The position numbers and the translations under genes were made by a program. Of a stretch of 31,957 nt of DNA, positions 1-31,957 are shown one piece after another. The notes beneath the pieces are model-generated. The model saw only the letters and a list, made by a program, of their open reading frames with translations, was not told where the DNA came from and made no database searches. Every line of letters starts with the position of its first letter. Positions within the stretch are counted from its first letter, which is position 1. Location: positions 1 to 31,957 of IMG/VR virus record IMGVR_UViG_3300036978_000226; one strand, 5' to 3'. The stretch is from a virus. Lineage: Duplodnaviria; Caudoviricetes.

Positions 1-2368
1 CCTGATCCTTGCCGCTGCGCACAGAACCCTTGGGGTTCTCGATGGCTACCGGCAGCCCTTGGAAGCTGATGTGCTGCTTCTGGTAATTCCCGGCCTGCTT
101 CTGGGCTTCCGTGGGCTGCACGGCACCGCCGCGCTTGTAGTTGCCGAACTGCTGACCAGTTTCAGCTGCCTTCTGGATGACATCAGCCATCTTGTTGTTC
201 ATCTTCTCTCCGGGCATAGCGGTCATCAGCTTTTGCTGAAAGAGAGTTTTTCCGGCTGGGGATTGGTAGTCGGCGACCTTTCCTTTGACCTTTTCTGGCA
301 TTTCAGACCGGGCTTTAGTCCAGATTTGTTCCGCCTGAACAGGGGACCGGAAGCCGCCAGCGTATCCCTTGTGAGGAATTCCGGCTTCGTACGTACCGTG
401 GTATTGGCCTTCTTTGTTCATGACCAGCTTGCCCTCAGGATCAAGTTCCGTAGCGGAATATCCAGTCGAAAGCTGCGGCATGCCCAGAAGGCGTGGATCG
501 GCATTAGCAAAGCGGGCAGCGCCGACGTCAGGGAAGCCAGCTGAGCGCCAGCGGACGCTGTCCATGTTCTGCACAAACTTGGAGATATGGGTGCCCGGCC
601 TGTATGGTTTCTTCGGGTTGCCGGTGTTGTAGAAGAAGTCGTGAACGCCCTGAGTATCTTGGATACCCGGCCACTCCTTTGGGAATTCCTTGGTCTGCGG
701 AAACTTTTCCCGCATTTCATCATCAAACTTGTCAATGTCGCTCTTCTTGATCGGAAGATGTTTGATCTGGTTGATCACGGACTGGAGCATCATGTGGGAA
801 CTGTCGGCGGACCCAAGCCCCATCGCCGTGTGAAGGCCATATACTGGCCCCTCCTTGCCGTACTCCTTGATGCGATTGAGCGCGGTCTTGGCGGCACCTG
901 CGCGGTTACGCCACCCTGTTGGGTTCTCGCCACGAGAAAACTCTGACCGGATGTAATCACCACCGCCCTGCTGGTTCACATCTCCGACCGGAACGCCCAT
1001 GACCTTTCGAAGAACGGCATTTGCTGGAGTGTTGTCTCCAACCAGTGGGACCATGGTCGCCCCCTCCCGGTTCGCCTTTTCGACGTCAAATGGCTTCCAA
1101 GGTTCAAGGTTACCCTTGGGTGCGTACTCGGCCTCCATCTCGGACAGCGGTGTTATCAAATGTCCGCTTTTGGAGGTGTTCTTTATACCAGAGAGAACCG
1201 GCATGTTGCTGGCAAGGCTCTTGTTCTTCTGCATCAGGCCAGCGCCGGTTCGCGTGTACGATCCGCCCTGCTCCGCGATCTGAAGCGCCCGCTTCACAAT
1301 GTCCTGCGTCGATCCGGAGCTAAGATGCCTGACGAGGTCCGGGTGAACCAAATCATCAAGGCCATGATCATCGCCCATGGCTGCCATAGCGTGCATCAGC
1401 ATCTGGTGCTGACGCTCCATATCCCCCATGGAGCCGCCATCCATCTTGCCAATGCGACCGCCGGTGGCGGCATTCTGCATGGTGTCCATGATGTCGCCAT
1501 GGGTGGTGGTGGCGTTCTCAGCCTTGTCCCAGACCGCGTGGTGGGTCAGGTGCTGACGGAACGGCTCCATGCCGGGGTCCAGCTTGGGGTTCATGGCGGC
1601 CTGACGCGCAGCGAGGCGGTCCACAGCCGGGGCACCAGCGGGGCCGCTGAGCTTGCTGCCGACGGCCTTGGTGGGCATGCCGGTGTTCAGGATCACTTGC
1701 CGGGCGTCCAGCGTCGGGAGATCGCCACGGCCCAGCAGGGAGCCGACGAAACCAGCCTTGGCGTCCTTGATGCCATGCAGATTGGTGGCGAAATCGCGCC
1801 ATGGCTTGACCGGGCTGTCTCCAGACAGGCCAGCCTTGACCAGACTGGACACCAATTCGTGCTTTCCGGCCAGATTATTGACCGCCCAAGGCAGAGCATG
1901 GCTTTCGGTGGCGAAACCAAACGGCTTCATGGCCCGCTGGGCGTGCGCAACGGCCTCGTCGTCGACCCTTCCGTCCTCTGCGGCGTCCAGAAAGCGCTGA
2001 CCCATCGAAGATTTGAGCCATTCGGCCATCGCACCCTCTGGACGGATCATTTTTCCGACCGATTGCGGCAAATCCAGACCGCCTGCTCGAACCAAATCGG
2101 AATTTCGCTCCTTGCGGCGGATACTGGCGCGCGTAATGGCGTAGGCCTTGATCAAATCGCGCCCAGAAAGACCCTGACCAGCGGCTTTTGAGGCCATTTT
2201 GTGCATGAAATCGCCAAATTCATGGACGTGACCGGGAATTTCGGGAAGTCCGCCCAGTTCTTCGTGAACATCCTTCAGCGGACGCCAGTTTACGCGGTCA
2301 ACCTTGGCGTTTGGGACGTCTTGGTACTTGGACACCAAATCCATGGCGCGCTTCACGGTGTCCGACAT
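1..2368 (-). CDS. Large polyvalent (putative virion-injected) protein, 3'-truncated by window edge; N-terminal HhH-glycosylase-like domain, central unknown domain, start of InPase (inorganic pyrophosphatase-like) domain
   Basis: Not in the ORF track because there is no stop in the window. Manual translation from ATG 2368 (AGGAG RBS at 2376-2380) is open for 789 codons: MSDTVKRAMDLVSKY...NYKRGGAVQPTEAQKQAGNYQKQHISFQGLPVAIENPKGSVRSGKDQ. The last segment is the characteristic N-terminus of the polyvalent-protein InPase domain. Confidence 0.85.
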   Translation of the reverse strand, partial: MSDTVKRAMDLVSKYQDVPNAKVDRVNWRPLKDVHEELGGLPEIPGHVHEFGDFMHKMASKAAGQGLSGRDLIKAYAITRASIRRKERNSDLVRAGGLDLPQSVGKMIRPEGAMAEWLKSSMGQRFLDAAEDGRVDDEAVAHAQRAMKPFGFATESHALPWAVNNLAGKHELVSSLVKAGLSGDSPVKPWRDFATNLHGIKDAKAGFVGSLLGRGDLPTLDARQVILNTGMPTKAVGSKLSGPAGAPAVDRLAARQAAMNPKLDPGMEPFRQHLTHHAVWDKAENATTTHGDIMDTMQNAATGGRIGKMDGGSMGDMERQHQMLMHAMAAMGDDHGLDDLVHPDLVRHLSSGSTQDIVKRALQIAEQGGSYTRTGAGLMQKNKSLASNMPVLSGIKNTSKSGHLITPLSEMEAEYAPKGNLEPWKPFDVEKANREGATMVPLVGDNTPANAVLRKVMGVPVGDVNQQGGGDYIRSEFSRGENPTGWRNRAGAAKTALNRIKEYGKEGPVYGLHTAMGLGSADSSHMMLQSVINQIKHLPIKKSDIDKFDDEMREKFPQTKEFPKEWPGIQDTQGVHDFFYNTGNPKKPYRPGTHISKFVQNMDSVRWRSAGFPDVGAARFANADPRLLGMPQLSTGYSATELDPEGKLVMNKEGQYHGTYEAGIPHKGYAGGFRSPVQAEQIWTKARSEMPEKVKGKVADYQSPAGKTLFQQKLMTAMPGEKMNNKMADVIQKAAETGQQFGNYKRGGAVQPTEAQKQAGNYQKQHISFQGLPVAIENPKGSVRSGKDQ

Positions 2369-2372
2369 GCCA

Positions 2373-5300
2373 TCACTCCTTCAGCTTCAGCTTCATGGTA
2401 GCAGCCTTGCCGTCTTTCGTGAAGCTGCGCGTGATGCCCAGCGCTTTTTCGAAGTCGAAGCTGTGTTTTGCCCGGACACGCTTCAGTTCGGCGACGTCTT
2501 CCGGGGTCACAAAGTCCTCTGCACCTTCATGGTGGACCCAGTCGGGCATGATGCCGACCTTCTGGGGCGCAAAGATCGTGTCTTCGGTCCTTGCGCCACG
2601 GTTCGCCTCGCCATGGGGGCCGTAATTCAGCCAGCTGTTCTGGCCGCGCGTCTCGCTCGTCATCGCCATTCGGGCGAGGGGCGAGAACATGGACGCATGC
2701 GCCCGCCAAGCATTCTCTTCGCCGTCAGCGCGGAAGCCGACACCCTCTTTGGCGTGCCCGTAGTAGTCGTGGATGGCGCGGAAGACGTCGTTCACCGTCA
2801 CCGGTATGCCATTCCAGTGTTCACCGGTGCCCTGCAGCATGGGGTTCTTCTTGACGTCTTCGTCGGTGATCTCGCCGCTGCCGTACCCGGCGTATGTCGG
2901 GTAGACCCACATGTGGTGATTGTTTCGTACGTCCTCCACGGCAAGCCGGGGCGAGGCCTTGTACGGGTCTTCCTGCTTGCTGGGGTGCCAGAACTCTGCC
3001 TTGAACCCGGCTGCCTTGGCGGCCTGATATTGCGCCATCGTCTCCTTCGCCAGAGCGCTGTAGGACGCCTTGGTCAGTGGATCGTCTGGGTTGTCCGTCA
3101 TGGCTTCATATGCCGAAGCGATGCGCTTTGAGCGGCCCGGATCGACCTTTGCGTACTTGGTCGGCGGATTGTACGGCAGGCCGGACGACGCCATGTACTG
3201 GCGGGCGATCTCGCGAATGCGCGGGTCCGGTCCAGCCTGCAGCGATCCGCCAGTTAGCGGGATGCGGACGTTTTGGGGGAGGCCTTCGAGAGGTGTTTCA
3301 CCCTGTGACGGAAGAACGCCACTGCTTCCTCGTACTCCTCCTGCGACGGGAAGTCCTCCCGCTTCGGGGCGTGCCTGAGATGTTCCTGCGGTATCTTGTT
3401 GACCATCGGTCGACCCTCCAATTGATTTCTCCACGGTCCCGCCGCGCTTGAACGCGGTCTGTCCGCCAAGGACGCCCTGCTTCAGCTTGTCCGTCATCGG
3501 GATCGAGAACCCGGTGTATTGGTCCGACAGCGGCATGCTGCCCGGCTTGATGTCGGGGTCGTGCTGCTGTGCCAGACGCATGACACTTTTGGGCAGGATA
3601 TTGTCGTAATATCCCTTCATGCCCTCGCCGCTGTCTTTCAGGTTGTACCGATCCGCCTGCGCCTGTCCGGGCGTGAAGACCACGTGGTCATAGTTGCCCA
3701 TGGCGGCTTCGTGCAGGACGTTCTTCAGCGCCAGATCGGTCCAGTGCTGAGTGTTCTGGACGTAGGGTGCGGCTGGCTTCTTGCCGTTGTATCTCGCGCG
3801 ACCATAGCTCAAAGACCCCGCCTGATCTTCCGGAATTTTGTCGTAGGCATCCAACATCTCGACGTTGCTTGGGTGCTTGGAGAAGACCTCTCCGGTCTTT
3901 GTGTCAAAGATTTCGTACTGGTTCTTTGGGTCGTAGAAGCCATGCTTCTTGCCTTCCTGCCCCCAGTCGGACTGCATTTCCTCGACGTGCAGGACGCGTT
4001 TGTCGAGGCCGGGCTTGTTGTAATACGGGCTTCCGCTCCACCGCATCAGGCGGGAAATTGATGCCGCTTCCTCCGGAGAGATCACGCCCCGGTTGACGCC
4101 AAGTTCAGCAGAACCAGCGCCCAGATCGCGGATGCCGACACCCATATGGTCGGCAAGCTTTTGCATGACGGGGCGCATCTCATTGCGGTCACCACCCACC
4201 GTGCGATCACTCATGCGGATGTGGGCGAGGATGTTGTCGTTCTCATGCCAGTGGCTGGACACGTAGTCGTTATTGCCGGTCGCCGGAAGCGTCAGCAGGC
4301 GCTCCCGATAGTTGGAGCCACCCGGAATGGTGTAGCCCTCATATTCGGTCGGGCGCGGCTCGTTTTCGTCGTTGTACTCAGCGTTTTCATACTTGACCTG
4401 AGGCCCCTTGGTGCGGCGCATAAGCAGGTCGTACTCTGCCTGCTCTGCCTCGCTCTTGGGCTTCCCCCAAAGGGCATAGATGCGCTTCTCCTGCTCCTTC
4501 GAAAGGTAGCTGGGGTTCTCGCCGTACTGGTGGACCTCCATCTTCGGAAGGTTTTGGTCGAAGTGCTTGGCCATGTCTTCGCGGCTGATCTTGTCACCAT
4601 CAGGGCGACCAGCATGCTCAATCTCAGACGGCTTCGCGCCAAGCTTTTTGGCGGCGGCAATGTACTGGTCAACCGTACCCTTCTCCTGCGGCAGGCCCCG
4701 GATGATCTCGGCGGCCTTGGAGTAAAGACCGTGATCGGTGACCGTGCGTCCACCCTTGGAGCGCTCTACAGCACCACCATCAGCCTTGTTCATGTGCTTC
4801 TGGTTGGGGTCGAACTTGCCGTTGTTGTAGATCGACTTGATCTGCTGCGGCTCCTTCAGGGCCACCACAAGGTTGCCGCCCTGATCCGCCGGTATCCACG
4901 CGTCGTGCCCCTTGGCGCGCAGCGTGTCGAACCAGTCGGACTGGGCCGCCTTGTAGTTGTCCCGCAGGGTCTCAGGCGGCAGCGGGCCGGTGTACGGGTT
5001 CTCAGCCTTCACGTAGGCAGGGATGACGCGGGACGCTGTGTTGGTGGAGACCATGTTCCAGCCTTCGCGCTTGTAGCCTTGGCTGTCGTTCTGGGCGGCA
5101 TAGGACGACGCCACCTCAGGGTCTCGCGTGAACCATGCTCCATGGCGGCCCACGTTGTGCGACGTGAAGTCCTTGTCCTTGCTGGTCCCGGTGTAGAACA
5201 CGTGCGGCTCACCGTCGGTGTGGGTCACGCTGTTGCCGAACCAGTTGGCGAAGTTGTCGTTGTCGCCAATCCCGCCACCCTCAGCCTTGGTGATGTCGGG

Positions 5301-7217
5301 GTTGCCGGGGTCGAACGCGCCTTGGTTTCCGATGGCGCTCTTGATCTGGTGGGGCTGGAAGGTGACGTACTCGTTGGCGTCCTCAGCCTTGCCATAAATG
5401 TTCTCGGCCACGATCCCGTCGAAGCCCTTCGCTTGCAGGCTTTCTGCGACCTGCGGCGTGATCAGGTGGGGGAAGTCCTTGCTCCCGCCAGCGTGACGTT
5501 CGCGCATCTCCCGCAGGTTGAACTCGTCCAGAAAGAGGGGCGACTTCATGTGAAGGTGGACAGGCATGATGTTGTCGCCGACCTTCTTCCGGTTGTGCAT
5601 CTGCGGAAGGTTGCTTGGGTCGTCACCGAAGAACATGGCGGGTCCAGAGGGGCCATCCTTGTCAGCCTTGAACGTGCTGAAGTCACCGGATGTCCGGTGG
5701 TAGAATGTCTTCGGGGTGCCGTCGGAGTTCTTCACCGCATCGTCAGCATCCTGATGCCACGCAGCAAGGTTGGTCGCCCGGTCGCCGATCCCGCCACCCT
5801 CAGCGTAGCCATAGCGGTTCGCGGTCCAGCCCTGCGCCCAATCTGGGATGCTGTCACGGCTGTGGGACGGACCCCAGCCGCGCTCAGCGCCGACGTCGAA
5901 GTGCATGTTGTTGTCGTAGAAGCCGAAGCCCCGGAAGCCAGCGTTCCACGCAGCGTCAGCCAGCGCCAGCTTGTCATCTGGGGACCACCCGGTGGTGTCG
6001 ACGTCGAAGGCATTGCCATGGATGTGCTGGCTGCCACTAGCGCCACCCACTTCCTCGTTTTTCTTGGGGTCGCGGTATCCGCTGACGATGCCAAACTCTG
6101 GCCCGGCCCACGCGCTCTGCAGGCCGGACATGGCCTTGGCTGCCGCAGCGCTGATGCCCTCGCCATAGCCGTGCGGCTCCGCGTGCGCTGCGTGTGGCTC
6201 CGGTGCCGGTGCTTCATCCCCACCCTTGAAGAACTTTGCCGTGTCGGTGAGGCTCTGCATCGAGGCGAGGACGTCCGCTTCCGGCTGCTGCGCTTGGATA
6301 GGCGCGCGGGCCACGGCCAGCCGGGGCGTGTTCTGCATCATCGGGGCGGGCACGTATCCACCAGCCGCATGGACGGCGCGACCACCCGTTGCTGCGCTCA
6401 GGTGAGACAGGTGCGCCAAACGGGGATCGAAGCGGGCAAACTGTGAGCGGATTTTTGCGGGGTCCGACATCACCGTTTCCGTGGAGCGGATGGCATTTTT
6501 GGCGTCTGAGTGCCTGACGGAACCTTTTGCAGAAACCGCATCCGGAAACTGCGCGCTATCAAAACCTCTCCGGACATGCTCAGGGGTGTAGCCCTTTGGA
6601 AGAGGTGCCCCCATTGCAACATTTGATTTGTAAGGGGCGTCCCTGACGTCAGTCCTGCCAATGTTGGAAACTGTCGGGACAATGTTCTTCTCAAACGGGA
6701 CGCCTTTGTAGTCACGCTCCCCGTAGCGGTCGAGATATCGGCTTGCTGCTTTTGGGTTGTCTGTCGTGGAAATACCAGATGTGCCGGTATACCCCATGAA
6801 CTTTCCGGCTGGGTCGAAGCTGTCAGTGTCTTTGAGCGTGGAGTGGTAACCCTTATTGGTCATCCCCATCGCCTTAGCACGCTCCATTCGGCTGGCGCTG
6901 TCCATAGGCAGGTCCATACCCGTCTGACCCGTCTCATACAGCTTCCACAGGTGCTGTGGGTCAGCTGAATTCAGGTGATCATTCGTGATCTCTTTCTCAC
7001 GACCGTCGCGCAGCATACCGGCAACCGTCTCCGCTGCCGCGATGCCGTCATCCACCCGACCCCCGTCAGCATGCACGGCGCGGGGGACGTTCGGCATGTA
7101 CTTCGACGGGGCGATCTGGCCGGGGGCGCGTTCTTGCGCCTGCTTGGCCCGGTTCTTCTCCAGAATGCCGCCAAGGGTCAGCTTGGCAGCCCGGATCGCC
7201 TTGTCGATGTCGCTCAT
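2373..7217 (-). CDS. Large polyvalent protein (1614 aa): three ART-PolyVal ADP-ribosyltransferase-like domains, peptidase M15, EEMQSDW domain, C-terminal HDYYGH zincin-like domain
   Basis: ART-like motifs GYHST..IRSQFARFDP, FYHRT..GFDGIV..EYVTFQPHQIKS and FYTGT..GAWFT..PQQIKS. M15 motifs SGYRD..SQHIHGNAFD..HFD. Also VLHVEEMQSDW and FRAIHDYYGH..GEENAW..ETRGQNSWLN. Start overlaps the portal stop (ATGA). Confidence 0.85.
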   Translation of the reverse strand: MSDIDKAIRAAKLTLGGILEKNRAKQAQERAPGQIAPSKYMPNVPRAVHADGGRVDDGIAAAETVAGMLRDGREKEITNDHLNSADPQHLWKLYETGQTGMDLPMDSASRMERAKAMGMTNKGYHSTLKDTDSFDPAGKFMGYTGTSGISTTDNPKAASRYLDRYGERDYKGVPFEKNIVPTVSNIGRTDVRDAPYKSNVAMGAPLPKGYTPEHVRRGFDSAQFPDAVSAKGSVRHSDAKNAIRSTETVMSDPAKIRSQFARFDPRLAHLSHLSAATGGRAVHAAGGYVPAPMMQNTPRLAVARAPIQAQQPEADVLASMQSLTDTAKFFKGGDEAPAPEPHAAHAEPHGYGEGISAAAAKAMSGLQSAWAGPEFGIVSGYRDPKKNEEVGGASGSQHIHGNAFDVDTTGWSPDDKLALADAAWNAGFRGFGFYDNNMHFDVGAERGWGPSHSRDSIPDWAQGWTANRYGYAEGGGIGDRATNLAAWHQDADDAVKNSDGTPKTFYHRTSGDFSTFKADKDGPSGPAMFFGDDPSNLPQMHNRKKVGDNIMPVHLHMKSPLFLDEFNLREMRERHAGGSKDFPHLITPQVAESLQAKGFDGIVAENIYGKAEDANEYVTFQPHQIKSAIGNQGAFDPGNPDITKAEGGGIGDNDNFANWFGNSVTHTDGEPHVFYTGTSKDKDFTSHNVGRHGAWFTRDPEVASSYAAQNDSQGYKREGWNMVSTNTASRVIPAYVKAENPYTGPLPPETLRDNYKAAQSDWFDTLRAKGHDAWIPADQGGNLVVALKEPQQIKSIYNNGKFDPNQKHMNKADGGAVERSKGGRTVTDHGLYSKAAEIIRGLPQEKGTVDQYIAAAKKLGAKPSEIEHAGRPDGDKISREDMAKHFDQNLPKMEVHQYGENPSYLSKEQEKRIYALWGKPKSEAEQAEYDLLMRRTKGPQVKYENAEYNDENEPRPTEYEGYTIPGGSNYRERLLTLPATGNNDYVSSHWHENDNILAHIRMSDRTVGGDRNEMRPVMQKLADHMGVGIRDLGAGSAELGVNRGVISPEEAASISRLMRWSGSPYYNKPGLDKRVLHVEEMQSDWGQEGKKHGFYDPKNQYEIFDTKTGEVFSKHPSNVEMLDAYDKIPEDQAGSLSYGRARYNGKKPAAPYVQNTQHWTDLALKNVLHEAAMGNYDHVVFTPGQAQADRYNLKDSGEGMKGYYDNILPKSVMRLAQQHDPDIKPGSMPLSDQYTGFSIPMTDKLKQGVLGGQTAFKRGGTVEKSIGGSTDGQQDTAGTSQARPEAGGLPVAGGVRGSSGVLPSQGETPLEGLPQNVRIPLTGGSLQAGPDPRIREIARQYMASSGLPYNPPTKYAKVDPGRSKRIASAYEAMTDNPDDPLTKASYSALAKETMAQYQAAKAAGFKAEFWHPSKQEDPYKASPRLAVEDVRNNHHMWVYPTYAGYGSGEITDEDVKKNPMLQGTGEHWNGIPVTVNDVFRAIHDYYGHAKEGVGFRADGEENAWRAHASMFSPLARMAMTSETRGQNSWLNYGPHGEANRGARTEDTIFAPQKVGIMPDWVHHEGAEDFVTPEDVAELKRVRAKHSFDFEKALGITRSFTKDGKAATMKLKLKE
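3254..3406 (-). CDS. Putative overprinted 50-aa protein nested in the +1 frame of the 1614-aa gene
   Basis: GGAGG RBS about 9 nt before ATG 3406. Product MVNKIPQEHLRHAPKREDFPSQEEYEEAVAFFRHRVKHLSKASPKTSASR looks protein-like, while the host frame here is a low-complexity linker. Confidence 0.55.
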   Translation of the reverse strand: MVNKIPQEHLRHAPKREDFPSQEEYEEAVAFFRHRVKHLSKASPKTSASR

Positions 7218-9529
7218 TTTTCACGCTTCCCTTTGGCCTGAACCTGCATCGCCAGCTTCAGGATGTCGGTCTTGTGGTCCTGTTGCTGCATGTCGCGCTC
7301 ATGCTGCATCCGGACGGCATCGTTCATCTGGTCACGATCCATGTCCATCTGCTTGGACTGCAGGTCTTTCTCACGGTCCAGATCGCGGTTCTCGTCGTTC
7401 ATCTGGTCGCGGCGCGCAGAGATTTCCATCTGCTTGGCCTTGTTCTGCTCACCCATCAGCTTGGCCTGAAGCTCCATCGGGTGCGGGCCAGCTGGGCCAG
7501 CCAGACCCTGCGGTGCGGCGGGTTGCTGTGCCCTCGCCATGGCGGCCTGCGCCGTCATGGTCTTGGCGTCAGCTTCCTGTTTGGCGATCTTGATCTCCTC
7601 GATGCCCTTCATGATCTCAGGCGGCATCTGGTTGCGGGCGTTCTCAGGCTTCAGGAACTGCTCCGGGTTCGACCAGCCGATGGCCTTCAGGGCGGCCTTG
7701 TCCACGGCGACCTCGTCGTACAGGGCCGGGCTTGCCGCCTGCAGCTGCTTCAGGGCCATGATCTTCATGACGCGCTGGGCGTGGCTGGAGGTGTTCGGGT
7801 CGGCCTGAGGCACCAGTTCCACGTCGGTCAGGGCCTGCAGAAGCTTCTCTTCGTCCCACTGGACGCTGGGCTTGCGGTTGCGCTGCCAGAAGCTTTCGGG
7901 GTTCTCACGGAAGCACTTGACCAGCAGCGTGAACTCTTCGGCCTGAGCGGAATGCATGCGCTTGTGGACCGCGTTCAGTACCTTCATGGCCTGCTCGATC
8001 ATCGCCAGCGTCGTGCCGACCGGGGCGTCAGACCGGCCCTCGCCGACCTGAAGTTCGGAGGTGCCGCCAACGCGCATGCCAGTCTGCGCCATGTTCTCGG
8101 TCAGCGCCATCAGGGCGGAAGACGGCTCCTTGTACGGCAGCGGCATGATGGCGTCGCCGATCCGCTGGCCGCCCGTCTTGACCAGTGCGGCACCACCCGG
8201 CGGGACGCGGAACACGTTGGTGTTCTGGCGCGCGCCGCTGTCCGACATCAGGAAGCCGGGGAAGTTGGCGAACATGCCAGCGTCCAGAAGTTCGCGCCAC
8301 GCGGCGGTCACGGCGTTGGTGGTGTTGCCAAGGATGTGCAGCAGGCCGATATCGTAGAAGCCAAGACCCGGAACGAAAGTGTACTTGACGAACGTCGTGC
8401 GCGCTTCCGGCAGGGCTTGGGTGTCTTCATCGTAGTTGCGTACGATACTCAGGATTTCGCGGGACGAGATGTCGATGGTCACCCGGTACGGGATTTCCAG
8501 CCCAGACGGCTTGCCCTTGTGCTTGTGTTCGAACCCCTTCAGGTCCAGTTCGCAGTAGACCTCGTAGATTTCCCGGTCGCGGTCCTCAGGGTTGGACACG
8601 GTGACGGAGATGCCTTGCTGGGATGCCTTGGCTTCCTGCGCCGCGTCGACGGTGACCTCTTTGGGCGTGGAGAGTTCCACGTCGCGGTAGACGCCCAGAA
8701 TTTGCAGGCGCTTCACGGTCGACGGCTTCAGGGTCACCCGGTGCGTGACGCGCAGGGCGCTGGACAGGTCCGTGGCCTTGTTGTTCACGATCAGGTCGTC
8801 GGCATCGACACTGTCAGACGCCGGGCGGTTGCGCAGCGGGCAGAAGTAGACCTTTTTGAACGCGGTGCCTCCGAAGCCCAGCAGGAGCAGCATGCGGTCT
8901 GTGTCGGGGTAGTACTCGCGCGCCGTCGACGTCAGGTAGTGGTTCATGTCCTTCTCAAGGGCATCGGCCAGCTGGTCGCGCTCCAGCGTCGTGCCGTTGG
9001 CGTCGTCCCTGATCTTGACCGGGCCGTCGGTCGGCAGAAGCTCAGACCGGGCATTGGCTTGGAAGCGCAGCACGGCTTCCTGCAGCAGCGGGTGCCGGAC
9101 CTTGGACATGCCTTCGACCGGTGCGCCGTCAGCGGAACCTTGCACGCCGGGAAGCTCGATCTTCAGGCCCAGCAGCTTGATGCCCTGCGCCCGGTCGTCG
9201 ATCCATTCGGTGCGGCTGTCCAGATCGTCCTGCACGCCGCGCATAAGCTCTTCGGTGACGCGGGCCAGTTCGTCCTCTTCAAGCTCTTCGGCGAGGTTGT
9301 CGAACCAGCCCTCCGGACCCTTCTTGCCTTCGGCATCCTCGATGGGTTTGCCGTCGAGAGAGACCGTGATCGACCCGTCGCCGTGGTCGATGCGCAGGAT
9401 GGAACCGTCGGTGTCGAACTCAGGGACGTCGATGTCTTCGTCCGCGTGTTCTACGGTGACGTCCATGGGGGCGATGGCAGCCTCTTCCGGCTCCTCTTGC
9501 AGTCGGATGTTTGGTGACAGGCCGGACAT
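7214..9529 (-). CDS. Portal protein (P22/podovirus-like) with Q/M-rich coiled-coil C-terminal extension
   Basis: 771 aa downstream of terL. Motifs HPLLQEAVLRFQA, G.AFKKVYF, GFYDIGLLH, APVGTTLAMIEQ and VPQADPN are typical of this portal family. GAGG RBS. Confidence 0.88.
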   Translation of the reverse strand: MSGLSPNIRLQEEPEEAAIAPMDVTVEHADEDIDVPEFDTDGSILRIDHGDGSITVSLDGKPIEDAEGKKGPEGWFDNLAEELEEDELARVTEELMRGVQDDLDSRTEWIDDRAQGIKLLGLKIELPGVQGSADGAPVEGMSKVRHPLLQEAVLRFQANARSELLPTDGPVKIRDDANGTTLERDQLADALEKDMNHYLTSTAREYYPDTDRMLLLLGFGGTAFKKVYFCPLRNRPASDSVDADDLIVNNKATDLSSALRVTHRVTLKPSTVKRLQILGVYRDVELSTPKEVTVDAAQEAKASQQGISVTVSNPEDRDREIYEVYCELDLKGFEHKHKGKPSGLEIPYRVTIDISSREILSIVRNYDEDTQALPEARTTFVKYTFVPGLGFYDIGLLHILGNTTNAVTAAWRELLDAGMFANFPGFLMSDSGARQNTNVFRVPPGGAALVKTGGQRIGDAIMPLPYKEPSSALMALTENMAQTGMRVGGTSELQVGEGRSDAPVGTTLAMIEQAMKVLNAVHKRMHSAQAEEFTLLVKCFRENPESFWQRNRKPSVQWDEEKLLQALTDVELVPQADPNTSSHAQRVMKIMALKQLQAASPALYDEVAVDKAALKAIGWSNPEQFLKPENARNQMPPEIMKGIEEIKIAKQEADAKTMTAQAAMARAQQPAAPQGLAGPAGPHPMELQAKLMGEQNKAKQMEISARRDQMNDENRDLDREKDLQSKQMDMDRDQMNDAVRMQHERDMQQQDHKTDILKLAMQVQAKGKREK

Positions 9530-9546
9530 GCTGATCCCTCAAGGTA

Positions 9547-9578
9547 ATGGCTGCCCCGACCATATCAGAGGCAGCCAC
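9547..9578 (-). promoter_or_regulatory. Inverted repeat upstream of portal with an extended -10-like sequence in its loop
   Basis: Minus strand reads GTGGCTGCCTC-TGATATGGTC-GGGGCAGCCAT; loop contains TGnTATGGT. Confidence 0.4.
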
Positions 9579-9583
9579 TGAGA

Positions 9584-9919
9584 TCAAACTTCGTCAATGA
9601 TCATGTAAGCGCCAGCCAAGTAGTTGATCGCGCCCAAGATTTCCCGCTTTGCGGCCTCAGGGTTGCCGTTGTCCAGCATCCCCTGCGCCTCCTGCGACTT
9701 CTTCATGACCTGATACAGGCACCCGGCGGGGGTGCGCAGCATGCGGCTGATCTCCAGCATGGGCTGGCTTTCGAAGCGCTGCCCATTGCCGTGACGCTCA
9801 GCGCCCTTGCCGGTGGATGCCTGCTCCACAGCCAGTTCAAGCACCGCCCGCAGGACGTAGTATGGATCAGCTGTCGATGGCTTCGACTGGTCGATCTGGC
9901 TGCCCTTGGTATTTTCCAT
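9584..9919 (-). CDS. Conserved phage all-alpha protein (GKGAERH...REILGAINYLA family), possibly nucleotide metabolism
   Basis: 111 aa ORF with a recognisable phage motif set; start overlaps the 3' end of dcd. Function is inference. Confidence 0.65.
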   Translation of the reverse strand: MENTKGSQIDQSKPSTADPYYVLRAVLELAVEQASTGKGAERHGNGQRFESQPMLEISRMLRTPAGCLYQVMKKSQEAQGMLDNGNPEAAKREILGAINYLAGAYMIIDEV

Positions 9920-10361
9920 CGTACGATGCCTTGTCTGTTATGCTGTGGAAGACGACTTGGGCGATGCCGGTGCCCGCCGGAATGTGCAGCACCTGTCGCC
10001 CGTGATAGACCAGTTCCAGCGTCAGGAAGCCGCACCAGCCCGGCTCGATCACCGTGTTGAAGACGGACAGCCCGCGCCGCGCCCACGTGGACTTGTCGTG
10101 GACGACGCCGACCAGTTCGGGCGGCATGTGGAACTCTTCCACGGTGGACGCGATGACGAACCGCCCCATGGCGTACCTGCCATCCACCCAGACGCCAGCC
10201 CTGTCGACCGCGTTCTCCGGGTGGAAGATGACATCCTGCTTGATCCGGATGTCGTACCCGGCTTCGGACAGGCCCCAGCTGACGCCGTTCTCTTTGTGCT
10301 TCTGGTCGGCCATGTTCCTGATCGGGGCGTGATCAAAAAGGGTTTCTCCGTTGACGATCAT
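9867..10361 (-). CDS. dcd: dCTP deaminase
   Basis: Motifs GLSEAGYDIRI, HDKSTWARRGL, IEPGWCGFLTLEL, IAQVVF and YDGKYQGQ of the trimeric dUTPase/dCTP deaminase family. Confidence 0.9.
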   Translation of the reverse strand: MIVNGETLFDHAPIRNMADQKHKENGVSWGLSEAGYDIRIKQDVIFHPENAVDRAGVWVDGRYAMGRFVIASTVEEFHMPPELVGVVHDKSTWARRGLSVFNTVIEPGWCGFLTLELVYHGRQVLHIPAGTGIAQVVFHSITDKASYDGKYQGQPDRPVEAIDS

Positions 10362-10561
10362 CTGATCGACCTCAGAGCGTCATTGGCGATCCTGACGCAG
10401 CGCTTCACGGATGCGTTGGCGCGCGGGGTGTCGCACGCCAAGACCTCATGCAGGGCCACGGTCAGGGTGAAGCTGACCCGGCGCTCCCTTGCCAGTTCGG
10501 CGTCCTTCATATCGAGCAGGGCATTCAGTTCCCTTGCCTGTTTCCACGGGTTCTTGATCAT
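10358..10561 (-). CDS. Hypothetical protein
   Basis: 67 aa, translationally coupled to both neighbours. Confidence 0.65.
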   Translation of the reverse strand: MIKNPWKQARELNALLDMKDAELARERRVSFTLTVALHEVLACDTPRANASVKRCVRIANDALRSIR

Positions 10562-10884
10562 CAGTTTATGCTCCTGTTGGTTTCCCGGCGATGCACCCAG
10601 TCGCCATCAGCGGCGGACATGAACGCCATGGTGATCATGCCAAGGAAGCGCTGCGCCCCCTCCGGGTTGTCGAAGTAGATCACCACGCCTTTGTTGTCGG
10701 TGATCATCTTGATGACGTCCTGCGTCCCCTCGTCGAGGGCGCTCTTGAGGTTGACGCCAGCCTCAGTCGAGATCGACGACGTGTTGATGATCGCGACGAA
10801 CGGCATCAGATCGACAGTGCCCGGCGGCTTGCCGATGCCGACGGCGATCAGGGCGTCGTCGTCCCCATAGGTGAAGTAGCTCAT
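10561..10884 (-). CDS. Hypothetical protein (MSYFTYGDDD...)
   Basis: ATG 10884 overlaps the upstream stop (ATGA) with a GAGG RBS; 107 aa. Confidence 0.65.
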   Translation of the reverse strand: MSYFTYGDDDALIAVGIGKPPGTVDLMPFVAIINTSSISTEAGVNLKSALDEGTQDVIKMITDNKGVVIYFDNPEGAQRFLGMITMAFMSAADGDWVHRRETNRSIN

Positions 10885-11069
10885 TCGTTGGCCTCTCGGA
10901 ACATGTCGATGGCGCGCATGGCGGCCTCTCTCTGGGTCTTCGATCTGATCGTGTACGTGGCGCTGATCTCGCTGTGATCCCACAGGCCCTTGACCTCGAC
11001 CGTGTAGTAGATCTCCTCCTCGCTGTCGGTCTCTGGCGAGACGTAGGCGTTGCAAAGCACGCGCGACAT
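10881..11069 (-). CDS. Hypothetical protein (MSRVLCNAY...)
   Basis: GGGAGG RBS before ATG 11069; 62 aa. Confidence 0.65.
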   Translation of the reverse strand: MSRVLCNAYVSPETDSEEEIYYTVEVKGLWDHSEISATYTIRSKTQREAAMRAIDMFREANE

Positions 11070-11097
11070 GTGAGCCTCCCTTTTGTTACCCACAAGA

Positions 11098-11126
11098 AAG
11101 ATATGGGAAATCGTACAACTGGTCAA
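11098..11126 (-). promoter_or_regulatory. Sigma70-like promoter
   Basis: TTGACC-17 nt-TATCTT; the -35 overlaps the terL stop codon. Confidence 0.55.
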
Positions 11127-12766
11127 GCGCTGTACAGGGGCGTCTCGTTGTTGTTGCCGTGGAAGACCTGACCGTCCTCGATCTCCCGCATGCGCTCGGT
11201 GGCCCGGACCAGATGGCCGGTGACCCGGAGGTAGCTCAGGGCCATGCTGACGGTGTCGACCAGATCGTCGTGCGCCCCACGCGGGAAGCTGGCCGTCTGG
11301 CGGATCACCATCTCGGCCCAGTCCTTAGTCGGGGCGAAGACCATGCCCTCGCTGAAGATGTGCTGCACGGCATAGAGGCGGGACGTCTTGTCCAGCGTCT
11401 TGGGGTCGTACAGGATCACCACGATCCCATCGTTGGCGAACACCTTGCGAAGCTCCTGCGCCACGCTGTGACCGGCGGCCTTGTTCTCGATCAGCAGGAC
11501 GTCGACCTTCATGCGGCGGCACGTGTTGGCGGTCTTCTCGACAAGCTCTGCGAACTCCAGCCTGTCCTGCCACGCGTACATCATCATGGCCTTGGGCACC
11601 GGGCCGACGGCCTCTGAACTGTAGCTGCGGGTGATGTCGATCTGGCGTCCATACCGGTCGACCGACCGCGTGGACTGGCTCTCACCGTCGCCGCTGAACG
11701 TGCCCCAGACCGTCAGGGCGCTTGGGTCGTTCTCGGCCTTCTTGGTGTAGGCGGTGTCCAGAGACGCCACCACGAAGTCGATGTCGGGGTACTCTGGGCG
11801 ATCCCATACCTGCCACCAGCTGTCCTTGATGATGCCGCCGCCCCGTGGCTCCGGGGACTGTGCGTATTGCCCAGCGGTCGCGTACGGACCCATGGCGGCC
11901 TCGTCCCGGTCGACCACGTTCTGCGGGAACCGCTCAGGGAACAGAAGCTCGTCCCGCTCTGTGCGCGGGTCTTCATAGCCCAGCAGGGTCGGCGTGGCCC
12001 GCAGCGGGTCGTACCGCATCGGCAGCATGATGTGGTCGTACCCCATGTCGCTGTCGAGGATCACGCCCGACACGTCCCGCTCATGCAGGCGCTGCATCAC
12101 CACCACGATGGCGGACTTGTCCGGGTTGTTCAGGCGGCTGGTCACAGCTTCCTTGAACAAGTTCGTGGCGGTCTCCCGCTTCGCGTCAGAGTTGGCATCG
12201 TCGACGCTGTGGGGGTCATCTATGATCACCCGGTCACCACGGTAGCCGGTGATGCCTTCGAACGCACAGGCCTGCCTGAAGCCCGTGGCGGTGGTTTCGA
12301 ACTTGGCCTTGGCGTCCTGATCGCTGGTCAGCACCACCCGGTCGCCCCAGAGGCCCTGATACCACTCCGACTTGACCAGACGGCGCATGCGCAGGCTGTC
12401 GCGGATGGCGAGGTCTTGGCTGTGGCTGGCGCAGACGTAGCGCATGTGCGGCATGCTGCGCGGCCCCCACTCCCATGCGGGCCAGAACACGCCGATCAGC
12501 AGCGACTTCATGGTGCCCGGCGGGACGTTGACCAGAAGGCGGTTGTAGAAGCTGCCGTCCTCTTCGAACGTCACGCCGTCGGTGATCGCCTCCAGATGGG
12601 AGCAGATGAAGTCGATGTGCCAGCCGTGGATGTAAGGCTGGCCCGGCTCGATGATGTGCCAAGCCATCCGGACGAAGGCCGCCAGAGACATCTCGCAGCG
12701 TTTCTTGTTGATCACCGACAGCAGCGATGACGGGTCTATCGCGACCGGGAGATCAATCTTCCCCAT
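11123..12766 (-). CDS. terL: Terminase large subunit
   Basis: Walker A variant VNVPPGTMKS, Walker B GDRVIIDDPH, VVVMQRLHERD, nuclease motifs SLDTAY..DPSA, IENKAAG and FPRGAHDDLVD. Confidence 0.95.
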   Translation of the reverse strand: MGKIDLPVAIDPSSLLSVINKKRCEMSLAAFVRMAWHIIEPGQPYIHGWHIDFICSHLEAITDGVTFEEDGSFYNRLLVNVPPGTMKSLLIGVFWPAWEWGPRSMPHMRYVCASHSQDLAIRDSLRMRRLVKSEWYQGLWGDRVVLTSDQDAKAKFETTATGFRQACAFEGITGYRGDRVIIDDPHSVDDANSDAKRETATNLFKEAVTSRLNNPDKSAIVVVMQRLHERDVSGVILDSDMGYDHIMLPMRYDPLRATPTLLGYEDPRTERDELLFPERFPQNVVDRDEAAMGPYATAGQYAQSPEPRGGGIIKDSWWQVWDRPEYPDIDFVVASLDTAYTKKAENDPSALTVWGTFSGDGESQSTRSVDRYGRQIDITRSYSSEAVGPVPKAMMMYAWQDRLEFAELVEKTANTCRRMKVDVLLIENKAAGHSVAQELRKVFANDGIVVILYDPKTLDKTSRLYAVQHIFSEGMVFAPTKDWAEMVIRQTASFPRGAHDDLVDTVSMALSYLRVTGHLVRATERMREIEDGQVFHGNNNETPLYSA

Positions 12767-13211
12767 CTGCCTTCAGGCTCTTCTCCAGAGCAGACGCCAG
12801 AACGTCCAGTTCTTCAAGGCTCAGGTTGGACACGTCCAGTCTGCTGGTCATCTGGATCGGGGGCATGTCTGGAGCGCCGCCCACCGCCATCTTTTCGCCG
12901 TAGACCCGTGAGTTCCACTTGCCGATCAGGCGCAGCCTTGTGTCGATGCGGACCCGCTTGTCCGCCGGATCAACCCTTTTCTCGTCGGCGATCTCGATGC
13001 ACTCGTCGGCCAGAGCATGCGTGCCGTCGATCTTCGCGCGCGCGACAAGGTCACTGAATTCGGGGAACTTCCTCTGCCACCTCAGCACCGACATGTAGCA
13101 AGGCATGTCATCAGCCCTGCAGATCACCTTCATCGGCACGCCTTCTGCAAGCTTGTCGAGGATCGCCTCTGCGACCTTGTCGTTGTAATCTGTGGGACGG
13201 CCTGCGGGCAT
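12753..13211 (-). CDS. terS: Terminase small subunit (Sf6-like)
   Basis: GRPTDY..ICRADDMP..VLRW..ADECIEIAD..RVRIDTR..YGEK pattern; directly upstream of terL. Confidence 0.9.
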   Translation of the reverse strand: MPAGRPTDYNDKVAEAILDKLAEGVPMKVICRADDMPCYMSVLRWQRKFPEFSDLVARAKIDGTHALADECIEIADEKRVDPADKRVRIDTRLRLIGKWNSRVYGEKMAVGGAPDMPPIQMTSRLDVSNLSLEELDVLASALEKSLKADGED

Positions 13212-13346
13212 GTTAATGGTCCTTCATTGTCATGCCCGCAACATAGCGCCATCAGTGCGGAATGTCACCATTCGGATACCACACGCCCCAGACACGCTTG
13301 GTCGGGGTCGCCAGCCCCATCTCCCGCAGGAACCGCTCCAGATCGG

Positions 13347-13568
13347 TCATGTCACCTTCCACCCCTGAGATGCGGAGATGCCCCGGATCGCATTCACGAC
13401 AGCCTGCGCCTGCCTCTTGGATCGAATGAGGATGGTTGTCTTTCCATCGTCTGCGCTGACGTAGATCACATCACCGCCACGGGTAAAATCGATAGCCCCC
13501 GCGTTCTCACCGTCGATCACACATGCGTTGCAGACCATAAACAAAGTTTCCTTTTTCACACAACCCAT
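13347..13568 (-). CDS. Hypothetical protein
   Basis: About 70 aa; start may be GTG 13559 coupled to the upstream stop. Confidence 0.55.
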   Translation of the reverse strand: MGCVKKETLFMVCNACVIDGENAGAIDFTRGGDVIYVSADDGKTTILIRSKRQAQAVVNAIRGISASQGWKVT

Positions 13569-13969
13569 CCCATCTCTGCGCTGCGCTTGCGAATGGCTTG
13601 GATCAGCTTTTTCAGCCGATCCACGCTGTCCACAAGAATGGCCATTTCAACCATGGAAAACATGTCCTGCTCGATCAGGACGCCAGATTTGAAATCTCCA
13701 GCTGCGCTGCGAGTGCGGACATAGGTGTTCATGTTGGTCTTTTTGTGCCTGATGACCTCAACCAAATTATCATCGGTCCAATCGGAAGCGTTCATGCGCT
13801 TCTCAACAGCCTTGACCAAAGACCGCGCCATCTTCTCGCTGTCAATCAGGACTTCATCATCGATCAGGTGCCACATCCCTTGGCACACCTTCACGCCGCC
13901 CTCTGCGGCGTAGACATAGATGCGCAGGCCAACACTCTCGTTGCCAATCGTCGTTACATTTTCCGGCAT
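13556..13969 (-). CDS. Hypothetical protein with internal duplication
   Basis: TGATG coupling to sprT with a GAGGAGG RBS. Confidence 0.65.
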   Translation of the reverse strand: MPENVTTIGNESVGLRIYVYAAEGGVKVCQGMWHLIDDEVLIDSEKMARSLVKAVEKRMNASDWTDDNLVEVIRHKKTNMNTYVRTRSAAGDFKSGVLIEQDMFSMVEMAILVDSVDRLKKLIQAIRKRSAEMGWVV

Positions 13970-14607
13970 CACACCTCCTCCCCGACCAGTTGCTCATTGC
14001 AGTCTCCACAGATCAGGTTCGCGCCCTGCTTGGCCCACGCCTTGAAGTCGCATGCGGGACAGGTGTGCTTCACCTTCGATGTGTCTTTTTTCTTCGCCAC
14101 AGCCTCGCGTGCCTTAGTGAAGTACGGCAGGTCAAACCCGGTGGCCTTCAGGTCAGCGCAGGACATCTCAAACGCCCCATCAGGCTCCACGTAGTGGGTC
14201 ATCTGGCGGCCAGTCTGCTTGCCACCGGGTTCGCCCGTGTTCGACGGGATCAGGCCCACTGCCAGCATCAGCTGGACCCACGCACGGTTGTGGTGGCCCT
14301 TCTTGCCGGGCTTGCCGAACTCTTGCTGCTCCAGATGGGTCATCTCATGCACCAGCGTCGACAGCACGGCTTCCAGCGTGCGGTCCATGGTCGCCGGGTT
14401 CAGGGCGATCTCATGCGTCGCGTCGCCATCCTCGCGGTGCGCGAACTGTTCGGCCCAGAAGTAGCCGTAGGCCTTGCGCGACGCCCGCAGGGTGAACAAC
14501 ACCGGCGGCAGGCGATCTTCGAACAGGGTCTTGTTGAAGTGATTGAACGCGCGGTCGAGCGCTTCGTAGGTCTCAGCTGTGGGGGTCTGCCAGTTCATCA
14601 TCATCAT
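13969..14607 (-). CDS. SprT-like zinc metalloprotease
   Basis: FNHFNKTLF, EIALNP, TLVHEMTH..HH (HExxH) and C-terminal CxxC..CxxC. Confidence 0.9.
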   Translation of the reverse strand: MMMMNWQTPTAETYEALDRAFNHFNKTLFEDRLPPVLFTLRASRKAYGYFWAEQFAHREDGDATHEIALNPATMDRTLEAVLSTLVHEMTHLEQQEFGKPGKKGHHNRAWVQLMLAVGLIPSNTGEPGGKQTGRQMTHYVEPDGAFEMSCADLKATGFDLPYFTKAREAVAKKKDTSKVKHTCPACDFKAWAKQGANLICGDCNEQLVGEEV

Positions 14608-14609
14608 CC

Positions 14610-14858
14610 TTAATTTGCGAATTCACGGTGGCGCTTGATGGCCCACTTCTGCAGGTCATCCTCGTCGCACAGGACATAGGCGACGGTCTTCAGGACGTTG
14701 GCCAGACGGGTCTCATTGTGGCCAACGTGGATCACGTGCGGCAGGTCAGGGCGGAAGTCTTCGGGGAACCCGTAGCGTGCCTCGTATTCGAACGTGTGCT
14801 CACACTCGGCTTCGACGAAGGAACCCAGAAGGTTCTGGTATCTGAAAGCGTATGCCAT
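14610..14858 (-). CDS. Hypothetical protein
   Basis: 82 aa; GGGAGA RBS. Confidence 0.65.
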   Translation of the reverse strand: MAYAFRYQNLLGSFVEAECEHTFEYEARYGFPEDFRPDLPHVIHVGHNETRLANVLKTVAYVLCDEDDLQKWAIKRHREFAN

Positions 14859-14903
14859 GGCGCGTCTCCCTGTTGCCTGCCCGACAATCTATACATCGTA
14901 CGA

Positions 14904-15125
14904 TCACCGGGCACAACCGGAATGTGGCCAATCCAACGGTCTATATCCAGAAAGATACGCCTCGATCAGCCGCACCATCCGGGGTGCCGGGTGCCGGTGC
15001 GTCTTGGCCTCCGGGTTGCCCTCCATCCGCCTCACTGACAGGGGGTCCGTGTCAATCATGGTGGCCATCTGGTTGACTGAGAGACCCAGCTTCTGCCGGG
15101 CCTCCTTGATCTGTGCGGGGGTCAT
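14904..15125 (-). CDS. XRE-family HTH DNA-binding protein
   Basis: MTPAQIKEARQKLGLSVNQMA..SVRRME; GGAGA RBS. Confidence 0.8.
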   Translation of the reverse strand: MTPAQIKEARQKLGLSVNQMATMIDTDPLSVRRMEGNPEAKTHRHPAPRMVRLIEAYLSGYRPLDWPHSGCAR

Positions 15126-15137
15126 CTCGATCTCCGA

Positions 15138-15446
15138 TCAAAAGTTGAAGTCGTAGAAGCTGCGGGGTCGGTCTTCCACCACATGCCTGCCGTAGGCGCT
15201 GTGGTAGTGCCCATCCTTGCGAAGATGGGCCTTCATGACGTGGGCATCGGGATCGCTGGTGATGATCCACTTCTGGTCGCTCTGGTTGGAGCAGTGGCCA
15301 GCGAAACCACCCGCGTGCCACACGGGCTTCCAGCTTGGGTCTCCCACCGCCTTCATCGCGCGCACGGTGATCGTGGTCTTGGTCCGCGCGATGATCTCGT
15401 ATGGGCGGACATCGCTGTAGCAGATCAGGTTTGCATACTGGGTCAT
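15138..15446 (-). CDS. Hypothetical phage protein (MTQYANLICYSDVRPYEII...)
   Basis: ATGA coupling; 102 aa with YSD..PYE and C-terminal FYDFNF. Confidence 0.7.
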   Translation of the reverse strand: MTQYANLICYSDVRPYEIIARTKTTITVRAMKAVGDPSWKPVWHAGGFAGHCSNQSDQKWIITSDPDAHVMKAHLRKDGHYHSAYGRHVVEDRPRSFYDFNF

Positions 15447-15751
15447 GCTGAAAACACACGAACAGCTTCGGTTCCGAAGTCGAACGTAAACCCGTTCTCC
15501 TCTTGGGTGGCCACGCACTTCTTGATGAAGTGCAGGCTGATGCTGATCGCCCCGACGCTGTGGCTGCCGTGATCCACGCGGGCTTCGCGCATGGCCGCAT
15601 CGCACTTCCGGGCATCTTCGGGGGTCTCAAAGAACAGGTGGATGACAGTCTCCACCCCGTTCTCGATTGCGATGGACGCAGACCAGCAGCGCTCCGACAG
15701 CTGGCTGCCGGGCACGTAGGTCACCTTCTTGGCGTGGTGAAAGAACATCAT
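15443..15751 (-). CDS. Hypothetical protein
   Basis: AAGGAG RBS after the conserved leader palindrome. Confidence 0.65.
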   Translation of the reverse strand: MMFFHHAKKVTYVPGSQLSERCWSASIAIENGVETVIHLFFETPEDARKCDAAMREARVDHGSHSVGAISISLHFIKKCVATQEENGFTFDFGTEAVRVFSA

Positions 15752-15773
15752 GGTCGTATCTCCTTGGTTGGGC

Positions 15774-15788
15774 GGGGCACCGTGCCCC
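15774..15788. repeat. Leader palindrome copy 1 (GGGGCAC-N-GTGCCCC)
   Basis: Perfect 7-bp arms; about 8 nt upstream of the RBS. Confidence 0.85.
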
Positions 15789-15796
15789 AGTTGGTT

Positions 15797-16063
15797 TCAG
15801 AACGGGAAGTCGGTGTCGGCGTCGATGGGAAGTGAGCGCCACTGCGAGAAGTCAACGCGCGGCTGGTAGGGCGACTTGCCTGCCTCGACCACGACGTAGC
15901 TGTTGTCGCCGCAGTTCTCGTAGTGGGCCTGCGCGATGCGCCCGGCCAGCTTATGGGCCAGAGCCTCGCTGCGGTAGGTCATCGGCAGCGGGTGGGCGCT
16001 CGACCCGATGATGCCGTCGGTGATCTGGCAGTGGGTCGGACGGATTTCAACGATCTGGTACAT
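15797..16063 (-). CDS. Hypothetical protein ending in DADTDFPF
   Basis: CAGGAGACGACCATG start context; 88 aa. Confidence 0.7.
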   Translation of the reverse strand: MYQIVEIRPTHCQITDGIIGSSAHPLPMTYRSEALAHKLAGRIAQAHYENCGDNSYVVVEAGKSPYQPRVDFSQWRSLPIDADTDFPF

Positions 16064-16081
16064 GGTCGTCTCCTGTCGGGC

Positions 16082-16096
16082 GGGGCACCGTGCCCC
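16082..16096. repeat. Leader palindrome copy 2
   Basis: Identical 15-mer ggggcaccgtgcccc. Confidence 0.85.
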
Positions 16097-16106
16097 TGTA
16101 AGAGAG

Positions 16107-16135
16107 ACATTATGTCCAACTGGACATGGTGTCAA
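16107..16135 (-). promoter_or_regulatory. Sigma70 promoter with palindromic operator in the spacer
   Basis: TTGACA-CCATGTCCAGTTGGACA-TAATGT; contains ATGTCCA-NN-TGGACAT. Confidence 0.75.
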
Positions 16136-16136
16136 C

Positions 16137-16152
16137 GGGGGTCGAAGCCCCC
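16137..16152 (-). terminator. GC hairpin after the 16166-16771 gene, immediately before the next promoter
   Basis: GGGGGC-TTCG-ACCCCC; weak U tract. Confidence 0.45.
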
Positions 16153-16165
16153 ATTGCACTTTTTT

Positions 16166-16771
16166 TCAGATCGCGTTGTACGCCGCGACCCACTTCTGGT
16201 GAGCCTCGATCAGGGCAGCCACCTTGCTGGCCTCCACAGTGAGGCTGAGGCTCTTGCTGCCACCGTAGGCGTCCAAGTACGTCACGACCACGCCATGGGC
16301 CTCAGGCGTGACCCTGTAGCCCTCAGGCGCGACGTACGACGCCACAGCCTCCGCAACGGCCAGCTGCTTGACGGCGTTTTTGACGCCCCTGAGATCGTCG
16401 GTGGCCATGCGCAAAATGCGTTCGCAGAGATGCTCCACGTTCAGGTTGCCATCCGTCCGGATCACCATGTTCGTGTCGGTCCAGTAGGACCGCGCAGTGC
16501 CCCTGAAAGACCAGACGTGCATCCACTGGGGCAAGTCGTCGCGATGGCTGTGGCGGCTGCTCTTCTCGTTCGAAAAGCCGTACCTGATGTTGATGCGCGG
16601 CGCTGCCGCATCGATGTAGGGTTCAAGCTCTTCCTCCGCACAAAACTTGAGGTATGAAACGACCTCGTCCTTGATCTTCTGGCCAAACTCGATGGCGTCT
16701 GCGCGCTGGTCGAGGATGAACTGCTTGGTGTCGCGACGGCTCAGGTTGGCGGGTGCCTTCAGGCTTTTCAT
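16166..16771 (-). CDS. Hypothetical protein
   Basis: 201 aa; AAGGA RBS. Confidence 0.7.
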   Translation of the reverse strand: MKSLKAPANLSRRDTKQFILDQRADAIEFGQKIKDEVVSYLKFCAEEELEPYIDAAAPRINIRYGFSNEKSSRHSHRDDLPQWMHVWSFRGTARSYWTDTNMVIRTDGNLNVEHLCERILRMATDDLRGVKNAVKQLAVAEAVASYVAPEGYRVTPEAHGVVVTYLDAYGGSKSLSLTVEASKVAALIEAHQKWVAAYNAI

Positions 16772-16796
16772 GGCTGTCTGTCCTTATGTTTTGGGT

Positions 16797-17108
16797 TCAG
16801 GCTTTGGCGAGGAAGGCTTCGAAGATCGCGTCAGCTTCAGCGCGCATCTTCTGCTCATGATGCGCTCCAATCATCTCCTTAACTTCGACCGCGCCATTCG
16901 GGTACTCCATGACGAGGTATGCGCGATTGAAGCCCATGCCGCCCTTGCGCAGAGACATGGCGAACACTGCGTGAGCAGAAAAGTCGGCCATGGCGTGGTC
17001 GATCCTGAGAGAAACGGGTTCGACGCTTTTGATCTTCAGCGTCGCGGTTCTGCTTTCATTTCCACCAAAGTATTCCTTGGCGTGGTCGATGATGTCGTCG
17101 AGGTACAT
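16797..17108 (-). CDS. Hypothetical protein
   Basis: 103 aa; CAGGAGACGACCATG start context. Confidence 0.7.
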   Translation of the reverse strand: MYLDDIIDHAKEYFGGNESRTATLKIKSVEPVSLRIDHAMADFSAHAVFAMSLRKGGMGFNRAYLVMEYPNGAVEVKEMIGAHHEQKMRAEADAIFEAFLAKA

Positions 17109-17129
17109 GGTCGTCTCCTGAAGTTGAGC

Positions 17130-17144
17130 GGGGCACCGTGCCCC
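17130..17144. repeat. Leader palindrome copy 3
   Basis: Identical 15-mer ggggcaccgtgcccc. Confidence 0.85.
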
Positions 17145-17153
17145 TGCTCGATG

Positions 17154-17182
17154 AGCTTATGTCCAACTGGACATGGTGTCAA
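17154..17182 (-). promoter_or_regulatory. Second copy of the promoter/operator
   Basis: TTGACA-17 nt-TAAGCT; 26 nt (17157-17182) identical to 16110-16135. Confidence 0.75.
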
Positions 17183-17385
17183 TCACCTTTGTGCTTCCTG
17201 ATGCAGCGCCGGACCTGACACAGAATGTTCAGGGCACCCCTCTTGTTCGTTTCCCTGCCGCTCTTCGGCCAGATGCCACAGAACTCTCCAGCCAACACCA
17301 GCTTGATGTGCTTGCCGCCGTTGATCATCTGGAACTCTAGCCCGGACGCCTTGGCCTCATTCACGATGTGATCCAAGTCCACCAT
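17179..17385 (-). CDS. Small basic protein, possibly HicA-like fold
   Basis: 68 aa; GGKHIKL..P.S..R..LN..VRR pattern. Confidence 0.5.
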   Translation of the reverse strand: MVDLDHIVNEAKASGLEFQMINGGKHIKLVLAGEFCGIWPKSGRETNKRGALNILCQVRRCIRKHKGD

Positions 17386-17519
17386 CAGAGCATCCCCCGG
17401 CGATACATTTCGCTGCGCAGCTGGATCATCATCTTCGGGTCGACGAAGAAGGCCCGGAGCCTCGTCTTCGCCACCCGGTACACGGCCCTGAGGTGCCGGT
17501 CGCTGAGCCGATCAAACAT
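17385..17519 (-). CDS. Hypothetical protein (MFDRLSDRHL...)
   Basis: 44 aa, coupled to neighbours. Confidence 0.45.
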   Translation of the reverse strand: MFDRLSDRHLRAVYRVAKTRLRAFFVDPKMMIQLRSEMYRRGML

Positions 17520-17691
17520 GTGCCATGATCCTTGCCTTGACGGCCTCAGCCTCAGCCTGCGTGGCGTAGCAATCCTGCAGCCCACGGTCGCCCGTGACCT
17601 TGGTGATGGCAGCGCGCAGCCGCACGTCGTTCCTGCGGCTGGTCATCAGGTCCAGCTGCCAGCGTCCGTTGTTCATAAACCAGATATGCAT
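17512..17691 (-). CDS. Hypothetical protein (MHIWFMNNGRW...)
   Basis: GGGAGA RBS after leader palindrome copy 4. Confidence 0.6.
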   Translation of the reverse strand: MHIWFMNNGRWQLDLMTSRRNDVRLRAAITKVTGDRGLQDCYATQAEAEAVKARIMAHV

Positions 17692-17704
17692 GTCAGTCTC
17701 CCAC

Positions 17705-17719
17705 GGGGCACCATGCCCC
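17705..17719. repeat. Leader palindrome copy 4 (one substitution)
   Basis: ggggcaccatgcccc. Confidence 0.8.
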
Positions 17720-17728
17720 TGTCCGAAA

Positions 17729-17800
17729 TTCATAGCACATCAGAAATGTGGGTTCAAGCACATTTTAATTGTTGACGTCGTACGGGACATCGTTTAGACA
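17729..17800. promoter_or_regulatory. Back-to-back divergent sigma70-like promoters
   Basis: Minus: TTGAAC-17-TATGAA (17757-17729), with CACAT-N5-ATGTG in the spacer. Plus: TTGACG-17-TAGACA (17772-17800). Confidence 0.55.
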
Positions 17801-17843
17801 GATCGAACAGGGGCGTTGGACCCCGCCAGCCAAGGAGACTGCC

Positions 17844-18122
17844 ATGTCGATGAACTTCACTGTGACCCTCGCCGACCGTTACGCCGCCGCCAAGTTCGCA
17901 GCCGACGCTGCCAACGAAGCGCTCGACGCGCTCAAGAAAGAGATCAAGGAACTGGGTCAGGAGCGCCATGTCGGCGTGACCTGCGACGTCACCCTGTCGA
18001 TCTGCGAACAGATGCGCTTCAGCCAGAAGCTGGCCACCCAGTTCATGACCGAAGAGCAGATCGAAGCCTGCAAGGCCCCGGTCCTGATGGAAACCATCCG
18101 CATCAAGGCCAAAGGGGTCTGA
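17844..18122 (+). CDS. Hypothetical phage protein
   Basis: AAGGAG RBS, strong GC3 bias, own terminator; the only plus-strand gene in this region. Confidence 0.75.
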   Translation: MSMNFTVTLADRYAAAKFAADAANEALDALKKEIKELGQERHVGVTCDVTLSICEQMRFSQKLATQFMTEEQIEACKAPVLMETIRIKAKGV

Positions 18123-18144
18123 TCGCCCCCCACATGAACGAGCA

Positions 18145-18173
18145 AAGCACCCCGGTTGGGGTGCTTATTTTTT
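18145..18173 (+). terminator. Rho-independent terminator
   Basis: AAGCACCCC-GGTT-GGGGTGCTT-ATTTTTT. Confidence 0.85.
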
Positions 18174-18179
18174 GTCGAT

Positions 18180-18500
<321 letters not shown>

Positions 18501-18508
18501 AGCACCCC

Positions 18509-18537
18509 AAAATGAAGAGGGGGACCGAAGCCCCCCT
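18509..18537 (-). terminator. Rho-independent terminator
   Basis: GGGGGGC-TTCG-GTCCCCC-TCTTCATTTT on the minus strand. Confidence 0.75.
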
Positions 18538-18539
18538 GA

Positions 18540-18731
18540 TCACTCGTACCTGTCCAGCACCTCTTGAAGCTCCAGCTGCAGCCTTGGGCTTGGCCTTCGC
18601 GACGTCGAGTACGTCGGGTTCAGTTCCAGCCGCCTGACGCTCTGCGGGTCCGTCTTCAGGAACACGGCCATCTGCCGCACGGACAGCCCCAGATACGCCC
18701 GTGCGCGCCGCACGTCCTCATGCGTCATCAT
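18540..18731 (-). CDS. XRE-family HTH DNA-binding protein (paralog of 14904-15125)
   Basis: ARAYLGLSVRQMAVFLKTDPQSVRRLE. Confidence 0.75.
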   Translation of the reverse strand: MMTHEDVRRARAYLGLSVRQMAVFLKTDPQSVRRLELNPTYSTSRRPSPRLQLELQEVLDRYE

Positions 18732-18834
18732 CTTGGACCGTGACCCACGGCGGGCGCGAGACGCTCACCACGGCCCCCTGCATCGCCCCTGTCGCAGATG
18801 ATATCTGCGTCCGGTCAAACACTCGGACCTTCAT
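18718..18834 (-). CDS. Tiny hypothetical protein (MKVRVFDRTQ...SRPPW)
   Basis: 38 aa, manual translation; fills a gap in the operon. Confidence 0.35.
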   Translation of the reverse strand: MKVRVFDRTQISSATGAMQGAVVSVSRPPWVTVQDDDA

Positions 18835-18985
18835 CTTTTCGATCTTCAATCTTGACCTCCATGTCGAAGACGGGGACGTCGTGCCACTGTCCATTTTCGT
18901 CCTCTTGCTGCAAGTTGTAGCGGGTGTCGACCCGCTCTCCGGTCTCCGGGTTCCTGACCCAGTACTGAATGATGCGGACCTTCAT
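18815..18985 (-). CDS. Hypothetical protein (MKVRIIQYWVRNPETG...)
   Basis: 56 aa, manual translation; ATGA coupling. Confidence 0.55.
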   Translation of the reverse strand: MKVRIIQYWVRNPETGERVDTRYNLQQEDENGQWHDVPVFDMEVKIEDRKDEGPSV

Positions 18986-19134
18986 TCTTCGTCATCCATC
19001 CAGCCAAGGGCCGTCATCTCTTCCACGGCGCGTTCCGCAATTTCCATGGCCCGACCGACCACCTCTGCGGGGGACATTTTCAGCTTTGACATCTCTTCGA
19101 TCAGGCTCAGCGCCAGTGCAGCTTCAATCTTCAT
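18982..19134 (-). CDS. Hypothetical protein (MKIEAALALSLIEE...)
   Basis: 50 aa, manual translation; ATGA coupling at both ends. Confidence 0.55.
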   Translation of the reverse strand: MKIEAALALSLIEEMSKLKMSPAEVVGRAMEIAERAVEEMTALGWMDDEE

Positions 19135-19589
19135 TTCGTTTTCGTCCTCTGTGCGATCATGGAGAAAGTCCCCTGATCATTGCGTTTCAACAGCTGCACG
19201 ATCAGCCCCTTGTTCGCCATGGACGTGATCAGTTCCCGCAGGTTTTGCGGCACCTTAGACCACCCAACCGGGTGCTCGTAATATACCACATTCGTTCCCG
19301 GCGTTGCCGCCAGTATCCGTTCATGTATCTCGCGAAGTTCCTTATCTTTCAAAGGCTTATCTTCGTACGCGTAGACCATCTTCTGCATTCTTTCCCTCTC
19401 CTTTTCTGTTGTATTTATTATCCCACGGTAGCGCGCTCTGGATAGGTATCCGCTGACTGTTCCGACTGTCACATTCATGCGTTCCGCTATCATATGACTG
19501 TCGAGACCATCATTGTGATACCGTTCCGCCCGACCGATAGCGCTCTCCGGGTCAGGCTTTCTTGGCACTTTCAACAGCCTTCCTCTCAA
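19131..19589 (-). CDS. HTH-containing protein (sigma70 region 4/LuxR-like HTH)
   Basis: HMIAERMNVTVGTVSGYLSRAR; start uncertain; lower GC than neighbours. Confidence 0.6.
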   Translation of the reverse strand: MRGRLLKVPRKPDPESAIGRAERYHNDGLDSHMIAERMNVTVGTVSGYLSRARYRGIINTTEKERERMQKMVYAYEDKPLKDKELREIHERILAATPGTNVVYYEHPVGWSKVPQNLRELITSMANKGLIVQLLKRNDQGTFSMIAQRTKTK

Positions 19590-20340
19590 GGAACCTGACC
19601 TGCGCCTGCAGCCGCAAAAGCTTTGAGGTCAGGTCGTGACACATCCCCGACAGCCGCATGTTGGACGCCTGCAGCGCCCTGATCCGGTCGGAGGCATCAG
19701 CCCGCCACAGCGCCTCTGCGACCTCCTCCCGCGTCGCGCCCCCGCCAGCGTTGTCTGTGCTGGCAGGGGCTGCGTCATGGTTCCAAACTTTGCTGGTTCC
19801 ATCGGGCATCACCTCCTTTCCGGGCTGCACGGCGGGAAGGGCGGGCTTGTTGATCAGGGCGAGTGCGGCACCAATTCCGGCCCGCATTGCGATCTTGTTT
19901 GCCTCTGGAACCTCGGCCCAAGGCTTGCGGCTTTGGGTGTTTGTGACCCATCCCGCTTCATGCGCGGCAGCTTCATAGGCTTCGTGCGCTGCGATGCAGG
20001 CGGCTTCCAGAAGGGCGGCGTCGGGCTGCACGGCAGCAATCCAACGAAGCTGCGCCTCCGCCTCGTCCTGCATTGTCATTTTGATCTGCACGGCGTCCCC
20101 ATAGAGATGCATGATCTGTTCCAAGGTCGGCTTGGCGATAGTCCCGCGCAAAATGTTGGCATGAACCACGGTGGGGTCTGTCAGGTCGGGCTGCACGGCG
20201 GGAAGGGCCAGATCGGCGCGGACGTATTCGACGACATACCCCCTGTAGTTCCGCACATCCCAGCTTCCGTAGGTCCACTGGTCGTCGTCACCATCGCCAA
20301 ACTCGTCCTCAATCCAAATCCGTTCCGGTGCGTCACTCAT
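19552..20340 (-). CDS. Mosaic hypothetical protein with repeated AVQPD linkers
   Basis: APERIWI..EYVRADL N-terminal module common in phages; three AVQP repeats. Confidence 0.7.
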   Translation of the reverse strand: MSDAPERIWIEDEFGDGDDDQWTYGSWDVRNYRGYVVEYVRADLALPAVQPDLTDPTVVHANILRGTIAKPTLEQIMHLYGDAVQIKMTMQDEAEAQLRWIAAVQPDAALLEAACIAAHEAYEAAAHEAGWVTNTQSRKPWAEVPEANKIAMRAGIGAALALINKPALPAVQPGKEVMPDGTSKVWNHDAAPASTDNAGGGATREEVAEALWRADASDRIRALQASNMRLSGMCHDLTSKLLRLQAQVRFLERKAVESAKKA

Positions 20341-20551
20341 GGCTCTCTCCCTTCAGCGCAGCGCGCATTTCTTGCAGCCTCTTTGCCACCAGCTTGGCGT
20401 GGTAGGTGTGCGGTGGTGGCGTGCAGCCGGGGCATGTGTCGTATTCGACTTTCACGGCAATCGTGCTTTTGGGTGGGAAGGATATGCCGACTTTGACACG
20501 GCCACTGCCCATACAAATGATGCAACTTTGGGTCATTGGCTCTTCACTCAT
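20333..20551 (-). CDS. Small zinc-finger protein
   Basis: CIICMGSG..CPGC; AAAGGA RBS before ATG 20551. Confidence 0.55.
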   Translation of the reverse strand: MSEEPMTQSCIICMGSGRVKVGISFPPKSTIAVKVEYDTCPGCTPPPHTYHAKLVAKRLQEMRAALKGESHE

Positions 20552-20691
20552 TGCTGCTGTCCTTTGAGGGTAATGGTGCGGCAAGCGCCTATTTGCCTGC
20601 GGGCAATGGCCTCGGCGTCGGCTAGAGCCTGCGCCCGTCCGCGCGTCCAATCTGGGTCTGACGGGTGAAAACCAGTGTCCTTAGATGCCAT
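20548..20691 (-). CDS. Hypothetical protein (MASKDTGFHPSDPDW...)
   Basis: 47 aa, manual translation; ATGA coupling downstream. Confidence 0.4.
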   Translation of the reverse strand: MASKDTGFHPSDPDWTRGRAQALADAEAIARRQIGACRTITLKGQQQ

Positions 20692-21178
20692 TGGGGAAGT
20701 CCGCCTTCATCTGAGCAACCTTGCGTTCGTATTCAGCGGCGTCGGGCTGCACGGCGGCGCGGGCCAGATCAGCGCGCATGTTGATCGCGAACAGGTCGCG
20801 GGTCTGGGTGTCCTCGTCCGTCAGCGCAAGGGCGCGGTCGATGGCGGCAAGGATACTGTCGATTTCGTCGCTCAGGCGCGGGTCCTCGATCTTGAGGGCG
20901 TGGAGGTCGTCTCGGTAGTCGCCGCCGTTGTAGCTGTCGCGGTTGATGCGGCGTCTCAAATCGGTCATGGTCGTTCTCCCTATGGGCGTGCGAAACTGCA
21001 CGGGATCGGGGGCGTCCTCACCGCCACAGATTGCCAGCGCAAGCCGGTCACGCTCTGCGGTCAGGGCTTCGATGTGCTGAAAGATGCGCCGCATGTTTTC
21101 AGTCGGGACATGATAAAGCATGGCTTGCGTCGACTGGGCGGCGATGGCCCACGACTTGATCACTGGGTCTTCAATCAT
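20681..21178 (-). CDS. Hypothetical protein, probable fusion or internal start at 20968
   Basis: 165 aa ORF with internal GGGAGAACGACCATG. Confidence 0.6.
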   Translation of the reverse strand: MIEDPVIKSWAIAAQSTQAMLYHVPTENMRRIFQHIEALTAERDRLALAICGGEDAPDPVQFRTPIGRTTMTDLRRRINRDSYNGGDYRDDLHALKIEDPRLSDEIDSILAAIDRALALTDEDTQTRDLFAINMRADLARAAVQPDAAEYERKVAQMKADFPNGI

Positions 21179-21320
21179 TCTTCAGCCCCTTCCACACCCT
21201 GATCATCCGCAGCACGCCCCGCAGGTCGGTCTGGTTCATCTGCGACACTTCGAACGCGATCTGCTCCCGCAGCTTGAGGTTGATCGAAGTGATCTGTTTC
21301 ATCGCCGGGCTTTCAGTCAT
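21171..21320 (-). CDS. Hypothetical protein (MTESPAMKQI...)
   Basis: 49 aa, manual translation; ATGA coupling. Confidence 0.5.
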   Translation of the reverse strand: MTESPAMKQITSINLKLREQIAFEVSQMNQTDLRGVLRMIRVWKGLKND

Positions 21321-21493
21321 CTCTCGATCCTCAGCTTTGCCTTGAACGACCGACCAAAAGTTTCGATCAGCCGCTGAAGGTCTTCGACAACCTCGTCATC
21401 CACCGCCACGCCCTTGGCCGCGCCCTCGTCGTACGCGTTCCGCAGCGCCCAAAGGACGATGGCGGTGTCTGAGATGCTCAGCTTAATCGACAT
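21317..21493 (-). CDS. Hypothetical protein (MSIKLSISDT...)
   Basis: 58 aa; 3' part of track ORF 21317..21706. Confidence 0.55.
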   Translation of the reverse strand: MSIKLSISDTAIVLWALRNAYDEGAAKGVAVDDEVVEDLQRLIETFGRSFKAKLRIER

Positions 21494-21947
21494 CGTCGTG
21501 GTCCCCGTCGTGGTCCCGGTCGTGCTTGTCGTAATCCTTGCCATGCCCCCGGTCATGGTCGTCGTGTTCATCATGGCCCTTGCCGTGGTCGCCATGGTCG
21601 TCGTCATCCACATGATCGTCATCATCTCCATGATCGTCGTCGAGGTCCGGCCCGGTGTAATGATCGTCGTCATCCCCATGATCGTCGTCATCGTCATCTC
21701 CATCATGGTCCGGCTTCGGGTGCGGGTCAGGCTTTGGTCCGGGGCCGGGATCGGGCTTCGGGTCTGGACCGGGATCAGGCTTCGGATCGGGTGCAGGACC
21801 GGGACCGGGACCGGGCGCAGGGCGATCCAGCAGGCTCAGGCCATCACCGCCACCCTGTTCGCAGTCGAACGGCAGGGGGACGACCAGACAGCGGTCTACG
21901 TGCGTCCCGCAGGCTGCCAGAGGCAGCGCAAGGATGATCCATTTCAC
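21483..21947 (-). CDS. Putative lipoprotein with Pro-rich linker and Asp/His-rich tail
   Basis: GTG start coupled to the upstream stop, GGAGG RBS; MKWIILALPLAAC lipobox; (PDPK/PGP)n followed by (DDDHG)n. Confidence 0.75.
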   Translation of the reverse strand: MKWIILALPLAACGTHVDRCLVVPLPFDCEQGGGDGLSLLDRPAPGPGPGPAPDPKPDPGPDPKPDPGPGPKPDPHPKPDHDGDDDDDDHGDDDDHYTGPDLDDDHGDDDDHVDDDDHGDHGKGHDEHDDHDRGHGKDYDKHDRDHDGDHDDVD

Positions 21948-22225
21948 AGCAGCACCTCCACAAGCATCACAGACAGGGTGATCAGGATGACCGTCATAGA
22001 GGCCGCTATCACCATGACGACGGGGTAGTTTGCCTTCGGTGGTTCCCAGAGGCGGCCAACCGCCTCCGTACACAGCTTCTGGTCCTCCAGATTATTGCTG
22101 TAGATCAGCATCTCGAAAGCCGCGTCGATGTCTTTATGGCTGTGATCCTCCATGTTCTGGAGGATCGCCCGCGCTTCAGAAAGTCGCATGTTTTTGTATG
22201 GCGTTTCCACAATGTTTCCCTTCAT
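21944..22225 (-). CDS. Membrane protein with a C-terminal TM helix
   Basis: VVMVIAASMTVILITLSVMLVEVLL hydrophobic tail. Confidence 0.6.
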   Translation of the reverse strand: MKGNIVETPYKNMRLSEARAILQNMEDHSHKDIDAAFEMLIYSNNLEDQKLCTEAVGRLWEPPKANYPVVMVIAASMTVILITLSVMLVEVLL

Positions 22226-22226
22226 T

Positions 22227-23054
22227 TCAAAGCCCCCACTTCGTGCGGCAGATCGGGCCAATTCCAAGTTCAATCGAAAGTGCGTTGGTCAATTCCTTGC
22301 CGCAGCAAGCGCAGTTCCCGGTCGCGCGACCGAAGTCGACGGCGGCCTTCATCGGGTCAGCCGCGATGCGCAGCAGGGCGTCGTAGGTGCCAGCTGCAGC
22401 CTCGCGCACTGCTTTGTACGCCGTTCCCTCGATTTTTCCTTGATATGCATCATCCTCGATCACGACGACGTACAGGGCACCGGCGTTGCGGCCAGTGGCG
22501 GGCGCGAGGCTGATCTTCAGGCCTTCGGCGCGGTACACGGGCTTCTTCGCACCGTTGGACACGGCGACGTCGAACATCTCGCGAATGCGGTTCAGGTCGA
22601 CCTGCTTGGTGTTGGAAGCCTTCGCCGCACGCGTGGCCTCGATCTTGACGATCATGCTGGCGACGGCTGCCAGAGCCTTGTCGCTGACGTAAAGACCACG
22701 GTGGATGTTGCCAAGGATGTCGCGGGCAAAGTCATTCCAGCCGGAGATGTCGCCCATGTAGGCGATCATGCCGGGGTACTGGGCCTCGATGCCGTCGATG
22801 GTCGACTGGATCACCGCTGCCTTGCGGTTGGCGACGCCCTCGCGTGCCTTCTGGCGATCAGCGGGGGATTTGACGAAGTGGCCCACACCCTTGCAGGCGA
22901 TGCACTTGTCGTTGCCGTGGCGGTTGGTGCCGCCGCTCCACAGGCCGGTCCCGCCGCACTGGCCGCAGGTATAGGTGGGTTTCGGAGCGGCGTGTGCGCG
23001 CGTTTCGATCTTGTCGTTGGCGAGGCTGTTCACGAAGTCGTCGAAGCTGTTCAT
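22227..23054 (-). CDS. Zinc-finger protein with DnaJ-like CxxCxGxG repeats and a C-terminal DUF6011-type domain
   Basis: CGQCGGTG..CIACKGVG and CACCGKELT..SIELGIGPIC; GGAGA RBS before ATG 23054. Confidence 0.75.
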   Translation of the reverse strand: MNSFDDFVNSLANDKIETRAHAAPKPTYTCGQCGGTGLWSGGTNRHGNDKCIACKGVGHFVKSPADRQKAREGVANRKAAVIQSTIDGIEAQYPGMIAYMGDISGWNDFARDILGNIHRGLYVSDKALAAVASMIVKIEATRAAKASNTKQVDLNRIREMFDVAVSNGAKKPVYRAEGLKISLAPATGRNAGALYVVVIEDDAYQGKIEGTAYKAVREAAAGTYDALLRIAADPMKAAVDFGRATGNCACCGKELTNALSIELGIGPICRTKWGL

Positions 23055-23093
23055 CTTGATCTCCAAGCGTGGCGCTGTGCCACTGTGTAAAAA

Positions 23094-23122
23094 GCAATAT
23101 CAAGGATGTTGGTGTGCGTCAA
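23094..23122 (-). promoter_or_regulatory. Sigma70-like promoter
   Basis: TTGACG-17 nt-TATTGC in the intergenic gap. Confidence 0.45.
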
Positions 23123-23125
23123 CAG

Positions 23126-25420
23126 TCAATTGTTGAGCCTGTACCGCTTGATCTGCTTTTTGTTGAACTTGTGCTCCTCCTCTTCGACCGTGATCATCTG
23201 GGCGTCGGCCATCTTGGACAGGCACTTCTCGATGTCTTCCCGCTTGTATTTCCGCAGGCGGTTCACGATCACACCCAGCGTCTCGCCGTCCGGCCCGATC
23301 AGCAGCTGCGTGACCTTGGCGCGCAGGGCCAGTGCGGGGTTGTCGACGGCGCGGTCATTGCCGGTCACAAGGCGCATCTTGCTTTCGATGTCCCGCTTGA
23401 TCAGGGCATAGGCCCACCGGACGTGCTCTTCCGTGCGGACGCCCTCAGGCACGGCGAGGATCAGGCTGACCTTGCTGACCTGCTCGTACCCCCGGTTCGG
23501 CAGGGCCTCCAAGCCCGACAGCGTCTTGTGTTCGTACGCCATCTTGTCGAACAGCTTGCGGGCCTTCCGGAGCATGTCCTTTGCCTTCGGGGCCGTCGGG
23601 ATCACGATGCGTTCGCCGTAGAACTCGACCCGCGCATCGTAATTCTGGGTGATGTCGAACGACCCGCCCATGGCCAGCTGCTGAAGCGTCATCTGCAGGG
23701 CGTCGGACAGGGGCTGCTTGACCCAGTCGTCCTTGCTCTCTGGCGCGGTGTCGGTCTCGATGCAGAGGATCGAGCGCCCAATGAAGCCGTTGGCCGCCGC
23801 CTGATAGTCGACCAGTTCTTCGAAGTTCTCCGGGGTGGTGTAGCCGGACAGGGTCAGGAACGGGCGGGACAGGCCCTTGCCGATGGTCGACAGCTGGTAC
23901 TCGATGCTGGCCTTTCGGTTGATCAGGTAGGACTTCTCGCCCAGTTCCTCCAGCTGCTTCTCGATCTTGATCAGTTCCTTGCGAAGTTCCGCCTTCACCT
24001 CGTCCTTGGCGTCGCCGCTCAGGATCATCGAGCCGTCGGCTTTGGAGTAGGCCGACATCAGGATGCCGATGATGCCCTCAAGGTACGTGGCCCCGCCCCG
24101 CTTCTGGGCCGACTTGATCTTCTGGAGCAGGAAGCCGACCTCGTCGATCAGGAAGAACGCAGCCTGATGGCGCAGAAGGTTTCGCATGACCTCCTGCTCG
24201 GACTTGATGGTGCCATGCACAGCCTCAGCCATGCCACAGATCACCATAATCTCCCTGATGGCGTCCTGCACGGCTTCCTTGCCAGTTCCCGATCCGGCGA
24301 CGTTGAACACGAACAGGTTGGTGGTCGCCCGGTCGAGGTCGTCGATGTAGCGCAGGCCGAAGATGTTCCCCATCGCGGTGATGGCCGCCATTGCCGCCAG
24401 CTGCTCCCGCTTCCGCCGGGCGCGCGTCTCGATCCATGCCGCCAGCTGACCGGCGAGGCCCGGCGGGCGCAGCAGATCGACGCCACCGATGTCGATGTCC
24501 AGCGTGTCTTTTTCTTCGTACGGAGCAAAGTCGAACTCGATCTCCGGGGTGAACGTCACGGGCTGGACCCAGCCACCCTGCTCCGCATAGTGGGCCAGCG
24601 TGCCCAGTGTTACCGGGTTGGCCGACCGACCGAAGCTGTGCCATTTGTACGGCATCGTGGCGTCGTCGTACTTCTTCGACATCTGGGACCATTTGTCCCA
24701 AACATCGAACGCCGATCCGCCAGATGCGTGGTGCAGTGCCATGCCGATCTTGATCCACTGGTCATAGTCGACGTCGTCGTTCGGGATGAACGACAGCATG
24801 TCCGCCAGATCGCCATGGGACACGTCAACGGTCTGGCCGCCGATGTCCGCCCGGTGCTTCTCCGGAACCGTCAGCGCCGCGATCAGGGCGGTCGGAGCCA
24901 AGTCGATGTCATAGGGCGACCCGTGGGCGATCTCGTACCGGCTGCCGCTGGCGTGCATCGATCCGGGGCCGACCACGAAGGACGCGCCGCTCTTGAAGTC
25001 GATGCCGGGGTATTTCTCCAGCTTGGTGACCAGAGACACGCCCTCAGGGATCAGGAAGAAATAGTGGCGCGACCCGCCGCCGGAGCCGGTGTTCACGATC
25101 AGGCCGGAACCCGCCACATCCGGGTAATCCTCCAGAAGCAGCTTCAGGCCCTCGATGCCGCCGTTGCGGGCGTCCACGTCGACCACCAGCTTGCCCCGAA
25201 GCACGCATCCGTACCCGGTGGTGAACTGATCCATGGCTTCCATGGTTTCCATCTGTTCGTCGGACCAGTGCGGCGTGTGCTGCCAGTTCGAAACACGGGG
25301 GTGTTTGAACAGCGATTTCTCCGGGCAATGCGGGTTCCCGCACTGACATTTTCCGTCGCGGCCACGACCGTACAGGCCGAAAACTTGAAATCCGGCCTCC
25401 CAAAACTCCCTGTAATTCAT
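23126..25420 (-). CDS. Bifunctional primase-polymerase (Prim-Pol) / PriCT-2 / DUF3987-type helicase
   Basis: CQCGNPHC..KHP, VVDVDARNGG, TGSGGGSRHYFF, GIDFK..VVGPGSMH; YDQWIKIGMALH..WS..KY (PriCT-2); AGSGTGKE and LIDE (P-loop). Confidence 0.9.
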   Translation of the reverse strand: MNYREFWEAGFQVFGLYGRGRDGKCQCGNPHCPEKSLFKHPRVSNWQHTPHWSDEQMETMEAMDQFTTGYGCVLRGKLVVDVDARNGGIEGLKLLLEDYPDVAGSGLIVNTGSGGGSRHYFFLIPEGVSLVTKLEKYPGIDFKSGASFVVGPGSMHASGSRYEIAHGSPYDIDLAPTALIAALTVPEKHRADIGGQTVDVSHGDLADMLSFIPNDDVDYDQWIKIGMALHHASGGSAFDVWDKWSQMSKKYDDATMPYKWHSFGRSANPVTLGTLAHYAEQGGWVQPVTFTPEIEFDFAPYEEKDTLDIDIGGVDLLRPPGLAGQLAAWIETRARRKREQLAAMAAITAMGNIFGLRYIDDLDRATTNLFVFNVAGSGTGKEAVQDAIREIMVICGMAEAVHGTIKSEQEVMRNLLRHQAAFFLIDEVGFLLQKIKSAQKRGGATYLEGIIGILMSAYSKADGSMILSGDAKDEVKAELRKELIKIEKQLEELGEKSYLINRKASIEYQLSTIGKGLSRPFLTLSGYTTPENFEELVDYQAAANGFIGRSILCIETDTAPESKDDWVKQPLSDALQMTLQQLAMGGSFDITQNYDARVEFYGERIVIPTAPKAKDMLRKARKLFDKMAYEHKTLSGLEALPNRGYEQVSKVSLILAVPEGVRTEEHVRWAYALIKRDIESKMRLVTGNDRAVDNPALALRAKVTQLLIGPDGETLGVIVNRLRKYKREDIEKCLSKMADAQMITVEEEEHKFNKKQIKRYRLNN

Positions 25421-25426
25421 TTTTTT

Positions 25427-25642
25427 TCAGGCGTTCTGAGCGAACAAATACTGCGACAGCTTGTCGATTGTGGCCAGCAGCGGGATGCCACCGCGACCCT
25501 TCGCAATGTTCCTCACTGTATTCTCATGGAGGCCGGTGGACGTCGCAACCTTGCTCAGATTGCGGTCTTCCAAGGCCTTCCGGATCAGCACAAGTCGCGC
25601 CTCAATGGCTTCGTGAACTGGTCCCGGTGTTTGGTCTGACAT
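25427..25642 (-). CDS. Cro-like HTH transcriptional regulator
   Basis: RNLSKVATSTGLHENTVRNIAKG; AAGGGA RBS before ATG 25642. Confidence 0.8.
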   Translation of the reverse strand: MSDQTPGPVHEAIEARLVLIRKALEDRNLSKVATSTGLHENTVRNIAKGRGGIPLLATIDKLSQYLFAQNA

Positions 25643-25667
25643 TTGAATTGTATCCCTTATCACGTTT

Positions 25668-25705
25668 GATGTGTTGACAATCTCACATCGAGCGATTAGC
25701 GTCAA
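25668..25705. promoter_or_regulatory. Overlapping divergent promoters of the replication arms
   Basis: Plus TTGACA-17-TAGCGT (25674-25702); minus TTGACG-17-GATTGT (25705-25677); inverted repeat GATGTG-N10-CACATC. Confidence 0.6.
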
Positions 25706-25734
25706 TGGTGTTGAGAAGAAGCAAAGGAGCGAAG

Positions 25735-26505
25735 ATGAGTATCCTCGATACCATTACCAAACCCGAAGACCGGCCCATCGCCATCACGATCATTGGCGAC
25801 GCGGGCCTTGGCAAGACCAGCCTTGCCGCAACCTTCCCCAAACCGATTTTCATTCGCTCAGAGGATGGCCTTCAAGCTGTTCCAGAAGCGTCTCGCCCGG
25901 ATGCTTTCCCGGTGCTGAAAAGCGCGGAAGATTTGTGGCCGCAACTGGCTGCCCTGATCAAGGAAGATCATGCGTACCAGACCTGCGTCATCGACACGGT
26001 GACGACACTGGACGCGCTCTTCACAGACTGGGTCATGGAGACCGATCCCAAGGGGGCCAAGAGCCTCAACCAAGCCCACGGTGGCTTCGGTGCAGGACGT
26101 GACATGGTTGCCAGTCAGCACCGCCGCGTGCGCAAGGCCTGCGGCATGATGATGGAGAAGGGCATGAACGTCGTGTTCGTTGCCCATGCTGAGACGGTGC
26201 GGATCGAGCCGCCGGACGCCAATCCGTACACCAAGTACGCGATGCGGATGGGGGACAAGTCGACCCAGCCCTACATCGACAACGTCGATGCCGTCGGCTT
26301 CCTTCGTCTGGAGACTTTCGTCACTGGCGACGGCGATCTGAAAAAGGCGATCTCGGACGGCACGCGTCAGCTTGTTGTCCACGCCATGGCTGCAAACGTT
26401 TCCAAGAACCGTTTCGGCATCAATGAGCCACTGGAGGTCAAGATCGGTGTGAACCCGTTCGGCCCCTACATGTCCAAGTCTGTGAAGAAGGAAGCAGCGA
26501 AATGA
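25735..26505 (+). CDS. sak4: Sak4-like AAA_24 ATPase / ssDNA-annealing protein
   Basis: GDAGLGKTS Walker A, EDG, VIDT, VAH, D.VGFL and SKNRFG; AAAGGAG RBS; followed by SSB and exonuclease. Confidence 0.85.
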   Translation: MSILDTITKPEDRPIAITIIGDAGLGKTSLAATFPKPIFIRSEDGLQAVPEASRPDAFPVLKSAEDLWPQLAALIKEDHAYQTCVIDTVTTLDALFTDWVMETDPKGAKSLNQAHGGFGAGRDMVASQHRRVRKACGMMMEKGMNVVFVAHAETVRIEPPDANPYTKYAMRMGDKSTQPYIDNVDAVGFLRLETFVTGDGDLKKAISDGTRQLVVHAMAANVSKNRFGINEPLEVKIGVNPFGPYMSKSVKKEAAK

Positions 26506-27116
26506 GCGATTTTTGGAACCTGTCCGACGGTGAAGACGTCAAGGAAACCGCAGGCAGCGGTGAGTTCGATGCGGGTGGCGGAAACCTCCTGCCGATCCCC
26601 GGCGAGACGTCCGTCCTTGCCGCCATCGACGAAGCCAAGTGGGACAAGACCCAGAACGGGGATCGTTTCATCTCCCTGCGCTGGAACGTTCTGGCTCCGG
26701 AAGACTACAAGGGTCGCAAGGTGTTCCAGAAGCTCTGGGTGACCGACCCCGACCCGCGCGCCAAGGCCGACAAGGTGGCCGCCAAGCGCGACAAGGCCAA
26801 GAAGATGCTGGGTGCCATCGACACCAACTGTGGTGGCAAGCTGCTGGCCAAGGGCGTGATGCCGACGGACGAAAGCCTGACGTCCTGCCTGACCAACAAG
26901 CCGATGGTGACCAAGGTCATGGTCTGGGAAATGAGGGACCGCATGACCGGCGAGGTTGCCCGTGGCAACTGGATCGGCGCTGTGGCCCCCAAGACCTCGC
27001 CCCAGTCGTCCTCCGAAGAGATCGCCAAGGCTCAGGCCGAGCTTGAGCGCCACGTCTCCAACGCTCCCCGTGGAAATGGCGGCGGCGGTCGCATCGACGA
27101 CGAAATCCCGTTCTGA
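26502..27116 (+). CDS. ssb: Single-stranded DNA-binding protein (DUF669-like)
   Basis: LPIPG..ISLRW..YKGRKVFQKL; acidic C-terminal tail DDEIPF; context. Confidence 0.8.
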   Translation: MSDFWNLSDGEDVKETAGSGEFDAGGGNLLPIPGETSVLAAIDEAKWDKTQNGDRFISLRWNVLAPEDYKGRKVFQKLWVTDPDPRAKADKVAAKRDKAKKMLGAIDTNCGGKLLAKGVMPTDESLTSCLTNKPMVTKVMVWEMRDRMTGEVARGNWIGAVAPKTSPQSSSEEIAKAQAELERHVSNAPRGNGGGGRIDDEIPF

Positions 27117-27125
27117 TCAAAACTG

Positions 27126-27147
27126 GGGGTCGCCTTCGGGCGGCCCC
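27126..27147 (+). other. Stable cUUCGg hairpin after ssb (attenuator or RNA-stabilising)
   Basis: GGGGTCGCC-TTCG-GGCGGCCCC with no plus-strand U tract. Confidence 0.55.
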
Positions 27148-27172
27148 TCCCCACCAAAACATTAAAGTGAGC

Positions 27173-28051
27173 ATGAGCATGGAACAGCGCAGCGAAGAAT
27201 GGTTCGAAGCCCGAAAGGGGCGCATCACAGCGTCCGCCGTCGGGGCGATACTGGGCGTCGACCCCAACACAGACCGAGACCAGATCATGCGCCGCATGGT
27301 CCGCCAGTACCACAAGGCCCCAAGCGAGTGGAACGGCAACATCGCCACCCAGTGGGGCGTCACCCACGAAAACGAAGCCCGCGAAGACCTTGAGGCGCAC
27401 CTGAAGACGGAAATCTCCGGTGCGACTTTCGTCGTACATCCGGTGATGAACTGGCTTGGCGCAAGCCCGGACGGGTACATCGGCGATGACCATCTGGTCG
27501 AGATCAAGTGCCCCTTCGGCCTTCGGGACGCGGAAGCCCCGGTCCCGTTCAAGACCATCGGCGGTCAGGAACATTACTACGCCCAGATGCAAGTCCAGAT
27601 GCTCTGCGCCAATCGGTCGGCATGCTACTTCTGGCAGTGGACCCCGCGCGACAGCAAGCTGGACATTGTATCGTACGATCCAGAGTACATCGAGAAGATC
27701 ATTCCGAAGCTTCGGGAATTCTACATGGAGTACCTCGCGGCGTGCGATGACCCCGGCGAGTACCTTGAGGAGCAGAGGGTCACCATCGACACCCCGCGCG
27801 CCCTGCAGATGGTGGCCGAGTACACGGACGTCATCGACGCCATCGCCAAGGCGGAAGAGCGCAAGAAAGAGCTTCTTGAGGCTATGGTGGAGATGGCCAA
27901 GGGGCGCGACGCGATCTTCGGCGGCAAGCGCCTGACCAAGACGGAACGGTCTGGATCGGTGTCCTACGCCAAGGCCATCCAAGTGCTGGCACCGGGTGCG
28001 AACCTTGAGCCATGGCGCGGCAAGCCCACCACCTTCTGGAGCCTGAAATGA
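27173..28051 (+). CDS. YqaJ-like (lambda-exonuclease family) recombination nuclease
   Basis: QRSEEWFEARKGRITAS, WG..HE, GASPDG, EIKCP, YYAQMQVQM. Confidence 0.92.
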   Translation: MSMEQRSEEWFEARKGRITASAVGAILGVDPNTDRDQIMRRMVRQYHKAPSEWNGNIATQWGVTHENEAREDLEAHLKTEISGATFVVHPVMNWLGASPDGYIGDDHLVEIKCPFGLRDAEAPVPFKTIGGQEHYYAQMQVQMLCANRSACYFWQWTPRDSKLDIVSYDPEYIEKIIPKLREFYMEYLAACDDPGEYLEEQRVTIDTPRALQMVAEYTDVIDAIAKAEERKKELLEAMVEMAKGRDAIFGGKRLTKTERSGSVSYAKAIQVLAPGANLEPWRGKPTTFWSLK

Positions 28052-28272
28052 ACGACGAACTCGACCGGCAGCGCACCATCAACGTGAAGCTTCGGCGGCA
28101 GCTGGAAAAGTGCCGCCAAGACACCGTCGAGTACTGCGCCAAGTTCTGCGAGGACAACGAGGTTTCCTTCCAGCACGGGACGCTCCACATCGACGCTACC
28201 CCCGAAGACAGATCATACACTCACCCCGGCGACAGCTACGCCAAAGCCCTGAGAAGGATTATCAAGAAATGA
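28048..28272 (+). CDS. Hypothetical protein
   Basis: ATGA coupling; 74 aa. Confidence 0.6.
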   Translation: MNDELDRQRTINVKLRRQLEKCRQDTVEYCAKFCEDNEVSFQHGTLHIDATPEDRSYTHPGDSYAKALRRIIKK

Positions 28273-28562
28273 GCGAAATCAAAACTGCCAGAGACATGCT
28301 TCTTTTGGTTGCAGAGAGCATCGAGGATCGGGAGCCGCGCGCCGCTGTGGCCATCGTACACATTGTTGAAAAGCTGATGTACCGGACGCACACCAAGCGT
28401 AAAGCCCCCGTCACTTCGGAGGAGATGGACGCGGAGACCGCAAACTCGATCCGCACTCTCTATGCAATCAATCCGGAAATTTCGGTGCAGAAGATGGCCG
28501 AAATGTTCAGGGTGAACCCCGGTCGCGTCAGCGAGGCAATCGCTGGCAAGTGGGGGGAGTGA
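28269..28562 (+). CDS. Small protein with a C-terminal HTH
   Basis: SVQKMAEMFRVNPGRVSEAIAG; ATGA coupling. Confidence 0.65.
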   Translation: MSEIKTARDMLLLVAESIEDREPRAAVAIVHIVEKLMYRTHTKRKAPVTSEEMDAETANSIRTLYAINPEISVQKMAEMFRVNPGRVSEAIAGKWGE

Positions 28563-29029
28563 TGTACCAGAGCGAAGAGGATGGAAGGAGTGAGCGCAGG
28601 ATTGCGGACATTCTGGAAGCCGAACTTGGCTTCACTATCCTGACGACCGAGAAGGGGGCGTCGATAGATTACATGATGTACCGGGATGGCGTCGTCTGCG
28701 GCATCGGCGAGTGCAAGGTCAGGAAGAACATGTACAGCTACGAGCGCATGTTCGAACTGGGCGACATCATGCTCGACCTGTCAAAGTGGAAGATCGCCCG
28801 CTTTATGTCGAAAAAACTGATGGTCAACTTCTACTTTGTTGTAGAACTCACAAACGCTTTGTTGTATTTAGAGGTGAAGTGGAACAGAGACTTCGACCCA
28901 GAGACCAAGATCATGCGCCTCAACGTGGTGAGGGATGTGAATGACAGGGATGAAGTCGTCCTGCTCCCGATTGAAAAATTTACGGTGATCAAACATGACC
29001 CTCAGACCCTACCAGCAGCAGTCGCATGA
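28562..29029 (+). CDS. PD-(D/E)xK-family nuclease-like protein
   Basis: E..SIDY..GECKVR motif; TGATG coupling. Confidence 0.6.
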   Translation: MYQSEEDGRSERRIADILEAELGFTILTTEKGASIDYMMYRDGVVCGIGECKVRKNMYSYERMFELGDIMLDLSKWKIARFMSKKLMVNFYFVVELTNALLYLEVKWNRDFDPETKIMRLNVVRDVNDRDEVVLLPIEKFTVIKHDPQTLPAAVA

Positions 29030-30779
29030 CAGCATCATCGCGTGGGTTTCCCGCAACCGGTCCCCGTGCTGCATCGAAGCGGCCACGGGGGCCGGGAAGA
29101 GCCACATCATCGAGAGCGTGGCCAGCACGATCCACCGGGTGTCCGGCGGCAAGCACGTCCTGTGCCTCGCCCCGTCCGCAGAACTGGTGACCCAGAACAG
29201 CGAGAAGTACCGCGCCACCGGTGCCAAGTGTTCGATCTTCAGCGCCAGCGCTGGCCAGAAGAGCCTGCGCCACCCGGTGGTCTTCGGGACGCCCGGCACG
29301 GTCAAGAACGCGATCAGCCGCTTCGGCAAGGAGTTCGCCGCCGTCGTGATCGACGAGTGCCATGGCATCACCCCGACCATCAAGTCGATCATCGAGGCCA
29401 TGCGGGAAGCCAACCCAAACCTGCGCGTCATCGGCCTGTCCGCCACCCCGTACCGCATGAAGACCGGGTACATCTTCGGCCTGTGGCCCGACGGCAAGCC
29501 GGTGTCCGAGAACCAGACCCGTGAACCCTACTTCGCAGCCTGCGTCGACCGCATCCGGGCATACGAATTGATCGAGGCCGGGTATCTGACCCAGCCGGTC
29601 ATCGGGGAGATCAACGCTCAATCGTACGAAACACTGAACATGCAGGTCAACAGCCGTGGCCAGTTCGACGCGCAGGCTGTCGATAAGGCGTACCACGGGC
29701 ACGGCAGGAAGACCGCAGCCATCATCGCTGACGTCGTCTCCCAGTCTCAGGACCGTCAGGGCGTCATGATCTTCGCGGCCACCGTGCGCCACGCCCATGA
29801 GTGCATGGCAAGTCTGCCGCCCAGCCTGTCCGCCATCGTGACCGGCACCACGCCCAAGGCTGAGAGGGACGCGATCCTGAAGAAGTTCAAGGCCCGGAAG
29901 ATCAAGTATTTGGTCAACGTCTCGGTCCTGACCACCGGGTTCGACGCGCCTCACGTCGACGTGATCGCCCTGATGCGGGCCACCGAGAGCGTCGGCCTGA
30001 TGCAGCAGATCATCGGTCGCGGCCTGCGGGTCGACAGCGGCAAGACCGACTGCCTCGTTCTGGACTATGCCGAGAACATCGAGCGCCACTGCCCGGACCA
30101 CGACATCTTCGGCCCTGAGATCAAGGTATCCACCGGCGGCGACGGCTCTGGAGAGGTCACGTGCGTGTGCCCCCAGTGTTCGACCGAGAACACCTTTTCC
30201 GCGCGCACCAACAACGAAGAGTACGAGATCGACGCCAACGGGTACTTTGTCGATCTGGACGGCAATGCCATCGAGACGGAATGGGGCTGGATGCCCGCCC
30301 ACTTCGGTCGCCGCTGTGGGGCCATGGAGACGGTCGCCGGTGACCTCGTCCAGTGTACCTACCGCTGGACGTCGAAGGAGTGCCCGCACTGCTCTGAGCC
30401 TAACGACATCGCCGCCCGGTACTGCTCGTCCTGCAAGGGGGAGATCGTCGACCCGAACGAGAAGCTCCGGATCGACTTCAAGGCCCTGAAGCGTGATCCC
30501 ACCCAGCGGCAGACCGACGAGGTTCTGCAGTGGCGGAAGCTGCCGCAGGTTTCTCGCAGCGGGAAGGCCATGGACAGGGTTGACGTGGTCACCCCATATC
30601 GGTCATTTTCATTCTGGGTCATGAAGTTCCCAGAGTGGACGAAGGCAAGGGCTGAACGGGCCATGCTGGACGCTCTGGGAAATGCCCCGCCGATGTCGAT
30701 TACATATCAGAAGGACGGGCAGAGCGGTTTCTACCGCGTCCTCAATTACAATAAGGCGGTAGATGAAGCTCCCACATGA
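28995..30779 (+). CDS. Superfamily 2 DExH helicase (RadD/YejH-like) with C-terminal zinc ribbons
   Basis: LRPYQ, ATGAGKS, DECH, GLSATP, LTTGFDAP, QIIGRGLR and several CxxC pairs. Confidence 0.93.
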   Translation: MTLRPYQQQSHDSIIAWVSRNRSPCCIEAATGAGKSHIIESVASTIHRVSGGKHVLCLAPSAELVTQNSEKYRATGAKCSIFSASAGQKSLRHPVVFGTPGTVKNAISRFGKEFAAVVIDECHGITPTIKSIIEAMREANPNLRVIGLSATPYRMKTGYIFGLWPDGKPVSENQTREPYFAACVDRIRAYELIEAGYLTQPVIGEINAQSYETLNMQVNSRGQFDAQAVDKAYHGHGRKTAAIIADVVSQSQDRQGVMIFAATVRHAHECMASLPPSLSAIVTGTTPKAERDAILKKFKARKIKYLVNVSVLTTGFDAPHVDVIALMRATESVGLMQQIIGRGLRVDSGKTDCLVLDYAENIERHCPDHDIFGPEIKVSTGGDGSGEVTCVCPQCSTENTFSARTNNEEYEIDANGYFVDLDGNAIETEWGWMPAHFGRRCGAMETVAGDLVQCTYRWTSKECPHCSEPNDIAARYCSSCKGEIVDPNEKLRIDFKALKRDPTQRQTDEVLQWRKLPQVSRSGKAMDRVDVVTPYRSFSFWVMKFPEWTKARAERAMLDALGNAPPMSITYQKDGQSGFYRVLNYNKAVDEAPT

Positions 30780-31170
30780 CATCATGATCTATGGCGACAC
30801 GTCCTATCGAGGGGCGTGTCCAAAGGAAGCGGTCGAACAGGTGACGTTCTTCGCCCGCCTGCGCCGCGCCCATCCGGACACCTTCGGCATGCTGGCCCTG
30901 CATCCCCGCAACGAGGGCGTCAGGAACGCGCTGCAGGCGGCCAAGGAGAAATCTGAGGGCATGACCACCGGCGCACCCGACATCGTCATCCCCGGCAGCC
31001 CTGCGTTCGTCTGCGAACTGAAGCGACGGGACCATACCGCGTCGAGCATCTCGGACAGCCAGCTAAAGTACCTCAGGGCAGCCAAGGCCGAAGGATGCTT
31101 CACATGCATCGCTCTGGGCGTGGACGAGGCGTGGAATGCCTTCAATGACTACCTTAGCCATGTGGACTAA
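30763..31170 (+). CDS. VRR-NUC domain nuclease
   Basis: EQ..HPRNEG..G..GAPD..ELK..Q pattern. Confidence 0.85.
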   Translation: MKLPHDIMIYGDTSYRGACPKEAVEQVTFFARLRRAHPDTFGMLALHPRNEGVRNALQAAKEKSEGMTTGAPDIVIPGSPAFVCELKRRDHTASSISDSQLKYLRAAKAEGCFTCIALGVDEAWNAFNDYLSHVD

Positions 31171-31408
31171 CGAGACGCGCCCCAGCAAGCGCATCGAGCG
31201 CATCCTGCGCGGCCAGACCCGGATGGAAGACGAAGAAGAAGGCATCCAGTCCGCCTGCCGAAAATACATCTATGATGGCGCGGTCTCGATCCTTGCCATA
31301 GAAGGCAAAGAGGCGCGAAGGAAAGCTCTCAATCGGGTGCCGGTTCTGATCAGGCCGCACATCGAAATGGAAGCCCGGCGCATCCACGACTTCAGGAAGA
31401 AAAGATGA
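31160..31408 (+). CDS. Hypothetical protein
   Basis: 82 aa from ATG 31160, coupled to neighbours. Confidence 0.6.
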   Translation: MWTNETRPSKRIERILRGQTRMEDEEEGIQSACRKYIYDGAVSILAIEGKEARRKALNRVPVLIRPHIEMEARRIHDFRKKR

Positions 31409-31641
31409 CCCGCTTTCTCATTACCATGAACATGCCGACCCGGAGCGGCTCCCCGATCCATCAGGTGATCTGCGAACACGAAGCCCTTTCCGTTGCCGAT
31501 TTCATCAAGGGGATGGGGAACGCGGAGTTCTTCATTGTCGAGGAGCTGTACCGGGACCAAGCGGGCAACTATTTCAACGCCGGGAAGGTCGCCCTGAACA
31601 AGAGGCACATCGGCAAGATCAAGATGGACAAAGACAAATGA
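31405..31641 (+). CDS. Hypothetical protein
   Basis: 78 aa; ATGA coupling, AGGA RBS. Confidence 0.65.
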   Translation: MTRFLITMNMPTRSGSPIHQVICEHEALSVADFIKGMGNAEFFIVEELYRDQAGNYFNAGKVALNKRHIGKIKMDKDK

Positions 31642-31955
31642 AATCGCCGATGCACCGGAAGCGCGAGACGCCGTACCTGTCCAGAAGCGCTCAGCACCCA
31701 TCCATCGCCTACATCATCCTGCCGCAGAGCATCGCTCCGGTCGACATGACGGCCATGATCTTTCAGGGCAACGGCAAGCTGGGCATTCAGCTTCTGCCCG
31801 ATGGGGGCGAGTTCATCGTCAGGAGATCGAGCAAGCGGGCCTCGACAAGACGTCTGAACATCCCAAAGGGGATGGCCGACATGTTCCCAGTGGGAACCCA
31901 CGATATCAGCCTCAGGCCGGTGGGTTCCCTTCTGGTGGTCGAGATCACGTCGTAG
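31638..31955 (+). CDS. Hypothetical protein
   Basis: 105 aa; ATGA coupling. Confidence 0.55.
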   Translation: MKSPMHRKRETPYLSRSAQHPSIAYIILPQSIAPVDMTAMIFQGNGKLGIQLLPDGGEFIVRRSSKRASTRRLNIPKGMADMFPVGTHDISLRPVGSLLVVEITS

Positions 31956-31957
31956 TG

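Follow-up and report, generated by a model that had tools for sequence, protein, structure and literature searches.

Two genes directly downstream of a phage portal gene encode very large proteins whose domains are joined, again and again, by one short glycine-rich peptide, and the question raised by this locus is what that peptide does. The locus lies on a single phage record of 31,957 bases (the window), in which the genes for the terminase small and large subunits, the portal protein and the two large proteins, ORF-A and ORF-B, are all on the minus strand (Table 1). A sequence-only reading of this DNA had proposed that each domain is delimited by an [A/K]-x-G-G linker and that the proteins are either polyproteins cut into separately injected effectors or carriers of a repeated docking signal. 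A follow-up of this proposal draws on related phages, on motif statistics and on published work on other phage systems, which together point to a maturation cut site as the most likely role of the motif.

Genomic setting and domain content

The nearest annotated genome is MW202675.1 (portal identity 77%), and the portal of a near-complete relative, G001, is 95% identical to that of the window. Cultured relatives, including HTVC023P, HTVC027P, CRP-901, DSL-LC04 and Caulobacter RW, are more distant, with portal identities of 31-35%. Seven genomes were compared, namely the window, the near-complete G001-G005 and MW202675.1; the genes of the relatives were called with a simple codon model and classed by position alone. 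In the relatives, the polyvalent genes that follow the portal gene precede the GroES, scaffold and capsid genes.

Family searches place ART-PolyVal (in two stretches) and Peptidase_M15 domains in ORF-A, and the InPase domain of ORF-B, a gene left incomplete by the end of the contig, covers 35 of 135 positions. ORF-A combines at least two hallmark conflict domains in one large protein, and both genes stand beside head morphogenesis genes. By domain content and gene position, ORF-A and ORF-B belong to the polyvalent proteins described by Iyer et al. 2017, which are likewise multi-domain, contain ART-PolyVal, InPase and peptidase domains, adjoin head genes and have been proposed to undergo processing (PMC5512222). 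Their action as effectors is suggested by the domain families to which they belong. Iyer et al. ascribe processing to zincin-like domains, unlike the fixed peptide that occupies the joints here, and their main text contains no match for 'glycine' or 'linker' (PMC5512222). A zincin-like peptidase domain, frequent but not invariable in polyvalent proteins, finds no family match in ORF-A or ORF-B, nor is a canonical HExxH domain detected in either protein; the sole candidate string is an HDxxxH, followed by GEE, in the last module of ORF-A. This last module recurs in P0197, a protein that ends in a pair of GE domains (described below). Two assignments made by eye were rejected: ORF-B module 1 as a helix-hairpin-helix glycosylase is unsupported in PDB, NCBIfam and PHROG, and ORF-A module 50-275 as an ART-like domain matches nothing by itself in NCBIfam or PHROG.

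Table 1. Genes, modules and motif sites of the window; GG numbers give the residue position of the di-glycine in the protein concerned.
Feature	Position	Strand	Description
ORF-A	2373..7217	-	1614 aa polyvalent protein, directly after portal gene; six modules joined at motifs
ORF-B	2..2368	-	at least 789 aa, cut off at contig end; two unnamed modules, then start of InPase domain
Portal protein (context)	7214..9529	-	
Terminase large and small subunits (context)	11123..13211	-	
Motif HADGG (GG52)	7059..7073	-	closes conserved N-terminal leader of ~50 aa
Tandem AATGG, HAAGG (GG278, GG286)	6357..6395	-	RAVHA.GG as at GG52, on either side of module 50-275
Peptidase_M15 module	5805..6368	-	domain at residues 359-438; predicted peptidoglycan peptidase
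Motif YAEGG (GG474)	5793..5807	-	between M15 peptidase module and ART-PolyVal module
ART-PolyVal module	5286..5804	-	residues 497-634, in two stretches; whole-protein E 2e-34
Motif KAEGG (GG647)	5274..5288	-	between two related ART-type modules
Second ART-type module	4785..5285	-	27% identity to preceding ART-PolyVal module, E 4e-9
Tandem KADGG, RSKGG (GG814, GG822)	4749..4787	-	next module begins its own gene here in MW202675.1
Tandem FKRGG, KSIGG (GG1259, GG1267)	3414..3452	-	
Last ORF-A module	2376..3425	-	PHROG 3170, unknown function; HDxxxH string at residue 1483
Tandem AATGG, KMDGG, ORF-B (GG303, GG311)	1433..1471	-	
Motif YKRGG, ORF-B (GG747)	125..139	-	immediately ahead of InPase domain

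The motif at module borders

All 12 motif strings quoted in the sequence-only reading are present, in place, on the minus strand. Nine of the 12 fit the [A/K]xGG consensus, which had been offered for all of them; the second members of the pairs ending at residues 822 and 1267 of ORF-A and 311 of ORF-B carry S, S and M, respectively. Tandem pairs do occur (n = 4), at a spacing of exactly 8 residues rather than the approximately 7 first described. By count, ORF-A contains seven [AK]xGG strings compared with 2.8 in shuffled sequence (1.8% of 2000 shuffles reach seven), and ORF-B contains two compared with 1.6, which is the chance level. The codons for Gly, Ala and Lys vary at the motif, so the signal resides at the protein level, and a DNA-level element is ruled out by the same variation. 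The two RAVHA copies around module 50-275 differ at silent sites, and the Gly codons of the motif show a mild preference for GGC and GGT (p = 0.001 and 0.017).

Module borders were defined without reference to the motif, from 182 BLAST HSP ends against homologues among 574 proteins of at least 150 aa from the fetched loci, with ends close to query or subject termini excluded. The proposed coincidence of motif and domain border holds in ORF-A, where all seven [A/K]xGG sites have at least seven HSP ends within 12 aa. Such support is found at only 14% of ORF-A positions, and none of 1554 circular shifts equals it; a statistic based on mean support gives p = 0.012, both figures being derived from interrelated homologues whose HSP ends are not independent. 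The window shows no motif at two further ORF-A breakpoint clusters (~1073 and ~1192). For ORF-B, which has few homologues, 21% of shifts do as well as the observed sites.

Gene arrangements in the relatives add detail to this picture. G001, the closest of them, is without module 50-275, which in the window is flanked by the duplicated RAVHA.GG. The module at residues 820-1256 forms the start of a separate gene in MW202675.1, and ORF-B module 1, with which its gene opens in the window, is internal to a larger protein of G005, where a motif precedes it. Comparison of these genes shows that the motif is the point at which modules come and go, fuse, or separate into genes of their own. A stand-alone InPase gene in G002 carries no motif.

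Enrichment in cargo and ejection genes

The version of the motif found in repeat proteins of the relatives is more basic, and patterns were therefore used for counting in place of a profile; a profile trained on the repeat proteins only scores above 0 at just four of the nine listed ORF-A sites and one of the three in ORF-B. The strict pattern, [FYHRKM][AK]xGG, was picked after the data were seen. Across the seven genomes it occurs 97 times in 22 post-portal proteins compared with 9.7 in shuffled sequences (maximum 21 in 200 shuffles), 34 times in 24 ejection-block proteins compared with 7.6 (maximum 15), and 26 times in the 435 remaining proteins compared with 16.8 (maximum 26). Of these last 26, five belong to a small protein that G004 and G005 encode after the capsid genes. 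Expressed per 1000 aa, the strict motif reaches 5.8 in post-portal, 2.4 in ejection-block and 0.31 in other proteins, a ~19-fold higher density in post-portal cargo than in the last of these classes; the plain [AK]xGG pattern gives 7.9, 5.4 and 1.5. The enrichment that a processing or packaging signal had been expected to show is seen in cargo and ejection genes.

Carriers of the motif include polyvalent proteins, ejection proteins, a GNAT, a protein of 190-350 aa, a small post-capsid protein present in two genomes and a conserved low-complexity repeat protein of 380-610 aa with 8-14 motif copies. Among short GG-to-GG distances, 8 is the most frequent (32 cases), and some ejection, GNAT and cargo proteins bear the motif at their extreme C-terminus. 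In the cargo-position genes of the cultured relatives, strict motifs number 8 in DSL-LC04 (1.4 in shuffled sequence), 8 in HTVC027P (2.2), 3 in HTVC023P (1.3), 2 in RW (0.9) and 0 in CRP-901 (2.0).

Anchors in other phages

A measured cleavage site is available from phage T5, in which the tape measure protein pb2 is cleaved after R1127 during assembly, at a position located by MS, to yield pb2* and pb2C (PMC10038345). Residues 1128-1131 of pb2 are AEGG, placing the measured cut at R↓AEGG with 92 residues remaining downstream. A bulky residue ahead of [A/K]xGG is the shape common to this site and to H↓ADGG, Y↓AEGG, K↓AEGG, K↓ADGG and F↓KRGG in the window, where the arrow marks the equivalent boundary. 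Like the proteins of the window, pb2 has a site that fits the motif; it is an injected virion protein, for which the available part of the T5 article names no catalyst (PMC10038345). Unlike them, it is a siphophage tail protein with one site, compared with many in presumed podophage head cargo, and the available part of the T5 article does not remark on a shared motif (PMC10038345). The cut-site region of pb2 gives no match to profiles of the GE domain, so that the T5 joint would be linked to the joints of the window through the motif.

A structural anchor is provided by crAss001 gp45 (cargo protein 1, PF25725), which contains nine [AK]xGG strings compared with 2.4 in shuffled sequence; 28 other crAss001 proteins together contain one, compared with 7.1. 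In the cryo-EM structure, residues 425-552 are resolved on the portal wing and residues 214-245 in the tail, ~420 Å apart (PMC10172136). Bayfield et al. model gp45 as one uncut chain, and their main text never mentions cleavage (PMC10172136). Residue 425, the first resolved residue of the portal-bound part, is the A of AFGG (N↓AFGG), and the xxGG at this position is kept in 34 of 35 distinct CARG1 homologues. As is presumed for the window proteins, gp45 is head-packaged and ejected (PMC10172136); it has seven motif joints, and its resolved portal-bound domain begins at the motif. MALDI peak lists published by Shkoporov et al. for bands 4-12 of 13 were re-analysed against 29 crAss001 proteins (gp48 and gp50 omitted) after removal of trypsin autolysis peaks and some adduct and noise peaks (PMC6235969). 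Nine virion proteins, including the 12-copy portal, give fingerprints in these bands; gp45 gives none, never exceeding 4 of 73 peptides, a weak negative that is shared by gp46 and may be technical (PMC6235969).

Lambda gpH is processed to gpH* and gpHC, with a fragment of ~14 kDa and with cut site and catalyst stated as unknown in 2025 (PMC12617516). The protein has ATGG at 734 and 779, the first of which precedes a GE element, and a cut before A734 would yield a 12.5 kDa fragment, compared with the ~14 kDa in print (PMC12617516). A scan with the C-terminal part of gpH returned 80 near-identical copies and added nothing. In both lambda gpH and the 'hook' protein gp46 of JBD30, a GE element comes after the motif, close to the C-terminus; for JBD30 gp46, the authors found no peptidase motif, as stated in the available part of their article (PMC11445458).

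Protease search and the GE domain

A protease gene had been anticipated outside the window. A Pfam search at E<=0.001, a threshold that remote members could escape, finds no prohead, JAB, Ulp/C48 or C39 family protease and no Ubl domain in the 81 called proteins of the complete relative G002 or in 64 late proteins from G001 and G005. The peptidase matches in these relatives are SprT-like, M15 and a self-cleaving S74 chaperone, and a prohead protease has neither a Pfam nor a PHROG match in the relatives. The prohead proteases of T4, phiKZ and SPN3US process internal head proteins at sites that end in Glu, and in those phages a dedicated protease is encoded. The window system resembles theirs in that a short site recurs many times in presumed head cargo and in a protein that would serve as a disposable core; it differs in its motif, bulky-[A/K]-x-G-G, which provides no Glu-ending site, and in that no prohead protease was found in the relatives searched.

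The only shared candidate for a reader or catalyst is, speculatively, a small GE domain. The GE protein lies beside the GNAT and ejection genes in all 11 near-complete relatives checked; the window ends before that region. It consists of a 43-aa N-terminal module, the sole part in common with annotated head maturation proteases, and then two copies of a ~50-aa element, with the motif before each. An invariant Asp in copy 1 and a nearly invariant Glu in copy 2 would fit a shared active site. A search with a GE profile retrieves 2806 representatives at E<=0.001, and many of the best 150, a set that includes P0197, are proteins of 550-1500 aa that connect ART-PolyVal, NUDIX, SLT or GNAT modules through the motif and end in the element pair. 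These best 150 contain 413 strict motifs compared with 35 in shuffled sequence, a count that includes the GE unit's own motifs.

Single-copy GE domains are present in RW gp66, HTVC027P gp82 and DSL-LC04 (E 3e-10 to 4e-6), with a weak match in HTVC023P gp79; in CRP-901, none is found in the 48 of 53 kb searched, and the motif is likewise absent. HTVC023P and Caulobacter RW have the GE domain without significant motif enrichment, and the co-occurrence of domain and motif in the five cultured phages is only suggestive. The DSL-LC04 copy matches 536 of 50,697 phage records, with tape measures predominating among the 60 matches listed; it additionally matches two tape measures of solved structure and, in a three-sequence search, residues 732-771 of lambda gpH (E 3e-4).

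A first AlphaFold model of the GE protein, built from 48 close sequences, has a pLDDT of 61 and no Foldseek match. The second (130 sequences, pLDDT 81) has no match in PDB (Foldseek; VIA best Z 3.7), a result that does not of itself show a new fold, and its matches in BFVD are to uncharacterised phage proteins only. The model resembles no solved protease. Homology between GE and CARG1 was considered and is not established (hhalign profile comparison E 0.011, Atlas score 0.82), and PF25725, the CARG1 portal-binding domain, has no match in the window or its relatives.

Interpretation and rival explanations

The T5 and gp45 anchors agree on a boundary just before Ala or Lys, and it is for this reason that a maturation cut site is judged most likely. 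With a probability of roughly 0.55, the motif would be such a site in cargo that is likely packed in the head: cleavage would fall before the Ala or Lys, ORF-A would be split into pieces, and the repeat protein would be a disposable core. On this reading, ORF-A and ORF-B would be packed in the phage head and cleaved just before the Ala or Lys of each motif at virion maturation. ORF-A would give pieces of ~25, 20, 19, 19, 49 and 38 kDa and short linkers (pieces overall 18-49 kDa), leaving separate pieces ready for injection. The repeat protein, with its 8-14 copies, may be digested as an internal core, and the reader or catalyst may, more speculatively, be the small GE domain, a tape-measure-type element beside the ejection genes. 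The original polyprotein proposal is retained insofar as the motif delimits modules, is enriched in cargo and ejection proteins and most likely marks processing sites; what is not supported is a cut after Gly-Gly. Cleavage at that position by a ubiquitin-type or double-glycine protease can draw on the x-x-G-G shape, which fits P4-P1 of the sites cut by Ubl, adenovirus and African swine fever virus proteases. It is nevertheless highly improbable, given that T5 pb2 is cleaved before Ala, that the resolved gp45 domain keeps AFGG at its N-terminal end and that G002 has no JAB, Ulp or C39 family member, and the ubiquitin analogy is probably wrong.

The main rival to a maturation cut is a loading or docking tag that stays uncut, whose copies would bind a receptor (the GE domain, portal wing or scaffold) and gather cargo in the prohead, with the repeat protein as a multivalent hub. 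This is a real possibility, though a minority one. Motifs at extreme C-termini, where cutting would free just a short tail, are consistent with it, as are the 8-14 copies in a low-complexity protein, the negative protease search in G002, G001 and G005, and the gp45 segment that starts with AFGG and is ordered on the portal wing (PMC10172136). A tag of this kind, however, would have no reason to occupy each internal joint or to fall on gene starts in relatives, and T5 pb2 is cut exactly at the motif. The swapping of modules at motifs in relatives, together with the duplicated RAVHA.GG around module 50-275, could instead reflect an inert flexible linker or recombination scar; module shuffling would then take place at short coding microhomologies, and nothing would read the peptide. 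That account is quite unlikely, as Gly, Ala and Lys codons vary, the RAVHA copies differ at silent sites and the same peptide is kept in tape measures and in distant crassviruses (the 34 of 35 CARG1 homologues). Packaging of whole proteins that are cut at the motif only once injection is under way or complete, whether by a host protease or by their own zincin-like module, would accord with the self-processing by zincin-like peptidases, some with HExxxH, that Iyer et al. propose for polyvalent proteins (PMC5512222), and with the HDxxxH and following GEE of ORF-A. Such late cutting is very improbable: the HDxxxH module occurs in only three of six full relatives and the motif in all, the hosts of motif users span Bacteroides to E. 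coli, and T5 pb2 is cleaved during assembly (PMC10038345).

Implications

The polyvalent protein class and the maturation cleavage of virion proteins are already known. In the literature covered, which most subscription journals fall outside, no published description was found of the motif or of its spread across podophages, crassviruses and tape measures. A broader reading, tentative and on balance doubtful, is that one processing code serves the head cargo of podophages, the cargo of crassviruses and several hundred tape measures of siphophages. The GE domain, with its invariant Asp and Glu divided between two copies in this clade, would then be a protease of new fold, docking at the portal or tail tip and cutting on the N-terminal side of [A/K]xGG; lambda gpH and T5 pb2 would be among its substrates, and gpHC would start at A734. 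If the GE domain is indeed a protease, phages could load any enzyme flanked by the tag.

If a maturation cut at the motif is correct, a five-residue tag would explain how giant, shuffled polyvalent genes give rise to enzymes that are injected separately, with no need of a classic prohead protease. It would make exact predictions for the cut site of lambda gpH and for the number of chains that make up crAss001 gp45, and would supply a sequence rule for locating head cargo and module borders in uncultured phages. The finding would apply to very common aquatic podophages and to the crassviruses of the gut.

Peptidase genes and ejection proteins

One relative, the near-complete genome G001 (locus L087), encodes an ejection protein in which an internal self-cleaving Peptidase_S74 chaperone is followed by a lysozyme part joined through the motif, the [A/K]-x-G-G peptide with its preceding bulky residue. 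The Peptidase_S74 cut is of a known type and is a second kind within one chain. The window itself carries a homologue of the relatives' SprT-like zinc peptidase gene, with the terminase downstream. Another window ORF combines Pro-Asp/Gly repeats with a long His/Asp-rich tail and had no match in a Pfam search. In the complete genome G002, terminase and portal flank a gene for an Acb2/Tad1 hairpin domain, an anti-defence sponge family.

Features of the window and of related loci
Feature	Location	Strand
Motif-repeat protein, Lys/Gly/Pro/Met-rich	L081:22830-23978; L088:17194-18450	
Ejection protein with Peptidase_S74 (residues 259-309)	L087:12696-17087	minus
SprT-like zinc peptidase homologue	window 13969-14607	minus
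GroES co-chaperonin gene	L081:24255-24644; L092:7909-8298; L276:8146-8586	
Small basic proteins, post-capsid	L102:10276-10560; L101:11164-11517	
PHROG 2423 module (residues 1-43)	L105:9848-10420	minus
Acb2/Tad1 hairpin domain	L093:8395-8655	minus
ORF with Pro-Asp/Gly repeats	window 21483-22073	minus

Head-associated genes

The N-terminal start of the GE protein, a small tape-measure-like protein encoded beside the ejection genes, is a PHROG 2423 module, which elsewhere forms small stand-alone genes and also occurs in Acinetobacter and Burkholderia phage proteins that carry the annotation head maturation protease; it is possibly a head-targeting piece. In the 90.6-kb record G010 (L078, L080, L106, L111), portal and GE genes lie in an inverted duplication, possibly an assembly artefact.

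The capsid module includes a GroES co-chaperonin gene in all relatives examined. A 1973 paper, judging by its title, reportedly concerned T5 tail protein cleavage with host involvement. MW202675.1 (L081/L082) is labelled Myoviridae, yet its stabilisation, adaptor and ejection genes are podovirus-type. At L102 and L101, small basic proteins of 94-117 aa containing two to three motif copies come immediately after the capsid genes. The GroES and scaffold genes directly follow that of the motif-repeat protein, which found no match in a family search, is conserved, spans 380-610 aa with 8-14 motif copies, and is a candidate disposable internal core.

What the first reader, a model, noticed from the sequence alone, without database searches (positions are those of the whole stretch)
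3254..3420. Overprinted small gene with its own RBS hidden inside a polyprotein linker
Seen: right after the KRGG..SIGG linker, the codons for IGG supply a GGAGG Shine-Dalgarno. It is followed by a +1-frame ATG (3406) opening a 50-aa ORF, MVNKIPQEHLRHAPKREDFPSQEEYEEAVAFFRHRVK..., with an amphipathic acidic helix. The host frame over the same bases is disordered G/S/A/P-rich filler. The ORF lies immediately before the HDYYGH domain. Inference: a dual-coding region, possibly an immunity, inhibitor or chaperone partner that travels with the adjacent effector domain as one cassette.
Basis: partly seen in the sequence, partly recalled or inferred. Interest (0 to 1): 0.8.

Follow-up and report, generated by a model that had tools for sequence, protein, structure and literature searches.

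The report
Hidden partner gene inside phage polyprotein
A giant phage gene carries, one base out of frame, a conserved 50-codon gene whose product is predicted to plug the conserved pocket of the enzyme-like module encoded right after it, likely acting as that module's built-in off-switch.

Summary
Confirmed, on the minus strand. GGAGG (3419-3415) and ATG (3406) open a 50-codon +1-frame ORF inside a 1614-codon phage polyvalent gene. Alone this is weak (17% by chance), but relatives settle it. Of 161 distinct copies of the adjacent HDxxGH domain, 55 carry the same ORF in +1 and none in the host frame. All 44 loci found by the peptide have the domain directly downstream. Selection acts on the +1 frame (pN/pS 0.34-0.42 against 1.5-1.6 for the host frame), yet the host frame stays open (0 stop-creating codons, 33.5 expected). 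One Paraburkholderia genome has the pair un-nested as two genes. A complex prediction puts the peptide's helix on the domain's invariant residues (0.86, best control 0.33). Best reading: a nested inhibitor of an injected effector domain. Not shown: translation, binding, toxicity, or the domain's activity (no family or fold match). Against an obligatory antitoxin: 65 of 161 domains keep their conserved residues without a detectable partner.

The parts
3254..3406 (-). Nested 50-codon gene in the +1 frame; conserved core is residues 14-35 (PKREDF..QEEYEEA..FF.HR)
3415..3419 (-). Shine-Dalgarno GGAGG, 8 nt before the ATG, written by the I-G-G codons of the host linker
   Evidence: pairing energy -9.8 kcal/mol and enrichment in homologues
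2373..7217 (-). Host gene: 1614-aa phage polyvalent protein (peptidase M15, two ART-PolyVal stretches, HDxxGH domain at the C-terminus), modules separated by xxGG linkers
2451..3290 (-). HDxxGH domain (host residues 1310-1589): unnamed, mostly helical, invariant R171 H174 D175 H179 E191 H198 E213 Q217 (domain numbering); predicted binding target of the small protein
   Evidence: partial match to phrog_3170, unknown function
2754..2771 (-). HDYYGH motif
3291..3407 (-). Dual-coded linker: host frame open but drifting, host GC3 0.28 against 0.77 elsewhere
7214..12766 (-). Upstream late genes, portal (7214-9529) and terminase large subunit (11123-12766), which place the host gene in the virion module

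Best explanation
A conserved 50-codon gene lies one base out of frame in the linker before the HDxxGH domain of a phage polyvalent protein; its product is predicted to bind that domain's conserved pocket and likely inhibits it while the polyprotein is being made. Shown by sequence comparison: both frames are kept open, the +1 protein is the one under purifying selection, it has its own ribosome-binding site, and it stays with this domain across many phages and upstream architectures. Predicted: helix 24-42 sits on invariant residues of the domain. Inferred: both proteins are made from one late mRNA, and the small protein keeps the domain quiet in the producing cell. The polyprotein would then be packaged and injected, and the domain would act in the new host without its inhibitor. 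Nesting in the linker would keep inhibitor and domain together when modules are shuffled between polyproteins.
For: Co-occurrence: 55 of 161 dereplicated domains have a +1 hit, 1 has a +2 hit, 0 have a host-frame hit, and 0 of 153 control windows hit (24 of the 56 were seeds of the profile). 44 of 44 peptide-selected loci, not dereplicated, have the domain directly downstream. Selection: pN/pS 0.34 (+1) against 1.61 (host) in 32 representatives, and 0.42 against 1.51 without the motif-fixed codons. Host frame: 0 of 186 stop-creating positions used, 33.5 expected. Start signal: a start with pairing energy of -5 or lower in 45 of 55. Un-nested two-gene form in Paraburkholderia sediminicola, L137. 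Complex score 0.86, best of 3 controls 0.33; the mark was reached by 116 of 157 solved complexes and 2 of 215 mismatched pairs; runs agree in at least 87% of contacts; partner pLDDT at least 70. The contacts include invariant Y110, P114, N167, R171, F186, E191, E213, Q217. Late-gene position fits virion packaging as proposed for polyvalent proteins (PMC5512222, passages).
Against: 65 of 161 domains have no detectable partner nearby yet keep the conserved residues. Five genomes holding a domain without this family beside it have no match to it elsewhere (0 of 5). Distant chromosomal copies sit in an AdoHcyase-like/DUF3293 operon with no small-family hit, so the domain need not be toxic. The domain's activity is unknown. 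H174, D175 and H179 are not among the confident contacts, and H34 of the peptide is kept in only 80 of 138 relatives. No translation, binding or toxicity data exist.
Confidence: 0.55

Rival explanations
1. The gene is real and its product binds the domain, but as a folding chaperone, packaging adaptor or activating subunit rather than as an inhibitor.
For: All conservation and complex evidence fits. The N-terminal half of the motif also occurs in long scaffold-like phage proteins and in frame in a 4665-codon ORF. Partnerless domains exist.
Against: The predicted contacts fall on invariant residues, not on a variable surface. The domain alone is modelled confidently (pLDDT 92), and many copies occur without a partner, so the partner is not needed universally for folding.
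Confidence: 0.27
2. The gene is real, but its product acts on a host or other phage target; its place before the domain reflects inheritance and the free Shine-Dalgarno sequence in GG linkers.
For: GG linkers can supply GGAGG. Most family members in protein databases have no known context. Partner type follows the domain tree, which inheritance alone explains.
Against: Only the linker before this domain uses GGAGG plus ATG among the host gene's xxGG linkers. The pairing persists across different upstream architectures and in the un-nested L137. The complex score is well above controls, including one with the domain replaced (0.16).
Confidence: 0.11
3. The +1 ORF is the start of a second product that frameshifts into, or re-initiates on, the host frame and so makes the domain on its own.
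For: The ORF ends at the domain boundary (stop at -2 to +27 codons). In L137 the small gene's stop is followed by an SD-led start of the domain.
Against: 0 of 55 nested copies have a host-frame start with an SD within 6 codons of the +1 stop. Only 11 of 55 have any slippery-type run, and the stop position varies. This reading does not explain residue-level conservation of the helix.
Confidence: 0.04
4. No second gene: the +1 ORF is a shadow of a conserved host-frame linker or of a DNA/RNA element.
For: 17% single-gene chance rate. The core is also a DNA-level conservation island.
Against: Variation falls at +1 third positions. The host frame changes faster than neutral. The protein motif survives in L137, where the former host frame has 4 stops. 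273 protein clusters match the profile.
Confidence: 0.03

Closest known systems
Two-component spanins such as lambda Rz/Rz1 (PMC6139136; abstract and outline read)
   Same: Two phage genes whose products form a complex, found in embedded, overlapped and separated architectures. Here embedded (55 copies) and separated (L137) forms both occur.
   Different: Spanins are membrane proteins for lysis. Here the nested product is a small peptide with no membrane or lipoprotein features, matched to one module of a multi-module polyprotein, and the host frame is a linker.
Phage polyvalent proteins (Iyer et al. 2017, PMC5512222; abstract and find-passages read)
   Same: Host gene has ART-PolyVal and peptidase modules, lies by portal and terminase, and the next gene has an InPase domain.
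   Different: The main text has 0 hits for 'overlap' and 'linker', and the 12 of 13 passages shown for the other terms describe no cognate partner genes. The HDxxGH domain matches no Pfam family. Its supplements were not seen and may list this domain.
Type II toxin-antitoxin and polymorphic toxin-immunity pairs (own knowledge)
   Same: Small acidic partner gene directly beside an enzyme-like domain and predicted to cover its conserved site; L137 has the classic small-gene-first coupled layout.
   Different: The partner gene is inside the toxin-bearing ORF, has no DNA-binding domain (no Pfam family), and toxicity is untested.
comS nested in Bacillus srfAB (recalled; also named in scan note e1-6121593)
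   Same: Small regulatory peptide gene out of frame inside a giant multi-module gene.
   Different: ComS acts on an unrelated pathway; here the predicted target is the adjacent module of the host protein.

Membership tests
Embedded (nested) same-strand protein-coding gene | Alternative frame conserved at protein level across divergent relatives | tested here: met
   pN/pS 0.34-0.42 in +1, 1.5-1.6 in host frame
Embedded (nested) same-strand protein-coding gene | Host frame also kept open | tested here: met
   0 of 186 stop-creating positions, 33.5 expected; 32 of 32 open, 11.3 expected
Embedded (nested) same-strand protein-coding gene | Own translation start signal | tested here: met
   45 of 55; 25 of 58 upstream ATGs against 13.5% of 1292 controls; one subclade (L059, L064, L123) lacks a clear SD
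Embedded (nested) same-strand protein-coding gene | Translation observed | not testable with these tools
   needs ribosome profiling or mass spectrometry
Phage polyvalent proteins (host gene) | Several disparate enzyme modules in one chain, near late virion genes | tested here: met
   ART-PolyVal E 2e-34, peptidase M15 E 7e-12; portal and terminase upstream
Toxin-antitoxin or toxin-immunity pair | Genetic coupling of partner and toxin domain | tested here: inconclusive
   peptide to domain 44 of 44; domain to peptide 56 of 161, or 96 of 161 counting two further +1 families
Toxin-antitoxin or toxin-immunity pair | Direct binding at the toxin's functional site | tested here: inconclusive
   prediction only: 0.86 against best control 0.33, contacts on invariant residues
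Toxin-antitoxin or toxin-immunity pair | Domain is toxic and is neutralised by the partner | not testable with these tools
   needs expression assay
Zincin-like metallopeptidase (for the HDxxGH domain) | HExxH motif (recalled definition) | tested here: not met
   motif is HDxxGH in the family (D175 in 160 of 161); two His, then EE in the next helix, only resemble a zincin layout
Zincin-like metallopeptidase (for the HDxxGH domain) | Zincin fold | tested here: inconclusive
   abylysin 4jiu_A Z 2.3, rmsd 4.6, 92 aligned, within noise
Two-component spanin | Inner-membrane protein plus outer-membrane lipoprotein | tested here: not met
   peptide has no cysteine or hydrophobic segment; no spanin family in Pfam or PHROGs

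The most novel reading that the evidence does not exclude
Phage polyvalent proteins carry a hidden second gene layer in their linkers: a modular set of cognate immunity peptides, one per dangerous module, written in +1 so that effector and inhibitor shuffle as one cassette. Here an effector domain with no known fold match is paired with three clade-specific peptide families, and modules of different nested peptides fuse into poly-inhibitor chains.
Probability: 0.4. Interest if true: 0.9.

Novelty: new variant of a known kind. Interest (0 to 1): 0.76.

Why it matters
Polyvalent proteins are thought to be injected cocktails of enzymes, and how the producing cell survives their synthesis is open; the passages I read in the defining paper name no cognate inhibitors. 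A nested inhibitor would answer that, and it is missed by annotation (absent from the GenBank tables of both records checked that carry it). It also hands over an unnamed enzyme-like domain with over 2000 database relatives together with its likely specific inhibitor, which makes cloning and assay practical. It shows a gene family in both nested and free-standing form. Cultured carriers exist (Synechococcus phage MinM2), so the idea is directly testable.

Tried and rejected
Naming the domain failed. Pfam, NCBIfam and PADLOC gave nothing significant. PDB sequence profiles gave nothing. Foldseek against PDB had no match at E 0.001, and the wide structural search had best Z 3.4. The Atlas gave only unnamed viral clusters. 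This shows neither a new fold nor the absence of relatives. A second model of the domain core (job) had not finished when the budget ended, and the search against predicted viral structures never ran, so the core alone is untested. The small protein has no Pfam, PHROGs, NCBIfam or PADLOC family; 54 of 55 longer relatives have no Pfam match. A universal histidine-switch was dropped because H34 is kept in 80 of 138 relatives. Frameshift or re-initiation was rejected. The other seven SD-led +1 ORFs in long minus-strand ORFs of the window gave no conserved family except one that lies over a conserved host domain and looks like its shadow. No RNA holder was listed. Three weak small-family hits in Burkholderiaceae genomes: the two I could read in frame (L344, L345) are scaffold-like or in-frame motifs, not partners. 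An IQ-TREE run timed out, so the tree is FastTree only. Literature searches for a prior description of this arrangement (listings only) showed none; the library lacks most subscription papers.

Full report
Observation. The window is a phage contig (terminase, portal, primase). The finding lies on the minus strand inside ORF 7217-2373, a 1614-aa polyvalent protein with a peptidase M15 and two ART-PolyVal stretches. GGAGG at 3419-3415 is written by the I-G-G codons of the linker. After 8 nt, ATG 3406 opens 50 codons in the +1 frame, ending at TAA 3254. The first 39 codons overlie G/S/A/P-rich linker, and the rest overlie the start of a 280-aa domain with the HDYYGH motif. On its own this is suggestive only: 17% of 1000 synonymous resamplings of the host gene contain such an ORF somewhere, and 105 of 5000 at this site. 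G+C at host third positions drops from 0.77 to 0.28 in the overlap.

The second frame is a conserved gene. Loci were gathered two ways. By the peptide: all 44 loci, not dereplicated, have the domain 101-134 nt downstream of the hit, with the peptide in +1 and the host frame open. By the domain: 288 loci, of which 267 had a whole domain and 300 nt upstream, reduced to 161 at under 90% identity. The peptide profile hits 55 of 161 in +1, 1 in +2 and none in the host frame; 0 of 153 control windows further upstream hit. 24 of these 56 were seeds of the profile, 32 were not. The domain clade holding the window's closest relatives has the ORF in 24 of 24 (FastTree).

Selection. In 32 representatives of the 22-codon core, chosen by motif, pN/pS is 0.34 in +1 and 1.61 in the host frame, against 0.10 for the host frame in the domain core. 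Without the five motif-fixed codons the values are 0.42 and 1.51. In the clade chosen by the domain alone, variability by host codon position is 0.41/0.27/0.23 in the linker and 0.33/0.29/0.63 in the domain. Between the window and L015, 9 of 11 differences change the host residue and 7 are silent in +1. These sequences are related, so the figures are descriptive, not independent trials.

The host frame is translated through as well. A T before a +1 codon that begins AA, AG or GA would create a host stop; 0 of 186 such positions use T where 33.5 are expected. A start with anti-SD pairing of -5 kcal/mol or lower is present in 45 of 55. Counting every upstream +1 ATG, 25 of 58 pass against 13.5% of 1292 control ATGs. 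One subclade lacks a clear SD. Contigs from three other lake studies show no indels here, and more distant contigs align only over about 3305-3370, the core.

The pair also exists un-nested. In Paraburkholderia sediminicola (L137) an 84-codon homologue with its own SD stops 1 nt before an SD-led start of the free-standing domain gene, and the former host frame has 4 stops. This is one case. In about 397 Burkholderiaceae genomes scored, 4 had the domain, and the 3 close copies each had the peptide beside it. A profile search found 273 protein clusters; in 138 short ones P14, E27 and F/Y19 are invariant, an aromatic at 32 is kept in 135, R35 in 110 and H34 in 80. Their contexts are unknown.

Two further +1 families sit at the same place in other domain clades (22 and 20 of 161; their profiles were seeded from 18 and 11 of the same loci). 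One shares the E..A-aromatic-.-K-H-R ending (hhalign E 0.003 but probability 11%, so kinship is uncertain). For the second, +1 identity exceeds host identity (0.63 against 0.40); for the first the two frames are about equal (0.42 against 0.39). In all, 96 of 161 domains have a detectable partner and 65 do not.

Mechanism. The domain models well (pLDDT 92) and has a dense invariant set (R171, H174, D175, H179, E191, H198, E213, Q217) that looks catalytic and perhaps metal-binding (inference), but it matches no named family or fold. The complex prediction scored 0.86, best of 3 controls 0.33; that mark was reached by 116 of 157 solved complexes and 2 of 215 mismatched pairs, counts that hold only roughly with my own alignments; runs agreed in at least 87% of contacts and partner pLDDT was at least 70. 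No like complex was found by sequence or fold search, so recall of a solved structure is unlikely. Peptide residues 27-35 touch F186, R187, E191, R171, Y110, P114 and Q217. I read this as an inhibitor on the active face (0.55). It would be made from the same late mRNA and protect the producing cell, while the polyprotein is packaged and injected as proposed for this class (PMC5512222, passages). Inhibition, toxicity, packaging and translation are all untested.

Against this reading: the 65 partnerless domains keep the conserved residues. Five genomes tested had no match to the family elsewhere. Mycobacteriophage Colt gp97 and chromosomal copies beside an AdoHcyase-like gene and DUF3293 show no partner hit. 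A chaperone or adaptor role (0.27) fits the same data, and the motif's N-terminal half recurs in scaffold-like proteins.

Comparison. It works like embedded spanin pairs in gene layout (PMC6139136, abstract) and like an antitoxin in predicted function, but it is not a spanin and is not shown to be a toxin-antitoxin pair. The defining paper on polyvalent proteins has no hit for 'overlap' or 'linker' in its main text; its supplements were not seen. Six literature searches listed no prior description. This scan has earlier notes of nested genes in other polyvalent genes, one with a predicted clamp on the adjacent region; these are unchecked AI notes and not independent support. Look-ups by sequence found no note on this peptide or domain.

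Verdict. The nested gene is real (about 0.95), probably binds the adjacent domain (about 0.8), and most likely inhibits it (0.55). It is a new variant of a known kind; interest 0.76.

Noticed in passing
L099:2606-2713, L101:5360-5581, L102:5381-5590, L106:3280-3627; also L175 upstream of the domain: A second conserved +1 nested family (LTR.AYL.L.F motif, cluster of 7) lies over the tail of another polyvalent gene downstream; a similar motif precedes the HDxxGH domain in L175.
   Followed up: partly
P0234, P0235, P0252, P0267: Database proteins fuse that second motif to the peptide studied here; others fuse it to further recurring short motifs (P0168, P0174, P0192, P0233, P0257), suggesting modular nested peptides.
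   Followed up: no
P0279 (Sphingomonas sp. RB1R13): The small-protein motif is fused in frame to a DUF3293 stretch; DUF3293 is also fused or adjacent to distant HDxxGH domains.
   Followed up: partly
L165:1837-4308, L168:1784-4120: Chromosomal gammaproteobacterial copies of the domain sit between an AdoHcyase-like NAD-binding gene and DUF3293, a possible clue to a nucleoside or SAM-related activity.
   Followed up: partly
L344, L345, P0215, P0268: The N-terminal half of the motif occurs in long scaffold-like phage proteins and in frame in a 4665-codon ORF, a possible source of the nested gene.
   Followed up: no
window 7217-2373 and 2368-2: Modules of both giant genes are separated by recurring xAxGG or KxGG linkers, possibly protease cleavage sites.
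   Followed up: no
L177 (Mycobacterium phage Colt gp97) and about 200 mycobacteriophage records: A distant copy of the domain (about 32% identity) is common in cultured mycobacteriophages, with no partner hit in the one checked.
   Followed up: partly
L137:5569-6579: The un-nested pair lies in a degraded mobile region next to a dihydrouridine synthase gene.
   Followed up: no
L035 near 3030: The host frame has a stop a few codons into the domain, just after the nested gene ends; error or broken gene not resolved.
   Followed up: no
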